Of a DNA stretch of 64,000 bases, positions 1 to 64,000 are shown in pieces; position 1 is the stretch's first letter, and each line of letters begins with the position of its first letter. This DNA is from Bacteroidota bacterium (GTDB lineage Bacteria; Bacteroidota; Bacteroidia; AKYH767-A; 2013-40CM-41-45). The DNA lies in assembly GCA_031427625.1 (NCBI GenBank), contig JANPNV010000002.1:36370-100369 (forward strand), given 5' to 3'. The notes beneath the pieces were generated by a model. It ran no database searches. It saw only the letters and a list, made by a program, of their open reading frames with translations, and was not told the DNA's origin. A program made the translations under genes and the position numbers.

Positions 1-399
1 CCGGAAGGAACAATAAGATTTATCGGACGGGAGGTAAGAACATCTGCAATTGAATCAACGGTTGAGGAAGGATGATACGGTTGGCCATTTTGATATAATC
101 CATCGAAGGTGGCAATTCCAATAGTAACAGGACGCTTTGTGTAGTTGTTATTGATATATACATTGCTATCAAGCCAAAGACCCTCATATGGATAATTACC
201 CGGTCTCGAAAAATCATCGATAAAAGGGAGAATTAACGTGTCATTAATAGCCGATAATCTCATTATGCCGGAGGAAGAATTCTGTTGTGTGGCAAGTACA
301 TTGTTGATGCTTAGTGGGAATAGCTGTTCTTGAGCGCTGAGTGGAAAAATTACCAACCCTGAATTCAGGATAACTAAAATTAGGAGGATTTTTTTCATA
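1..399 (-). CDS. hypothetical secreted protein, 5' part only (gene runs off the left edge)
   Basis: Reading the minus strand from an ATG at 399 gives MKKILLILVILNSGLVIFPLSAQEQ..., a hydrophobic signal-peptide-like N-terminus, and the frame stays open to position 1. It is not in the ORF track because it is incomplete. Confidence 0.45.
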
Positions 400-435
400 G
401 AAGTGCAAAAATACAATAACGGTTTTAAAGAACCT

Positions 436-1194
436 TTATCTGAGAGAAATATCCACTCCGTCACCTGATTTTAGGATGGAACCATCATCCGGAGAGGGAG
501 ATTGCTTGTAAACCCTAGCCTCTAAACTATCTTTCTCATCAGCAAATTGAACAGTTCCAAGTGCAAGAGAAAGTCTTTGAAGGGCTGACGCGGCCTCCTT
601 TTTTGTCATACCCGTCAGGTCCGGAATAGGAATATCAATACTATTTAGTCCATCACCCAAAACAAGGTCGATTGTCGATCCTTTCGGAAGCATAGCTCCG
701 GGTTTTATTACTCTGTTATTATAACGCTGTTCGAGTACTGCGTTTTTAGCCAGATCGGTTCTATAGGAAACACTGCCCATAACCAATCCGAAAGATTCAA
801 GCATTGCTTCGGCCTGTCGAAATGATACATCGATAAGATCCGGCATTTTTACGTCTGGTGGCTGAATAGCATTAATGGTCAGATAAATTGTTCGGTTTTC
901 TTTTACCTTGCTTTTAGGAGCAGGATCCTGATCGAGTACTGTTCCCGGGATTTTATCAGAATCGAATAATGAATCAATAACTTTATAATGAAAATTATGA
1001 ATGCTGAGAATTGAATTCAGATTTGAAATTTTTTTCCCGCGTAAGTCAGGAACATCGATGTTTTCTCCATGATGGGTGAAACTGCTAAGCCAGGCAGAAA
1101 GAATAAAAAAACAGGCAATCATTCCTGAAATCAACAGGAAGATATTAAGTATGAAGGTGCGGCTTTTCAGAAAAGAACCTTTCTTGTTCGACAT
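436..1194 (-). CDS. PASTA domain-containing membrane protein
   Basis: An N-terminal TM helix (ILNIFLLISGMIACFFIL) is followed by three about 65-aa repeats of the PASTA pattern (IDVPDLRGKKISNL..., ...PDLIDVSFRQAEAML..., IPIPDLTGMTKKEAASALQ...). It lies immediately downstream of ddl. No kinase or transpeptidase domain is present. Confidence 0.7.
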   Translation of the reverse strand: MSNKKGSFLKSRTFILNIFLLISGMIACFFILSAWLSSFTHHGENIDVPDLRGKKISNLNSILSIHNFHYKVIDSLFDSDKIPGTVLDQDPAPKSKVKENRTIYLTINAIQPPDVKMPDLIDVSFRQAEAMLESFGLVMGSVSYRTDLAKNAVLEQRYNNRVIKPGAMLPKGSTIDLVLGDGLNSIDIPIPDLTGMTKKEAASALQRLSLALGTVQFADEKDSLEARVYKQSPSPDDGSILKSGDGVDISLR

Positions 1195-1202
1195 ATAGTT
1201 TA

Positions 1203-3923
1203 TTAAATATTTACAAGTCTTTGTTTTCTCTTCGTTCCATATGTTAATATGTGATCAATAAAATCATATGGTTTATAACCTGCTAATGCTGTCTGATGAA
1301 AAATACATGTTGCCGGAGTCATACCCGGAAGGGAATTTATTTCGATGAAGATTAATTCGATTCGTGCATCATCATAAATCCTGACGAATGCATCGATACG
1401 GGCATATCCTTCTATGTTAAGTAATGTGGCAACTTTTGCAAATTCACCTTTTACTTTTTCTGAAATCTGAAGTTGCTGCTCTGCTTCGGATGAATAACGT
1501 GCAGGCGTAATATTCTGTCCTTCTCCTGCCAGAAATTTTTCCTCGAGTGACAATACATCTCCTCCGGATAAGGCTTCTGAAGCTTCAAAAACTTCATAGA
1601 TACATTTGCCATCATCGGTCAAAGTAGTTAGCAATCCACCTGTAATTTCTAAAAATCGAGAGGCCCCTGCAGAATCAATTAAAGTTTCGATGAGAAATTG
1701 TTTCTTCCTTGGGAATTCCTCTTTGGGCTTGAGCAATAGCCTTGAAAACTGCTCGGCAGTGAGTTCTTCAGTATCTCTGAAAATTATATCTGCAAAGGTT
1801 GACAACTCTTCGGCATTCTTAATTTTTTTTACGGCGCTGCTGCATCCGTCGTCGACGGGTTTTGCAATAAGCGGAAATTTAAAATTACTATTTACTTCGC
1901 TTAGTAATTTCTTTCTGTCTGATTTCCATTCATCACTATTTACTAATCGATGTTCGGCGACGAGAAATCCGTGTTTCTTAAGAATTTCATTTGTCTCATA
2001 TTTATTAATGGTGATCTTGGATGATTTCACTCCGGAACCATTGTATGGGATTCCTGTTTTCTCGAGATTTCTCTGCACTTCACCATCTTCACCAGGTCTG
2101 CCATGCAGGGCAATGAATGCAATATCGGCAATCTCTGAAAGTTGATCGTATGTTATCTCTTCTGGTTGTAATACATCACGTGCAGAAGCATATTTCCCTG
2201 TAACTCCTTCACAAAGCATCATAATTTCTTTAACGACTTCGTGAACAGAATAATTCAATGCTTTCTCTTTTATATCATCTGCATTGTCTTTCAGCATGGC
2301 ACTGACGGGAATCCTGAATAAACGGTGGTTGTCATCTGAGCCAGTTAGAAATACAGGAACAGGAGTATATTTATCAGACGAGGAAAGTTTTTCATATACA
2401 TTTCTTCCGCTTTCTACTGATATATGTCGTTCACTCGAATATCCTCCCATAATTACTGCGACGCGTATTTTCTTCGACTCACTTTTCCTTACAGCGTCAA
2501 TGTTTTTATCGAGCTGAATGAGTAACGATGAAATGGAAATTTCATTCTTCATATCGCTTAATCGTTCATAGAGGGAAGTCCTGACGATATAAGTGAGAAA
2601 TTGTGATGGGTTCAATCCGATTTCTGCTGCCTGATGAAAGAAGAACGATGATGGCATCATTCCCGATGTAGTATTCGGATCATTCAGGAAAACTCTTCCT
2701 TCCTTGGTTACAAAGCCATCAATGCGTGCATAAACATTAAAATGAAATTCATTAAATAGTCTTTCGCATTCCTTCCTTATTTGCTGAATCTGCTGATAGG
2801 GTAATTCTATCGGCGTAATCTTTCTTGACAGACCGGGAAGATATTTAGATCTGTAGTCGAATAAATCTTTCGTAATCAGAATTTCTGTAGGGGGTAGGGC
2901 GACAGGATTTCCATCGTCGTTACGAATAACTATGCATGAAAATTCTTTACCTTTAATAAATTGTTCAACAACTATTTCACTCTCATCATCACATGCTTTG
3001 ATGCTGATTTTTTTATTCCCGTTTGATAATGCTGTATTGATTTTTTCCAAAAGTTCTTCAGGATGAAAAATTTTTGTCATTTGTCCCTCGATGCTTATCC
3101 ATACAGGCATACCGAGACCTTCACGAATATCAGAAAGCGATCTTACGTAATTAACTTTTTGGAGGTCATTCAGAATCTTCCATTGATCGGAATATATTTC
3201 GCGAATAAAAAATGCGGCATTAAATGAATCAGTAATCAGCGTCTTGTCTTCTTTTGAGACCACACTGACTCCAATAGACGATCCCTGATGAGCAGGTTTT
3301 ACAACACAGGGAAATCCGACTTCTTTTCTGATATCTTCTATGACATTTTTTAAATTTTCCTCGTTCCAATCAGATTTCTTCAGTGTAATAAACATCGGTC
3401 CGTCGAATCCCGATTTTTTCATCAGGTATTTCTGAACGGATTTATTTATTCCTATTGATGAAGATAAAATCCCGGATCCGGAATATGGTATTGAATAATA
3501 TTCGAGCAATCCCTGTATGCGTCCGTCTTCGCCATAAGGCCCATGCAGACATAGAAACGCAAAATCGATGATAGTATGTAATTCGGACGGATCAATGATG
3601 TGGCCGATGTTTTTAACGAGTTCCTTCTGCTGACTTCTATCGAGGTTGCCAAGGCTTTCAGAATAAATCTGAAAATTGTTAAGAGACTTGGGGAAAGCAT
3701 TTGCTGGCGGATAGAAATCACGTATGCTTCCTTTGTAAACATATTGCCAGTCGAGATGAATGAAATTCCCAAAGCTGTCCACGAAAAGAGGAACCGCTTC
3801 GAAAAGGGATTTGTTCAGATTATCAAAAACTGTCCGTCCTCCGGCAAATGAAATTTCCCTTTCCCGCGAAAACCCGCCGAATATTATTCCAACTTTTATC
3901 TTCATTATGGCAAAGTTAATCAA
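1203..3923 (-). CDS. ddl: D-alanine--D-alanine ligase family protein with two complete Ddl-like ATP-grasp modules fused in tandem (906 aa)
   Basis: Both halves start with the Ddl N-terminal signature (KIKVGIIFGGFSREREIS and KIRVAVIMGGYSSERHISVESG). Each carries ATP-grasp and C-terminal motifs (ARIDGFV.../FLNDPNTTSGM and ARIDAFV.../EINSLPGMTP). Confidence 0.75.
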   Translation of the reverse strand: MINFAIMKIKVGIIFGGFSREREISFAGGRTVFDNLNKSLFEAVPLFVDSFGNFIHLDWQYVYKGSIRDFYPPANAFPKSLNNFQIYSESLGNLDRSQQKELVKNIGHIIDPSELHTIIDFAFLCLHGPYGEDGRIQGLLEYYSIPYSGSGILSSSIGINKSVQKYLMKKSGFDGPMFITLKKSDWNEENLKNVIEDIRKEVGFPCVVKPAHQGSSIGVSVVSKEDKTLITDSFNAAFFIREIYSDQWKILNDLQKVNYVRSLSDIREGLGMPVWISIEGQMTKIFHPEELLEKINTALSNGNKKISIKACDDESEIVVEQFIKGKEFSCIVIRNDDGNPVALPPTEILITKDLFDYRSKYLPGLSRKITPIELPYQQIQQIRKECERLFNEFHFNVYARIDGFVTKEGRVFLNDPNTTSGMMPSSFFFHQAAEIGLNPSQFLTYIVRTSLYERLSDMKNEISISSLLIQLDKNIDAVRKSESKKIRVAVIMGGYSSERHISVESGRNVYEKLSSSDKYTPVPVFLTGSDDNHRLFRIPVSAMLKDNADDIKEKALNYSVHEVVKEIMMLCEGVTGKYASARDVLQPEEITYDQLSEIADIAFIALHGRPGEDGEVQRNLEKTGIPYNGSGVKSSKITINKYETNEILKKHGFLVAEHRLVNSDEWKSDRKKLLSEVNSNFKFPLIAKPVDDGCSSAVKKIKNAEELSTFADIIFRDTEELTAEQFSRLLLKPKEEFPRKKQFLIETLIDSAGASRFLEITGGLLTTLTDDGKCIYEVFEASEALSGGDVLSLEEKFLAGEGQNITPARYSSEAEQQLQISEKVKGEFAKVATLLNIEGYARIDAFVRIYDDARIELIFIEINSLPGMTPATCIFHQTALAGYKPYDFIDHILTYGTKRKQRLVNI

Positions 3924-4014
3924 TTCAACCCCTTCACGTGGTTATGATAAGAGACTTTTCAAATCAGTATGTTCAAAAGTTGATGGCAGAACCATTCTCC
4001 TGAATCTTTTGACT

Positions 4015-6129
4015 TTATTTCAAGTTCATCCCCAGATTATACATCAAAAATGAAAATATATCTGACTGTTCATCGATTTGTTTGTTGACAGGTTTTGATG
4101 ATCCCAATGGAGTACTGCTGGCATGACCTGAATCTACATCAATGCGAATCAACTGAGGGTTTTTTCCTTTGTATTTCTCCTGCAAAGTGGCAATGAATTT
4201 AAATGAATGTGCAGGAACAACTCTGTCATCGTGATCGCCGGTTATAACAAGCGTTGCTGGATACTCAATATTCGCTCTAATGTTGTGTAAAGGAGAGTAT
4301 GTTAGAAGGTTTTTAAAATTGATTTCGTCTTCGCTGGATCCATAGTCACCTTTCCATGCCCAGCCAATTGTGAACTTATGATAACGAAGCATATCCAATA
4401 CGCCGACAACAGGAATAGCTACTTTGAAAAGTTCGGGACGCTGCGTCATTACTGCTCCAACAAGCAAACCCCCGTTCGATCGTCCGCTGATGGCCATTTT
4501 TGATGGGTTTGTATATTTTTCTCTGATGAGGTATTCTGCGGCTGCAATAAAATCGTCGAAGACATTTTGTTTTTTAAGTTTCGTTCCTGCTTCATGCCAG
4601 TCTTCTCCATATTCACCACCACCACGAATACATGCCTGAACAAAAACACCACCGTTTTCGAGAAATACTAAACGCTCAATTTTGAAATCCGGTATTTTTG
4701 AAATATTAAATCCACCATAACCAAATAACAGCGTTGGATTATTACCGTCGAATTTAATTCCCTTTTTATGAACGACGAACATTGGAATTTTTGTGCCGTC
4801 TTTACCGGGGTAAAAAATTTCTTTTGTTTCATAATTATCAGAATTAAAATCCATTGTTGGTCGAAAATAGGATTCCAGTTTTTTTGAATTCAGGTCGTAC
4901 TTATAAATAACAGTCGGTGAGGTAAACGTATTCAATGCAAAGAAAAAATTCACATCTTTTTTTGAGGCTGAAAACTGATCAGCAGAACCAAGAGTTGGTA
5001 GTTCAATCTCGCCTAATAATTCTCCTGTTTTAGAAAACATTTTAATAACACTTATTGCATCCTTCATATAGCGGGCAATAAAAATGTTGTTCCCAACGGT
5101 CACTTGCTGTAAGACATCCTTGCTTGCGGGAATAATATCTTTCCAGGCAGCTGTCGGGTTTTCCGCATCCATCATGACAAGTCGATAATTCGAAGCTTTA
5201 GAATTTGTAAGAACATAAATCTTTGAACTGTCGTTATCAATTACAGAAAAGTCCTGATCAAAAGTTGATACGAGTGTTACAAAAGGCGAATTATTATTTT
5301 TTAAATTTTGAACAACGAGATTATTTCCACTGGTACCTTCAGATCCTGATATAAACAAGTAATCCTCATTGTCGGAAACTCCGGCTACAAAATTGCGCAA
5401 GGGGTGTTCCCTGTCCTGAAAAATGAGTCTATCGTGTTCCTGAGGATTGTTAATTTGATGATAATAAATTTTGTGATATTCATTTTTGCCTTTATGAATA
5501 TTTGCGGAATCAGGGGCATCATATCGAGAGTAATAAAATCCATTATCTCTCCATCCAATTCCTGAAAATTTTATCCAGTCTAATTTATCGCTTAACTGAT
5601 TTCCGTTTGAGGTGTTTTTTACAAAAATCTCACTCCAGTCACTCCCAGCTCTTGAAATAGTATAGGCAAGAAACATTCCATCGTGTGAAGCAGCCAGAGT
5701 AGACATATTTGCAGTACCATCAGTCGTAAGTAAATTGGGGTCAATAAAAACTTCGGGTTTAGCCGAAGGGCCTCCTCTCAGAATATTTAATACGAACTGA
5801 TTTTGCAGCCCATTGTTCGTATACATGAAATAGTTGTTGCCTGCTTTAAAGGGAGAAGATGCTTTTTGGAAATTCCACATTTGTGTCAGTCTTTCTTTTA
5901 CATGAGCACGAAAAGGAATTTTCATCATATAATCCTCTGTATACTTGTTCTCTTCTTTTACCCAGGCTGCAGTTTCAGTCGATCGATCATCTTCCAGCCA
6001 GCGATAAGGATCCATGATAGTTTTTCCAAAGTAAATATCAGATTGATCAGACTTTCTTGTTTGCGGCTGTGCCATGGCATTGATTATTATTAGTACTGCG
6101 ACTGCGATCAGGCATAAAGTTTTCATCAT
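4015..6129 (-). CDS. prolyl oligopeptidase (S9A family serine peptidase), secreted
   Basis: It has a signal peptide, an N-terminal beta-propeller region with DPYRWLED, and a C-terminal alpha/beta-hydrolase with the catalytic serine motif GRSNGGLL. Confidence 0.85.
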   Translation of the reverse strand: MMKTLCLIAVAVLIIINAMAQPQTRKSDQSDIYFGKTIMDPYRWLEDDRSTETAAWVKEENKYTEDYMMKIPFRAHVKERLTQMWNFQKASSPFKAGNNYFMYTNNGLQNQFVLNILRGGPSAKPEVFIDPNLLTTDGTANMSTLAASHDGMFLAYTISRAGSDWSEIFVKNTSNGNQLSDKLDWIKFSGIGWRDNGFYYSRYDAPDSANIHKGKNEYHKIYYHQINNPQEHDRLIFQDREHPLRNFVAGVSDNEDYLFISGSEGTSGNNLVVQNLKNNNSPFVTLVSTFDQDFSVIDNDSSKIYVLTNSKASNYRLVMMDAENPTAAWKDIIPASKDVLQQVTVGNNIFIARYMKDAISVIKMFSKTGELLGEIELPTLGSADQFSASKKDVNFFFALNTFTSPTVIYKYDLNSKKLESYFRPTMDFNSDNYETKEIFYPGKDGTKIPMFVVHKKGIKFDGNNPTLLFGYGGFNISKIPDFKIERLVFLENGGVFVQACIRGGGEYGEDWHEAGTKLKKQNVFDDFIAAAEYLIREKYTNPSKMAISGRSNGGLLVGAVMTQRPELFKVAIPVVGVLDMLRYHKFTIGWAWKGDYGSSEDEINFKNLLTYSPLHNIRANIEYPATLVITGDHDDRVVPAHSFKFIATLQEKYKGKNPQLIRIDVDSGHASSTPLGSSKPVNKQIDEQSDIFSFLMYNLGMNLK

Positions 6130-6434
6130 TTTAAGTAAAATTTGGGAGGGGTGAAACTAATGAATTAGACGGTATTATTAAAAAATGAATCAATCATAAT
6201 TACTTATATACTAGCCTTTTAATTCATGTTATTGAATCCCGTTCGTACAGTATCGAAAATTCACATCAATTTATCATCTATTCACAATGCATTATTGAAT
6301 GTTTACATAATAACCAAAAAATGAAAGCCTGTATCCCCATAATTTCGAAACGTCATTTCGTTCTTTATTAAATAATGCAGGAACTTTTCCGGAGTCAGTG
6401 AATCCCCTCAACCCCCTCAGCTCAGGAATTTTTC

Positions 6435-6489
6435 GGTAGCGACCAACAAGTCTTCGTGTTTCCAACTTGATTTTTTGACGGTCGCTACC
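6435..6489. other. long inverted repeat: 10-bp stem (GGTAGCGACC/GGTCGCTACC) around a 35-nt loop that holds a nested 5-bp stem
   Basis: The 5' arm ggtagcgacc at 6435-6444 is the exact reverse complement of ggtcgctacc at 6480-6489. Inside the loop, caagt and acttg also pair. Confidence 0.5.
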
Positions 6490-6545
6490 AGCACCTGCTT
6501 ACTATAAAAGTTCTTATAGGTTTTGTTTAGTTAATTAGTAAAAAA

Positions 6546-6582
6546 AATGCTGCAGCCGGTGAATCTGCGGCATTTTTTTTTA
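6546..6582. terminator. bidirectional rho-independent terminator
   Basis: An A7 tract is followed by the stem tgctgcag/ctgcggca (8 bp including one G-U pair) with loop ccggtgaat, then a T9 tract, so it terminates on either strand. Confidence 0.55.
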
Positions 6583-6866
6583 ATTTTTTTTATCATGATA
6601 ATTCTGTCATTCACCAATTAAAATTGAGCTAGCTCTGTTAATATGATTAATTTGTATTCAACAATACAAAATGAATCAATCACAGCTATATTACTTAGGG
6701 TTTTTTCCAAAGGATGATTATCAACGATTGCTCTTTGAAGACTTCCGGAACCTCAGAGCACTCTTTGGAACACCACATCGATATGCATATCTGAGGTCAC
6801 TCGCACGAACAAGAAAACATACGCGCACTGTATATCCACCGGGATGGAAATTTATGTAACAAAAAG

Positions 6867-6900
6867 ACCCCCCGGCAAACCAAAACCGGGGGATCAGAAC
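6867..6900 (-). terminator. rho-independent terminator of the giant adhesin gene
   Basis: On the minus strand the sequence reads atcccccgg-ttttggtttg-ccggggggt followed by ctttttgtt. It starts about 35 nt after the stop codon at 6929. Confidence 0.55.
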
Positions 6901-6928
6901 ACACCATGAAAAGCCAAACGCACTTTCT

Positions 6929-9900
6929 TTAATAAACAATACTTACGTGACCCACCCATTCTGAGTGTTTACCGTCAAGTCCTGTTCCAACAATTTTATA
7001 TACATAGGTATCTGCCTGACATTTTCTGCCTTGATAAAAGCCATCCCAGGAGCCGTCAAGTCCTTCCCATGATGTTATCATCTTTCCCCACCTGTCAAAA
7101 ACCCAAACTTTTATTTCTTCCATATTAGTATGATAAGGACGGAAAACATCGTTTCTACCATCACCGTTAGGAGTAAAACAATTAGCAATAAATAAAGTTG
7201 AATGTAATTTTATTTCAATCTTTTTCATGATCGTATCACGACATCCATAATTATTTACCGTAATTAGCATAGCTGAGTATACTCCTGTATCTGCAAACGT
7301 ATGTGTCGGATTCAACTCTGTTGATGTTCCGGAACCATCTCCGAAAATCCATTGATAAGTTTGGAAATTTTGTGAGTTATTATCAAAATGTACCACAGGC
7401 ATTTGAATATCGGTTTCCATTGGGTCAGCCGAAAAATCAGCTGTTGGCTGAGGATATACTTTGACTATTCCACTACGTGAATAAGAAGCCTGACAACCAA
7501 AATCAGAAATTACAGTAAGTGATACATCATAACTACCTGTGTTATTATAACTATGATGAGGTTGCGCATCAGTAGAAAATACACCATCACCAAAATTCCA
7601 TAACCATCCGGCAATTGATCCCGATGAAATGGCTGCTTGATGGAAAAATCCTGCACTAACGGGAGAGCATCCTTCTGTTCCTGCATTGAATGTTACAGTA
7701 GGATTCGGATGTACGACTACCTGTCTTGCTACTGAACCGATACAACCTTTATCCGATACAGTTGTAAGTGAAGCTGTATAGGTTCCCGGTGCCCCATATG
7801 TATGTGGAGGATTAAATTGTGATGATTGTTGGCTGTCACCAAAAGTCCAGCTATAGCTGCTAATTGATCCACTCAGTACTGCTGATTGATTGCTGAAATA
7901 TGTCGGAGAATTCTGACAAGTTTCATTCGTGGAAAATGAAGCAACAGGATTTGCATATACTATCAAACGATCTGAAGTTGTTCCTGAACATCCCATCGCT
8001 GATGTTGCAGTAAGTGAAACATTGTATGCCCCAGGTGTATTGAAAGTGTGGTTAAAAGTGGAGGAAGATGATGTATATCCATTGCCAACTGTCCACGAAT
8101 ATTGCATGTTACCTCCTACATTTGTGGAGGCAGTGAATTGCGCAGGGCTTCCTGCGCATGCATTGGCAATGGAAATATTAACTGTTGGATGCGAAAATGC
8201 AGCTACTGTATCACTGTATCTTGCCTGACAACCAAAATTTGTGATCGCAAGCAACTCAACATTATATGCTCCCGAATCAGTATACATGTGTATCGGATTG
8301 ATTTCAACGGATGAAGTTCCGTCTCCAAAAGTCCAAAGTGAACTTGTTATATTTCCATCTTGAGTAGTGGACTGATTGCTGAATGAAATTGGAGCTCCCG
8401 CACAATTATCAGGCGCAACGAAACGTGCCATCGGCGGAATATGTACTAATGAATTCTGTGATGCATTTGCGCTACAACCATGAGATGATACTACCGTAAG
8501 ATTAATATTATAATTTCCGGATGATTGAAATTGATGTTGAGGATTTAATGATGTTGAAACCTGTCCGTCACCAAATGTCCAGTTACTTGTAAATGGTTCT
8601 CCTCCCGGTACTGCAGACTGATTTACAAATTGAGTCTGACTACCCAGACAAACATCTGCAGTAGCAAATCCAGGAATAGGTTGAGGAAATATATTAAGGT
8701 TCATATTTCCTGTTGATGAGCAACCTTGATCTGAGACTGCAGTAAGTATTACATTAAATGTTCCTGAAGCTGCGTAATTATAAACCGGTGAATTTTGCAC
8801 TGATGTATTTCCATCATTAAAATTCCATTGATAAGAAGCAATAGTGCCGGAAGATATTGTTGATGAATTTTGAAATGCCACCGGACTTCCAAAACAAACA
8901 TCTTGTGCTGCAATTACTACCTGAGGTAATGGGTAAATATTTATATTCTGTGATATTGAATCTCTGCAGCCAGATGAAGAAGTGACCACAAGGCTTATAG
9001 GATAATTCCCAGATGAGGTATAAATATGTGACGGTTGAAGGCTGGACGATGTTGAATTGTCACCGAAAGTCCAATAAGCAGATTGAATTGTTCCCGCAGA
9101 AACCGATGAAGTATTATTGAAGACAACAGCTGTTCCCTCGCATGACGGTGTTGTCTGAAATGCAGCTGTCGGAACAGGATAAACAACAACCTGAGTTGAT
9201 GTTGTATCTGTACATCCATTTGCAGAAGTGACAATTAGAGCTATGGTATAATTTCCAGCTGTTGCATATTGAACGACAGGTTGAGCAAATATCGAAGTAT
9301 TACCATTCCCGAAATTCCACTGATAAGATAAATTTCCTGTTCCCTGCGAAACTGAAGTATTAACCAGACTGATGTTTTTATTCTCACAACTGTTTGAAAA
9401 AATAAAACCTGCTCTTGGAACATCTTTAACAGTGACACTGTGAGTTACCGAAGAGGAACATCCATTATTACTTGTAACTATTAAAGTTGAATTATATGTT
9501 CCGGCCGATGTAAACAAATGTGATGGAGTAAAGGATGCCGATGCCCCTCCGTCGCCGAATATCCAATTGTATGCATTCAAAGTTCCTGATGAAATTGTAC
9601 TTTGATTTGTAAAAACCATTGGTGTATTTCTACAGGTTGCATTAGTTGCAAATTCAGCCACCGGCTTTGGGTTTACAATTGCCTGACCGGTAAATAGAGC
9701 CGAACAACCGAGCGTTGAAGTTATATTGAGAGTTACAGGAAACGTTCCTGTCGAACTATAAATATGGGATGCATTGAAAGAAGCTGATGAATATCCATCA
9801 CCGAAATTCCAAACTGCGCTCTGAATTGTTCCGCTCGAAATTGAAACTGCATATTGAAATTGAGTGGCACTTCCAAAACATGCAGGAGATGCAGAAAGTG

Positions 9901-12900
9901 ATACATCCGGTAAAGGATTTACTGTAACAATATGATTTAATAATGCAACACAACCGTTAGGATCAGTAATGGTCACAGAATAATTTCCTGCCGCCTGAAC
10001 TGAAATAATCTGTGTTGTTTCACCTGTAGACCAAACATAGGATGACCCGGAATTTCCTGCATTTAATTGAGCTGTCTGTCCTGCACAAATTGTATATTTT
10101 ACCGGTGGAGCAGTCATGCTGGCTCCAACCGTAACAGTTGTAGTTGCATAGGTAGGACAACCATTATTGCTTGTTACGATTACAGAATAGCTTCCTGAAT
10201 CCGATATTGATATTATCTGTGAACTTTCACCAGTTGACCAACTGAACTGACTTCCTGGATTTCCTGCATCAAGATTGGCACTTGTACCCGGGCATATAAA
10301 TGTGGGATAGAAATTTACAACCGGAACAGGAAGTACTGCCACTGTAATCGTATCCGAAGAAATACAGCCATTGCTATCAGTTCCAATTACTGAATAAGTT
10401 GATGTTGATGAAGGCGTAATTAATACGGATGCGCTGTTTAATCCTATAGGATTCCATTGATAATTTGCTGCACCGGTTGCCGTCAGCGAAGTTGTCGATC
10501 CATAACAAATACTTATATCCGGACCGGCAGTAACCTGAGGAAGGTTATGAACTGTTACTGTAACTGTATCCTTATCTATACATCCGTTTGCATCTGTTAC
10601 TGTCAGAATGAAATTTGTTGTATTTGTCGGATTAACCGTTACAGTTGAAGTTGAATAACTACCGGGACTCCAGTTATAATTCATCCCACCTGTACCGTTA
10701 AGCGCTACAGAATTTCCAATACATGTTGCTTGATCAGTTCCGGCCTGGGCATCTGGCAGAGAATTTACATTAACAATGACTTGATCAGTCGAAACACATC
10801 CATTGGAATTTGTTACTGAAACGGTATAGGTTGTTGTCGATGCAGGTGAAACAGTAACAGATGATGTTGTCATTCCTCCCGGATTCCATGAATATGAAAT
10901 GCCACCCGATGCCGATAGTACTGAATATGCGCCGGCACAAATTGTTTTATCAGATCCTGCATTCGCAACTGGAAGTGGATTCACGATTACATTTCTCGAG
11001 ACTGTGTCCTTACATCCAAACGATGATGTGGCAATTAGCTGAACGGAATATGTTCCTGCAGATGCATAGGTATGACTGGGCGATGACTGTGTTGATGCAT
11101 ACGTGTCATTAAAATTCCAGTTGAAAGATGAGATACTACCTGTTAGTATCAATGTACTGTTTGAGAATACAGTTGTTCCGCCTAAACATACTGTACTTCC
11201 AAGAAAATTAACAACCGGAGAAGGATTGATCGTAATATTTTTTGACTTTGATTTAACGCATCCTCCAGCCGTTGTCGCCTGCAAAATCACAGTATAAGTT
11301 CCCGGTGAGGTATAATTATGTAACGGATTCTGAAGTGTAGATCCTGTTCCATCACCAAAATTCCAATTATATCCTGTAATGATACCAACTGAAACGGTGG
11401 ATGAATTTGTGAATACGACTGCAGTTCCGAGACAATTATTAGAATAGCTAAAGTTTGTTACCGGTAAAGGATTAACTGTAACTGTTTTTGAAATCGTAGA
11501 AATACATCCATAAGAACTGTTTACTGTAAGACTTACAGTATAGGTACCGGATGTTGAATAAAAATGTGACGGATTTTGATAAAATGAAGTGGAGCCGTCC
11601 CCAAAATTCCACGACCATCCGGTAATTAATCCGCTTGTAATAGTCGACGTATTTGTGAAGAACATTAAATTACCATTACAGGTAGGAGTGAAGGTAAAAT
11701 TTCCAACGGGTAATGGATTGACAGAGGTACTGAAATTGATATTTCCGCTACAGCCTGCAGTATCAGTAACTGTTACTACATAATTTCCTGCAGCAAATAC
11801 GGGAATAGTCTGACTTGTTTGTCCTCCCGGCGACCATGAATAAGTCATTCCTGAATAACCTGCATTTAGTATTGTTGAATCTCCCTGACAAAACGAAACC
11901 GTTGGCCTGTTTACTGTAACAACAGTACTGTAAGTAATGTTGCAACCAGATGTTGCCACGCATCCATTGATATCGGTCACGCTAACTGAGTAATTTCCTG
12001 CTGCTGTTATCAGAATAGACTGAGTAGTTGCACCTGTATTCCATGAATATATTGAACCCGGATTGCCGGCATCGAGAGTCGCATTGGAGCCTGAACAAAG
12101 AAACAATGACTGAAGACTTGATGTTGGAAGCGGATTAACATTAACAACAACATTGTCTGTCGATGTACAACCAAAAGCATTGGTTACAATAACCTGATAA
12201 TTTTGAGTTGCCGATGGACTAACTGTTATTGTTGATGTCGTCATTCCACCCGGGCTCCATAAATACGATGTTCCACCTGTTGCGGTTAATGTTGCATTGC
12301 TTCCATTGCAAATTGTTACATCTGGTCCTGCATTGGCAATAGGGTTGGTTCCAACACTAACAACGACATCATCACTTGCTGAACATCCGATTGCATCAGT
12401 GCCTACTATTGTATAAGTTGTAGAAGAAGCAGGGCTTACAGATATTGAAGGAGAGGTTGAGCCACCGGGATTCCATGTATAAGTTGTTCCTCCAGTGGCT
12501 GTAAGTGTCGTTGAAGATCCTGAACATACTAGTTGGTCAGATCCTGCATTCACTAAAGGAAGCGGGTTTATAATAACATTCATGGTATCCTGACTCTGAC
12601 AAGTATTAGAATCCGTACCCGTTACGATCAGAATTACACTGGTGGAAGGCGATATAACAATCGATTGAGTGTTCTGTCCGTATGGCATCCATGAATAATA
12701 TAATCCTCCTGATGCAGAAATAGTAACTGATTTGCCAAGGCAAACGGACATGTCAGGACCAGCATTTACAATAGGAAGCGGATGAACTGTTATTGTATTT
12801 ATTGCTGTATCTGCACAACCAAAAATCGTAGTAACAATTAATGTAACGACATAAGATCCTACTGATGTATAGATATGGGATGGATCCACAAGATTCGAAG

Positions 12901-14668
12901 TTCCTCCATCACCAAAAATCCATGTCCATGTGCTTGGAACTCCCAATGTGTTATCCGTAAAAGCTACCTGAGTATTTATACAGGTAGGTCCCCAATTAAA
13001 TCCAGCGATAGGAGTAGATTGGACAGCAACAGAAATTGAAATCGTATCACTACAACCAAGAGAATTTTCAACTATTAATGTTACCATGTAGGATCCAAGG
13101 GATGGGTATAGATGAACGGGGTTCTGAAGAGAAGTAGTATCACCATCTCCAAACGACCAGTGCCAGCTTGTTATTATTCCTCCCGCTGTTGTAGACTTAT
13201 CATAAAAATTTATAAGTAGATTTTCGCAGGCCGGAGTTGTGGAAGTAAATGCTGCAATAGGAGTGAATGGTGCTTGAATAACTACAGTATCAGTCGCTGA
13301 ACAACTTCCATCATTGGCGGTTACTATGTATGTTCCGGGCCCAACTGTAATTGATTGCATAGTTGAACCAGTGTTCCATAAATAGGTGTATGTTCCTGTG
13401 CTGCCTGTGGCATTCGCAGTAATAGTAGCAAGGTCTGTACAAGCGATCGACTGATCGGGGCCGGCATTTACATTCATCCCAATTACATTGATTGTATAGG
13501 ATCTTGTCTGACTGCCGTTATAAGGACATGCATCGTCAGTTGCTGATGCTGTAAATGTAAATGAATGACCGATGTCTGCCGACGTAGGCGTCCAGCAAAA
13601 TGTTCCTGTAGGATGTGGTCCAGAAGAAGTAGTAAACGTAGCTCCAGTAATACCGTAGTTCCAGATAACGGTAACCTTTTGTCCGATATCAGGGTCGCTT
13701 GAAAAAAGGTTAAAGCATGTTTTTGTATTTGCACAAATTGTCATGCTGAAATTATTCGTTCCGTTTATACCTGATATAGTCGGAAGATTATTTGCACAAT
13801 TCATAACTGTAAGCTGAAGGTCCCTCTCCACAGTTCCAATCAAAACGCCGTTTCTATATTCCTTAACCAAAACGGCCATCACTGTAACCTCAAGTGCCTG
13901 AGGAGTAAGACAGATATCACCCGACAATGAACTGAATGTTGTTGAAGGCATAGAGTTCAATGGATTGGAAGAGTTATAAGGAGAATGATACGAGACGTTT
14001 GTCGTTGCTGTCTGCTTCGGCGTGATCAACTGGTATACAAGCGAATCACCATCTGCATCGTAAGCCCCATGATTAAAACAAAATTGCTGTCCGAGGCATA
14101 GAAATGGAACAGGTTTGTTTGAAAATGTTGGTGAAGAATTACACGGCGCAATAATATTATTTAATGAAGCATAAATATAAAAAGTATTAGAACTAGGACT
14201 ATTGATAGTCGTAATCGCAGCATTTCTGCAACACAACGAATATCCGAAAATCCAATCTGAACATTGGGCAGGAAGTGTAATGATCCCATCATAAATCCAT
14301 TCCTGAATTCCTGTAAACGTACCACCATTGCATGTCGTCACTGATGTGGAACAGCTCGGAGTTACTTCTTTTCCTGTTCCGGGACGAGGATAACAAGTTA
14401 CAGACAAATTCAAATTGCATGTAACTGATTTTATCGTCACCAATGGATTAGCAGGAGCAGGGATACCAATACAATCCCGGTAAAATGAAACTGTTACCTT
14501 ATAGGTATTGTTCCCCAGACATTGATATGTTAAGTCAGCACCCATCGTATGACTGGCGTAAACTGATCCTGAGAATACCATTTTCAGGAATAGGGCAAGC
14601 GCTAATAAAAATCTTCCTTGTAATTTTACTTTCATATCCACGTTTTTCGAACAACTCTTCCGGCGCAT
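6929..14668 (-). CDS. giant secreted PKD/Ig-like repeat adhesin with a T9SS type-B (gliding-motility-associated) C-terminal sorting domain, 2579 aa
   Basis: After a signal peptide (the likely real start is MKVKLQ at 14635) there are more than 20 repeats. These are PKD-like units carrying WNFGDG/WTFGDG motifs and Ig-like units of the form NAGPD...C.G...L.A.GG..Y.W.P. The C-terminus (CFTPNGDGRNDVF...YVYKIVGTGLDGKHSEWVGHVSIVY) matches the type-B T9SS / CHU_C domain. The protein is rich in Ser, Thr, Asn, Gly and Cys. Confidence 0.8.
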   Translation of the reverse strand: MRRKSCSKNVDMKVKLQGRFLLALALFLKMVFSGSVYASHTMGADLTYQCLGNNTYKVTVSFYRDCIGIPAPANPLVTIKSVTCNLNLSVTCYPRPGTGKEVTPSCSTSVTTCNGGTFTGIQEWIYDGIITLPAQCSDWIFGYSLCCRNAAITTINSPSSNTFYIYASLNNIIAPCNSSPTFSNKPVPFLCLGQQFCFNHGAYDADGDSLVYQLITPKQTATTNVSYHSPYNSSNPLNSMPSTTFSSLSGDICLTPQALEVTVMAVLVKEYRNGVLIGTVERDLQLTVMNCANNLPTISGINGTNNFSMTICANTKTCFNLFSSDPDIGQKVTVIWNYGITGATFTTSSGPHPTGTFCWTPTSADIGHSFTFTASATDDACPYNGSQTRSYTINVIGMNVNAGPDQSIACTDLATITANATGSTGTYTYLWNTGSTMQSITVGPGTYIVTANDGSCSATDTVVIQAPFTPIAAFTSTTPACENLLINFYDKSTTAGGIITSWHWSFGDGDTTSLQNPVHLYPSLGSYMVTLIVENSLGCSDTISISVAVQSTPIAGFNWGPTCINTQVAFTDNTLGVPSTWTWIFGDGGTSNLVDPSHIYTSVGSYVVTLIVTTIFGCADTAINTITVHPLPIVNAGPDMSVCLGKSVTISASGGLYYSWMPYGQNTQSIVISPSTSVILIVTGTDSNTCQSQDTMNVIINPLPLVNAGSDQLVCSGSSTTLTATGGTTYTWNPGGSTSPSISVSPASSTTYTIVGTDAIGCSASDDVVVSVGTNPIANAGPDVTICNGSNATLTATGGTSYLWSPGGMTTSTITVSPSATQNYQVIVTNAFGCTSTDNVVVNVNPLPTSSLQSLFLCSGSNATLDAGNPGSIYSWNTGATTQSILITAAGNYSVSVTDINGCVATSGCNITYSTVVTVNRPTVSFCQGDSTILNAGYSGMTYSWSPGGQTSQTIPVFAAGNYVVTVTDTAGCSGNINFSTSVNPLPVGNFTFTPTCNGNLMFFTNTSTITSGLITGWSWNFGDGSTSFYQNPSHFYSTSGTYTVSLTVNSSYGCISTISKTVTVNPLPVTNFSYSNNCLGTAVVFTNSSTVSVGIITGYNWNFGDGTGSTLQNPLHNYTSPGTYTVILQATTAGGCVKSKSKNITINPSPVVNFLGSTVCLGGTTVFSNSTLILTGSISSFNWNFNDTYASTQSSPSHTYASAGTYSVQLIATSSFGCKDTVSRNVIVNPLPVANAGSDKTICAGAYSVLSASGGISYSWNPGGMTTSSVTVSPASTTTYTVSVTNSNGCVSTDQVIVNVNSLPDAQAGTDQATCIGNSVALNGTGGMNYNWSPGSYSTSTVTVNPTNTTNFILTVTDANGCIDKDTVTVTVHNLPQVTAGPDISICYGSTTSLTATGAANYQWNPIGLNSASVLITPSSTSTYSVIGTDSNGCISSDTITVAVLPVPVVNFYPTFICPGTSANLDAGNPGSQFSWSTGESSQIISISDSGSYSVIVTSNNGCPTYATTTVTVGASMTAPPVKYTICAGQTAQLNAGNSGSSYVWSTGETTQIISVQAAGNYSVTITDPNGCVALLNHIVTVNPLPDVSLSASPACFGSATQFQYAVSISSGTIQSAVWNFGDGYSSASFNASHIYSSTGTFPVTLNITSTLGCSALFTGQAIVNPKPVAEFATNATCRNTPMVFTNQSTISSGTLNAYNWIFGDGGASASFTPSHLFTSAGTYNSTLIVTSNNGCSSSVTHSVTVKDVPRAGFIFSNSCENKNISLVNTSVSQGTGNLSYQWNFGNGNTSIFAQPVVQYATAGNYTIALIVTSANGCTDTTSTQVVVYPVPTAAFQTTPSCEGTAVVFNNTSSVSAGTIQSAYWTFGDNSTSSSLQPSHIYTSSGNYPISLVVTSSSGCRDSISQNINIYPLPQVVIAAQDVCFGSPVAFQNSSTISSGTIASYQWNFNDGNTSVQNSPVYNYAASGTFNVILTAVSDQGCSSTGNMNLNIFPQPIPGFATADVCLGSQTQFVNQSAVPGGEPFTSNWTFGDGQVSTSLNPQHQFQSSGNYNINLTVVSSHGCSANASQNSLVHIPPMARFVAPDNCAGAPISFSNQSTTQDGNITSSLWTFGDGTSSVEINPIHMYTDSGAYNVELLAITNFGCQARYSDTVAAFSHPTVNISIANACAGSPAQFTASTNVGGNMQYSWTVGNGYTSSSSTFNHTFNTPGAYNVSLTATSAMGCSGTTSDRLIVYANPVASFSTNETCQNSPTYFSNQSAVLSGSISSYSWTFGDSQQSSQFNPPHTYGAPGTYTASLTTVSDKGCIGSVARQVVVHPNPTVTFNAGTEGCSPVSAGFFHQAAISSGSIAGWLWNFGDGVFSTDAQPHHSYNNTGSYDVSLTVISDFGCQASYSRSGIVKVYPQPTADFSADPMETDIQMPVVHFDNNSQNFQTYQWIFGDGSGTSTELNPTHTFADTGVYSAMLITVNNYGCRDTIMKKIEIKLHSTLFIANCFTPNGDGRNDVFRPYHTNMEEIKVWVFDRWGKMITSWEGLDGSWDGFYQGRKCQADTYVYKIVGTGLDGKHSEWVGHVSIVY

Positions 14669-15148
14669 TTTCCCATAAGCAGAATTGATTGTTTATTAAC
14701 ATGGATAAAACTATTGTATTCACGAGCCTTATGTTGGCAATAATCGATTGTACATGCATTTGTAAGAAATATCTCAAATGATCATGTCTCGTATTTAACA
14801 CATTCAAAAAATCAATTTATAAATGTCAATTGGCTTAGATCTCATAATATTTTTGAAAATACTGTCTGTAAGAATATCACAGAGTTTTTTAACCTGATAA
14901 GAAAGATGCTGTTTATGCAGCTTCTCAGGCTTCTCATTACGTTAAAAAATTATTTTTAAGTAGCGAAAAATGATAACTTAGCGACCCGTTTTATCCGGGA
15001 ACAGCCATTGTTATGGGATAATATGCGATTTGGTATCTTTCTAAAATGCCCTGCCTACGGGATTTGGACTTAACCATAGCATTACACATTCTCTTATTAT
15101 TTGTAACAGGTTAGGCGCATTTTCGATATAAGTCAATAAAATAAATTT

Positions 15149-16843
15149 ATGTGCGGTATATATGGATTGTTTGGAGAAATCACGGAAAAAAAACCGGCCT
15201 CTGAAATTTATGGGTCTTTTAATAAATTAAAACGTCGCGGCCCCGACAGAAGTCTGACAGTATTTAATCACCAATGTTTCCTTGGATTTCACAGGCTGGC
15301 CATTATGGGTCTTGATATTGACGGTGATCAACCCTTTCATCTCATTGATGGAAGCAAAACGTTCTACCTCGTATGCAACGGTGAAATTTATAATTTCAGA
15401 GAGCTTATTGATAAACATAATCTGAATATAAGTAAAACGGGATCTGATTGTGCCGTAATATTGCCATTATATAAATTATTCGGATTTGATATTAATCGAT
15501 TGAATAAAGAATTAATCGGCGAATACAGTTTTTCAATTGTTGAAATTGATAACGATAAACTGATCTCTGTTATAATAAGCACGGATCCTTTAAGCGTTCG
15601 TCCATTATTCTATTCAGTTAGCGACGATTATAAAAGTTTCGGATTTAGCAGTCTCCTTGCTGGACTAAGCAGTCTGTTTCCGAATGTTATCCGGATTAAT
15701 CAAAAGAAAATTCTCAAGTGGGTTCCCGGTACGCCTCCTGAAATTTACTCCTATTGGGATAACATTATAAAAATCGAAAGTGAGTTTGATACAGATCCTG
15801 AACTAAAGGATTACAATCAAGTTGTTACTCTTTTTGAAACTGCTGTAAAAAGAAGACTCATTTCAGACCGCCCTGTTGGATGTCTGCTTTCGGGCGGACT
15901 TGATTCAAGTCTGGTCTGTTCTATCGCGGCAAAAAAACTGGCCGAAGATTATCCGGGGAAGAAGCTTCATACGTTTAGTATTGGCATGAAAGAAGGCACA
16001 GATATCATCTTTGCAAAAAAAGTAGCAGAACATGTAAATAACATGTATAACAATATCGAGCATCATGTTATTTATTTTACACCACAGGAAGGACTTGATT
16101 GCATTGACGATGTAATAAGATCGATTGAGACATATGATATTACTACCATTCGCGCAAGTGTTGGTCAATATCTTCTTGGAAAATACATCAGCTCAAAAAC
16201 AGATATTAAAGTAATCCTCAATGGCGATGGTGCCGATGAAGGACAAATGGGATATTTATATTTCTATTTGCATCCGAATGCAGAAGCAGCTCGCGACGAA
16301 AGCTATAAATTACTGGATGAAATTCATCTCTTCGATGGCCTTCGTGTCGATCGTGCTATCAGTTGTCATGGTCTCGAGGCCCGTGTTCCGTTTCTCGACA
16401 GAGAATTTGTCGATTACTTCCGGTCAATTCCTACAAAATGGAAATTGCCAGTTAAAGAGAGGATGGAAAAATTCTTCATCCGTAATGCATTCAGTACGGT
16501 TTACAAAAACCAACCCGTATTACCTGACGAAGTACTTTGGAGAAAAAAAGAAGCTTTCTCCGATGGTGTCTCAGGCAAAGAGAAATCCTGGTTTCAGTGG
16601 GTTCAGGAATATTTAAATGGAAAAGTTTCTGATTCAGAATTTGAAAAAGAAAAAAACAACCTACACCCAACTTTAGTACCTCCTACCAAAGAAGCATATT
16701 ATTACATGAAAAAATTCAAGGAAAATTTTGGTCCACAATGGAGTGTAATTCCACATTACTGGCTGCCCAATTGGTCAGGTAACATACAGGAACCATCTGC
16801 CAGAGTCTTAAAAGTTTATGATCAGGGTGCAGATGGAAAATAA
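15149..16843 (+). CDS. asnB: asparagine synthase (glutamine-hydrolysing)
   Basis: The N-terminus MCGIYG provides the Ntn catalytic Cys2, and the synthetase domain carries the SGGLDSS PP-loop. Confidence 0.9.
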   Translation: MCGIYGLFGEITEKKPASEIYGSFNKLKRRGPDRSLTVFNHQCFLGFHRLAIMGLDIDGDQPFHLIDGSKTFYLVCNGEIYNFRELIDKHNLNISKTGSDCAVILPLYKLFGFDINRLNKELIGEYSFSIVEIDNDKLISVIISTDPLSVRPLFYSVSDDYKSFGFSSLLAGLSSLFPNVIRINQKKILKWVPGTPPEIYSYWDNIIKIESEFDTDPELKDYNQVVTLFETAVKRRLISDRPVGCLLSGGLDSSLVCSIAAKKLAEDYPGKKLHTFSIGMKEGTDIIFAKKVAEHVNNMYNNIEHHVIYFTPQEGLDCIDDVIRSIETYDITTIRASVGQYLLGKYISSKTDIKVILNGDGADEGQMGYLYFYLHPNAEAARDESYKLLDEIHLFDGLRVDRAISCHGLEARVPFLDREFVDYFRSIPTKWKLPVKERMEKFFIRNAFSTVYKNQPVLPDEVLWRKKEAFSDGVSGKEKSWFQWVQEYLNGKVSDSEFEKEKNNLHPTLVPPTKEAYYYMKKFKENFGPQWSVIPHYWLPNWSGNIQEPSARVLKVYDQGADGK

Positions 16844-16983
16844 TTATTCGGGTTTAAATTATATTTTTGTCGTTCATTCGAAAGTTGTCGAATAATTAGA
16901 ATAAACGGAATAGTGTATGCAGAATCATATTTCCCGATTTAATCAATCCATTTGCCAAAAAACAATTGAATAATTTATATTAG

Positions 16984-17700
16984 ATGCTCCTGAATATTTT
17001 TTCTCCTGAAGGATTAGTAAGTCTGTTCACACTGATTTTCCTTGAAATTATTCTGGGTATTGATAATATAATTTTCATCGCAATTATATGTAGTTACCTG
17101 CCTAAAAAGGACCAGCAAAGATCGCGTACTATTGGATTAATGCTCGCTATGGTTTTCAGAATTTTGTTGTTGCTGGGAATTTCATATCTCGTTCGTATGG
17201 TAAGTCCTCTTTTCCACATTGGAGATTTTGGCGTAAGTGGGAGGGACCTCATACTTTTTGCTGGCGGTGTATTTCTGGTATATAAATCTGTTCTGGAATT
17301 GTATCATAAATTAGCCAGTGTTGAAGAAGGAAAAGCTCACAAGGAAAGAAAGCTTACTGTTTCAAGTGCAATACTTCAGATAACCCTGATAGATATTATT
17401 TTTTCATTCGACTCTATACTCACAGCAGTTGGATTAAGCCGTGACCTTCCGGTTATGATTACCGCAGTTGTATTTTCAATGTTTGTGATGCTTTTCTTCG
17501 CTCCTTATGTCAGTGATTTTATCGCAAAATATCCGACAATGAAAATTCTTGCACTAACATTCCTCGTGGCAATCGGAATGCTATTAGTCATAGAATCCCT
17601 TCATTTAGAATTCGATAAAAATCATATTTATTTTGGAATGCTTTTCTCCTTTATTGTTGAAACATTAAATATCAGACTAAGAAAAATGAACCGATTGTAA
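16984..17700 (+). CDS. TerC family integral membrane protein
   Basis: It is a multi-TM protein with the TerC signature (EIILGIDNIIFIAI and a second DSILTAVGL half). Confidence 0.75.
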   Translation: MLLNIFSPEGLVSLFTLIFLEIILGIDNIIFIAIICSYLPKKDQQRSRTIGLMLAMVFRILLLLGISYLVRMVSPLFHIGDFGVSGRDLILFAGGVFLVYKSVLELYHKLASVEEGKAHKERKLTVSSAILQITLIDIIFSFDSILTAVGLSRDLPVMITAVVFSMFVMLFFAPYVSDFIAKYPTMKILALTFLVAIGMLLVIESLHLEFDKNHIYFGMLFSFIVETLNIRLRKMNRL

Positions 17701-17828
17701 TATCAAATATTATCTGAATTTAATACTAAATATTCCACGATCATTATCAGATTATTTATTCGATTTATTCCAGCTTGACAGGGATATTTCTGTTTGTTTG
17801 TATGCTATTTAATATGTAGATTGGGCTT

Positions 17829-18647
17829 ATGATAAAAGGAAAATCTCCGTATCCATTTGAGACTATAGGACTAGGCATTTCATTCACACCGGCACTTCCT
17901 TTTTTAATTGCTGAGATGAAAAGAATTTGCCAGATTTATGATGCACTTGCTGTGTTTATTCATGTGGGAAAAAAAACAAGTGAAAAGCAGAGAGAACTTG
18001 CCCAGATGCTCGGTGATTATGGTTTCCATGACGGAAATTCCAGAATTCATTGGGAACAGGGTGATGCCGTGACAGGCATTTTGTTAAACTGCAAAATGGA
18101 AGTAGTGGACCTGCTGTTAATTGGTTCCAATGAAAAAGCAAGTCTTGGTATTCCAATTGGAAGTACGGCAAGTCAGGTTGCAAAGAAAGCCAAATGTTCT
18201 GTCCTAATTTATTCTCGTATACCACAAGGTGGATTTAAAAAAATCATATTGAATGGAACAGAGCATCAAAAAACAGACCTTACAATCCTTACCGGTATGT
18301 ATGTTACAGATAAAGAAAGTGCAGAAGATGTAACTGTAATCGCTGATGAGGGTAATAATAAATTATCGGAAGCTATATCGCATTCACATGGAGAAACACA
18401 ATCAGGAACTATTCTTTTCCAACAATCAATAGAGAAAGCAAGGGCAAAAATGAAATTTGTAAATCTCGAAAACAAACAATCAATTTCTGAATTCAGTTTT
18501 AGAAACAATGCCGACTTAGTTGTTACCCGTTCTTCCGATCATGCTCTTTTAATTTTCGACCGCATTTCCGGTTCTGATGGAATTGATTCTTTACTTACAG
18601 GACTCCCTGCGAATCTGTTAATTGTGCATTCACGATTATCAGATTAA
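17829..18647 (+). CDS. universal stress protein family protein (two USP-like halves)
   Basis: Two about 130-aa halves each end in a USP-like G..GS.A..V......VLI motif (GSTASQVAKKAKCSVLIY is the clearest). Confidence 0.55.
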   Translation: MIKGKSPYPFETIGLGISFTPALPFLIAEMKRICQIYDALAVFIHVGKKTSEKQRELAQMLGDYGFHDGNSRIHWEQGDAVTGILLNCKMEVVDLLLIGSNEKASLGIPIGSTASQVAKKAKCSVLIYSRIPQGGFKKIILNGTEHQKTDLTILTGMYVTDKESAEDVTVIADEGNNKLSEAISHSHGETQSGTILFQQSIEKARAKMKFVNLENKQSISEFSFRNNADLVVTRSSDHALLIFDRISGSDGIDSLLTGLPANLLIVHSRLSD

Positions 18648-18662
18648 AACTTCAGTAAACAT

Positions 18663-19172
18663 ATGCGTATTTACTTAATCGGCTACATGGGAAGTGGCAA
18701 AACAAAAACCGCCGTATCACTTGCGAAAATTTTAAAATATTCTCATGTAGATATCGACCAGCTTATCATCGAAAAAACAGGTGTCAGTATATCTGCAATT
18801 TTCGAACAGGAAGGTGAGGGATCTTTTCGCAGGCATGAAAAAAACATTTTACATTCGACAAAAGAAATAGATAATGTCGTAATATCTACTGGTGGCGGAA
18901 CATCCTGTTATTCCGATAATATGGAATGGATGAATGATTACGGAATAACTGTTTATCTGGACGCCAACCCGGGATTATTGTTTCACCGTCTTGCATCATC
19001 GCGCGAAGGAAGACCACTTATTGAGAACCTGAATGATGTTGAGTTAATGGAACAAATTACCGGACATCTGGCCATTCGGATTCCATTCTACAAAAAAGCT
19101 AACATTACAGTTCCCGCAATAAATATGAATGTTAACGAACTTGCATCAAAAATAAGATTGTATAAAAAATAA
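18663..19172 (+). CDS. aroK: shikimate kinase
   Basis: The Walker A motif GYMGSGKT is present, the length is 169 aa, and the rest of the sequence is shikimate-kinase-like. Confidence 0.85.
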   Translation: MRIYLIGYMGSGKTKTAVSLAKILKYSHVDIDQLIIEKTGVSISAIFEQEGEGSFRRHEKNILHSTKEIDNVVISTGGGTSCYSDNMEWMNDYGITVYLDANPGLLFHRLASSREGRPLIENLNDVELMEQITGHLAIRIPFYKKANITVPAINMNVNELASKIRLYKK

Positions 19173-19176
19173 TCTG

Positions 19177-19683
19177 CTAACTCAGCCAGGCTACAGCACC
19201 TTTTGTACTAAACTCTACAGATATATGTTCCTTTAAAGTTGTAGAAAGTGAAAGACCAGAAAAATCGGCAGAAACAGGAAAGCGTTTGTGATTACGATTA
19301 ATTAAAACAACTGTACGTATTTTTTTTATATCAGCATCGAGAAATGGTCTCAGCGAATACATCATGGTTTTGCCTGAATCAAGAACGTCATCAACAAGTA
19401 TAACAACCTTGCCCTGTAATTTTCCGTTCTCTATAGAAAGGGATATTTCTGTATTTACCAGACTATGCTTTTCAATATTTACTTCAACAAGAAAAACCTT
19501 TAAGGGTGAAATATCTTTTATAGCAGAAGATAATTTTTCAGCTAATAAAAATCCACTTTTCATAATGCCTGCAATGATGATTTCTTCTTCTGAAGCATTA
19601 TCTTCATAAATCTGATAGGCCAATCGATTTATACGCTGACTTACTTGTTTTTCATCAAGTAATAATGTTCTTGATTCTGTCAT
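19177..19683 (-). CDS. phosphoribosyltransferase family protein (PyrR-like)
   Basis: The PRPP-binding motif VVILVDDVLDSGKT is present and the N-terminus resembles PyrR (QRINRLAYQIYEDN...IIIAGIMKSG). It overlaps the upstream NlpC/P60 gene by 4 bp. Confidence 0.6.
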   Translation of the reverse strand: MTESRTLLLDEKQVSQRINRLAYQIYEDNASEEEIIIAGIMKSGFLLAEKLSSAIKDISPLKVFLVEVNIEKHSLVNTEISLSIENGKLQGKVVILVDDVLDSGKTMMYSLRPFLDADIKKIRTVVLINRNHKRFPVSADFSGLSLSTTLKEHISVEFSTKGAVAWLS

Positions 19684-20222
19684 AATATTTTTATTCGTCC
19701 TCCTTTATAGTAATACTTAAGATAATAAGGATCATTAAGATCACTTACTATTACTCCGCGATGGACACTTGCATGAGCAAATTTGTTTTGTCCGAGATAT
19801 ACACCAACATGCGATATCCGTTTACTTTTTATCTTAAAAAATATCAGATCGCCTTCCTGAAGATCGTCCCTTTTCACCGCATCAACTTTCTTGAAAATTT
19901 CCTGTGCAGAACCATCAAGCGGATTGTTGTAACAATCCTTATAAACCCTGCAAACAAATCCGGAGCAATCAATTCCCTTTTTATTGCCTCCGCTATATTT
20001 ATAGGGTACTCCAATCCATTCAGATATCGTCTTGTAGATTCTGGGATTGCTGACGTATCCAATGTTAAATCCCAGTGAATTAGAAAAAATAAATCGCCAT
20101 TGTAATTGCTGCTGCTCCCTGTCCGGTGACTCCTTTTCACCGGGCATATCGGAGGTTGCTGCTTTTCCAAACAGGCAAATAAAAACAAAGAATACGGTAA
20201 CAAAGCCGGTTCTCTTTTTCAT
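19680..20222 (-). CDS. NlpC/P60 (C40) family peptidoglycan peptidase, secreted
   Basis: A signal peptide is followed by the catalytic Cys in GIDCSGFV and by His in ISHVGVYLG. Confidence 0.8.
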   Translation of the reverse strand: MKKRTGFVTVFFVFICLFGKAATSDMPGEKESPDREQQQLQWRFIFSNSLGFNIGYVSNPRIYKTISEWIGVPYKYSGGNKKGIDCSGFVCRVYKDCYNNPLDGSAQEIFKKVDAVKRDDLQEGDLIFFKIKSKRISHVGVYLGQNKFAHASVHRGVIVSDLNDPYYLKYYYKGGRIKIL

Positions 20223-20224
20223 CT

Positions 20225-21622
20225 TTATTTCTTTATCAGCAAAACGACATTTTCAACGTGAGATGTATGTGGAAACATATCGACAGGTTGTACCTTTTCT
20301 ATACGATAATCGTTTTCAAGAAGTTGCAAGTCACGCGCCTGTGTAGAAGGATTACAACTCACGTAAACTATTCTTTCTGCTCCTGACTTTCTCATAGACT
20401 CTACAACGTCGGGGTGCATTCCTGCACGGGGAGGATCAGTTATAATAACGTCTGGTTTTCCATTTTTATTGATGAAGTCATCATTCAATACATTCTTTAT
20501 ATCACCTGCAAAGAAAACAGAATTAAGAATATTATTCTCAGACGCATTAATACGTGCATCATTGATTGCATCTTCGATATAATCAATGCCACATACCTGC
20601 CTGGCCTTTGAGGCAATAAACGATGCTATCGTGCCTGTTCCTGTATAGAGGTCATATACATTTTCAGTTCCGGTAAGTCCTGCAAAATCCCGGACAATCT
20701 TATAGAGAGCATAAGCCTGACTCGAATTAGTTTGATAAAAAGATTTGGCACTAATACGGAAATTTAAATTTTCCATTTTCTCAATAATATATTCCCTTCC
20801 CGAAAATAAATGAACTTCCTGATCAAAAATTGAATCATTCTTTTTTGAGTTGATGATATATTGCAATGAAGTAATGAAAGAAAAGGAATCTCTTAAATAA
20901 TTCATAAGTAAGTCCCTGGATTGTTTTTCATCATCATGCAATACAACAATAACCATCCATTCACCAGCATCCGTATTCCTGATTATGAGGTTACGCATTA
21001 ATCCGGTTTGTGAGTTCAGGTCAAAAAAACTCATGTTATTTTCAATGCAGAAATTTCGAACAGCCAGGCGTATTGTATTATTTCTGTCATCTTGCAGATA
21101 ACACGTTTTTATATCAAGTATCTTATCAAAACGCAAGGGAACATGAAAGCCAAGAGCGGGTGAATCTCTTGTTGTATCACTATTCAATTCTTCTTTTGTA
21201 AGCCAAGTACGATTTGAAAAAGTAAATTCAAGTTTATTTCGATAATACATCATCTTATCAGATCCAAGAATTGGCGATATCGATGGTAAGGTCAATTTTC
21301 CTATTCTGTCTAATGCATCTTCAACTTGCTGCTGTTTAAATGCCATTTGCTTCTCATAGGAGAGGTGCTGCCATTTGCATCCGCCACATACACCAAAGTG
21401 ACTGCAAAAGGGTTGTACTCTGTCGGCTGAAGCCTTTCGGATATTGACAGCCCGGCCTTCGGCATAGCTCTTCTTATTCTTAAAAATATATACGTCTGCA
21501 ATATCGCCGGGAACGGCCCCTTCAACAAAAAAGACGAAACCATCTACACGGCCTACTGCACGACCATCATTTCCGATCGATACTATCTCAATATTCTCTA
21601 CTATACTGTCTCTGCTATACAT
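20225..21622 (-). CDS. rlmD: 23S rRNA (uracil-5)-methyltransferase RlmD (RumA family)
   Basis: It has a TRAM domain and an Fe-S cysteine cluster (CSHFGVCGGCKWQH), the SAM motif DLYTGTGTIA, and DPPRAGMH. Confidence 0.85.
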   Translation of the reverse strand: MYSRDSIVENIEIVSIGNDGRAVGRVDGFVFFVEGAVPGDIADVYIFKNKKSYAEGRAVNIRKASADRVQPFCSHFGVCGGCKWQHLSYEKQMAFKQQQVEDALDRIGKLTLPSISPILGSDKMMYYRNKLEFTFSNRTWLTKEELNSDTTRDSPALGFHVPLRFDKILDIKTCYLQDDRNNTIRLAVRNFCIENNMSFFDLNSQTGLMRNLIIRNTDAGEWMVIVVLHDDEKQSRDLLMNYLRDSFSFITSLQYIINSKKNDSIFDQEVHLFSGREYIIEKMENLNFRISAKSFYQTNSSQAYALYKIVRDFAGLTGTENVYDLYTGTGTIASFIASKARQVCGIDYIEDAINDARINASENNILNSVFFAGDIKNVLNDDFINKNGKPDVIITDPPRAGMHPDVVESMRKSGAERIVYVSCNPSTQARDLQLLENDYRIEKVQPVDMFPHTSHVENVVLLIKK

Positions 21623-21681
21623 GGCGCGAAATTAATCAATTAGACCTGTCTACCTGATATTTTGTTTGTATTTTTGTCACC

Positions 21682-22911
21682 ATGAAATTTACAGACGAAA
21701 AAATGCTTACTGATGTAGCGATGGCACTCGAAAGCCGTTATGGAGCTCATAATTATCATCCACTGCCTGTTGTACTTGAAAAAGGCGAAGGTGTTTTCGT
21801 CTGGGATGTTGAAGGAAAAAAATATTACGATTTTTTATCTGCCTATTCTGCTCTTAATCAAGGCCACAATCATCCTAAAATAGTTAATGCTCTGATAGAG
21901 CAGGTTAAGAAACTATCTCTGACATCGCGTGCATTTTACAATAATGTTTTAGGCGAATACGAACAATTTATCACCGATCTGTTTGGTTACGATAAGGTTT
22001 TGCCGATGAATACAGGTGCAGAAGGAGTGGAGACTGCCCTAAAACTTGCTCGCCGTTGGGCTTACGTTAGAAAAGGTGTTCCGGAGAATCAGGCAAAGAT
22101 AATTGTTGTAGACGGAAATTTTCATGGGCGCACAATCACTGTGATTTCCGCAAGCTCTGATCCGGATTCATATGGAATGTTCGGCCCTTTCACTCCTGGT
22201 TTTATTAAAATTCCTTATAACGGTTTAGCTGCATTGGAAAATGCATTACATGATGAAAATGTTGCCGGCTTTTTAGTAGAACCGATCCAGGGCGAAGCAG
22301 GAGTTGTTATTCCCGATATCGGATATCTCCAAAATGCTTTTTCACTTTGTAAACAAAAAAATGTCCTTTTCATGGCCGATGAAATACAAACCGGACTAGG
22401 ACGCACAGGAAAGATGCTTGCCTGCGATCATGAAAATGTACATGCCGATATATTGATTCTCGGGAAAGCTCTCTCAGGCGGACTCTTGCCTGTATCTGCT
22501 GTACTGGCTAATGATGATATAATGCTTTGCATAAAACCCGGTGAGCATGGAAGCACCTACGGAGGGAATCCTCTGGCAGCAAAAGTTACCATTGCAGCAT
22601 TAAATGTACTTGTCGACGAAAAACTTGCTGATAATGCTGAGCGACTTGGAAAAATATTATTGGAAGAATTGAAAATGATCAAGCACGATCACATCCAATT
22701 GGTGCGGGGTAAAGGGTTGTTTTGTGCAATGGTCATCAAACCAAAAGACGGCAAAGATGCATGGGATGTTTGTATGGCATTAATGAACAAAGGTCTTCTG
22801 GCAAAGCCTACTCATGGAGATATCATACGTTTTGCGCCGCCATTGATTATTAATGAAACTCAATTGCGGGAATGTATTGAAATTATCAAGTTGGTAATGG
22901 CTGAATACTAA
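21682..22911 (+). CDS. rocD: ornithine aminotransferase (class III PLP aminotransferase)
   Basis: The N-terminus is OAT-like ([39 protein letters not shown]) and the PLP lysine region is present ([11 protein letters not shown]). Confidence 0.85.
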
Positions 22912-22946
22912 TCATGCAATAAATGCTGTTGATACCACTTCAACAA

Positions 22947-23456
22947 TTATTTTTCACACAGTTCTTTTATCGCTTCTAAAGCAGATTTATCACCAAGTTC
23001 AGCTGCTTTATGCAGGTCTTTACATGCCGGTTCCTTCCGATCCAATGCTAAATTTGCTGCTGCACGATTAAAATATAAATCCTTGTCAGTAGAGTCAAGC
23101 GCTATGGCTGTTGTATAATCTGCAATAGCCTCCGGGTAATTTTTTAACTCAAAATGTGCATTAGCCCTATAATAAAACAACTCAACACTTTCTGAGTCGA
23201 TGGTAATTGCTGTATTGTAATCGGCAATGGCATTGGCATAGTTCTTCATGAGGTACCTCATATACCCACGATAATAAAGGGCTTCTGTATTTGCAGTATC
23301 TGTCAAAAGGACTTTATCAAAATCTAAATAAGCCCCTTTGTAATTCTTTGCCTTTTCCTTTTCTATTCCGCTGTCGATCAATTCGCGGGAAGAACTTTGT
23401 CCGAATATGCTATTAATAAATAAATAAAAAATTATAATAAGGCAACTTCTTCTCAT
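22947..23456 (-). CDS. tetratricopeptide repeat protein with signal peptide
   Basis: Three 34-aa TPR units repeat the YYRG.....NY.NAIADYNTAI pattern. Confidence 0.7.
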   Translation of the reverse strand: MRRSCLIIIFYLFINSIFGQSSSRELIDSGIEKEKAKNYKGAYLDFDKVLLTDTANTEALYYRGYMRYLMKNYANAIADYNTAITIDSESVELFYYRANAHFELKNYPEAIADYTTAIALDSTDKDLYFNRAAANLALDRKEPACKDLHKAAELGDKSALEAIKELCEK

Positions 23457-23462
23457 CTTAAA

Positions 23463-23672
23463 TTATTTTTTTCGTGGCGCATTCATGATTCTACGGTGTT
23501 CAACTCTCTTTTGAATAATCCTATGTTTCAAATACCTGCGTGCTGGTTTTATGATAAATGGCCTGCTTTCCTTATGAATAATAAGAACTCTCGTCGTCTG
23601 AACGGCATTCGCCTCATTGACAGGAACTGCCTGACACAAAATAAAGATTATAAATATCAGTATAAGTTTCAT
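23463..23672 (-). CDS. small hypothetical secreted protein with a highly basic C-terminus (69 aa)
   Basis: Only an ORF with a signal-peptide-like N-terminus is visible, and it may be spurious. Confidence 0.25.
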   Translation of the reverse strand: MKLILIFIIFILCQAVPVNEANAVQTTRVLIIHKESRPFIIKPARRYLKHRIIQKRVEHRRIMNAPRKK

Positions 23673-23726
23673 AGTACTTCAAATGTAATTATATATCTTT
23701 TTTAATTTCCAACTTTACGAATAAAA

Positions 23727-24502
23727 TTAAATTTTCTTAATAAGATCCTTGATTTTTTTATCAATACTTGCCAATAAATCAGACGCTTGTTTTGCAGGAG
23801 GAAAAACTTCTTCATGAATTTTCAACATTTCAAGCAATTGCTTTGAGTGTAATTCTGCATCTTTCAATCCGCCAATCATTGATAAATTTAATCCTTCTTC
23901 CAGATTGCCTGTGACAGCCCGCCTGTGAATTACTTTCATCCTTTGTTTGTTTTTCTGAAGTTCAGAACGCTGGCGTAACAGACTTATTCCGCCGGATACC
24001 AGAAGCATGGCAAACACTGCTGACAAACTAACAAGAATAAAAGAAAAGTTACGTTTAAAATTTTTGTGTTTAGAATCAAGTTCGTTATTCTGATCGATCA
24101 GCGTAGTTAACTGAGAACTTAAATCTTTTTCTTCTAAATCATCTTTTTCCTGACGAATACCTGCCGAGTTAATCGCATCATTAATTGTACTACTTTATCT
24201 TGCGAAAGAACTTTCTCTTTATATTCCAGGTATCTGTTAAATGTCTCATATGCCTGCTTAAAATGATTATTTTCCATATAGGCAGAAACAATTATCCGAT
24301 ACGACTCCATGATCAATGTATCCTGTCCTGGCACAAAATCATTCTCATAACGCTTCAATGCTGATACAAGTCCATCTAACACCTCAGGTTTCACATATTG
24401 CATCTTTGCCTTGGTATGAATTGTCTCAAGCTCCTGAATACTTTGAGCCTGATTATCCAATCCGGAAAGAAGAAATATTATTAAAAATAATTTCGACTTC
24501 AT
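23727..24502 (-). pseudogene. frameshifted and C-terminally truncated paralog of the adjacent sensor-kinase-like gene
   Basis: Two consecutive ORFs (24134-24502 and 23727-24026) sit in different frames. The first encodes a signal peptide plus a periplasmic domain, and the second a TM helix plus coiled coil (TTG start). The second frame stays open upstream to about 24197, overlapping the first ORF, and the layout matches residues 1-200 of the intact neighbour at 24506-25762. No ATPase domain follows. Confidence 0.5.
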
Positions 24503-24505
24503 AAT

Positions 24506-25762
24506 TTATGAGATAAAGAATTTAATATAAACATCTGTACTGTTTCCTTCTTCACTCTCAATCTTAATTTCTCCCTTATGCATTTCATTGATTATAATCT
24601 GACCAACATATAAACCAAGTCCGCATCCTTCATTTATCGGTTTTGTTGAATAGAACTCACCTGTAGACTGCTGAAGATTTATATCGTTCATTCCAATTCC
24701 GTTATCTCTTATACGAATCTGTAAAAAACGTGGTAGAATCCGTGTACTTACTGCAACTTTGGGCTGATAACCTTTTATTCCTAACTGTTGCTTTTCTTTT
24801 ACCGATTGAAATGCATTCATCAGAACATTTAGAAGAAGGGAACCCACTGCTTCCGGGATAATTTTAATTGTCGGTAGCTTTTTTTCCAAATCTCGTGTAA
24901 CCTGACAGTTAAAACCTTCCGGCTTTTCAATTCCGCGCCAGGCCATTTCCAGAAATTGCTCACATACAATGTTTATATCCGTTGCAATTTTTTCTTCACT
25001 TGGTTCAGCGGCCTGACTAAGCACAGCAGCTGCAACCATAACTTCAGTTTCAATTGCTCGCTTTCCAATATCTCCATTCGCTGAAATAATTTTCCAATCA
25101 CCCGGAACTTTAAGGTTGGCCGCCCCATCATTAATAATCGTCATAAGCGAACCATAATCCTCCTCAATTTTTCGCAATGATGGCATCACCTCATTCAATT
25201 TTTCAATTAATATTCCTGTTTTTGAGGAATACCTTTCAAGGATGTTCAATTGAGATGCAGAATCATTCAGTCTTTTCCTTGCACTATTCAATTTTTTCTT
25301 CCTGAATTGAAGTAGTAATAAAACAATCGTTAACCATAGGACAAATGAAATTAATGCTTTCCGCACAAGTCCATGATATTTATTTTCAAGCTGTTCTTTT
25401 TTTTCAGTTAGTTCTCCAATTTGATCCTTATGATTTTTTATAACTGTTTTTTGTGCGGCAGATTTAAATTGATAATTTTTCTCGATCTGCTTTAAAGTGT
25501 CAGAAAGTTCTGCTTCGTATAAAGAATCAAGTAAGGAATCATAGGTTCGTAAACGTTCTACAGCAAACCTGTTTAGATTTTTATTTACAAAATCCAATGC
25601 ACGATGATCATGATATTCCAGAATCTCTTTGTTGGCGGGATTGCTCAGCGGAACATTCTCATGCCTTGCACTTGCCGTTAATCCGGATATTGCAAATGAA
25701 ATAAAAAACAGGATCTTCCCTGCAAAATTAGTTGATGACATATTTTCCTGTAAGTATTGCAA
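24506..25762 (-). CDS. membrane sensor histidine-kinase-like protein (HATPase_c present, canonical H-box not seen)
   Basis: It has a signal peptide, a periplasmic domain, a TM helix (ISFVLWLTIVLLLL) and a coiled coil. The N-box (LLLNVLMNAFQS), G1 (IRIRDNGIGM) and G2 (GCGLGLYVGQ) motifs are present. Confidence 0.65.
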   Translation of the reverse strand: MQYLQENMSSTNFAGKILFFISFAISGLTASARHENVPLSNPANKEILEYHDHRALDFVNKNLNRFAVERLRTYDSLLDSLYEAELSDTLKQIEKNYQFKSAAQKTVIKNHKDQIGELTEKKEQLENKYHGLVRKALISFVLWLTIVLLLLQFRKKKLNSARKRLNDSASQLNILERYSSKTGILIEKLNEVMPSLRKIEEDYGSLMTIINDGAANLKVPGDWKIISANGDIGKRAIETEVMVAAAVLSQAAEPSEEKIATDINIVCEQFLEMAWRGIEKPEGFNCQVTRDLEKKLPTIKIIPEAVGSLLLNVLMNAFQSVKEKQQLGIKGYQPKVAVSTRILPRFLQIRIRDNGIGMNDINLQQSTGEFYSTKPINEGCGLGLYVGQIIINEMHKGEIKIESEEGNSTDVYIKFFIS

Positions 25763-25883
25763 AATACAAAAGTTCGATCGGCTACTTCATAGTTTTCCTG
25801 TCTAATTATCAACGAATGATTGTGTATGAAACTAAACTTGAATAGTACAGAAAGTTTAAGCAAATTGTGCTTTTAAAGAAGGC

Positions 25884-27818
25884 ATGATTCAAAGAATAAA
25901 GAAAGCTCTGAAAGTCGTAATACTACTGGTATTGTTCGTCTTAATAGTGTATTTTTCTTTTAGAAATTCCCTGCTGGAATGGGGTATAGCTAAAGGAGAA
26001 GGCGTAATATCTGAAAAAACGGGGGCTGCTTTAACTATTCGTTCTGGCCGTTTTACAGGATTTTCAACAATATCACTGGAAGATATTCTTCTTGTTCCGG
26101 TTTCTGGTGATACAATTATTAAAGCAGATTCTGTTAGGTTCACCCTATCAGGATGGAAGCTTTTAACCGGCACCATCCGGATAAATGATTTATTCTCATC
26201 GAATGTCGTCATAAACTTATCTTGCCATGACAGTATATGTAATTACAGTAGTTTAATCAATCATGAAAAAGTATCTGCCGGACAAACAGGAACTAATTAT
26301 TCTGTATTGTTCAGAAGAATGCTTGATCGGTTATTTAATCTGGCACCACAAAGTGCATCTCTACATAACATTTCGCTTTTATACAGAAACGATTCAATTT
26401 ATCGCAAACTTACTATTCTAGAATTTAAATCAAACGAAGATTCACTCGCAGGCATTGCTGTGGAAGATAGGAACAATGAAAAATGGTTATGTAATGGTAA
26501 ATTTTCTCAGTCGAAGCATGCTCTTAACCTGAATGTTTATCCTGCCGATGGAAGTAATGCTTCTTTACCGTTAACAAAAGAAATATTCGGACTTACTGTT
26601 CGATTCGATACTGTTAATATTGCTTTGAACAGTTATAACTGGCATAGTGACAATTTTAGCACTGAGGGAAAATTTTCAGTGAAAAGTCTTGTTGTCTTCC
26701 ATCAGCGAATTGCTGAAGATACAGTCAAAATTCCATCAGCATCATTCAATTTTATATTTCATGCCGGTAAAAAATATCTGGAAGTGGATAGTACTTCTGA
26801 AGCAATGATTTCAAATATTCTCATTCATCCATACCTTTGGTATTCTACGGATAGTTCCAAAATATATGCACTAAAAATTAAAACAGAAAAATTAGCTGCG
26901 AATGATTTCTTCGCCTCATTACCAGAAGGGATGTTCGATGAAGTACGCGATCTTGGCGCTGATGGAACATTGAGTTATTCACTTGACTTCAGACTCGATT
27001 CCGGCGAACCTGACAGTCTTATTTTTGAATCAGGGTTAAGAAAGGAAAAGTTCAGGTTGAGGAAATTCGGATCAGCAAATATTCTTAAAATGAATGGTGA
27101 GTTTATGCAGTCTGTCTATGAACATGACAAGCTTGTTCGTGTTTTTCCGGTAGGTCCATCCAATGAATATTATACGCCACTCGATAAGATTTCACCCGAA
27201 TTTATTAATTCTGTATTAACTTCAGAAGATGGCAGTTTTTTATTTCATAACGGGTTTAATGAAGATGCGTTCCGGAAATCTATAGTGGCTAATTTTAAAG
27301 CCGGAAAATTCGTAAGAGGAGGAAGTACTATCAGTATGCAACTCGTCAAAAATGTATTCCTGACCAGAAAGAAAACAGTTGCACGAAAAGCAGAAGAGGC
27401 ACTGCTGGTATGGTTGATTGAGAACAACCGGTTATACACAAAAGAAAGAATGCTGGAAGTTTATCTTAATATTATTGAACTTGGCCCCGATGTTTATGGT
27501 ATTGGTGAAGCATCAGAATTCTATTTTAATAAAAAACCATCTGAGATAAATCTATCTGAGGGAATTTTTCTCGCAAGCCTTCTTCCGCGTCCGAAGTGGT
27601 TCAAGTACAGTTTTGATGCGGAAGGGAATTTGAAACCCTATCTGGCCGATTATTACAGAATAGTATCTGATTTTATGCTCAGAAAAAACCTGATCACTGC
27701 TGAAGAACATGATCAACTACTGCCACATGTCGTTTTAAGTGGCCCAGCCAGAGATATGATTATCCTTAAGGATACAGTTCCGGAAGAAGGAGAAATTCCA
27801 CTTATGCAAGGGAATTAA
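25884..27818 (+). CDS. transglycosylase (GT51) domain-containing protein with a large N-terminal membrane-anchored domain
   Basis: The C-terminal third carries GT51 motifs (EDGSFLFHNGFN, GGSTISMQLVKN, and an RK.EE.... region). An N-terminal TM segment is present. Confidence 0.75.
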   Translation: MIQRIKKALKVVILLVLFVLIVYFSFRNSLLEWGIAKGEGVISEKTGAALTIRSGRFTGFSTISLEDILLVPVSGDTIIKADSVRFTLSGWKLLTGTIRINDLFSSNVVINLSCHDSICNYSSLINHEKVSAGQTGTNYSVLFRRMLDRLFNLAPQSASLHNISLLYRNDSIYRKLTILEFKSNEDSLAGIAVEDRNNEKWLCNGKFSQSKHALNLNVYPADGSNASLPLTKEIFGLTVRFDTVNIALNSYNWHSDNFSTEGKFSVKSLVVFHQRIAEDTVKIPSASFNFIFHAGKKYLEVDSTSEAMISNILIHPYLWYSTDSSKIYALKIKTEKLAANDFFASLPEGMFDEVRDLGADGTLSYSLDFRLDSGEPDSLIFESGLRKEKFRLRKFGSANILKMNGEFMQSVYEHDKLVRVFPVGPSNEYYTPLDKISPEFINSVLTSEDGSFLFHNGFNEDAFRKSIVANFKAGKFVRGGSTISMQLVKNVFLTRKKTVARKAEEALLVWLIENNRLYTKERMLEVYLNIIELGPDVYGIGEASEFYFNKKPSEINLSEGIFLASLLPRPKWFKYSFDAEGNLKPYLADYYRIVSDFMLRKNLITAEEHDQLLPHVVLSGPARDMIILKDTVPEEGEIPLMQGN

Positions 27819-28299
27819 GGTGCTCAATTTTTTCCTGTAAAGCCCGGAATTCAGGATGATCATTGAAGGTTTGTCGGATGGTTATTAAAAAATTCTGAGC
27901 CTGCAATAAGTAAAAACTTCTGACCCGAATGAATTCATCCTCATTCGTCTCACCGCTTTCAATAGCCATAGCCTTTAAGTCGTCGCCTATTTCACAAAGA
28001 AAAATGCGGCAACTTAATTCCAGCAATGAATAAAAAAACAGAACTTCTTCGAAATCAAAGCTCATTACTTCTCCGACTTCGAACTGCCAGTTATGGACTT
28101 CAAATTCTTCCAGCATTTCATCTTCAAATACATCGAGACGCATGGCCTCTCTGATTAGATCATAATGAGGGTGAATCAGAATAAATTTACCTGCAGCAAT
28201 AGAGATATTTACGAGTTGTCTGAACTCGCGGGTAACCTTAATACTGAGCTTATCGCCATATAAAACCAATGCTGCCATATCTGTCATACAAATGTACAA
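27802..28299 (-). CDS. hypothetical protein
   Basis: It is ORF-only with no recognised motif. Its 3' end overlaps the convergent transglycosylase gene by 17 bp. Confidence 0.35.
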   Translation of the reverse strand: MYICMTDMAALVLYGDKLSIKVTREFRQLVNISIAAGKFILIHPHYDLIREAMRLDVFEDEMLEEFEVHNWQFEVGEVMSFDFEEVLFFYSLLELSCRIFLCEIGDDLKAMAIESGETNEDEFIRVRSFYLLQAQNFLITIRQTFNDHPEFRALQEKIEHLNSLA

Positions 28300-28399
28300 T
28301 TGAAAATGTTACTTTCCATGCAACTTAGATTTTTACATTTCAACATAATTCTTACATTTAATTATTACCTTGTACCAAACGAAATTTTCCTAATATCAT

Positions 28400-28981
28400 A
28401 TGCTTGGATTAAAGTTACCAACAGATCCTCGGTGGGTCAACATCGTCGAAAAAAATATCGAAGAAATTCTTACTGATCATGCCTATTGTGAACAGAAAGC
28501 AACAACAAATGCCATTAACCTTATCGTCCATTTTCCGGAATGTACTGAATTGGTTAATGCGATGCTCGACCTTGCAAAAGAGGAACTCGAACATTTTCAA
28601 CTTGTTCATGAAAAAATAAAGGAAAGAGGTTTTGTTCTTGGTAAAGAACGACGTGATGAATATGTCTTCGAAATCAATAACTTCATCCGTAAAGGTTACC
28701 AGCGACATTTCGTTTTGGTCGACAAATTACTTTTTTCAGCACTTGTAGAAGCAAGAAGTTGCGAGAGGTTCAAAGTCCTCTCTGAAAATATTGCTGATGA
28801 AGATTTAAAGAAATTTTATCGTGAATTGATGATTAGCGAAGCGAATCACTATACACAATTCATACGACTAGCAAAACTTTACGCAAACGGTATTGATGTT
28901 GATAAACGCTGGGAGGAATTTCTGGATTACGAAAAAGGCATTATTCAGAAATATGGTAATAAGGAAACCATTCATGGCTAA
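28400..28981 (+). CDS. miaE: tRNA-(ms2io6A37)-hydroxylase
   Basis: The N-terminus is MiaE-like (LKLPTDPRWVNIVEKNIEEILTDHAYCEQKA) and the sequence has ferritin-like di-iron E..H pairs (EELEHF, EANHY). Confidence 0.7.
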   Translation: MLGLKLPTDPRWVNIVEKNIEEILTDHAYCEQKATTNAINLIVHFPECTELVNAMLDLAKEELEHFQLVHEKIKERGFVLGKERRDEYVFEINNFIRKGYQRHFVLVDKLLFSALVEARSCERFKVLSENIADEDLKKFYRELMISEANHYTQFIRLAKLYANGIDVDKRWEEFLDYEKGIIQKYGNKETIHG

Positions 28982-29018
28982 TAACATCCTTGGTAATCAG
29001 TTGAGCTAAACTAATTTT

Positions 29019-29450
29019 CTAAATAGCATTGCCTGATTCAAACTCATATTTTTTTATCGCAATTTTCCAGGCTTCGTTTACCGGTATGGAACAATTATTT
29101 TCATAATCATACATCACAACCACAGTTGCAGCCGTCGAAACAGGAACTTCTTTCTCTGATTCAATTTTTAGCATCTGATGCAGCATTGTAAAACTCTTCG
29201 TTCCGATTTTTGAACAACATGTTTTAATCAAGATAATATCTTTGAAGTTAACCGGAATAAGAAAGTCAGTTTCTGAGTGAGCAAGGATAATTCCCGTTTT
29301 CGCCCATCCATATTTCCATCCCACGATATCATCAATATATTTAATCCGCGCTTCTTCAAAGTAGGTAAGAAAACAGGCATTGTTTACATGACCGAAAGAA
29401 TCCATATCGGAGAATCGAAGCGCTACTGAAGTCTTATGACTGAATTTCAT
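29019..29450 (-). CDS. acyl-CoA thioesterase (hotdog fold, YbgC/4HBT family)
   Basis: The 4HBT-family motif RFSDMDSFGHVNNACFLTYFEEAR is present and the length is 143 aa. Confidence 0.75.
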   Translation of the reverse strand: MKFSHKTSVALRFSDMDSFGHVNNACFLTYFEEARIKYIDDIVGWKYGWAKTGIILAHSETDFLIPVNFKDIILIKTCCSKIGTKSFTMLHQMLKIESEKEVPVSTAATVVVMYDYENNCSIPVNEAWKIAIKKYEFESGNAI

Positions 29451-29466
29451 CCGGATAAATGTGAAC

Positions 29467-30372
29467 TTAAAAAGTTAATACATTTTGTTTTCTAAAAAAA
29501 TGAGACACTACCAGTTCTTTATTTCCTGCTGTGTATGTGTAAAATCCTTCACCTGATTTTACACCCAGCTTTCCTGCCATAACCATATTTACAAGCAGAG
29601 GACAAGGAGCATACTTCGGATTTCCATAACCATCTTGAAGAACACGAAGAATTGAAAGACATACATCAAGTCCGATAAAATCGGCCAGTTGCAAGGGTCC
29701 CATAGGGTGAGCCATTCCTAATTTCATTACTGAATCAATTTCAGAAACTCCGGCAACACTTTCGTAAAGCGAATAAATAGCCTCATTAATCATAGGCAAC
29801 AGGATCCTGTTGGCAACAAAACCAGGATAATCATTTACTTCAACAGGAATCTTATCAAGTTTTCTTGACAAATCAAAAACAAATTTAGTGACCTCATCGG
29901 AAGTTGAATATCCCCGAATAACCTCAACCAGCTTCATGACAGGAACCGGATTCATAAAGTGCATGCCGATTACTTTATCAGGACGCTTTGTCTGGGCTGC
30001 AATTTTAGTAATAGAAATGGAAGAAGTATTCGTCGCCAAGATTGTTTCAGGGCCGCATAACTGATCAAGCTCGCGGAAAATAGAACACTTTAAATCAATA
30101 TTTTCGGTAGCTGCTTCAATTACAAGAGAAGCATCTCTGACACCATCAGAAATTAATGTAAATGATTTTATATTTTTTAACGTTTCTTCTTTTTGCTGAA
30201 CTGTAATTTTTTCTTTTGCAACCATCCTTTCGAGATTTTTGCCAATGGTTTCAATACCCTTCATTAAGGCGTTGGCAGATACATCAATCAGATTAACAGT
30301 GTATCCGTTTTGAGCGAATACATGTGCAATTCCGTTTCCCATGGTGCCGGCTCCGATTACAGAAATTGTCAT
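29467..30372 (-). CDS. hbd: 3-hydroxyacyl-CoA / 3-hydroxybutyryl-CoA dehydrogenase
   Basis: The N-terminal Rossmann motif ISVIGAGTMGNGIA is followed by the 3HCDH fold along the full length. Confidence 0.85.
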   Translation of the reverse strand: MTISVIGAGTMGNGIAHVFAQNGYTVNLIDVSANALMKGIETIGKNLERMVAKEKITVQQKEETLKNIKSFTLISDGVRDASLVIEAATENIDLKCSIFRELDQLCGPETILATNTSSISITKIAAQTKRPDKVIGMHFMNPVPVMKLVEVIRGYSTSDEVTKFVFDLSRKLDKIPVEVNDYPGFVANRILLPMINEAIYSLYESVAGVSEIDSVMKLGMAHPMGPLQLADFIGLDVCLSILRVLQDGYGNPKYAPCPLLVNMVMAGKLGVKSGEGFYTYTAGNKELVVSHFFRKQNVLTF

Positions 30373-30421
30373 TATAGTTAAGTATTAATTAATATTAGTC
30401 TTTATGATAATAGGTGCTTTA

Positions 30422-31846
30422 CTATTTCCCTTTTCTTTTAACAATAATCATTACTGTATAAATCATAATTTTAAAGTCGAGAGCGAGTGACATGTTTTCA
30501 ATATAGATCAGATCATACTTTAATCGTTCGACCATCTGCTTAACATTTTCAGCATAACCGAATTTTACCTGCCCCCACGAAGTAATTCCGGGCCTTACTT
30601 TATGAAGATGTCTGTAATGAGGTGCATATTCCATTATCTGATCAATAAAAAATTGCCGCTCAGGCCGAGGACCAACAATAGACATGTCACCAATAAGCAC
30701 GTTATAAAATTGCGGGATTTCGTCGAGTCGGATTTTTCTCATCCATCTTCCGAATTTCGTCACACGCTGGTCGAACTGACTCGATAGCTGTGGCCCGTGC
30801 TTTTCAGCATCTGAAACCATGGATCGGAATTTATATATTTTAAATGGCTGTCCATGAAGTCCGATCCTTTCATGACTGTAAAAAAGTTTTCCTTTCGATG
30901 TAAACCGAACACCCATCGATGTAACAATATAAACCGGCGAAAGCAGGAGCATGACAACGATTGAAATGGATATGTCAAGAATTCTCTTTACTGATCTTTG
31001 CCATACAGGCATCAGCTGTGGTGAAATCTCAATGAGAGGAGCTCCGAAAATGGCATTCATCTTTACTGACCCTGAAAGTATATCGTACATATCAGGAATT
31101 ATTTTAATAAGTACGGGAAGATCTTCGAGTTCATTAATAATTTTTCCAATGTTGATATGCTCAGACGACTCCAAAGCAATAATAGCTTCTTCGATATGAT
31201 GAGTACGAATTATCTCACGAATATTTCTGATTCCTCCAAGATTTGCCATGTGCTTCGAAAGAAGATGATCATTATTTCCGTCAACATGGACAAAACCGAC
31301 AAACGAATTTCCTTCGGCGATAAATTCCTTTTCCATTTGGTGAAGCAAATGAACAGCATTTGTATTACTGCCAATCATAATCGTATTAAATCTTATTTTC
31401 CTCCTATGTATTCTGCTGATAATTGCACTGCTCAGAATAAACCGGAAAAGGGCAGTAGTGACAAACTGAAGTAAAAAGAGAGTAAGAAAAGTATGATAAT
31501 AGGTACGATAAGATATTACGGTATCGTCGAGCAGTAAAGTAAAAAAGATAATTAAGACTCCGATGATGGATACATAGAGAGTTTGCCCAAGTTCTCGCAA
31601 GCGACTTTTTCTATATACATTCTGATATGATCCTATGAGTGCATATCCTAAAACCCAGCAAATTGGTATTACAATAACTCCCCAAATAAATTTTTTATCC
31701 TGAATTATATTCAGAAAATTAAAATCCATCGCTTCCAAAAAGAGTTTTCTGTAAACGAAGAAAAATGCCCACGCTATTGCAGCTGCAAGCCAGTCAGAAA
31801 AAATAAACTTTATCGTATCTATTCTTTTATTCATTTTAGTATACAA
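30422..31846 (-). CDS. polyprenyl-phosphate glycosylphosphotransferase (WbaP-like initiating sugar transferase)
   Basis: It has N-terminal TM helices and a C-terminal bacterial sugar-transferase domain (KRILDISISIVVMLLLSP...FKIYKFRSM...DEIPQF.NVL.GDMS.VGPRP). Confidence 0.85.
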   Translation of the reverse strand: MYTKMNKRIDTIKFIFSDWLAAAIAWAFFFVYRKLFLEAMDFNFLNIIQDKKFIWGVIVIPICWVLGYALIGSYQNVYRKSRLRELGQTLYVSIIGVLIIFFTLLLDDTVISYRTYYHTFLTLFLLQFVTTALFRFILSSAIISRIHRRKIRFNTIMIGSNTNAVHLLHQMEKEFIAEGNSFVGFVHVDGNNDHLLSKHMANLGGIRNIREIIRTHHIEEAIIALESSEHINIGKIINELEDLPVLIKIIPDMYDILSGSVKMNAIFGAPLIEISPQLMPVWQRSVKRILDISISIVVMLLLSPVYIVTSMGVRFTSKGKLFYSHERIGLHGQPFKIYKFRSMVSDAEKHGPQLSSQFDQRVTKFGRWMRKIRLDEIPQFYNVLIGDMSIVGPRPERQFFIDQIMEYAPHYRHLHKVRPGITSWGQVKFGYAENVKQMVERLKYDLIYIENMSLALDFKIMIYTVMIIVKRKGK

Positions 31847-32702
31847 CCTTTAGGTTATCGAAATAAAGATTAGAAGTGATTTGGGAAGTAGGTTTCTCTG
31901 CATGGATATAAACTTTATAACTGATTCCATCAGTTGCAACTCCACCCAGGCTGCTAATTCCGGCATATATTTTTTTCCATGTCGCAGAGGCGCGTACATT
32001 CAGGAGATCAGATTTAACAACACCGATGGAAGTATTTATAAAAACGCCTATTGTAAAGTCACTTTCGCATTTATAATTTAGTTCAACAAAGGTAGGGATG
32101 CTAATAGGAAGCGAAAATGCACTTGACGAAGCAACTTCAAAAAGTGTGTGATTGTCGTCAAGAACAACCCAACCTGAATTACCTTCAAATGCATTTGGAT
32201 CATTGAGAGGTGTAATCAGCAATGGTACAGATGCCGTGCTTGTTGGAATGAGGGAAAGACTTGCAACATCAAAATCTTCCAGTTGAGGAAACTGTACAGC
32301 GCTTCCATAGGAAATTGTTGGTAAAATGACCAATGATTTTCCTGCTGTCAAATTTACATCCGATGTATAAGAGGAGTATTTAGGATATGCCGCTCTGCTT
32401 CCTGATATTCCATTTTCCATTATTCCGCCTTTAATAATTATGTTATGATTCCCTTCACCAATCAATGGGATATCTGCAGGAAGAGGAAAGGTGCCAAGAT
32501 ATTTGTTGTCGTAAATCACCCAGGCATCAGTTATTTTTTTTGAATTACTTCCTTGTGAAACATAATCCGTTGTTACAGAAATACTGTCGATATGGATATA
32601 AGAGCCCACCGGAGAAGCCGGATCGAATAAAGAACAGGAAGTAAAAGATACTGCTATAAACATGCAGCATAAATAAGAAAGATATTTTATCCTTCGTCTC
32701 AT
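31836..32702 (-). CDS. hypothetical lipoprotein
   Basis: A lipobox (FTSCS) is present. It overlaps its neighbours on both sides and so sits in the same operon as the sugar transferase. Confidence 0.5.
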   Translation of the reverse strand: MRRRIKYLSYLCCMFIAVSFTSCSLFDPASPVGSYIHIDSISVTTDYVSQGSNSKKITDAWVIYDNKYLGTFPLPADIPLIGEGNHNIIIKGGIMENGISGSRAAYPKYSSYTSDVNLTAGKSLVILPTISYGSAVQFPQLEDFDVASLSLIPTSTASVPLLITPLNDPNAFEGNSGWVVLDDNHTLFEVASSSAFSLPISIPTFVELNYKCESDFTIGVFINTSIGVVKSDLLNVRASATWKKIYAGISSLGGVATDGISYKVYIHAEKPTSQITSNLYFDNLKVVY

Positions 32703-33703
32703 CAGGCAAGTATGTTTAAGGAAGAATTGATCTTATCCATGATTTGATGTGCAACAACAAGTGCCTGCAATCCTTCTTCAGCTGTAACTGCTATTGGTTT
32801 TTCATGCAACACTGCATCGATAAATTGCTCCAGTTCCATTTTGATGGCATTGCTATCACTTATTTTCGGCTGATCGAAATAAATAATTTTCGATCCTTTT
32901 TCTTTTCCAAGATCAATGGTAATATCGAGCGGACCCGCTTCGCCAACCAGGTTTTTTAATCGGACAATCTCTGTTTTCTTTTCAAGAAAATCGACTGATA
33001 TATAAGCATCACGCTGGAAGAAGCGACTCTTTCGCATGCTTTTCAGAGAGATGCGACTTGCAGTAAGGTTAGCTACACAGCCATTATCAAATTCAATTCG
33101 TGCATTTGCGATATCAGGAGTATCACTTACAACGGCAACGCCGCTAGCATGAATTCTTTTTACAGGCGATTTAACTACGCTAAGAACAATATCAATATCA
33201 TGGATCATTAAATCATGTACCACCGGTACATCAGTACCTCTTGGATTAAATTCTGCCAATCGATGTGTTTCAATAAATAAAGGTTGTTGAAGAAATGGCC
33301 TTGCGGCGATAAATGCAGGATTGAATCGCTCAACATGACCTATCTGTGCTTTAACGCCTGCTTCAGAAATAAGAGAGACTATTTTCTTTCCCTGATCAAC
33401 GGTATGTGTAAGTGGCTTTTCTATAAATACAGGACGTGACTTTTTTAAAGCCATCACTGCAAACTCAAAATGAGAAGGTGTAGGAGTAACTATATCGATA
33501 GCTTCAGACTCCTCAATCAATTGCATTGCATTATCAAAACTTTTTATTCCGAATTCAGCTGCCACATTCCTGGCATGTTCAGGATTATGATCATAAAATC
33601 CGACAATTTCTGCCGTTGCTATTTCCTTTAAAAGACGCAGATGGATTTTCCCCAAATGACCTGCTCCAATGACACCTATTTTCAACATGTTATTTTTCTT
33701 CAC
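32702..33703 (-). CDS. Gfo/Idh/MocA family NAD(P)-dependent oxidoreductase
   Basis: The N-terminus has the Rossmann motif LKIGVIGAGHLGKIH. The likely true start is the ATG at 33688 (MLKIG...), not the GTG that was called. Confidence 0.85.
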   Translation of the reverse strand: MKKNNMLKIGVIGAGHLGKIHLRLLKEIATAEIVGFYDHNPEHARNVAAEFGIKSFDNAMQLIEESEAIDIVTPTPSHFEFAVMALKKSRPVFIEKPLTHTVDQGKKIVSLISEAGVKAQIGHVERFNPAFIAARPFLQQPLFIETHRLAEFNPRGTDVPVVHDLMIHDIDIVLSVVKSPVKRIHASGVAVVSDTPDIANARIEFDNGCVANLTASRISLKSMRKSRFFQRDAYISVDFLEKKTEIVRLKNLVGEAGPLDITIDLGKEKGSKIIYFDQPKISDSNAIKMELEQFIDAVLHEKPIAVTAEEGLQALVVAHQIMDKINSSLNILA

Positions 33704-33821
33704 ACACTTCGCGCGAAATTAGCAAATATTCAGGCGGCGAAAAGGAAAGTCTGGCTTATTAAATTGTAATTTTGTCAATATTTAGATAATCATCAGATAA
33801 AAACGACACCTTTTCAAGCAA

Positions 33822-34499
33822 ATGGCGAAAATATTACAGCTACCGGAGGATACTCATAAACATCAGGGGATGCGGAATAAACTGATCGAAGTGATCAGAA
33901 ACAAAGGAATAAAGGATGAAAAGGTTATTCAGGCCATGTCCAAGGTTCCGCGTCATTACTTCTTTGACCAGGCATTTCTTAATCAGGCATATTCAGATCA
34001 TGCTTTCAAGATTGGGGCCGGTCAAACTATTTCACAGCCATTTACAGTTGCCTTCCAGACTTCCTTGTTGCAGATTAACAAAGGTGATAAGATTTTAGAG
34101 ATCGGTACCGGTAGTGGTTACCAGACCTGCATACTTCATGAAATGGGGGCAAAGGTTTTTTCAATTGAACGACAAAAGGAATTGCACGATTCCGCGAAGT
34201 CACTATTAACATTGATGAACTACTCGCATAAATTATTTTATGGTGATGGCTTTAAAGGCTTACCAGCATATGCACCGTTCGACAAAATATTAGTCACCTG
34301 TGGTGCACCTTTTATTCCGGAGGATTTAATTAATCAATTGAAAATCGGAGGGATAATGGTAATACCGGTTGGAGCAGGTGAAGTACAGGTAATGACATTA
34401 ATTACAAAAACTGATGAAAATCAATATGAGGAAAAACAGTTTCAGGAATTTAGATTTGTACCGATGCTTGAAAATAAGGAGTGGGGGACTACAAAATAA
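33822..34499 (+). CDS. pcm: protein-L-isoaspartate O-methyltransferase
   Basis: The PIMT motifs QTISQP and ILEIGTGSGYQT are present. Confidence 0.85.
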   Translation: MAKILQLPEDTHKHQGMRNKLIEVIRNKGIKDEKVIQAMSKVPRHYFFDQAFLNQAYSDHAFKIGAGQTISQPFTVAFQTSLLQINKGDKILEIGTGSGYQTCILHEMGAKVFSIERQKELHDSAKSLLTLMNYSHKLFYGDGFKGLPAYAPFDKILVTCGAPFIPEDLINQLKIGGIMVIPVGAGEVQVMTLITKTDENQYEEKQFQEFRFVPMLENKEWGTTK

Positions 34500-34536
34500 T
34501 TTTTCTGATTAGCTGAAGGATACCAAACAATCATAA

Positions 34537-34577
34537 AACGAAAAAGGAGAATACCATTGGCATTCTCCTTTTTCGTT
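34537..34577. terminator. bidirectional hairpin terminator between the convergent pcm and lipoprotein genes
   Basis: A perfect 16-bp stem (aacgaaaaaggagaat / attctcctttttcgtt) surrounds the 9-nt loop accattggc. Confidence 0.6.
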
Positions 34578-34589
34578 ATGTAATATACT

Positions 34590-35240
34590 TTATTGTTTAA
34601 CGAATGTTCTGGTCGACGGTCCAAAGCCAGATGCAGCAACCTTATATCTAAAAGTTATTGGAGGAGGATTTGTAACTAACACTTCATTCGTACATTCTAT
34701 TGATAGTCCGTTATATGTTGTCTGTAAAGGAACATCAATGGAAGTAGTATCAGGAGTTAACATATATACTGGAACGGCTGAAGAACCACCTACGTGATCG
34801 AATATATACAGTCCATTATCCATTCTGATAAGTTTAGCGACAACACCTGTTGCTGCTCTTAAATAATTACCAGAAATATCAAATGCAGGATCTAATCCAA
34901 CTGGTGGAGTATAGTCCAGAACCAATACACCACGAGTGGCCTGGGTTCTGAAACCATTTGCATTTGCAGCAATATATTTTACGGCATACAAACCGGGAGT
35001 CGTTACATCCAATTCACTTTCTGTAGCACTTACTTGTGACGATGCTCCAGTGATATCATCAATTAATGTTGCGCCTTGATCGACAAAAGTTCCGCCAACA
35101 GGGATGTGAATAAAATCTGCACCATTAAGTGTTACAGTAGGATAGGAAACGGTCACAACAGTTGATACAACTGCAGGATCTTTTTTACAGGCAGAAAATG
35201 ATGCTACTGCCATTAAAATTATTATGATTGATTTTCTCAT
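34590..35240 (-). CDS. hypothetical lipoprotein downstream of SusD (in the SusE/F-like position)
   Basis: It has a lipobox (SFSACKK) and is co-directional with, and immediately 3' of, the SusC/SusD pair. Confidence 0.5.
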   Translation of the reverse strand: MRKSIIIILMAVASFSACKKDPAVVSTVVTVSYPTVTLNGADFIHIPVGGTFVDQGATLIDDITGASSQVSATESELDVTTPGLYAVKYIAANANGFRTQATRGVLVLDYTPPVGLDPAFDISGNYLRAATGVVAKLIRMDNGLYIFDHVGGSSAVPVYMLTPDTTSIDVPLQTTYNGLSIECTNEVLVTNPPPITFRYKVAASGFGPSTRTFVKQ

Positions 35241-35267
35241 AGTTTTCTTTTTAATTTTTTTAATTAA

Positions 35268-36740
35268 TTAGTTTACGTCCCACCAAACTTTATCATAAAT
35301 AAGTTTCTGCCTTGGGAAACTGCCATTACGTGTTTCCTCGCTACTAGGGTAGTAGAACCTGTTAGGAAAACGATTTGGACCGATGATAGAATTTGTCGAA
35401 ATAGTAAAGAAGTCAGGATATCCTGTTCTTCTCCATTCTGTCCAACCTTCAGTACCAGAATTACCAGCAAATGCAGCCCACTTCTGAGTGATGATTGCTT
35501 TTATCTTATCTTCAGTTGTACCACCAGCAGGGAAAGCAACATTTGGTTGCGCATAAAATCCGGTTGCGAATGTATCAGTTACTCCAAAAGATGAGAAACT
35601 TTCTGAAATGGCTTCTTCATACAATGCCTGCGCATCGCCAGTCATCCATCCTCGTGCTACGGCTTCCGACTGAAGGAATAAACTCTCATAACCAGTCATT
35701 AATCTTACCGGAGCTGAAGAAGAGGCGGGATCTCCACCATCACCACCGGTTGCAGCACCGGGAATACTAACTGGAGTACCTGCAGGTAATGTATATTCTC
35801 CCTGGGGAATTCCAACTTGTGATCCATTTAATGCCGGAGCATAAAATGCATCCAGACGTGGATCATCATTGCTTAAGAAATAATTAACTCCTGTTGCGCT
35901 TGCAACTAAGTTCTGTGTGCTGCTCAATCCGATTATAGAAGAGTAAAGTGGATTTGTGTTTCCACCTGTTGTAGTATAATCTATTCTCGCTTCTTCTCCT
36001 GAACCAAGGAAAACTGCTCCTGAAGCTTCAAGAGCCGCAATACCAGCCTGAGCTGTACCCGGATCAACATAAGCCATTCTCAAATAGACGCGAAGTTTCA
36101 GAGTGTTTCCGAATGCTCTCCATTGTGTCATGTCGCCATGCAACAATAAATCTTCTTCTCCCGGTACTAAATCAGAGTTCTCATCAATGACTGCATCAGC
36201 TTCTTCAAGAAGTTTTATGATTCCAGCGTATACAGATTGTTGAGAATCGTAACGAGGAGATAATATAAGCTCATCTGCACGCAATGCTTCTGAGAAAGGA
36301 ATATCTCCAAAGTCATCAGTCAGCAACTGATAAGTATATGCCTGAAGAATTTTAGAACAACCGACATAATTAGGAAGATTTGAGGCAGTAGCTTTTGTAA
36401 TAATTACCTTAAGATCGAATAATGCATCTGCATAAAGTGCTTTCCATGGACGATCGAAATCGTTTGCAGCAGGTGAATATTGTTCAATCGTTTTGTACTG
36501 TGATGAATTAGGGCTTTGAGTCCAGTACTGACCCCAAAGTCCGCCGAATATCTGGAAATTATTTCCAACCACATGAGCAATTGCCGCTTCTGCTGATGGC
36601 AATAGTTCCTTTACAGAAACATCAGAAGGATCATTTGGATTCGTATTGATATCCAAAAAACTCTTTTTGCAGGAAGTAACCGAACCAAAAACGATAGCGC
36701 CAGCAAGTATGAATTGTATTAATATTTTATTTTTTTTCAT
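35268..36740 (-). CDS. SusD/RagB family nutrient-binding outer membrane lipoprotein
   Basis: The lipobox (VTSCKKSFLDINTNPN) and full length fit a SusD-like protein, and it is encoded directly after SusC. Confidence 0.85.
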   Translation of the reverse strand: MKKNKILIQFILAGAIVFGSVTSCKKSFLDINTNPNDPSDVSVKELLPSAEAAIAHVVGNNFQIFGGLWGQYWTQSPNSSQYKTIEQYSPAANDFDRPWKALYADALFDLKVIITKATASNLPNYVGCSKILQAYTYQLLTDDFGDIPFSEALRADELILSPRYDSQQSVYAGIIKLLEEADAVIDENSDLVPGEEDLLLHGDMTQWRAFGNTLKLRVYLRMAYVDPGTAQAGIAALEASGAVFLGSGEEARIDYTTTGGNTNPLYSSIIGLSSTQNLVASATGVNYFLSNDDPRLDAFYAPALNGSQVGIPQGEYTLPAGTPVSIPGAATGGDGGDPASSSAPVRLMTGYESLFLQSEAVARGWMTGDAQALYEEAISESFSSFGVTDTFATGFYAQPNVAFPAGGTTEDKIKAIITQKWAAFAGNSGTEGWTEWRRTGYPDFFTISTNSIIGPNRFPNRFYYPSSEETRNGSFPRQKLIYDKVWWDVN

Positions 36741-36760
36741 AATTTCTTTTTTTGCCTTAA

Positions 36761-39700
36761 TTAGAAAGTAATTTTCAAATCAACACCGAAATTTCTCTGC
36801 GAAGGATTTGATGTAAACTCAAAACCCTGAGCATTACTTGCTCCGGCTGAATTTTGTTCAGGATCAGCAAACTCATTTTCTTTTGCAGTCCAGATAGCCA
36901 TGTTATTTCCAAAAAATGTCAGACTTGCACTTCCAAACGGAGTCTTGTTCAACCAGCGTGAAGGAAACATATACGAAAGATGTACCTCTCGCAGTTTTAC
37001 GTAACTGGCATCTACAATATGCTGTCCGTCAGGTATAACATTTGTAAAATAGTTGTATGGATGATAAGTTCTGTCAGAATTAGCAACTATTGGATTTCCA
37101 TCTGCTTCGCTAACATATACTGAATTCGGCCAGACATGATCTAAACGGTCTTCAGTTTCTTTAGCTGTTCCTACAAAATCCATAACGTCTTTCGTTCGTG
37201 ATGAAAACTGACCACCCTCTTTCATATCGAATAAGAATCCCAACGACCATCCTTTGAAGGAGAAGTTTGATCCAAATGATGCCTGAAATTTTGGTTGATA
37301 GTTTCCTACATATACAAGATTAGCTGTAGTTTGAGGCATACCTGTAGCCGAATCAACAATCACTCTTCCTTGAGCATCTTTAAGGAGATCAACTGCATAA
37401 AATGAACCGAGTGGTTGACCAACCTGAGCAACAATTGCAGTACGTGATGTTCCGCCAAGAGGTAACTGTTGAACACCGCCGGTAAGCGAAACAACCTTGT
37501 TATTATTTTTAAAATAAGTTGCAAAAGCTTCCCACTTAAATCCTGATTTTGTTAAAACTGGAGTTCCACGAACCTCTAGTTCGATACCATCATTTTTCAA
37601 CTCACCGGTATTAATAGTTTTGCTTGTGTAACCTGTTGATGGAGTAAGAGGAATATTAATAATCTGATTAGTAGATTTCTTTGTATACCATGAGAAACCG
37701 ATGCTCATTCTGTCTTTCAATAGTCCGATATCAGTACCTATCTCAAGCTCAGTAGAAAACTCAGGAGTCAAAAGAGGATTTCCTACACGATCACCGGAGG
37801 TAAATCCATTAACAGTACCGAAAGGGAACACAGTAGAACCAAAACCACCATCGATTGTTGTCTTGGTAAAAACACTACTGGTTTGATAGGCACTTGCATC
37901 GTTACCCACCTTTGCATAGCTGGCGCGGATTTTCCAATAAGTAAAGTAATTGTCTTTCAGATTAGAGTTAAAAAACTCTGATGGGATGAATGATACATTT
38001 CCGCCTGGATAGAAATATGTATTGTTTTCAGGAACAAGAGTTGATGACTTATCAACCCGAGCAGTTGCTCCGGCAAAAAGATAATTTTTATACGAAAGAC
38101 TTAGGTCAGCATAAAAGCCATAATTCCTGGTTTTAGTCAAATCGTTTCTTCCTACTATTGGACCATTACTATTTTCAAGATTATAATATCCCGGGATTCC
38201 TAATCCACCATCAGCATTAGTTTCAGCAGATGTTTCAGTAATTGTAGTTTGTCGTACATTATTACCTAATATTAAATTTCCGGAAATATCATCGTTAATC
38301 TTATGTTTAAAATTAAACATCAGGTCATTGTTATAGCTTGTAAAGTTAAAAAGGTCTTCGCCATATTTTCCCTGAAACACCTGATCGTTTCCTGCATAAA
38401 ATGGATCGATAGGAGAGTAGCTATATTTTTTCCACTTCTGATAACGACGATCACCAAATACATCTCCACCTAAACGATTGGTAATTGATAGCCAATCCCA
38501 GCCATTATAAGTAACTGATATGTTTCCAATAATCCTGTCTACATTGGATGTATTCTGGAAATTTTGAAGAACGAAATATGGATTGACTGTGTACGCTCCA
38601 TAAAATCCATATAAACCTGTCGCATCATTATATGCATTATAAGGATTGTCAAGGTCTTTGCCTTCTGTAATTGGAATATCTCTTGGAGTCTGAATAATCT
38701 GATCATATATAGATGCATCTCTTTGACCACCACTTGGCAGGTTACCTGAAATATTTGTATAGTTCAAAGAAATACCTGTTGTAAATTTATTCGACAATTC
38801 AGAATTACCATTAAAGTGAATGTTGTATTTGTCATATTTGTTCGTTGGAATAATTGCCTTATTGTTATCAGAAGAAACAGAAAGGAAATAATCACTCTTC
38901 TCAGATCCACCTGAAAAAGAAAGGGTGTTCTTATATCCAACACCGATATCGAAAAAATCGCGCATATTATTTGGTAGAGCAGAGTATGGTTTGATTCTTT
39001 GCTTGCCATCTATCTCCTGACCCCACGGACGATTTTTACCGTCAAATGGTAATCCCCAGCTGAAGTTCTCTCTTCTGTCATCTATTACATTATCTAAATC
39101 CCCTTGGCCATAAGAATTCTGGAAATCAGGATATTTCAAAACGGTAGAGAAAGTAACTCCAGAATTTAGAGTTACCTCCATTTTGGATTTACCTGAACCG
39201 GCAACTCTTCTGCCTTTTTTTGTTGTAATCATAATGACTCCGTTAGAAGCACGTGAACCATAAAGAGCAGCTGCTGCAGGTCCCTTTAATACAGAAACTG
39301 ATTCTATATCATCAGGATTAAGGTCATTACCCCTTACACCATAATCAACCTGATTGTTTAAGTCATCACCTGTTCTGAAATTAGCATTACTAATTGGAAT
39401 TCCATCTACCACAAAAATTGGTTGATTATTACCATTAATCGAAGTTCCACCGCGAATAACAATTCGCTGAGAACTTCCTGCACCACCTGTTAAAGAGGTA
39501 ATGTTAACTCCGGCAACTTTTCCCTGAAGGGCACCGATTACGTTTTTGTTTTCTCCTGCAGAAAGATCAGCGCTTGTAATCTGCTGTGTTGAGTAGCCGA
39601 GACTTCTCTTCTCTCTGGTAATTGCATTAGCCGTGACTACGACTTCGTCAAGTTTTAAAACATTTGCATCCATTGTGATGTCAGCCACATTGGAAGCTGT

Positions 39701-39958
39701 TAATAAAAAATCCTTCGTCTTCATCCCAACGGCAGAAAATCGAAGTGTTTTAACATCTGCACCTACCGTTAACTTGTAGTTGCCATCAATGTCAGTTACT
39801 GTTCCTGAAGATGTTCCGGGAACAATTATGCTGACACCGGGAATTCCGAGGTTATCCTGCGAGGATATGACCTTTCCGGTAATGGTTCTGTCTTGCGCAT
39901 TTGCATGATGGCATAGAATAGCCAACAGTAGCGCGATTAGCGTACTTACTTTTCTCAT
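36761..39958 (-). CDS. SusC/RagA family TonB-linked outer membrane transporter
   Basis: A signal peptide is followed by a CarbopepD_reg-like domain (ITGKVISSQ...GVSIIVPGTSSGTVTDIDGNYKL), a TonB box (DEVVVTA), a plug and barrel, and a C-terminal ...ITF. Confidence 0.9.
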   Translation of the reverse strand: MRKVSTLIALLLAILCHHANAQDRTITGKVISSQDNLGIPGVSIIVPGTSSGTVTDIDGNYKLTVGADVKTLRFSAVGMKTKDFLLTASNVADITMDANVLKLDEVVVTANAITREKRSLGYSTQQITSADLSAGENKNVIGALQGKVAGVNITSLTGGAGSSQRIVIRGGTSINGNNQPIFVVDGIPISNANFRTGDDLNNQVDYGVRGNDLNPDDIESVSVLKGPAAAALYGSRASNGVIMITTKKGRRVAGSGKSKMEVTLNSGVTFSTVLKYPDFQNSYGQGDLDNVIDDRRENFSWGLPFDGKNRPWGQEIDGKQRIKPYSALPNNMRDFFDIGVGYKNTLSFSGGSEKSDYFLSVSSDNNKAIIPTNKYDKYNIHFNGNSELSNKFTTGISLNYTNISGNLPSGGQRDASIYDQIIQTPRDIPITEGKDLDNPYNAYNDATGLYGFYGAYTVNPYFVLQNFQNTSNVDRIIGNISVTYNGWDWLSITNRLGGDVFGDRRYQKWKKYSYSPIDPFYAGNDQVFQGKYGEDLFNFTSYNNDLMFNFKHKINDDISGNLILGNNVRQTTITETSAETNADGGLGIPGYYNLENSNGPIVGRNDLTKTRNYGFYADLSLSYKNYLFAGATARVDKSSTLVPENNTYFYPGGNVSFIPSEFFNSNLKDNYFTYWKIRASYAKVGNDASAYQTSSVFTKTTIDGGFGSTVFPFGTVNGFTSGDRVGNPLLTPEFSTELEIGTDIGLLKDRMSIGFSWYTKKSTNQIINIPLTPSTGYTSKTINTGELKNDGIELEVRGTPVLTKSGFKWEAFATYFKNNNKVVSLTGGVQQLPLGGTSRTAIVAQVGQPLGSFYAVDLLKDAQGRVIVDSATGMPQTTANLVYVGNYQPKFQASFGSNFSFKGWSLGFLFDMKEGGQFSSRTKDVMDFVGTAKETEDRLDHVWPNSVYVSEADGNPIVANSDRTYHPYNYFTNVIPDGQHIVDASYVKLREVHLSYMFPSRWLNKTPFGSASLTFFGNNMAIWTAKENEFADPEQNSAGASNAQGFEFTSNPSQRNFGVDLKITF

Positions 39959-40333
39959 AGAAGTTAGTTTTGGTTAACAAAATATCCTTGAAATTTCGGT
40001 CAATTTATAAAAATTAATATAAGAGTTAACTATAATTAACATTAAATATAAAGAAAAAACAACTCAATCTGTTGATAATAAATTTAATAATCTGCATTTT
40101 TAAACACTATTTTAAATATTTGATAAAAAACCTAAAAACATTGACGAATAGAGTTAGGCAAAAGCAATCCTTAAACTAAAATTTTAAATTCCTTTGATTT
40201 TAATTATTGAACTGATTACAAGGAGTATGAACAACTGATAGTGTAAAAATATAATTAAAAACTTGACTGGTATTTTTATTCAAGCGTAAATTCGCCCTAA
40301 TTATACAAACTAAACCCAAAAAAACACAGAAAA

Positions 40334-41176
40334 ATGAGAAAACTTCTCTTGACTGCTGCTTTAGCTTCTGCTGTAGCATTTGCTAATGCGCAAACAATGA
40401 CATCTAAAAATGGCACACCCATTCTTCCTGAGACGGATGATTGGTCAATCGGTTTTGATGCACATCCTTTACTCAATTACTTTGGAAATCTATTTAACAA
40501 TACACAGAACAACTCTGTAAATATGGGTTATCCAAGTAATAACAACATGTTAATTGTTGGAAAAATGGTAAAAGATGAGACTACTGCGTATCGCGCAAAA
40601 GTTGGAATCAATTTCGGTTCTTCTACTGTTACTCACAATCCAAATGTATTCGGATTCGACAGTACTTTCTCTGCAAGTGAGACTAAATCGAGCAGTATGA
40701 ATGTTACCCTTGGTGCTGGTATTCAAAAATGGCGTGGAAAAGGTCGCTTAAAAGGATACTACGGTGCAGAAGCTATGGTTGGCTTTGGTAGTGCACAGAC
40801 AATGAAGTATACATACTTCAAGTCTCTTGTTGCTGCTTCTAGCCCTCAAGGTATTGCTCAGACAAGTGAAGACAAAGGTGGCAGCATCTTCGGTTTCGGT
40901 GTTCAGGGATTTATCGGTGTTGAATATTTCTTCGCTCCGAAAATGTCTCTTTGTGCTGAATACACTTGGGGTGTAGCAATCAATAGTGTTGGAGCATCTG
41001 AGTCAACTTACCAGATTGTTGAAAACCCTGCAGGTACACCGGTTCTTAGCTCTAAGACTGATATTACAGGTGACAAAACTTCTAACTTCAATGTTGGTGT
41101 TGGAAATACTGTTACTCCAAATGTAAACAGTACATCTAACGGAAGCGGTAGCATCGTTCTTTCTTTCTACTTCTAA
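40334..41176 (+). CDS. hypothetical outer-membrane beta-barrel protein
   Basis: The sequence has a signal peptide, an alternating amphipathic pattern, and a C-terminal aromatic residue (SFYF). Confidence 0.5.
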   Translation: MRKLLLTAALASAVAFANAQTMTSKNGTPILPETDDWSIGFDAHPLLNYFGNLFNNTQNNSVNMGYPSNNNMLIVGKMVKDETTAYRAKVGINFGSSTVTHNPNVFGFDSTFSASETKSSSMNVTLGAGIQKWRGKGRLKGYYGAEAMVGFGSAQTMKYTYFKSLVAASSPQGIAQTSEDKGGSIFGFGVQGFIGVEYFFAPKMSLCAEYTWGVAINSVGASESTYQIVENPAGTPVLSSKTDITGDKTSNFNVGVGNTVTPNVNSTSNGSGSIVLSFYF

Positions 41177-41195
41177 TAATTCTTTTGTAAAAAAA

Positions 41196-41224
41196 GCCGT
41201 CCCTACAGGGTCGGCTTTTTTTTT
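41196..41224 (+). terminator. rho-independent terminator
   Basis: An A7 tract precedes the GC-rich hairpin gccgtccct-ac-agggtcggc, which is followed by a T9 tract. Confidence 0.8.
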
Positions 41225-41289
41225 GCTCTTTTTTCAGATGCATATGAAATAACCAAGAAGTTTTAATTATGACATCCTCAAATTAAAGA

Positions 41290-41742
41290 CTAATCAATTC
41301 CCCGCTGCATCTCTCTGGCAACATCTTTCTTCTTTATATCCTCACGTTTGTCGAACATCTTTTTTCCACGGGCTACTGCAATTTCAAGCTTTGCAAGTCC
41401 TCTTTCATTAAAAAATATCTGTATCGGTATAATAGTCGTTCCCTTATCCTTCAGCTTCGAGATAATTTTTAAAATCTCTGACTTTTTCAGAAGTAACTTT
41501 CGGGTTCTTTTGGGTTCATGGTTGGCATAAGAACCGTGCGTGTATTCTGAAATATGCATATTCTTTACCCACAACTCATCATTTGTAATAAGACAGTATG
41601 AATCCGTCAGATTTGCTTTCCCTTCACGAATCGATTTTATCTCCGTACCAGTAAGCATTATACCCGCCTTGTAAGTTGCCAGAAAGTGATATTCGAACGA
41701 GGCCTTCTTATTCTTTATAACAGACTGATGCTGTTTTCCCAT
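41290..41742 (-). CDS. smpB: SsrA-binding protein
   Basis: At 150 aa it shows SmpB-typical sequence (FEYHFLATYKAGIMLTGTEIKSIR...KLLLKKSEI). Confidence 0.9.
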   Translation of the reverse strand: MGKQHQSVIKNKKASFEYHFLATYKAGIMLTGTEIKSIREGKANLTDSYCLITNDELWVKNMHISEYTHGSYANHEPKRTRKLLLKKSEILKIISKLKDKGTTIIPIQIFFNERGLAKLEIAVARGKKMFDKREDIKKKDVAREMQRGID

Positions 41743-41811
41743 AGTGGCCGAAGATAGGGAGATATTTAATTAGCGAATGTGATAATGTGATGATTTGTCG
41801 AAAAGCGATCG

Positions 41812-43692
41812 CTACTTGGAGCGAACGATAAGTAATGGAATTTTAATTTTATGCCTGACGGATCCTACTGTCGTACCAAAGATAAAATCCTTAAACCCTT
41901 TATGACCATGTGCGCCCATTACTAATAAATCAGCATTGAATTCATTAACAATTTTAGGGATAGCATTCTTCGGACTTCCATAACCAATCTTCGTTTCAAT
42001 TTTATATCCCTGATGAATCAATTCATCAGCATATTGAGTTAGATGTTTCAAATCAGAATGGAATTCATAGTCTCTAATATCACTCTTCATAACCAATGCA
42101 CCGGCAGACTCAACAATATGCAAAAGAAGGTACTCCGCTTTTTTCCCTCCCTGTGCAATTGCACTGCTAATGCTTTCTGCGTCCATTTTCGAAAAATCAA
42201 GCGTAATGGCAATTCGCAGGTAGGGTTTAATGTGTAAAGGCTGGATAGGTTGAAAAACTCCATGAGGTCCTGTCGGATATTCTTTTTTCTTTTTGCGGAA
42301 CAGGGGTCTGAATGTAATATATAAAAGAAGTCCAGCAGCCGCAGTTATTAGTGGCAAAACAATAAATAAAAGAAAGAAAGGATTATTTGTTGTATTCATC
42401 CAATCCACGATTTCTGAATAAACCATTTTTGCATTCAGTAGAACAATTATTGATGTAAATATCCATGCAATTATTTTAACATACATCGGAATTGCAAATT
42501 CCTTCATCTTGGTTTTATCGCTGACAAAATGTATTAACGGAACGATAGCGAAACCAAGCTGAAGACTTAATATTACCTGCGAAAAAATCAGAAGTTTTCC
42601 TGTAGAACTTTCACCGTAAATATTAATAACGATCAATGCAGGTATTATGGCCAGCAATCTTGTAATTAATCTTCTAATCCATGGAGCAATCCGAAGGTTG
42701 AGATAACCCTCCATAACAATCTGTCCGGCAAGCGTTCCGGTAATAGTAGAACTTTGACCTGCGGCAATAAGCGCAATCGCGAAAAACTTCGGTGCCCATT
42801 CATTTCCTAGTAATGGCGCCAGAAATTTATGTGCATCCTGGATTTCCGCTACTTCGAAAAGTCCATTTTTAAAAAAAGTTGATGCCGCTAAAATCAAGAT
42901 TGCAGCATTAACAAAAAACGCCAGATTTAATGCAATCGCAGAGTCAAAAATATTATATCGGATTGCTTTACGAATCTCCACAGGAGTCCGTTCAAATTTT
43001 CGCGTTTGAACGAGAGAGGAATGTAAATACAGGTTATGAGGCATAACAGTCGCACCGATTATTGCTATAGCAATATATAATGCCGTATCGTTTGGAATGG
43101 AGGGAATCAATCCTTGAATAACATCTCCGATAACTGGCTTGGCAAAAATCATCTCCGCAAGAAAAGCCATCCCGATTATTGCTATGAGACCTAATATAAA
43201 TGCTTCCATCCTCCTTATTCCGAAATTAATAAGAAACAGCAGGAGGAAGGTGTCCAAAACAGTAATCGTAACTCCCCACAATAATGGAATACCAAATAAA
43301 AGCTGAAGACCAATAGCCATCCCTAAAACTTCTGCCAGATCGCATGCAGCAATTGCAATCTCTGCCAGTATATATAATGAAATATTTATTGGCTTCGAAT
43401 ATGTTTCACGTGATGCCTGCGCCAGATCACGGCCTCGAACTATTCCCAATCGCGCACTTAAACTCTGCAGAAGCAAAGCGATAATGTTCGACATTAGTAA
43501 TACCCAAATGAGTTTATAACCAAACTGACTTCCTCCGGCAATATCAGTCGCCCAATTACCAGGATCCATATATCCAACGCTTACCAGATAAGCGGGACCG
43601 GCAAAAGCAAAAAACTTTTTAAATTTTGACCCTCCTTTGTTTGTTTCAACAGAAGAGTGGACTTCAGGAAGTGACATGTCACTTTTCGACAT
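41812..43692 (-). CDS. mntH: Nramp-family divalent metal (Mn2+/Fe2+) transporter fused to a C-terminal universal stress protein domain
   Basis: The Nramp signature GPAYLVSVGYMDPGNWATDI and about 11 TM helices occupy residues 1-470. The C-terminal 150 aa form a USP fold (LLVMGAHGHKGFKDFIFGTTVGSVRHKIKIPLLIV). Confidence 0.8.
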   Translation of the reverse strand: MSKSDMSLPEVHSSVETNKGGSKFKKFFAFAGPAYLVSVGYMDPGNWATDIAGGSQFGYKLIWVLLMSNIIALLLQSLSARLGIVRGRDLAQASRETYSKPINISLYILAEIAIAACDLAEVLGMAIGLQLLFGIPLLWGVTITVLDTFLLLFLINFGIRRMEAFILGLIAIIGMAFLAEMIFAKPVIGDVIQGLIPSIPNDTALYIAIAIIGATVMPHNLYLHSSLVQTRKFERTPVEIRKAIRYNIFDSAIALNLAFFVNAAILILAASTFFKNGLFEVAEIQDAHKFLAPLLGNEWAPKFFAIALIAAGQSSTITGTLAGQIVMEGYLNLRIAPWIRRLITRLLAIIPALIVINIYGESSTGKLLIFSQVILSLQLGFAIVPLIHFVSDKTKMKEFAIPMYVKIIAWIFTSIIVLLNAKMVYSEIVDWMNTTNNPFFLLFIVLPLITAAAGLLLYITFRPLFRKKKKEYPTGPHGVFQPIQPLHIKPYLRIAITLDFSKMDAESISSAIAQGGKKAEYLLLHIVESAGALVMKSDIRDYEFHSDLKHLTQYADELIHQGYKIETKIGYGSPKNAIPKIVNEFNADLLVMGAHGHKGFKDFIFGTTVGSVRHKIKIPLLIVRSK

Positions 43693-43719
43693 TACTATTT
43701 AATTTAAAGGTGTATTAAA

Positions 43720-44409
43720 TTATCCTGCAGTAGAAACTAAAATATTTTTGGCCACTTCAGAAGAAACATAGATTATATTTTTTGAACTACCGACTAAAAG
43801 GGTCATCGATTGATCGTAAGTTGTAATTTCTTTTACATTGATTTTTTTCCCGAGTGACAATCCTTGTTTATCAAGATATTGAAGGAAATCAGGCCGGTGA
43901 TCGATAACGCCATTAATCTTCAGCCATTCATTCTCTCCTGCTGATGATAGTGGAAATGTTTTAGCTGAATGAAAATTTCCATGTTCGTCAGGAATAGGAT
44001 CACCATGTGGATCCCATTTGGGTTTCCCAAGAAATTCATACAACCTTTTTACAAGGGATTCTGATTGAATATGCTCAAGTTGTTCGGCAATATCATGCAC
44101 TTCTCCCCAGTTAAATCCCAACTTGTCGACAAGGAATAATTCCCATAATCGATGCTTTCGAATAACACTTATTGCCGATTTTTTTCCAAGAGCGGTTAAT
44201 GTTACACCTTGATATTTCGCATAATTCAAAAGCTTTTTCTCGGCAAGCTTTCGAATCATATCTGAAACAGAGGCAGGGGCTGTCTCCACAGCAGAAGCAA
44301 TAGAATTTGTCGTAATACGGGACGAACCGCGTTCTAACAACTTATAAATTGCCTTCAGGTAATTTTCCTCACTGAATGATAATGCCATTGAGCATATTAA
44401 TTTAGACAA
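43720..44409 (-). CDS. mntR: DtxR/MntR family metal-dependent transcriptional regulator with a C-terminal FeoA/SH3-like domain
   Basis: It has an N-terminal winged helix and a DtxR-like metal-binding region (HRLWELFLVDKLGFNWGEVHDIAEQLEH). It is encoded immediately upstream of the Nramp gene and co-directional with it. Confidence 0.8.
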   Translation of the reverse strand: MSKLICSMALSFSEENYLKAIYKLLERGSSRITTNSIASAVETAPASVSDMIRKLAEKKLLNYAKYQGVTLTALGKKSAISVIRKHRLWELFLVDKLGFNWGEVHDIAEQLEHIQSESLVKRLYEFLGKPKWDPHGDPIPDEHGNFHSAKTFPLSSAGENEWLKINGVIDHRPDFLQYLDKQGLSLGKKINVKEITTYDQSMTLLVGSSKNIIYVSSEVAKNILVSTAG

Positions 44410-44517
44410 ACCTAAATTATAATTTTGAATATTCTAAATAATTATTTGCCATTTATCAACAAAAGGCTCTTAATAATCAAATTACAGAATATTCAATTTG
44501 TATTCTACTTTTGCAGA

Positions 44518-45591
44518 ATGTCTTTCTACTCCAGAATTATCAGGCCAATACTTTTCCTGTCCGATCCTGAAATTATTCATTACAAAGTTTTTAAACTACT
44601 CAAATTCGCTTTCCGCTTTCCATTTGCGAAGTCCATATGTACTAATATTTATACTTTATCTGATCACAGACTGAAAACAAAAGTTTTCGGAATTGATTTC
44701 CCAAATCCTGTAGGATTAGCAGCAGGTTTTGACAAAGACGCAAAATTGATTAACGAATTGTCAGCTTTCGGATTTGGATTTATTGAAGTTGGAACTGTAA
44801 CACCTCATGCCCAAGCGGGAAACGTTAAGCCCAGAATGTTCAGACTTACTGATGATGTTGCTCTGATAAACAGAATGGGATTTAATAATGATGGAGTTCA
44901 AGCAATGGTAAGTCAACTCAAAAAAAGACAGCCCGGAATTATCATCGGAGGTAATATTGGAAAAAATAAAAACACGCTTAATGAAAATGCTTTTGATGAT
45001 TATGAAAAATGTTTTCGTGAACTTTTCCCTTTTGTCGACTACTTTGCTATAAATGTAAGTTCTCCGAATACACCCGGACTTCGCTCGTTACAGGAGAAAG
45101 AACCATTACTTAAGCTGCTGCAACATCTTCAGCAAGTAAATCTTAAACTATCATCAACAAACAAATCAAGCCAACATAAACAAAAGCCAATTCTTTTAAA
45201 AATTGCTCCTGATCTTACAGATAAGCAACTGGATGAAATTGTGGAAGTCGTCCTTATTTCAAATCTGGACGGTATCATTGCTACGAATACAACTACTTCG
45301 AGAGAAGGATTGACTTCCAATTCTGATACAATTACTAAAGCAGGTACAGGCGGACTTAGCGGCAAACCACTTTCATCACGTTCAACTGATGTGATTAGAT
45401 ATCTGTCAAAAAAATCAAATGGTCGTTATAAAATAATAGGAGTGGGGGGAATACATTCGGAAAATGATGCCCTCGAAAAATTAAATGCAGGAGCATCACT
45501 CATTCAGATTTATACAGGATTTATTTATGAAGGTCCTGGACTAATTAAGAAAATAAACAAAAAAATACTTGCTAACAGAAAGAATTCTTAA
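44518..45591 (+). CDS. pyrD: dihydroorotate dehydrogenase (quinone), class 2
   Basis: PyrD motifs are present ([31 protein letters not shown]). The ATG at 44518 (MSFYSRII...) is preferred over the track's TTG at 44425, which would read through the divergent promoter. Confidence 0.85.
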
Positions 45592-45645
45592 AAAAATTCT
45601 TTACCCAAAACAACATAACAAACATTTCGGCCGACAACAGATTTG

Positions 45646-46305
45646 TTATTTTTCCAAATGTTTTAACACTTTTGCTTCCATGTAAAAAATAATTTCTTCG
45701 GCAACATTTTTTATCTGATCACCTGTTCGTTCCAGTTTTCTGATAGTTGACACAATATGTAGAGACTGAGCTATTAATTCCGGATTTGCTCTGATAAATG
45801 CTTCAATCACTCCATTTGCATTTCTATTAATCTCATCCAGTAAATCGTCTTTCTGAAAAATTCCCCGCGACAATTTGGTATCCTCATGATCAAATGCAGT
45901 CTCTACATCACTGAGCATTTGCATCGACATTGCAAACATTTCGTCGAGGCGGGTTTGCTTCATTAATTCCTTATCAAACGGAGCTTTGGCATCTATTACA
46001 TACCTGCTGATACCATCAGCTATGTCTCCAATCCTTTCAAGATTATAATTTATTTTTAATACGGCCAGAACAAATCGAAGATCAATAGCTACAGGATTGA
46101 AAAGCGCGAAAATGTTTTCACAATCTTTATCAATTTTTAATTCAAGCGCATTCACTCGCTTTTCATTATTATTGACTTCACGTGCAAGCTCTTTGTCCAT
46201 AACTGACAATGCCTCATATGTTTTCTTCATCTGCAAACAAACCAGATCAAACATTTCAATTACTTCTCCCTTAAGGCGTTTTATTTCTACATCGAGATGA
46301 CTCAT
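45646..46305 (-). CDS. phoU: phosphate transport system regulator PhoU
   Basis: It has two PhoU repeats (YNLERIGD... and LERTGDQI). Confidence 0.85.
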   Translation of the reverse strand: MSHLDVEIKRLKGEVIEMFDLVCLQMKKTYEALSVMDKELAREVNNNEKRVNALELKIDKDCENIFALFNPVAIDLRFVLAVLKINYNLERIGDIADGISRYVIDAKAPFDKELMKQTRLDEMFAMSMQMLSDVETAFDHEDTKLSRGIFQKDDLLDEINRNANGVIEAFIRANPELIAQSLHIVSTIRKLERTGDQIKNVAEEIIFYMEAKVLKHLEK

Positions 46306-46351
46306 ATTTTTTATGCTTTTTAATTACGTATTTATTATTTATTTCTCATTC

Positions 46352-47107
46352 TCAACCAAAACGGCCAGTAACATAACTTTGTGTTTTTTCCACTTTCGGA
46401 TTAGTGAAAATCACCTCTGTTAAATCGTATTCGATGAGCTCGCCAAGGTAGAAAAATGCTGTCCTATCGCTAACTCTTGCCGCCTGCTGCATATTATGTG
46501 TGACGATAATTATAGTATACTTGTTTTTCAATTCATATATTAACTCTTCAATTTTTGCAGTAGATATTGGATCCAGTGCAGATGCCGGTTCATCCATAAG
46601 TATTACTGAGGGCTCAATTGCAATTGCTCGTGCAATACAAAGTCGTTGTTGTTGTCCTCCCGATAATTCAAACGCTGATTTTTTAAGTTTATCTTTTACT
46701 TCATCCCATAATGCAGCTTGCTTTAAAGAAGTTTCCACACGTTCTTCTACAAATGATGTATGATTCAGTCCGTTTACCCTAAGTCCATATGCAACATTTT
46801 CAAAAATACTTTTTGGAAATGGATTCGGTTTCTGAAATACCATTCCAACTTTTTTCCTGAGTTCATCGATGCGCTGATTTTTAGATTTATAAATATCCTT
46901 CCCATCAAGTAAAACATCGCCTTCAATTCTAATTCCTGGAATGAGGTCATTCATTCTGTTGAATAGACGGAGGTACGTCGACTTTCCACAACCGGAAGGA
47001 CCAATTAATGCAGTCACCGAATTATTTTGCATTTCAAGACTGATACCTTTCAACGCATGAAATTTTCCGTAATACAAATGAACATCCTTCGTTTCTATCT
47101 TATTCAT
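46352..47107 (-). CDS. pstB: phosphate ABC transporter ATP-binding protein
   Basis: Walker A (GPSGCGKST), the ABC signature (LSGGQQQR) and Walker B (ILMDEP) are all present. Confidence 0.9.
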
Positions 47108-47112
47108 AATTA

Positions 47113-47967
47113 TTAATTCATTTTTACTTTATTACTGAAATATCTTCTGAGCCCATTGGCAATCAGATTTAACAGTAGTACAATCAAAACTAAGACGAGA
47201 GCAGTCCCATAAGCAACATCCCTTGATTCCTGAATATTTGTTCCGCTCGTGCTGATCACATAGAGATGATAAGGTAATGCCATTACCTGATCGAAAATAC
47301 TGGTGGGTAGCTTTGGCAGGAAATACGCAGCTACCGTGAATAAGATAGGTGCTGTTTCACCCGACACTCTTCCGATCGATAAAATTAATCCGGTAATAAT
47401 ATTAGGCATTGCCATCGGAAGAATTACCCGGCGGATTGTCTGAAGTTTTGTTGCTCCAAGTGCAAGACTTCCATGCCTGAAAGAATCATCGACTGCAAGA
47501 AGTGACTCTTCCGTTACTCTTATAACAATTGGTAGTGCTAATATTCCCAATGTAAGCGAACCTGCAAGAATCGAATCACCGAAACCAAGCGTCTTAACAA
47601 AAAGTGCCATTCCAAACAAACCAAACACGATTGAGGGAATCCCTGCAAGATTATTTGTCATCAGTTTAATGAATCGTTTAAACCAACTATCTTTAGTATA
47701 TTCATTTGTATAAATACCTGCCATAACACCGAGAGGAAAAGCAACAATCATAGAACCGCCAACGAGACAAAATGTTCCAATAATTGCAGGGTAAATACCA
47801 CCTTTTGTCATACCATCTTCAGGCATGCTTGAGAGAAATTTCCAGCTAAGCATATGCCAGCCACGCACGAATATAAATTCGAGAATCCAAAACAGGATAA
47901 CAATAACCATCAGACTGAGAAGTCTGAATATCCAAAAAGCTATTTTCTCTTTAAGATTTTTCGACAT
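47113..47967 (-). CDS. pstA: phosphate ABC transporter permease PstA
   Basis: It is a 6-TM permease with the EAA-like loop, placed between pstC and pstB. Confidence 0.85.
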
Positions 47968-47968
47968 A

Positions 47969-49171
47969 TCAGTTTTTGGATTTTCGTTTTCTGCCTATTG
48001 ACTGCACCCAGATATTTATTGCCATCGTTAACAAGAAAAGTATACATCCCAATGCAAAGAGCGCTTTATAATGAACACCGCCAGAAGGAGCTTCCCCTAA
48101 TTCCGCCGCAATCGTCGCCGGAATTGTTCTCACCGGTTGCAAAAGAGAATGAGGCATAACAGCGGCATTTCCTGTAACCATCAGAACAGCCATAGTTTCA
48201 CCGATGGCACGTCCGATTCCAAGAATGGCCGCTGCAGAAATTCCGGAAACAGAATAAGGGAGAATCACTCTGCGAATTGTTTGCCAGTGATTTGCCCCAA
48301 GAGCCAATGAAGCTTCTTTCATACTCCTTGGAGTATTTCGAATAGCATCTTCAGAAACAGTGATGATTGTTGGCAATGCCATTATTGCAAGTACAATACT
48401 TCCTGCAAGAGCTGTTTCACCAACGGGAAGGTTGAAAGTATCATGAATGAAAGGAACAATTATTATTAGTCCAAAGAAACCATATACTACTGAAGGAATA
48501 CCTGCCAGCAATTCGATAATTGGTTTGATAATCTTTCTAAGTCTTTCGTCAGCAACTTCTGCCATGTAAATAGCTGTGGCAATCCCAATTGGCAATGCAA
48601 ATATTATGGCAAAAATTGAAACGAGTAATGTCCCTAATATCAGAGGTAATGCTCCCAGTTGTACAGCGGGTTCTGCAGTAGGAAACCATTGTCGCCCAAA
48701 AATAAAATCCTGTAAATTGTTTTTTCTGACATATACCCCTTTAACTTTCTTGTCCTTCAGCAAATATTTGTCAGGGAAAACTGCCAATACATCCGGCATT
48801 GAATTTACCAGTGAATCAAGTTTCTCTGGTAAAAATTCAAAATTTTCTCCAATTTCCTCCTCTGAAAAATAATTAGGAATATCATTGATTGTTAATGTTA
48901 TTATTGAATCATTATTCCCACCAACTTTATCCCAATGTGTAATATGCTGGTCGAAAATATCTTTTAGCTCTAAAGCAGTTAATTGTTCTACAGTATTAGT
49001 TCTATTAACAACGATAACATTATTATTCTCGATTGGAGAAGTATTAAATAAGGAAAAACCTTCACGGAATAGAAAAATTATTATTAATAATATTGTAAGA
49101 GTCGAAACTGAACTACTGATTAACAGCAATCCTTCTAAAAACTTTTCAACGAATCTTTTAATTCTCTTCAC
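47969..49171 (-). CDS. pstC: phosphate ABC transporter permease PstC with an about 110-aa periplasmic insert resembling a PstS segment
   Basis: The permease core is intact (GIATAIYMAEV...). Between TM1 and TM2 the insert contains LTALELKDIFDQHITHWDKVGGNNDSIITL, which matches the pstS motif LTREQLEGIFTGKIKNWKDVGGDDMIIVV encoded at 49288-50103. Confidence 0.8.
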   Translation of the reverse strand: MKRIKRFVEKFLEGLLLISSSVSTLTILLIIIFLFREGFSLFNTSPIENNNVIVVNRTNTVEQLTALELKDIFDQHITHWDKVGGNNDSIITLTINDIPNYFSEEEIGENFEFLPEKLDSLVNSMPDVLAVFPDKYLLKDKKVKGVYVRKNNLQDFIFGRQWFPTAEPAVQLGALPLILGTLLVSIFAIIFALPIGIATAIYMAEVADERLRKIIKPIIELLAGIPSVVYGFFGLIIIVPFIHDTFNLPVGETALAGSIVLAIMALPTIITVSEDAIRNTPRSMKEASLALGANHWQTIRRVILPYSVSGISAAAILGIGRAIGETMAVLMVTGNAAVMPHSLLQPVRTIPATIAAELGEAPSGGVHYKALFALGCILFLLTMAINIWVQSIGRKRKSKN

Positions 49172-49227
49172 TTAGGTGGATAATAATTTCAATTTAGCAG
49201 TTTTTATACTGCATTATTTATGTAAAA

Positions 49228-49257
49228 TAAACAGCAGCGGAATTACCGCCGCTGTTT
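49228..49257 (-). terminator. intra-operon hairpin after pstS, a candidate partial terminator or attenuator
   Basis: A 12-bp stem with one mismatch (aaacagcagcgg / ccgccgctgttt) encloses the loop aatta, and a T-rich run follows on the minus strand. Confidence 0.45.
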
Positions 49258-49287
49258 TCAAACCAAAGCTAAATTAGGTATTTATTT

Positions 49288-50103
49288 TTATTTTAATGAT
49301 ATGTATCCAATCTGATTGACAATTGACTGACCTTCTTGTGAAAGGATGAAATCCAGGAATGGTTTTACTGCTGCTTCCTTTGATGTAGCATAATAATAAT
49401 ATAAAGGGCGAACAATAGGGTAGGTCTTATTTCTGGCTGCTTCAATGGATGCATTTACAAATGTCTTTCCGTCATAGGATACTGCAATATCTTTTACTTC
49501 ATTCGAAAGGTATGCAAGACCTACATATCCAATGGCTCCCTTCGTCTGACTAACAGATTGCATAATGGCACCTGTTGCCGGCATATTTAAAACTGAAGAA
49601 GCATAATTTTTACGGTTCATAACGTGTTCTTTAAAGAATTCGTATGTACCAGAACTCGTCTCGCGAGAATAAACGACAATAATCATATCGTCACCTCCGA
49701 CATCCTTCCAGTTTTTTATCTTTCCTGTAAATATTCCTTCCAATTGTTCGCGTGTAAGCTTTGATACTTTGTTATTTGGATTAACAATTACTGATAATGC
49801 ATCATTGGCAATGATCACTTCTTTAAATCCGCGGCCAGCCTCTTGTAGTTTCATCCGCTCATCCATTTTCATTTTTCTGGAAGACATTGCAATGTCTGTA
49901 GAGTTGTCGACAAGAGCAGAAAGTCCAACACCACTACCACCACCAACAATAGTTATGCTTTTATTGGGATTCTTTTTCATAAATACCTCGGCTTCTTTTT
50001 GAGAAAGCGGAAGAACCGTATCACTTCCTTTAATAACAATTTTTTGTGCTATTGCGCTAAGTGTAATACTTACAAACAGGATTGCTGATAAGATAATTTT
50101 CAT
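49288..50103 (-). CDS. pstS: phosphate ABC transporter substrate-binding protein PstS family
   Basis: It has a signal peptide and PBP-type motifs (IKGSDTVLPL, GGGSGVG, TSSGTYEFF). Confidence 0.8.
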   Translation of the reverse strand: MKIILSAILFVSITLSAIAQKIVIKGSDTVLPLSQKEAEVFMKKNPNKSITIVGGGSGVGLSALVDNSTDIAMSSRKMKMDERMKLQEAGRGFKEVIIANDALSVIVNPNNKVSKLTREQLEGIFTGKIKNWKDVGGDDMIIVVYSRETSSGTYEFFKEHVMNRKNYASSVLNMPATGAIMQSVSQTKGAIGYVGLAYLSNEVKDIAVSYDGKTFVNASIEAARNKTYPIVRPLYYYYATSKEAAVKPFLDFILSQEGQSIVNQIGYISLK

Positions 50104-50132
50104 TTTTGCTATTTATTTTATTATTAGAAGTA

Positions 50133-51476
50133 TTAAAATTTTATCTGAGTTCGGAGAGTGAAAACATTGTCCATTATATCTTTAGTATAACCAGAAAGGT
50201 TTTGGCTTGTTTCATTTTTTACCATATCATAATAAGCCGTTATTTTTACATTAGCATCCCAACGGTATAAAAGGCCAATTCCTAGTGTGGAATATTTTAC
50301 ATCTGTCGAATTGGATGATTTGAAACCTGACGCTACCGTTTTTCCTACCTCATCACCTTTTAAATCTGTATTCGGATCATACCAATCATATTTAACCAAT
50401 GCCTGAAATGGAGTATGTGCAATGTTTTGAAGGAAGTATAAATAAGCACCATTAAATTTCCTATTCATTATCGGTGAAGTAACCGCTGCAGAAGGACTTT
50501 TAGAAGTTCCAGAAACATCTGGTTGATCGCCCTGAATATATTCTGCACGGAATGTTGTTATACCGGCAATCCAATCAACACTTATCTGACCATCAAAACC
50601 AATATATTTTCGTTTTGGATAAAACTTGTTCTTATTGCCTGTCGAACTTGTAATATTAAATCCTTTCGATCCATCAGGGTCAGTTGCCATTGAATAAACT
50701 GTATCGTTATCCAATCTGAAACCGCCATCATAATACGACGCTCCAAGACCATATTTTACCATTTCTGATTTTGTAGATTTGTTAATACCAATATGTCCGA
50801 TAAAATCTTTTTTCTTATCAAAATCGCTTGCCTGTGATAGAGCATCCGGTGCTCCATTTCCATTAAACATCCCAGCATCCACCTTTAGCCAATTCCAATT
50901 GGAAGATTTAGGCCCTTGTATTGAAATCATCGCACCCAGATCACGTTCATTTGGAAAAACAATTTGTGACATCCGACCTCTTTCAGGCGATTCACGCATA
51001 CTGGATGAATAAACAATCTCATATCCGAAAGGACGATTTTGCATTCCTGCAATCAAAGAAAACCAACCTATATATGGGTCGGTAAGTTTTACATAAGCAT
51101 CCTTTATATTTACACCTTTCTCGGTTACATCGAATTGCAAAATATATTGACTGGTTGAAATACCCTTTTCATTCAAAGCAGCATCGTATTGAAATTTAAT
51201 TCTCCCGCGTCTAACAGCAAATCGCTTATCTGTTAATGAAGGGAAATTACCTCCTGCATAAGATGCTTGTCCCATTGTTTCAGCAACCTGAAATTGAGCC
51301 TGAATGTAGCCACTAATATGTAGCCTGTTTTTTACGTCTAAACTTTGCTGAATTCCCGCTACTGTACGTGTTAAAGTATCCAGTGGCGATTCCTGAGAAG
51401 ACTCCTGAGCTGACACAATACCCAGGAATAAAAAATTCAAAAGTAAAACTGAAATTGATGTAAATTTATTTATCAT
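50133..51476 (-). CDS. outer-membrane porin (likely a phosphate-selective OprO/P-like porin) heading the pst operon
   Basis: It has a signal peptide, a beta-barrel pattern and a C-terminal ...QIKF. Its position directly upstream of pstS and co-directional with it supports the call. Confidence 0.55.
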   Translation of the reverse strand: MINKFTSISVLLLNFLFLGIVSAQESSQESPLDTLTRTVAGIQQSLDVKNRLHISGYIQAQFQVAETMGQASYAGGNFPSLTDKRFAVRRGRIKFQYDAALNEKGISTSQYILQFDVTEKGVNIKDAYVKLTDPYIGWFSLIAGMQNRPFGYEIVYSSSMRESPERGRMSQIVFPNERDLGAMISIQGPKSSNWNWLKVDAGMFNGNGAPDALSQASDFDKKKDFIGHIGINKSTKSEMVKYGLGASYYDGGFRLDNDTVYSMATDPDGSKGFNITSSTGNKNKFYPKRKYIGFDGQISVDWIAGITTFRAEYIQGDQPDVSGTSKSPSAAVTSPIMNRKFNGAYLYFLQNIAHTPFQALVKYDWYDPNTDLKGDEVGKTVASGFKSSNSTDVKYSTLGIGLLYRWDANVKITAYYDMVKNETSQNLSGYTKDIMDNVFTLRTQIKF

Positions 51477-51628
51477 ATGTGTTTAATTTGAGTGTAAAGA
51501 AACTATGACTTCATTAACTGATTGCTTATTCCATATTAAGTTAATGTTAAGGAATCTTGGCAGGGTGATTTTTTTTTAATTATATGGTGATTTATTGACT
51601 TGAATGATAATGCTCAAACACCAGTTTC

Positions 51629-52012
51629 CTACTTATTTTTTCCCTTCATTAATTCTCCAATCATATCCATTAAAATAGCAGGTCTGACTGGCTTAGTAAT
51701 AAAATGACTGCCGCCGGCCTCAAATGCATTCAGGGCAGTATACTCATCAGAGTCTGCTGTAAGAAATAGGACTGGTGTAGTCTTCAACGCCTCAATCTTT
51801 CTCATTTCCCTGCATGTCTCGATGCCTGTTATCCCAGGCATTCTAATATCCAATATTATCAGATCTGGGATATACTGAGTAGCAAGTTCGATTGCATCCT
51901 GACCATTAGTTGCTTTTAAAACTTTGAAGTTTTCCTTTGTGAGGTTGTAGCTAAGAATTTCTATAATGTCAGGCTCATCGTCTACTATTAAAACCTTTAA
52001 TTGCTCACTCAT
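51629..52012 (-). CDS. single-domain response regulator (receiver only, CheY-like)
   Basis: The phospho-acceptor Asp region (DIRMPGITG) and VLIVDDEP are present. There is no output domain (127 aa). Confidence 0.8.
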   Translation of the reverse strand: MSEQLKVLIVDDEPDIIEILSYNLTKENFKVLKATNGQDAIELATQYIPDLIILDIRMPGITGIETCREMRKIEALKTTPVLFLTADSDEYTALNAFEAGGSHFITKPVRPAILMDMIGELMKGKNK

Positions 52013-52288
52013 GTTTGTTTTTCTTTCGAAAGTACGTTTTCTTGATAAACAAAAGATTGTTGATAGATGACCAAATTGTTAAATTTATAAAAATAGCACC
52101 TTCATAACTTTAATAAAAGGTAATAAGCAAGGATAAAATTATAGAACGAGAAGAATTGATTTACAAAAGCACCTCAATTGAAACTCCACATTCTGTTCGC
52201 GAACAATTTATTCTCCGAATTAATGAAAATCAAAATTAGCTGACGAATGTTAAGAAATAATTTACGTATTGCTATCGTTTCTTGAAAA

Positions 52289-53353
52289 GTGAAGTTACTT
52301 TCGCACGGCATGGCACGAAAAGCACTTATTCTTCGAATTGCATGGGGCTCAGTCGGCTTCCTTTTAATTCTGGTAAGTATATTAGGATTCCTTATATATA
52401 GGCAGATTTATAAGACAAATCTCGTAGGGGCTCGTGGTAGTAAACAGTTTTTATATATTCCAACAGGATCAGATATTCAAGATGTAATTAATATCCTTGA
52501 AAATGAACAACTGTTACTTGATGAAAAATCGTTTAGATGGACGGCCCATCAAATGAAATACGATATAGCTGTGAAACCAGGGAAATACCAGCTAAAACTT
52601 CGTATGAACAATAAAGAATTGATTTCTCTTCTGCGTTCGGGAAGGCAGGTTCCTGTCAATGTTACATTTAATAATATTAGAACCGTTACTCAACTCGCAA
52701 ATAAAATAGGCGATCAGATTGAGGCAAAACCACAAGCCATCATAAATCTTCTTTCTGATGCCGATTACCTCATACAACTAGGTTTCAATTCTGATAATGT
52801 ACTTGCTCTTTTTATACCTAATACCTATGAATTTTACTGGAATACTTCTGCCGATAAATTTATTAAGAAAATGAAATCGGAATATGAAAAATTCTGGTCG
52901 GTCCAAAAGTTAACTCAGGCAAAAACAATAGATTTAACTCCAATTCAAGTTGCCGTAATTGCTTCCATTGTACAAATGGAATCAAACAAAGAAGATGAAA
53001 AGCCAATTATTGCCGGCGTCTACATAAACAGATTGAAAAAAGAATGGCGCCTGGAAGCTGACCCAACGCTTATTTTTGCCATTGGTGACTATTCCATTAC
53101 ACGGGTACTTAATGTTTATAAAGAAGTTGAATCACCTTATAATACCTATAAATACAAAGGACTTCCGCCAGGACCTATCTGCCTTCCGACCATTGCATCA
53201 ATTAATTCCGTCTTGAATTATGTTCATCATCAATACATGTATTTTTGCGCAAAAGAAGATTTTTCCGGTTATCACTCATTTGCTGTTTCCTATGAACAGC
53301 ACCTTCAGAATGCGCGTCGTTTCCAACATGCGCTCGATAAAAGAGGAATCTAA
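52289..53353 (+). CDS. mltG: endolytic murein transglycosylase MltG (YceG family)
   Basis: An N-terminal TM helix is followed by YceG-like sequence (LVGARGSKQFLYIPTGS...). The call starts at a GTG, and an alternative ATG lies at 52310 (MARKALIL). Confidence 0.75.
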   Translation: MKLLSHGMARKALILRIAWGSVGFLLILVSILGFLIYRQIYKTNLVGARGSKQFLYIPTGSDIQDVINILENEQLLLDEKSFRWTAHQMKYDIAVKPGKYQLKLRMNNKELISLLRSGRQVPVNVTFNNIRTVTQLANKIGDQIEAKPQAIINLLSDADYLIQLGFNSDNVLALFIPNTYEFYWNTSADKFIKKMKSEYEKFWSVQKLTQAKTIDLTPIQVAVIASIVQMESNKEDEKPIIAGVYINRLKKEWRLEADPTLIFAIGDYSITRVLNVYKEVESPYNTYKYKGLPPGPICLPTIASINSVLNYVHHQYMYFCAKEDFSGYHSFAVSYEQHLQNARRFQHALDKRGI

Positions 53354-53428
53354 TCATTTCTGATAATCTCTTTTTTATTAATTAAAATCCTATTTTCGCA
53401 AATCCTATTTTTTAAGAATTAATCAATC

Positions 53429-54847
53429 ATGATAAATAAAATAAAATTTGGCACCGACGGCTGGAGAGCAATCATCGCGAAAGACTTTACTGTTGATAAT
53501 GTAGCAAGGGTAGCAGAAGCAACGGCATTATGGCTTAAGAAACATTCAAAAAATCCGAATGTAATTGTTGGTCACGATTGCAGGTTTGCCGGCGAATTAT
53601 TTGCTCAAACTGTTACTGCTGTTATGGGCAAAATGGGAGTGAAGACTATTCTCGCTAAAGATTATGTATCTACTCCGATGATATCACTCGGAGCGATTAA
53701 TTATAAATGTGATGCTGGAATCATTATCACTGCTTCGCATAACCCACCCTCATACAATGGCTTTAAGCTGAAAGGATCTTATGGTGGACCCTTGCAACCA
53801 TCGAATGTTCAGGAAATTGAAGATATGATTCCGGATAAATGTTCGATCGATTTTCAATCGGTCACCATGGACGATCTGGAGAAGAACGGACTTTTAGAAT
53901 ACGCAGATATTGAAACAGATTATATCAGGCATGTCGAAAAGCATTTTGATTTGAATGCCATCAGGAATTCCGGATTAAATCTTGCTTATGATGCAATGTA
54001 TGGATCCGGACAAAATGTAATAAAACGTTTATTCCCTGAGATCACGATGCTGCATTGTGATTATAATCCCGGATTCATGGGACAAGCACCTGAACCTATT
54101 CACAAAAACCTAATTGAGTTCAGCAACCTTATTAAATCATTAGGAAATATTGATTGCGGATTAGTTACCGATGGTGACGCTGATAGAATCGGTATGTACG
54201 ACGGGAAAGGAAATTTTATTGATTCACATCATATCATCCTGCTCTTAATTCATTACTTGGTAAAGTATAAAAAAATGAAAGGGAAGGTCTGTACTGCATT
54301 TAGCACCACACCAAAAGTTGAAAAGTTATGCAAACATTATGGCTTACCAATTGAGACTGTGAAAATAGGTTTCAAATACATTTGTGAAATCATGATCAAC
54401 GAAGATGTCTTACTCGGTGGAGAAGAGAGTGGAGGTATAGCTATTAAAAATCACATGCCCGAAAGAGATGGTATATGGATGGGCTTAGTCATCTGGGAAT
54501 TTATGGCCAAGAGCGGAAAAAAACTGAATGAACTTATTGATGAAGTCTATGCAATCGTTGGACCATTTTCATTTGAGAGGAACGACATGCATCTTAAACA
54601 AGAAGTAAAAGATAAAATAGTTGAGAAAACAGCGCATAACGGATACAATGCTTTTGGTAAATACATCGTGAAAAGAGTTGAAAATATCGACGGTTTTAAA
54701 TATTTCTTTGATGATAACAACGATGAATGGCTGCTAATTCGTGCCTCCGGTACGGAGCCAGTGCTTCGTGCTTATGCAGAATCCAAAACCAGAGAAGGTG
54801 CGTTCGAGATTCTTAAAGCTGCTGAAAAAACTTTACTCGCTAATTAA
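53429..54847 (+). CDS. phosphoglucomutase/phosphomannomutase family phospho-sugar mutase
   Basis: The active-site serine loop TASHNPPSYNGFK, the Mg loop DGDADR and an N-terminal GTDGWR are present. Confidence 0.8.
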   Translation: MINKIKFGTDGWRAIIAKDFTVDNVARVAEATALWLKKHSKNPNVIVGHDCRFAGELFAQTVTAVMGKMGVKTILAKDYVSTPMISLGAINYKCDAGIIITASHNPPSYNGFKLKGSYGGPLQPSNVQEIEDMIPDKCSIDFQSVTMDDLEKNGLLEYADIETDYIRHVEKHFDLNAIRNSGLNLAYDAMYGSGQNVIKRLFPEITMLHCDYNPGFMGQAPEPIHKNLIEFSNLIKSLGNIDCGLVTDGDADRIGMYDGKGNFIDSHHIILLLIHYLVKYKKMKGKVCTAFSTTPKVEKLCKHYGLPIETVKIGFKYICEIMINEDVLLGGEESGGIAIKNHMPERDGIWMGLVIWEFMAKSGKKLNELIDEVYAIVGPFSFERNDMHLKQEVKDKIVEKTAHNGYNAFGKYIVKRVENIDGFKYFFDDNNDEWLLIRASGTEPVLRAYAESKTREGAFEILKAAEKTLLAN

Positions 54848-55063
54848 TTAGTGCAACGAAAATGCCAAAAGAAAAACTTTGCGATTGCAAATCTTCTCTT
54901 TTGGCATCATGATGTGAGTTATTTTAAATCAGACCCAGAAGTCGATTTTTAATTCTTCCTTCCCTGAGCCGGATCACTTTTTTTCAAATCATCCATAAGA
55001 AGGTAAAAAAATCCTGCAATGTAAATTGAAGTAATAATGTAAATCATGTTTTTATGTTTTAAG

Positions 55064-57310
55064 TTAATTTTTAATAATTGTTCTTTGTGTTAATTTTCCT
55101 TTTTCATTTACATAAACTATCATGTAAATCCCTGACTCATAATTACTGAGATCGAGGTTAAAATTTCTTGTTTGAATTTCTATATTTTTTTCGAGGAGTA
55201 ATTTCCCATCTGCACTTATCAGTTTTAAATTTCCTGTTGAATTCGTAGGAATTCGAATCTGAACGTTATTTACAGTCGGGTTTGGAAAAACAGAAAGATC
55301 TTTCATGTATTTATCTTCTTCAATTCCTGTTGTAGAAAAATATATCGTATTCGACTGACTGCTGCACTGATCCGAATTCATTACTGCTACTTTGTATTCC
55401 CCTTCCAGAAATGCCATAAATGTTTGGCCATTTTCTGAAGGAATAGAGGCGTTGTTATAATACCATTGATATTGAAAATTCTGAGTCGATGATAATTCAT
55501 TTCCACTAAGAGTGATTAAGGGAATTGCAGGATTAGCTTTCACAGTGACGAAATTTAATTTCATCAAAGTCTGATTACCAAAACTATTAATTGCAGTCAG
55601 CGTAACACTGTAGACTCCAGGTTGTGAATATGAAATCTGAGGATTTTTTAAAGTTGATACCGCCGGATTACCTCCCTGAAAATTCCATATCCATGAAGTT
55701 GCATTCGGTGTTGCATCTAAAAATGCAACCTGGCTATTTGCACATATTACTGTTGATTGTGCAGAAAAATTTACTTGCGGAAGATTGCAATTTGTGGATG
55801 AAATACTTTCTGAATATGTATCTGTATTGTAACACGTACTTGCAGTTAATGTAACAGTACGGATAGTATTTAAAGGAAATAGAAGTTGAATACTTTGATT
55901 CCTTGATAGGAAAGTATTATTTAAAGTCCAGCTGATCTCGGAAGCATCTGCTGAAGAATTGACAAGGTTTAATGTGTCACCTCCACAAACTGAAGAGGGA
56001 CTGCTGAAATATGCTATTGGGTTTTTGCATACAAGGCTTAGCAACCAGATATCAGACGAGCCATGTTGACCAGAAACATCATTGTTATTACTAAATGTAT
56101 ATCCTGCGATAAGGAATCCTCCAGTTGCATCTTGAAAAACACTAACAGGTCGATCACTTCCTGAACCACCGTAATTCCTGCTCCATTCTGTATTAAATGA
56201 ATTATCGGTCTTTAACAACCAGATGTCTTCCATTCCAGAAAAGTTCAAAATATCTCTGTCCGTAGAGGTCGATCCTGAAGTCAGTAAATATCCTCCATCT
56301 ATCGTTTCGATTATAGAAAACAAATTCTCAGCTCCGCTACCTCCAAAATTTTTCTCCGATTGCAAATTCCCAAAGCAATCGATTCTTATTAACCAACTAT
56401 CCGTGTAACCATAATTAGTGCTGACTTCTCCATTCGATGAACGGGAATATCCACCTATTAAAATATTCTGTCGTGAGTCGATAAGTATAGTTTGTGCTGA
56501 TTCAAAATTGGAACCTCCGAAAGCTTTAGTCCATAAATTACTTCCGTTAAAATCATATTTGGCAACCAGCATATCGTAATTACCATGATTAAACATCACA
56601 TCTCCATCTACTGAGTTTGATGTTCCCCCTGCATATATATTTCCAGAAGCATCTGTAGTAACTGAATAAAACACGTCAATGTTTGTTCCACCGGTAGAGT
56701 TCTGCCATAATAAATTTCCGAGACTGTCAACCTTCATTATCCATGCATCCTGATTTCCATGATTTCCGCTTACATCACCATCCAGCGAATAGGATCCACC
56801 GACAAGAATAAATCCGCCATCACTTGTTTTCTTATGAGCATAGCAGAGATCCACTTGAGAACCTCCGTAATTTTTTAAACTCAAGACGTTTCCGTTATTA
56901 TCAGTACACATCCAAAACACATCGAAGTTTCCTTTATTGTTTTGAAAGTCGCCGTCTGTTGAAGCTGTATATCCTGTTATAATGAGTCGACCATCAGCTA
57001 ATTCGCTGATTGAAGTTCCTGCATCAATAGAACTTCCTCCAATTGATTTTTGCCATAACAATGAGCCCGACGATGTTAATTTCGTAATCCAGATATCCGT
57101 AGAACCATGGTTGAATAAAATATCACCGTTTTGGGAGTCTACATTAGAAAGAAGAATAACGTTTCCATCATTCGATTGAATTAATGCGGCCGGAACATCT
57201 TGCTGACTGCCACCAAGGCATTTCTGCCAATTTTTCAATGGAGGTGATGCTGCCCAACCGGAAAGAACAATCTGCATTAAAACAAAGAAGAGAGATCCTT
57301 TTTTCATCAT
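55064..57310 (-). CDS. secreted repeat protein with a PKD-like domain and a type-A T9SS C-terminal sorting domain
   Basis: After a signal peptide there are about seven 45-aa repeats with the motif G..D.W..K.d..G...W.k..GGS (DIWITKLTSSGSLLWQKSIGGS, DAWIMKVDSLGNLLWQNSTGGT and others). The C-terminus (LSVFPNPTVNNVQIRI...GIYMIVYVNEKGKLTQRTIIKN) fits a Por secretion tail. Confidence 0.8.
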   Translation of the reverse strand: MMKKGSLFFVLMQIVLSGWAASPPLKNWQKCLGGSQQDVPAALIQSNDGNVILLSNVDSQNGDILFNHGSTDIWITKLTSSGSLLWQKSIGGSSIDAGTSISELADGRLIITGYTASTDGDFQNNKGNFDVFWMCTDNNGNVLSLKNYGGSQVDLCYAHKKTSDGGFILVGGSYSLDGDVSGNHGNQDAWIMKVDSLGNLLWQNSTGGTNIDVFYSVTTDASGNIYAGGTSNSVDGDVMFNHGNYDMLVAKYDFNGSNLWTKAFGGSNFESAQTILIDSRQNILIGGYSRSSNGEVSTNYGYTDSWLIRIDCFGNLQSEKNFGGSGAENLFSIIETIDGGYLLTSGSTSTDRDILNFSGMEDIWLLKTDNSFNTEWSRNYGGSGSDRPVSVFQDATGGFLIAGYTFSNNNDVSGQHGSSDIWLLSLVCKNPIAYFSSPSSVCGGDTLNLVNSSADASEISWTLNNTFLSRNQSIQLLFPLNTIRTVTLTASTCYNTDTYSESISSTNCNLPQVNFSAQSTVICANSQVAFLDATPNATSWIWNFQGGNPAVSTLKNPQISYSQPGVYSVTLTAINSFGNQTLMKLNFVTVKANPAIPLITLSGNELSSTQNFQYQWYYNNASIPSENGQTFMAFLEGEYKVAVMNSDQCSSQSNTIYFSTTGIEEDKYMKDLSVFPNPTVNNVQIRIPTNSTGNLKLISADGKLLLEKNIEIQTRNFNLDLSNYESGIYMIVYVNEKGKLTQRTIIKN

Positions 57311-57587
57311 ATAGCTTCCTGTGACGGAATACTACAAAGTGCATCAGAATGGCCCTGGAGTTCAATATTTTTATGTAAACCATTGTCTTCAATGGGTTAA
57401 TAGAAGTTATATAAAGTGAGAATTTAGATGTTTTTCAAAGCAAAACGCTCATTCTCCAAGAATTTTAACGATTTTGAATAGAAAGTTTACAAATGAGATT
57501 CAAATGGCCTTATCAGGGCATCAACAATGGAAAAGGGGCGTTAAACAAGACAAGAAAAACAATTTTCAACTGACCGACAATTTTCAG

Positions 57588-57664
57588 CAATCCCGTAAGA
57601 TTGATTAATCCAGTTCAACCCCGTAAGGTTGGCAAAAAATGACCCAGCCCCGTAAGGCTGGGTT
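57588..57664. repeat. three tandem stem-loops about 28 nt apart that share an identical 6-nt loop CCGTAA but have different, fully complementary stems; a candidate structured RNA
   Basis: The units are caatc-ccgtaa-gattg (57588-57603), caacc-ccgtaa-ggttg (57616-57631) and cccagcc-ccgtaa-ggctggg (57643-57662). Confidence 0.5.
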
Positions 57665-57671
57665 TATTTTT
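57641..57671. terminator. bidirectional rho-independent terminator formed by the third stem-loop
   Basis: The 7-9 bp GC stem is followed by tttatttttt on the plus strand and by tcattttttgcc on the minus strand, where it lies just 3' of the gene at 57664-58212. Confidence 0.7.
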
Positions 57672-58212
57672 TATGCGCTTTTATAACTGTGACACTACTT
57701 CTTTTATGCATGAGCAGATAAAAACTTCCAAATAATAATGTATTGTAGAAAAGATCGCCGGCGATCTGATTTCTGAAGAATGGAAGAGCCATACTATAAC
57801 TTTCAAGTGTTCCAGCGACTGTCATCGGATAAAGCCTCAAATCCATATACCATAGAGGTAAATTAGTCACTAGGAAAAAAACGATTGATGATAACAACGA
57901 CATACATCCGATGTTAAATACGGTCTGATTTCTGGTGATTAATACACCCATCCATACAGTAAAAACAAAACAGGCATAAACAGGGAGAATACTAAAATGA
58001 AATCCGATAAAAAGATCGCTTATAAACATGGCTGCCATTGGCAATAAGAAAGCAATTCGTTTATCTCTGAAAGCGACTCCCGAAAAAAGTGCCATTGCAC
58101 CAATAGCTGTAAAATTAAAAGGATGATAGGGGATAAATCTTGTTACCGCAGCAATAATTATTAGAAGGAATGCGATAAGGAAGGATTGTATATTTTCTTT
58201 AGATTTTATCAT
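57664..58212 (-). CDS. hypothetical small integral membrane protein (about 5 TM)
   Basis: Hydrophobic helices are present throughout and no diagnostic motif was recognised. Confidence 0.45.
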   Translation of the reverse strand: MIKSKENIQSFLIAFLLIIIAAVTRFIPYHPFNFTAIGAMALFSGVAFRDKRIAFLLPMAAMFISDLFIGFHFSILPVYACFVFTVWMGVLITRNQTVFNIGCMSLLSSIVFFLVTNLPLWYMDLRLYPMTVAGTLESYSMALPFFRNQIAGDLFYNTLLFGSFYLLMHKRSSVTVIKAHKK

Positions 58213-58265
58213 GATTATTTTTGTATGGCAAATTTATGGTTTTATCAATAATAAAAAAACGTATT

Positions 58266-59423
58266 CTACTTGATGAATGGATGCCTTTCCTTCCAGCCTT
58301 CTCCCATTTCACGCTGGAAGTTATTGCCGAATCGATTCACAAGTGATTTAATGAATTTGTTTTTCACTGCAATATAGTCATTAAAATAAACAGGAATAGC
58401 TCCGAGGTTGGCTTTTGCCTCACGGGCAGTTCTTCCAAGTTCAAGAACATCTTTTTTGTTTTCGATAGACATTCGAACACCGTCAAATAACATATTGAAA
58501 TAGATGCTTAGTTCAGTATTCAACGAATAATCTATTCCGATATAATGCATTTCAAGTGTGCTACCATGATCGATGTAGGTTGCAAATCCGATAAGAGAAT
58601 CCTTGTAATAATATCCCTGGAATGTAAACAGATCAGGAAATCGTTTTTTATACTCAAAAAAATAATTTTGCCCGACCAATCCCATTCTGACGGATTGTTT
58701 ATTAGCAACATTATTGAAAAGTTGTAATATTCGTTTTGAAGATGAGAGGATATCAGAAGCTTCAAGATTTTTTCGAATAATTTTTTCTCCGGATTTAATT
58801 ATTTTCTCCGCTCTTTTCCTGTATTTTTTTGATAGCGCTTTTACATAGGAATCAAAAGTTGCCCAAGTCTTATTGATATTCAAAGCCATTGTGAGATCAA
58901 ATGGGTACGGTTCAAGTTTATACTGAGCCGTCACTGACGCATCGAATGAACTATCAAGATCCTTTATAATAAGGATGTCGCTTTTTTTGTTTGCATCAAC
59001 TTTTATGACGATATCTAACACTTGCTCTTTGCCAATATAATTAGCATTGAACCAGATCGATGGAAAATTAACTGCAAATAAGTTACCACAAATAGACATT
59101 CGAAATGGACGAACGAATAATAGCAATGAGGTTAATGCAGAAAGCAATTTATTATTTCGGAAGCTTATATTTTTTGGACTAGATTTTAGATCTTGAAAAT
59201 AAAGTAGTCCGACAACTTTATTTTCAAGATCAATATTCTTTTTAATGAATACATATCTGAATTTCAAATCGACAGGATTTGACTCCTGAATTAATTTTAA
59301 GTAAGATACAGTGAGAGTGGAAGGTGCATTTTCTTCCCAAAGCATAGTAAGTTCCTGATCCAGAGAATCAAAAACTAAAACATGATAATTTCCTTCAGAA
59401 AAGGAGGAAAAAGCCATAGACAA
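58266..59423 (-). CDS. hypothetical protein, possibly a GNAT/FemAB-like acyltransferase-fold protein
   Basis: The 385-aa length and a C-terminal half of the form LELGRTAREAKANLGA... are only a weak resemblance to FemAB-like proteins. Confidence 0.35.
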   Translation of the reverse strand: MSMAFSSFSEGNYHVLVFDSLDQELTMLWEENAPSTLTVSYLKLIQESNPVDLKFRYVFIKKNIDLENKVVGLLYFQDLKSSPKNISFRNNKLLSALTSLLLFVRPFRMSICGNLFAVNFPSIWFNANYIGKEQVLDIVIKVDANKKSDILIIKDLDSSFDASVTAQYKLEPYPFDLTMALNINKTWATFDSYVKALSKKYRKRAEKIIKSGEKIIRKNLEASDILSSSKRILQLFNNVANKQSVRMGLVGQNYFFEYKKRFPDLFTFQGYYYKDSLIGFATYIDHGSTLEMHYIGIDYSLNTELSIYFNMLFDGVRMSIENKKDVLELGRTAREAKANLGAIPVYFNDYIAVKNKFIKSLVNRFGNNFQREMGEGWKERHPFIK

Positions 59424-59488
59424 AACGGTTTAAGGGTGCACAAAAATAGCATTACCTTTTCCTCATAAAAATAAAATTTCTATTGCCT

Positions 59489-62400
59489 TCAAAAGGGAGT
59501 AAACGGTCTGATTGTCGATAGCACGCGTGCTACCTGATTCTCCAACATTGAAAAATCGACTGACTCCGTTAGATAGTCGGCGTTTAGATCACCAAGAGCA
59601 TAATTTTTTTCGAAAGCAGACGTACATAATGCCATCTTTGCCAGATCATTTTTATCAATTTTCCTATCCTGATCCAAGTCGCCATAATAGATTGCAAACA
59701 CGCCAGGATCCATCTGAACCTGATTACTACCATATGCCTGAGCAGCGCTGGTGGTAAAATTATATGCAGTATCCACTGAGTCGAGGTAAAATGTGTTACC
59801 CCATGTTTCAAGACTATTTCGATGATTTATTACAAGATAATAAACCAGATTAAGTGCACGCGCTGGCAGATAAGCAGTGGCCCATCCATTTACGCTTAAT
59901 GGCAATGTTAATGTGTAATTAACATTTGAGTCGAGATCCACAAGATCAACTGAAATTGTATCAGCAATTGTATCTGCTAGATTATAATATGCTTTCATTT
60001 TTGAGTTAGTAGTATATAAATCCTGCAAAAACAATCTCATAGTATATGCATAGGGTTTTAGTTCAGTTGTAAAATTAAAGATTGTGCAGCTTGAACTAAA
60101 TCCAGTGGCATTTCCGCCATTTAATGTCCAGTAATATTTTTTTCCTGTCAATAGACTAGGTATTACCACCGATGTATCTGTTGTAATAATATATGTTTGT
60201 AGTGGTGGATTAACAGTGTCTAATTTTAATCTATAATTATCTGCCCCTGGAATTTTCTCCCATAAAATATTCAAATTGCTAGAACGTATTTCTATTGAGT
60301 TATTTGGCGGTAGCATTGTTCCTGTACAAGGTGGAGGGGGAGAGGAAACGCTGACCATATAACTGCCTGAACCACCTCCTAAAGTTGAATGGTATACTCT
60401 AAAACGATAGACTGCATTTCTGGTGAGATTACTCATTGTTATTGATTCAGGTTGGCCATTACCTACAGCATTGACGCAAGAGAGAGACGTTAAACTCGCA
60501 CATGTACCACTAAAAAGCTGAATAACAGCATTGAAACCATTGTTTGAATTAACTGCAATTATTTCTTTTGTATTTACCGCAGTAAACGAATACCATACAT
60601 CATCATCAGGAACTGTTCCTGACGCACTGCAAACGGGTATACCAGCACTGGCAGAAGCTGCAGCTGTAGACTGGCCTGCTATGAAAACTGCAGGCGTTCC
60701 TGTTACTGTAATATTTATGCTATTAGCGCATTCATCATTTGTTGGAGGAATTGGAACCGCACTAATACAAATTGAGAACTGACCAGCGCTTATTGAGGGA
60801 TTCCAGGAAATTCCTCTTTCATATACTCGAACGAGATAATGCTGACCAATAACCAAATTATTAGTTGTAATAGTTTCTGATAAGCCCGCTCCAATTGTAT
60901 TAGCACATGCAAGTTGAACAAATGATGTATTCATCAATTCTACCGTTGCATCATAATTCCCCCCGCCAAATACTTTTATTTGAGTATTGGTATTATTTGC
61001 AACAAACTCAAACCAAACATCATCATCTGCATTTGCGCATGCAGCAGTTGGAATCGATCTTGTTGCATTTGCACTTGAAAAATATGTCCCACAAAATTCG
61101 AGACATGGTGTTGGATATACAGGTAGTAAAATTGGAGTCGATAAGGAATCATTAGAAGGTCTTAATGAAGCAGGAGGTACATATGACGAATACGTGCCTG
61201 GAACAAATCTAATCAGCGAATAACATTCAGGAACTTCACTTAACTGAGTAGGAGCTAAACCGAAACTTCTTGTATTAGGTTTTAATTGATTGAGGACTTC
61301 GCCTATTTGTGGCGTTGAACTAACACCATTTCCATTTATCCCGACGGAGAAAGCATAATTAAGGTTGAAAGCTCCGTTAAAGCCTTCCATTATTCCATAT
61401 AAAAGCTCAATTACATTTGTACTCTCGTAAAGTTTTGCTTGAAAATTGAGATTGGGTCCTGCAGTTTGCCAATCTTCCATTCCAATCCACTCTATTGTCA
61501 TAACTCTGTTTGGAGCTGTACCAGATAATAAAAATTTGATACTTGCATTCAAACCGGCAGTCGTATTTGAATTTCCCTGACAGACTACATCTGCGTAAAA
61601 AGGTGTAATAATCAATGGTGACGAAGGAGGTGTTCCATCAGAAAGAGCCCCGTTTAAATAACCGTACTGAGTTCCGGCACCGTTTGCTGATGTTGTTGTA
61701 TTAAAAGTAATAAAGCCATTTGTTGATATCAGGAAGGAGGAAACGGTATTTCCATTATAACCAAAATTGAACCCTATAGGAACAGCATTACTCAAGTTAT
61801 CATCCGTACTAAGACCATTCCGCCAACCTGTGGTTACTACACTTCCTGAGGAGACAATAGAATTATATGTTATTCCTGTTGATCGGGTAATTTCATAATT
61901 GAGCGGACTTCCGGTTGTGAATTGATTGACGGAACAACTCAGGGCTTGCGCCGAATCATTCCGAGCTACAATCTTCCAATAGTAAGTAGTATTGAATGCA
62001 AGGATGCTGGGAGTATATGTAGAAGCACTTTGAAAGTAGGATACACGCGGAGGATTTGCGGAGGTTCCAAAATAAACATCATATCCCGTCGTAACTCCTG
62101 TACCCGCAGTCCAGCTTAATGTATTTTGTAAAAGGAGGCCTGTGGCACCTGCTGTAGGAAATGTAATTGTTGCGCAACCTGGAGGAACTTTAAACAAATA
62201 AGATGTACCAGCAGCAATAGCAGCGGTATTGTTATCAGTTACTGTAGCCGAACTTGCAAGCATTGTTGTTGTGTTCAAAGATAAATAGTCTGTTGTTGCT
62301 GTAGCTAAACCAATTGAATAAAGTCCGTTATTAAGAGGTAAAGCAGTACCATAAACAAACTGAACCCTATTGGTTGTCTCATAAAGCCAAACCTGAAATT

Positions 62401-62872
62401 TTTGATTTGCGGAGTTGTTGTTTATAACGGTTACAGTCCATTGAACCATTAGTTTTCTATTCGGAGCAGTACCTGTCAACTTATATTTTACTAACCCTCC
62501 AACAGTTTTCAAATCATCCCAGTAGGGAGCGATTTTTGGAAGATCCGTAGAGGATGCCAATGAATTTAAAAAAGCAGTCGAAACAACTGTTGCTCCAAGA
62601 CGCATCAACCCATTCGAATTTACACTAAACTGAGTGTAAGTTATTCCATTTAAGATAAAGTTAAATCCGATGTTAGTTACGACAGAGGATGTATTGTCAT
62701 GAGCTGTGGCAATTAACTGGATTGCACTTGTGCTGTCATCTAATGCGACCCCGGTTGCTATAGAGAAACCATATGAACTCAGCGCAGCCTGTGATGAAGT
62801 AAGTGTGCAGCTAAATAAAATAAGGAACAATAAAAATCGAAGTTTGATGTTGGTTTGTAATCGTGTTTTCAT
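59489..62872 (-). CDS. large secreted cell-surface protein with duplicated N-terminal modules, two FN3 domains, two DDDVW beta-sandwich modules and a C-terminal dockerin-like tandem repeat
   Basis: After a signal peptide, the motif GFNF.(L/Y)NG.....F.(V/I)S.NG occurs twice. FN3 hallmarks are GYDVYFGTSANPP and NYRLKLDTVNPP, and ADDDVWFEF and PDDDVWYSF each occur once. The C-terminal GDLDQDRKIDKNDLAKM and GDLNADYLTESVDFSML resemble the Ca-binding loops of type I dockerin. No T9SS domain is present. Confidence 0.65.
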   Translation of the reverse strand: MKTRLQTNIKLRFLLFLILFSCTLTSSQAALSSYGFSIATGVALDDSTSAIQLIATAHDNTSSVVTNIGFNFILNGITYTQFSVNSNGLMRLGATVVSTAFLNSLASSTDLPKIAPYWDDLKTVGGLVKYKLTGTAPNRKLMVQWTVTVINNNSANQKFQVWLYETTNRVQFVYGTALPLNNGLYSIGLATATTDYLSLNTTTMLASSATVTDNNTAAIAAGTSYLFKVPPGCATITFPTAGATGLLLQNTLSWTAGTGVTTGYDVYFGTSANPPRVSYFQSASTYTPSILAFNTTYYWKIVARNDSAQALSCSVNQFTTGSPLNYEITRSTGITYNSIVSSGSVVTTGWRNGLSTDDNLSNAVPIGFNFGYNGNTVSSFLISTNGFITFNTTTSANGAGTQYGYLNGALSDGTPPSSPLIITPFYADVVCQGNSNTTAGLNASIKFLLSGTAPNRVMTIEWIGMEDWQTAGPNLNFQAKLYESTNVIELLYGIMEGFNGAFNLNYAFSVGINGNGVSSTPQIGEVLNQLKPNTRSFGLAPTQLSEVPECYSLIRFVPGTYSSYVPPASLRPSNDSLSTPILLPVYPTPCLEFCGTYFSSANATRSIPTAACANADDDVWFEFVANNTNTQIKVFGGGNYDATVELMNTSFVQLACANTIGAGLSETITTNNLVIGQHYLVRVYERGISWNPSISAGQFSICISAVPIPPTNDECANSINITVTGTPAVFIAGQSTAAASASAGIPVCSASGTVPDDDVWYSFTAVNTKEIIAVNSNNGFNAVIQLFSGTCASLTSLSCVNAVGNGQPESITMSNLTRNAVYRFRVYHSTLGGGSGSYMVSVSSPPPPCTGTMLPPNNSIEIRSSNLNILWEKIPGADNYRLKLDTVNPPLQTYIITTDTSVVIPSLLTGKKYYWTLNGGNATGFSSSCTIFNFTTELKPYAYTMRLFLQDLYTTNSKMKAYYNLADTIADTISVDLVDLDSNVNYTLTLPLSVNGWATAYLPARALNLVYYLVINHRNSLETWGNTFYLDSVDTAYNFTTSAAQAYGSNQVQMDPGVFAIYYGDLDQDRKIDKNDLAKMALCTSAFEKNYALGDLNADYLTESVDFSMLENQVARVLSTIRPFTPF

Positions 62873-62903
62873 GTTAAGTCTTTACTATGAGTAATTCGTA
62901 CAC

Positions 62904-62935
62904 AATATTATTGCATTGTGGAATGCAATAATATT
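62904..62935. promoter_or_regulatory. perfect 14-bp inverted repeat with a 4-bp spacer (AATATTATTGCATT gtgg AATGCAATAATATT), 32-63 nt upstream of the dockerin-protein start codon
   Basis: The reverse complement of 62904-62917 equals 62922-62935 exactly. It lies in the AT-rich divergent intergenic region between 62872 and the bshC start. Confidence 0.5.
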
Positions 62936-63153
62936 TATTTTTAAAACTAAATGGTTTTGAAAATTAGACAATGAGTAACTTTGTTGATAGAAGTCAATCA
63001 TACAGCCTATTTCAAAGATATGCCCTAGTTTTATTAAATGCAAGATTTTTTTTTAGTCTTCATCAGAAATTACTTTATGTACATTTGACCTCTTCATTTT
63101 TATGCCTTCTATGTTTTCATTTAACCGATCAGAAATTTCATTTAAAAATACTC

Positions 63154-64000
63154 ATGCATTTGATGATTTAATTGTAAATTATATTGAGGAAAACAGCTTT
63201 TTTAATGATTTTTACGCTTTCGAAGCTAGTCCTGCGGGTATTCGGCAGGTAATAAGTTCCTATCAAAACTCTCGATTGCAAAGGCAAAATGTAAAAGATA
63301 TTATATCCAAACAATATAGTTTGGCCGATATCACCCAAATCCACGTCAAAGTACAAGAAAACGTAGGTTTGCTGAGTCAGGATAATAGTTTTACAGTAAC
63401 GACAGGACATCAGTTGAATATTTTCAGTGGTCCCCTTTACGTATTCTTTAAAATTATCTCAGCAATAAACTTGAGTAATACCTTAAATGAAAAACATCCC
63501 GACCATCATTTTATTCCGGTTTTCTGGATGGCTACTGAAGACCATGATATTGAGGAAATAACATCCATCAATCTGTTTGGAAAATCATTTTTGTGGGACA
63601 CAGAGTGGAAGGGAATTGCCGGACAGATGCCACTGACCGGAATAGAGCAATTTCTTGAAACTGTAGAAAAGACTTTTGGATCAGCTGAATATTCTTCTGA
63701 ATTAGTCAGCATAATTAAAAAATCATACCGCAATAGTAAAACACTTGCAGAAGCCACGAGAAAGTGGATCAACGAATTCTTTGGCCAATACGGGCTTGTG
63801 ATTCTTGATGGAAATGAGCGCCTTTTAAAAGAACAATTTAAAGACGTAATGATTGACGAACTCTTTAATCAATCATCGAAAAAATTAGTATCCAAAACTA
63901 GTGAAGACTTTAACAAGAAATATTACTCTCAGGCTAAACCCCGGGAAATTAATCTTTTTTATATAGGCGAAAGGTTTAGAGAGCGAATCGTACGGGAAAA
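63154..64000 (+). CDS. bshC: bacillithiol biosynthesis cysteine-adding enzyme BshC, N-terminal about 280 aa (gene continues past the window)
   Basis: Translating the plus strand from the ATG at 63154 gives MHLMDLIVNYIEENSFF...TVTTGHQLNIFSGPLYVFFKIISAI...PVFWMATEDHDIEEI... This follows the conserved BshC pattern (VGGQQAGLLTGPLYTIHKIISII...PVFWVAGEDHDLDEI in Bacillus subtilis). The minus-strand ORFs called here overlap it and are taken as spurious. Confidence 0.7.

What the first reader, a model, noticed from the sequence alone, without database searches (positions are those of the whole stretch)
57588..57671. Three tandem hairpins with an invariant CCGUAA loop and different but complementary stems, the last one acting as a bidirectional terminator
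Hairpin units start at 57588, 57616 and 57643, about 28 nt apart. Their loops are identical (ccgtaa) and each ends directly in g, but the stems are caatc/gattg, caacc/ggttg and cccagcc/ggctggg. This is the pattern expected when selection preserves an RNA structure with a loop that is read by a protein or RNA partner, as in sponge sRNAs that present repeated loop motifs, or for a set of protein-recognition hairpins. CRISPR repeats and REP-type elements would instead keep the stem sequence. The array sits in a 350-bp gene-free gap 3' of a small membrane-protein gene and 5' of a T9SS-secreted repeat protein. The third hairpin is followed by U-runs on both strands. It could therefore be the 3' end of a plus-strand sRNA whose body lies in 57311-57587, or a structured 3' UTR of the minus-strand gene. 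I cannot place it in any RNA family I know.
Basis: seen in the sequence. Interest (0 to 1): 0.7.

Follow-up and report, generated by a model that had tools for sequence, protein, structure and literature searches.

The report
Conserved triple-hairpin terminator module, CCGUAA cap
Three short hairpins that share one cap sequence, the last a two-way transcription stop signal, sit beside a vitamin-B12-uptake-linked membrane gene and are conserved in about 40 uncultured Bacteroidota genomes; they are a local, tripled case of an apparently undescribed but widespread "CCGUAA-capped" terminator hairpin that phages also place after their capsid genes.

Summary
Three perfect hairpins at 57588-57603, 57616-57631 and 57642-57663 share the cap C-CCGTAA-G. 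No simulated window gave even two such hairpins together. The module is unique in the 64-kb window and has no Rfam match. It is conserved directly 3' of DUF6580 genes in about 40 Bacteroidota loci whose DUF6580 proteins are only 48-70% identical, with many two-sided stem changes. It is therefore selected structure, not a dispersed repeat. Both flanking genes are on the minus strand. Hairpin 3 has conserved A- and U-tracts, so it is a bidirectional terminator. There they nearly always follow a gene on the CCGTAA strand, carry the U-tract on that strand, and sometimes stand as a weak-then-strong tandem after major-capsid genes. My best reading (about 0.45) is that the triad is the 3' termination and stability module of a small plus-strand non-coding transcript that starts near conserved boxes at 57485-57545. 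Hairpin 3 would also terminate DUF6580. The main rival is a minus-strand 3'-UTR or intercistronic role. The sponge-sRNA idea is untested and has become less likely.

The parts
57588..57603 (+). Hairpin 1, caatc-CCGTAA-gattg. It is a weak 5-bp stem with no U-tract on either strand.
   Evidence: It is conserved in nearly all family loci. The loop differs in a few loci (TTATGA, TTTTAG).
57616..57631 (+). Hairpin 2, caacc-CCGTAA-ggttg. The stem is 6-7 bp (tcaacc/ggttga) in most relatives.
   Evidence: The exact 16-mer occurs in more than 120 viral contig stretches.
57642..57663 (+). Hairpin 3, acccagcc-CCGTAA-ggctgggt. It is a strong GC-rich stem and acts as a bidirectional intrinsic terminator.
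   Evidence: scores it as a terminator on both strands. Searches show 5-7 of its pairs with two-sided changes. One search shows the conserved A- and U-tracts. One search finds its core 16-mer in more than 120 viral stretches.
57664..57675 (+). U-tract of hairpin 3 on the + strand (TTATTTTTTATG). It overlaps the stop codon and the last Lys codons of DUF6580.
   Evidence: The matching A-tract on the gene strand has 8-11 A in 12 nt in all 30 loci.
57632..57642 (-). U-tract of hairpin 3 on the minus strand (TCATTTTTTGC). It gives termination of DUF6580.
   Evidence: It has 6-11 T in 12 nt and is weaker and more variable than the + strand tract.
57485..57545 (.). Three conserved boxes with fixed spacing. 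On the gene strand they read T(T/A)AACGCC (57537-57545), then 13-14 nt, then (A/T)GAT (within 57519-57530), then about 22 nt, then YnCAnnTGTAA(G/A) (57485-57497). They are a candidate promoter or operator of the + strand RNA, but their orientation is unresolved.
   Evidence: The boxes are kept in loci that have lost the downstream T9SS gene. They are duplicated together with the hairpins in L038 and L041.
57664..58212 (-). DUF6580 gene (182 aa). It is the constant neighbour of the module.
   Evidence: Relatives place it in an operon of cobalamin riboswitch, TonB receptor and DUF6580.

Best explanation
The three hairpins form a tandem, weak-weak-strong set of 'CCGUAA-capped' terminator hairpins that acts on the window's + strand. 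A short non-coding transcript starts in or just after the conserved box region (about 57,485-57,550) and runs through hairpins 1 and 2. It ends at hairpin 3 plus UUAUUUUUU (about 57,668-57,675), giving an RNA of roughly 120-190 nt. Because hairpin 3 is flanked by an A-tract and a U-tract, it also terminates the convergent DUF6580 gene on the minus strand.

The shared cap is not specific to this locus. It marks a widespread class of intrinsic-terminator or 3'-stabiliser hairpins that phages also use, singly or as a weak-then-strong pair, after highly expressed genes.

Four points are shown: the hairpins, their covariation and conservation, the bidirectional terminator anatomy, and the class and its orientation in viral contigs. 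Two points are inferred: that a + strand transcript exists with its start at the boxes, and that hairpins 1 and 2 add 3'-end protection or termination efficiency. What the RNA body does remains unknown.
For: The hairpins are real and non-random.

The family is conserved. Of 35 Bacteroidota DUF6580 loci, 28 carry the same triad directly after the stop codon, although the proteins are only 48-63% identical. Further loci from metagenomes add to this. The covariance model scores 78-124 bits only at these sites and finds nothing in the 45 loci L046-L090, nearly all non-Bacteroidota.

Covariation is clear. In the MAFFT alignment, 10 of 24 pairs show two-sided changes. In the model-fitted alignment, 14 of 21 pairs do, with 93.8% of cells paired. 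No shuffle out of 500 reached these values.

The + strand U-tract is at least as conserved as the minus-strand one (mean 9.6 versus 8.3 of 12, minimum 8 versus 6). This holds even where it overlaps coding sequence.

The class has a preferred orientation. For hairpin 2's 16-mer in viral contigs, 58 of 92 distinct instances follow a CCGTAA-strand gene and 1 follows a TTACGG-strand gene. An A-tract (U-tract on the CCGTAA strand) is present in 67 and a T-tract in 18. For hairpin 3's core, the counts are 62 versus 7 for gene orientation and 47 versus 11 for the tracts.

The same architecture occurs in three phage lineages: major head protein gene, then a weak capped hairpin, then a strong capped hairpin, then a U-tract, with covarying stems.

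Hairpins 1 and 2 have no U-tract on either strand. They lie upstream of the terminator only on the + strand.

The fixed-spacing boxes persist without the downstream gene and duplicate with the hairpins as one unit, as expected for a self-contained gene.
Against: There is no transcript evidence. No canonical Bacteroidota -7 box (TAnnTTTG) lies at a conserved position on either strand. Box 3 resembles the -7 region of the T9SS gene's own promoter on the gene strand, so the boxes might be a minus-strand promoter.

On the gene strand the loops read U(UACG)G, a UNCG-type tetraloop, and each hairpin is about 1.1 kcal/mol more stable there.

In relative L032 the same slot holds a 20-copy hairpin repeat with no terminator next to DUF6580, which fits gene-strand transcription.

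Some bacterial arrays with this cap carry U-tracts on the TTACGG strand (L200, and the tripled hairpin 3 of L038). Wobble-pair counts show no strand bias: G.U against A.C is 11 versus 13 in the family and 12 versus 12 elsewhere. The tight linkage to DUF6580 is not explained by an independent sRNA.
Confidence: 0.45

Rival explanations
1. Gene-strand (minus) element. Hairpin 3 is the terminator of the DUF6580 (B12-uptake-linked) transcript. Hairpins 2 and 1 are made on read-through and act as an intercistronic decay barrier, insulator or partial terminator between DUF6580 and the downstream T9SS beta-propeller/PKD gene. This would resemble REP/BIME or T4 CUUCGG hairpins. The loops would fold as U.G-closed UACG tetraloops.
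For: The module sits 0-80 nt after the DUF6580 stop codon in every locus. Hairpin 3 is a predicted terminator on this strand. The loop is UNCG-like on this strand and the hairpins are more stable there. L032 has a 20-copy hairpin array in the same slot with no terminator before it, and the same neighbours: riboswitch, TonB receptor, DUF6580 and a T9SS PKD gene. Several metagenome arrays follow a gene on the TTACGG strand, and L200 has U-tracts on that strand.
Against: Hairpins 1 and 2 lie after the terminator and lack U-tracts, so they would rarely be transcribed. The capped hairpin's orientation in viral contigs is overwhelmingly the opposite one (58 versus 1 and 62 versus 7). The minus-strand U-tract is the weaker and more variable of the two. 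This reading does not explain the fixed-spacing boxes kept without a downstream gene.
Confidence: 0.27
2. The three identical loops are docking sites for a dedicated RNA-binding protein or for a complementary RNA, and the RNA titrates that partner, as CsrB/RsmZ or EutX/Rli55 do.
For: The 8-nt cap, including the closing C-G pair, is invariant while the stems covary. Copy number varies between loci and lineages: 3-5 in the family, and 5-13 in other arrays such as L117, L209, L190 and L200. Hairpins 1 and 2 are too weak and lack the U-tract needed to be terminators.
Against: The same cap tops single, ordinary terminators after many phage genes, so it is a generic feature. No candidate partner gene co-occurs in the loci examined. 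The loop does not match the CsrA (GGA) or ANTAR (A1, G4) rules. A 5-7-nt complementarity between box 3 (UUGUAAG) and the loop showed no compensatory change where loops differ.
Confidence: 0.12
3. DNA-level element. The inverted repeats extrude as hairpins in single-stranded DNA or as cruciforms, and a recombinase or transposase (REP/RAYT, IS200/IS605, attC-like) or another DNA-binding protein recognises them.
For: The stems are almost purely Watson-Crick, with no strand bias in wobble-compatible mismatches.
Against: There is one cluster per locus rather than hundreds per genome. No transposase or RAYT gene lies nearby. The strong link to A/U-tracts and gene 3' ends in viral contigs points to transcription termination.
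Confidence: 0.05

Closest known systems
Bidirectional and tandem Rho-independent (intrinsic) terminators
   Same: Hairpin 3 has a GC-rich 8-10-bp stem and a short loop. It has an A-tract 5' and a U-tract 3', so it can stop transcription from both directions. It sits at a gene's 3' end.
   Different: Hairpins 1 and 2 have no U-tract. All three share an invariant 8-nt cap. The whole triad is conserved in sequence far beyond what a terminator needs.
Phage T4 'CUUCGG' extra-stable hairpins in intercistronic regions (Tuerk et al. 1988; from my own knowledge)
   Same: A fixed cap sequence sits on hairpins with otherwise free stems. These hairpins recur at gene ends and intercistronic sites in phage genomes.
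   Different: It is not a UNCG tetraloop closed by C-G, and its physical basis is unknown.
REP/BIME intercistronic stabiliser elements of enterobacteria
   Same: They are palindromic units in tandem just after genes, and they can protect upstream mRNA.
   Different: REPs keep the stem sequence and occur hundreds of times per genome. This module is single-copy per locus, and only its cap is shared with other sites.
CsrB/RsmZ-type sponge sRNAs and ANTAR dual-hexaloop substrates (EutX/Rli55)
   Same: They are short hairpins in tandem that display a repeated loop motif, with variable stems and a variable copy number.
   Different: There is no GGA motif and no A1/G4 hexaloop rule. No partner is known, and the cap is also found on ordinary single terminators.

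Membership tests
Intrinsic (Rho-independent) terminator | GC-rich stem of >=5 bp with a 3-8-nt loop, followed at once by a U-rich tract | tested here: met
   Hairpin 3 meets it on both strands, and the tracts are conserved in 30 loci. Hairpins 1 and 2 do not meet it, because they have no U-tract.
Intrinsic (Rho-independent) terminator | RNA 3' ends map to the U-tract | not testable with these tools
   No transcript data were available.
CCGUAA-capped terminator hairpins (class delineated here from viral contigs) | Cap C-CCGUAA-G on a perfect stem, with the U-tract on the CCGUAA strand | tested here: met
   Window + strand: acccagcc-CCGTAA-ggctgggt followed by TTATTTTTT. For the class, the A-tract on the TTACGG side is present in 67 of 92 and 47 of 95 instances.
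CCGUAA-capped terminator hairpins (class delineated here from viral contigs) | A protein-coding gene on the CCGUAA strand ends just upstream | tested here: not met
   No conserved + strand ORF lies upstream. The 44-aa ORF at 57474-57608 spans boxes whose spacing varies by 1 nt. The upstream transcript would therefore be non-coding.
REP/BIME or other dispersed palindromic repeat | Many copies per genome sharing the stem sequence | tested here: not met
   There is one cluster in the 64-kb window. About 600 kb of related loci hold one other TTACGG hairpin. The covariance model hits only the DUF6580 site.
CRISPR array | Identical direct repeats separated by unique spacers of similar length | tested here: not met
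   The units differ in their stems, and only 17 nt are shared at 82-88% identity. No cas genes are present.
CsrB/RsmZ-type sponge sRNA | Repeated GGA-containing loops and a CsrA/RsmE partner | tested here: not met
   The loops are CCGUAA or UUACGG. Bacteroides are reported to lack CsrA and Hfq (abstract of PMC13370968).
ANTAR-binding dual hexaloop motif | Two hexaloops with A at position 1 and G at position 4, the second hairpin overlapping a terminator (rule recalled from Ramesh et al. 2012) | tested here: not met
   Hexaloops are present, but positions 1 and 4 are C and U on the + strand or U and C on the minus strand. Hairpin 2 does not overlap hairpin 3.
Any Rfam 15 family | Covariance-model match at or near the gathering score | tested here: not met
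   Only chance-level hits at E about 1-5. There were no gathering-level hits in the window.
UNCG tetraloop hairpin (C(UNCG)G) | UNCG loop closed by a C-G pair on the transcribed strand | tested here: inconclusive
   The minus strand reads C-U(UACG)G-G, so the loop is closed by U.G and not by C-G. Viral contigs indicate that the opposite strand is usually the transcribed one.

The most novel reading that the evidence does not exclude
The invariant cap C-CCGUAA-G (UUACGG on the other strand) may be a recognition element for a dedicated factor, not merely a stable loop. That factor could be a termination protein, a 3'-end-binding protein or a nuclease-blocking protein in Bacteroidota, which their phages exploit after capsid genes. 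Arrays of 3 to 13 or more such hairpins would then be multivalent platforms for it. On this reading the DUF6580-linked triad couples a small RNA, or the B12-uptake transcript, to that factor.
Probability: 0.2. Interest if true: 0.8.

Novelty: new variant of a known kind. Interest (0 to 1): 0.55.

Why it matters
If this holds, it defines two things that are absent from Rfam and that I could not find in the searchable literature. The first is a conserved non-coding module tied to DUF6580, a gene that in relatives sits in an operon of cobalamin riboswitch, TonB receptor and DUF6580. The second is a widespread terminator hairpin class with a fixed hexaloop cap, shared by environmental phages and Bacteroidota-like genomes.

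A fixed cap on terminators hints at sequence-specific help in termination or RNA protection, in a phylum whose RNA biology lacks Hfq and CsrA. It would also improve terminator and sRNA annotation in uncultured lineages, and it offers compact, portable terminator parts.

Tried and rejected
- **Rfam and tRNA searches.** Rfam at permissive and gathering thresholds, and ARAGORN, found nothing.
- **Dispersed repeat.** Rejected. The covariance-model hit at 41178-41295 is an ordinary bidirectional terminator with a CUACAG loop. Other terminators in the window have diverse loops.
- **Same-species contigs.** They are identical here and so uninformative.
- **Small + strand ORF (57474-57608).** Rejected, because the box spacing varies by 1 nt.
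- **Strand assignment by wobble pairs.** No bias was found.
- **Canonical TAnnTTTG promoter scan.** There is no conserved hit on either strand.
- **A minus-strand sRNA starting at the boxes with its own terminator.** Terminator-like hairpins downstream of box 3 are inconsistent.
- **Kissing between box 3 (UUGUAAG) and the loops (CUUACGG).** No compensatory change was seen.
- **My earlier preference for the gene strand.** It rested on the UNCG-like loop, the stability difference and L032. The viral-contig orientation data overturned it.
- **Triple-loop scan of metagenome contigs.** It mostly returned unrelated tandem repeats.
- **Literature searches.** Searches for UUACGG, CCGUAAG and DUF6580 found nothing relevant.

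Full report
**Observation.** The + strand of the window carries three perfect hairpins. They are caatc-CCGTAA-gattg (57588-57603), caacc-CCGTAA-ggttg (57616-57631) and acccagcc-CCGTAA-ggctgggt (57642-57663). CCGTAAG occurs four times in 64 kb, three of them here. None of 300 simulated windows had even two same-loop hairpins within 100 nt. The stems are related, following CA[A/G][T/C]C, and differ by whole base-pair swaps.

Both flanking genes are on the minus strand. DUF6580 (57664-58212, PF20221) has its stop codon abutting hairpin 3. A 748-aa T9SS protein with a beta-propeller-like N-terminal region (weak SBBP-repeat match), a PKD domain and a T9SS sorting tail lies at 55064-57310. Hairpin 3 is terminator-like on both strands. 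There is no Rfam hit and no tRNA. The motif is unique in the window, and the other terminators in the window have unrelated loops.

**Conservation.** Contigs of the same species are identical in this region. Among DUF6580 loci from one genome per GTDB species, 28 of 35 Bacteroidota MAG loci carry the same triad directly after the stop codon. Their DUF6580 proteins are only 48-63% identical. The 45 loci L046-L090, nearly all non-Bacteroidota, have none. More members came from metagenome contigs.

In the MAFFT alignment of 30 loci, 10 of 24 pairs show two-sided changes. In the model-fitted alignment of 43 matches, 14 of 21 do, with 93.8% of cells paired. No shuffle out of 500 reached these values, and slid registers collapse. 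Hairpin 3 covaries most, with stems cccagcc, tccggcc, cccaacc, cctagcc, cctgtc and cctgcc. Hairpins 1 and 2 are nearly fixed in sequence. This is selected structure and not a dispersed repeat.

**Wider architecture.** Conserved boxes with fixed spacing lie 40-70 nt beyond hairpin 1. On the gene strand they read T(T/A)AACGCC, then 13-14 nt, then (A/T)GAT, then about 22 nt, then YnCAnnTGTAAG (window 57485-57545). They persist where the downstream T9SS gene is missing or decayed (L014, L018, L023, L215, L220). They duplicate together with the hairpins in L038 and L041. The T9SS gene has its own conserved promoter-like region nearer its start codon. No canonical TAnnTTTG box is conserved on either strand.

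In many relatives, DUF6580 follows a cobalamin riboswitch and a TonB-dependent receptor. In the window's type of locus, a 383-385-aa protein with no Pfam match precedes it and there is no riboswitch.

**Which strand?** Wobble-compatible mismatches show no bias. The gene strand gives a UNCG-like U(UACG)G loop and about 1.1 kcal/mol extra stability per hairpin. In L032 the same slot holds a 25-nt hairpin repeat in 20 copies, with no terminator next to DUF6580. These points favoured the gene strand.

Other evidence points the other way. The A-tract 5' of hairpin 3, which is the U-tract on the + strand, is at least as conserved as the gene-strand U-tract, even inside coding sequence. Hairpins 1 and 2 lack U-tracts and precede the terminator only on the + strand.

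The deciding evidence came from viral contigs. Among 92 and 95 distinct instances, 58 and 62 lie just after a gene on the CCGTAA strand, against 1 and 7 on the TTACGG strand. The U-tract is on the CCGTAA strand in 67 and 47 instances, against 18 and 11. In three phage lineages a major head protein gene (phrog_138) is followed by a weak capped hairpin, 3-6 nt, then a strong capped hairpin and a U-tract, with covarying stems. That is the window's + strand architecture.

**Interpretation.** The triad is a local, tripled instance of a widespread CCGUAA-capped terminator hairpin. I rate at about 0.45 the reading that it is the 3' module of a small + strand non-coding transcript starting at or after the boxes, with hairpin 3 doubling as the DUF6580 terminator.

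The gene-strand 3'-UTR or intercistronic reading stays plausible at about 0.27. The sponge idea falls to about 0.12, because the cap is generic. A DNA-level role is unlikely, at about 0.05. The existence of the transcript, its start and the function of its body are all inferred and not shown.

**Related arrays.** Metagenome contigs hold arrays of 3-13 hairpins with the same cap and all-different stems in unrelated contexts. The neighbours include genes for a DUF4476 protein, an accD-like carboxyl transferase, panB, an S1-domain (rpsA-like) protein, a SusC-like receptor, ytxH and tamB. Both orientations relative to neighbouring genes occur. The cap-defined class is therefore broader than this locus, and its basis, whether physical stability or factor recognition, remains open. 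I found no description of it in the searchable literature.

Noticed in passing
L032:10503-11000 (relative; same slot 3' of DUF6580): A 25-nt tandem repeat in 20 copies (unit CCTACGGGGTTACAAACAGGTCACC, each a small ACCCC/GGGGT hairpin) replaces the triad. It lies between DUF6580 and a T9SS PKD gene, downstream of a cobalamin riboswitch and a TonB receptor. No A/U-tract terminator is present.
   Followed up: partly
L117:3384-3768, L209:534-944, L190:6057-6294, L200:1903-2075, L137:4293-4388, L092:2020-2089: Arrays of 3-13 hairpins with the same C-TTACGG-G cap but all-different stems occur in unrelated gene contexts (DUF4476, accD-like, panB, rpsA-like, SusC-like, ytxH). L200 also has a box-3-like CATCTGTAAGATTTT about 100 nt after its array.
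   Followed up: partly
L231, L258, L323 (viral contigs): A weak-then-strong tandem of CCGUAA-capped hairpins plus a U-tract starts 12-16 nt after a 535-538-aa major head protein gene (phrog_138). The stems covary between the three phage lineages.
   Followed up: partly
L017, L020, L022, L027, L028, L029, L032, L040, L104 (about 7.4-7.7 kb in most loci): A cobalamin riboswitch (RF00174, 92-114 bits) lies upstream of the DUF6580 gene; where it was checked it directly precedes a TonB-dependent receptor gene followed by DUF6580. This implies that DUF6580 is a B12-uptake component. The riboswitch is absent from the window and from L011, L012, L014 and L025.
   Followed up: partly
window 57360-57379 and about 57330-57345: The T9SS gene has a conserved promoter-like region (TTTACAnAAnAnnATTGAA, then about 21 nt, then CAnnTTG(TAAG)) 30-45 nt before its ATG. 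Its last element resembles box 3 of the module.
   Followed up: partly
window 62904-62935: A perfect 13-bp inverted repeat, AATATTATTGCAT-TGTGGA-ATGCAATAATATT, lies 32 nt upstream of the start of the 1127-aa T9SS-associated gene. It looks like an operator.
   Followed up: no
L017 and L040, about 480-700 nt after the DUF6580 stop: A conserved small ORF encodes a membrane-like peptide (MLISTILFILAYAAGIIYFTQEKK... and MIYTILFILAYASGIILFTQEKK...). It occurs where the T9SS gene is absent.
   Followed up: no
window 57559-57586: A direct repeat, ACAATTTTCA(A/G)C, occurs twice immediately 5' of hairpin 1 on the + strand.
   Followed up: no
window 41190-41220: An ordinary bidirectional terminator lies between convergent genes. 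Its loop, CUACAG, is reminiscent of the cap, and it was picked up weakly by the covariance model (30.8 bits).
   Followed up: yes
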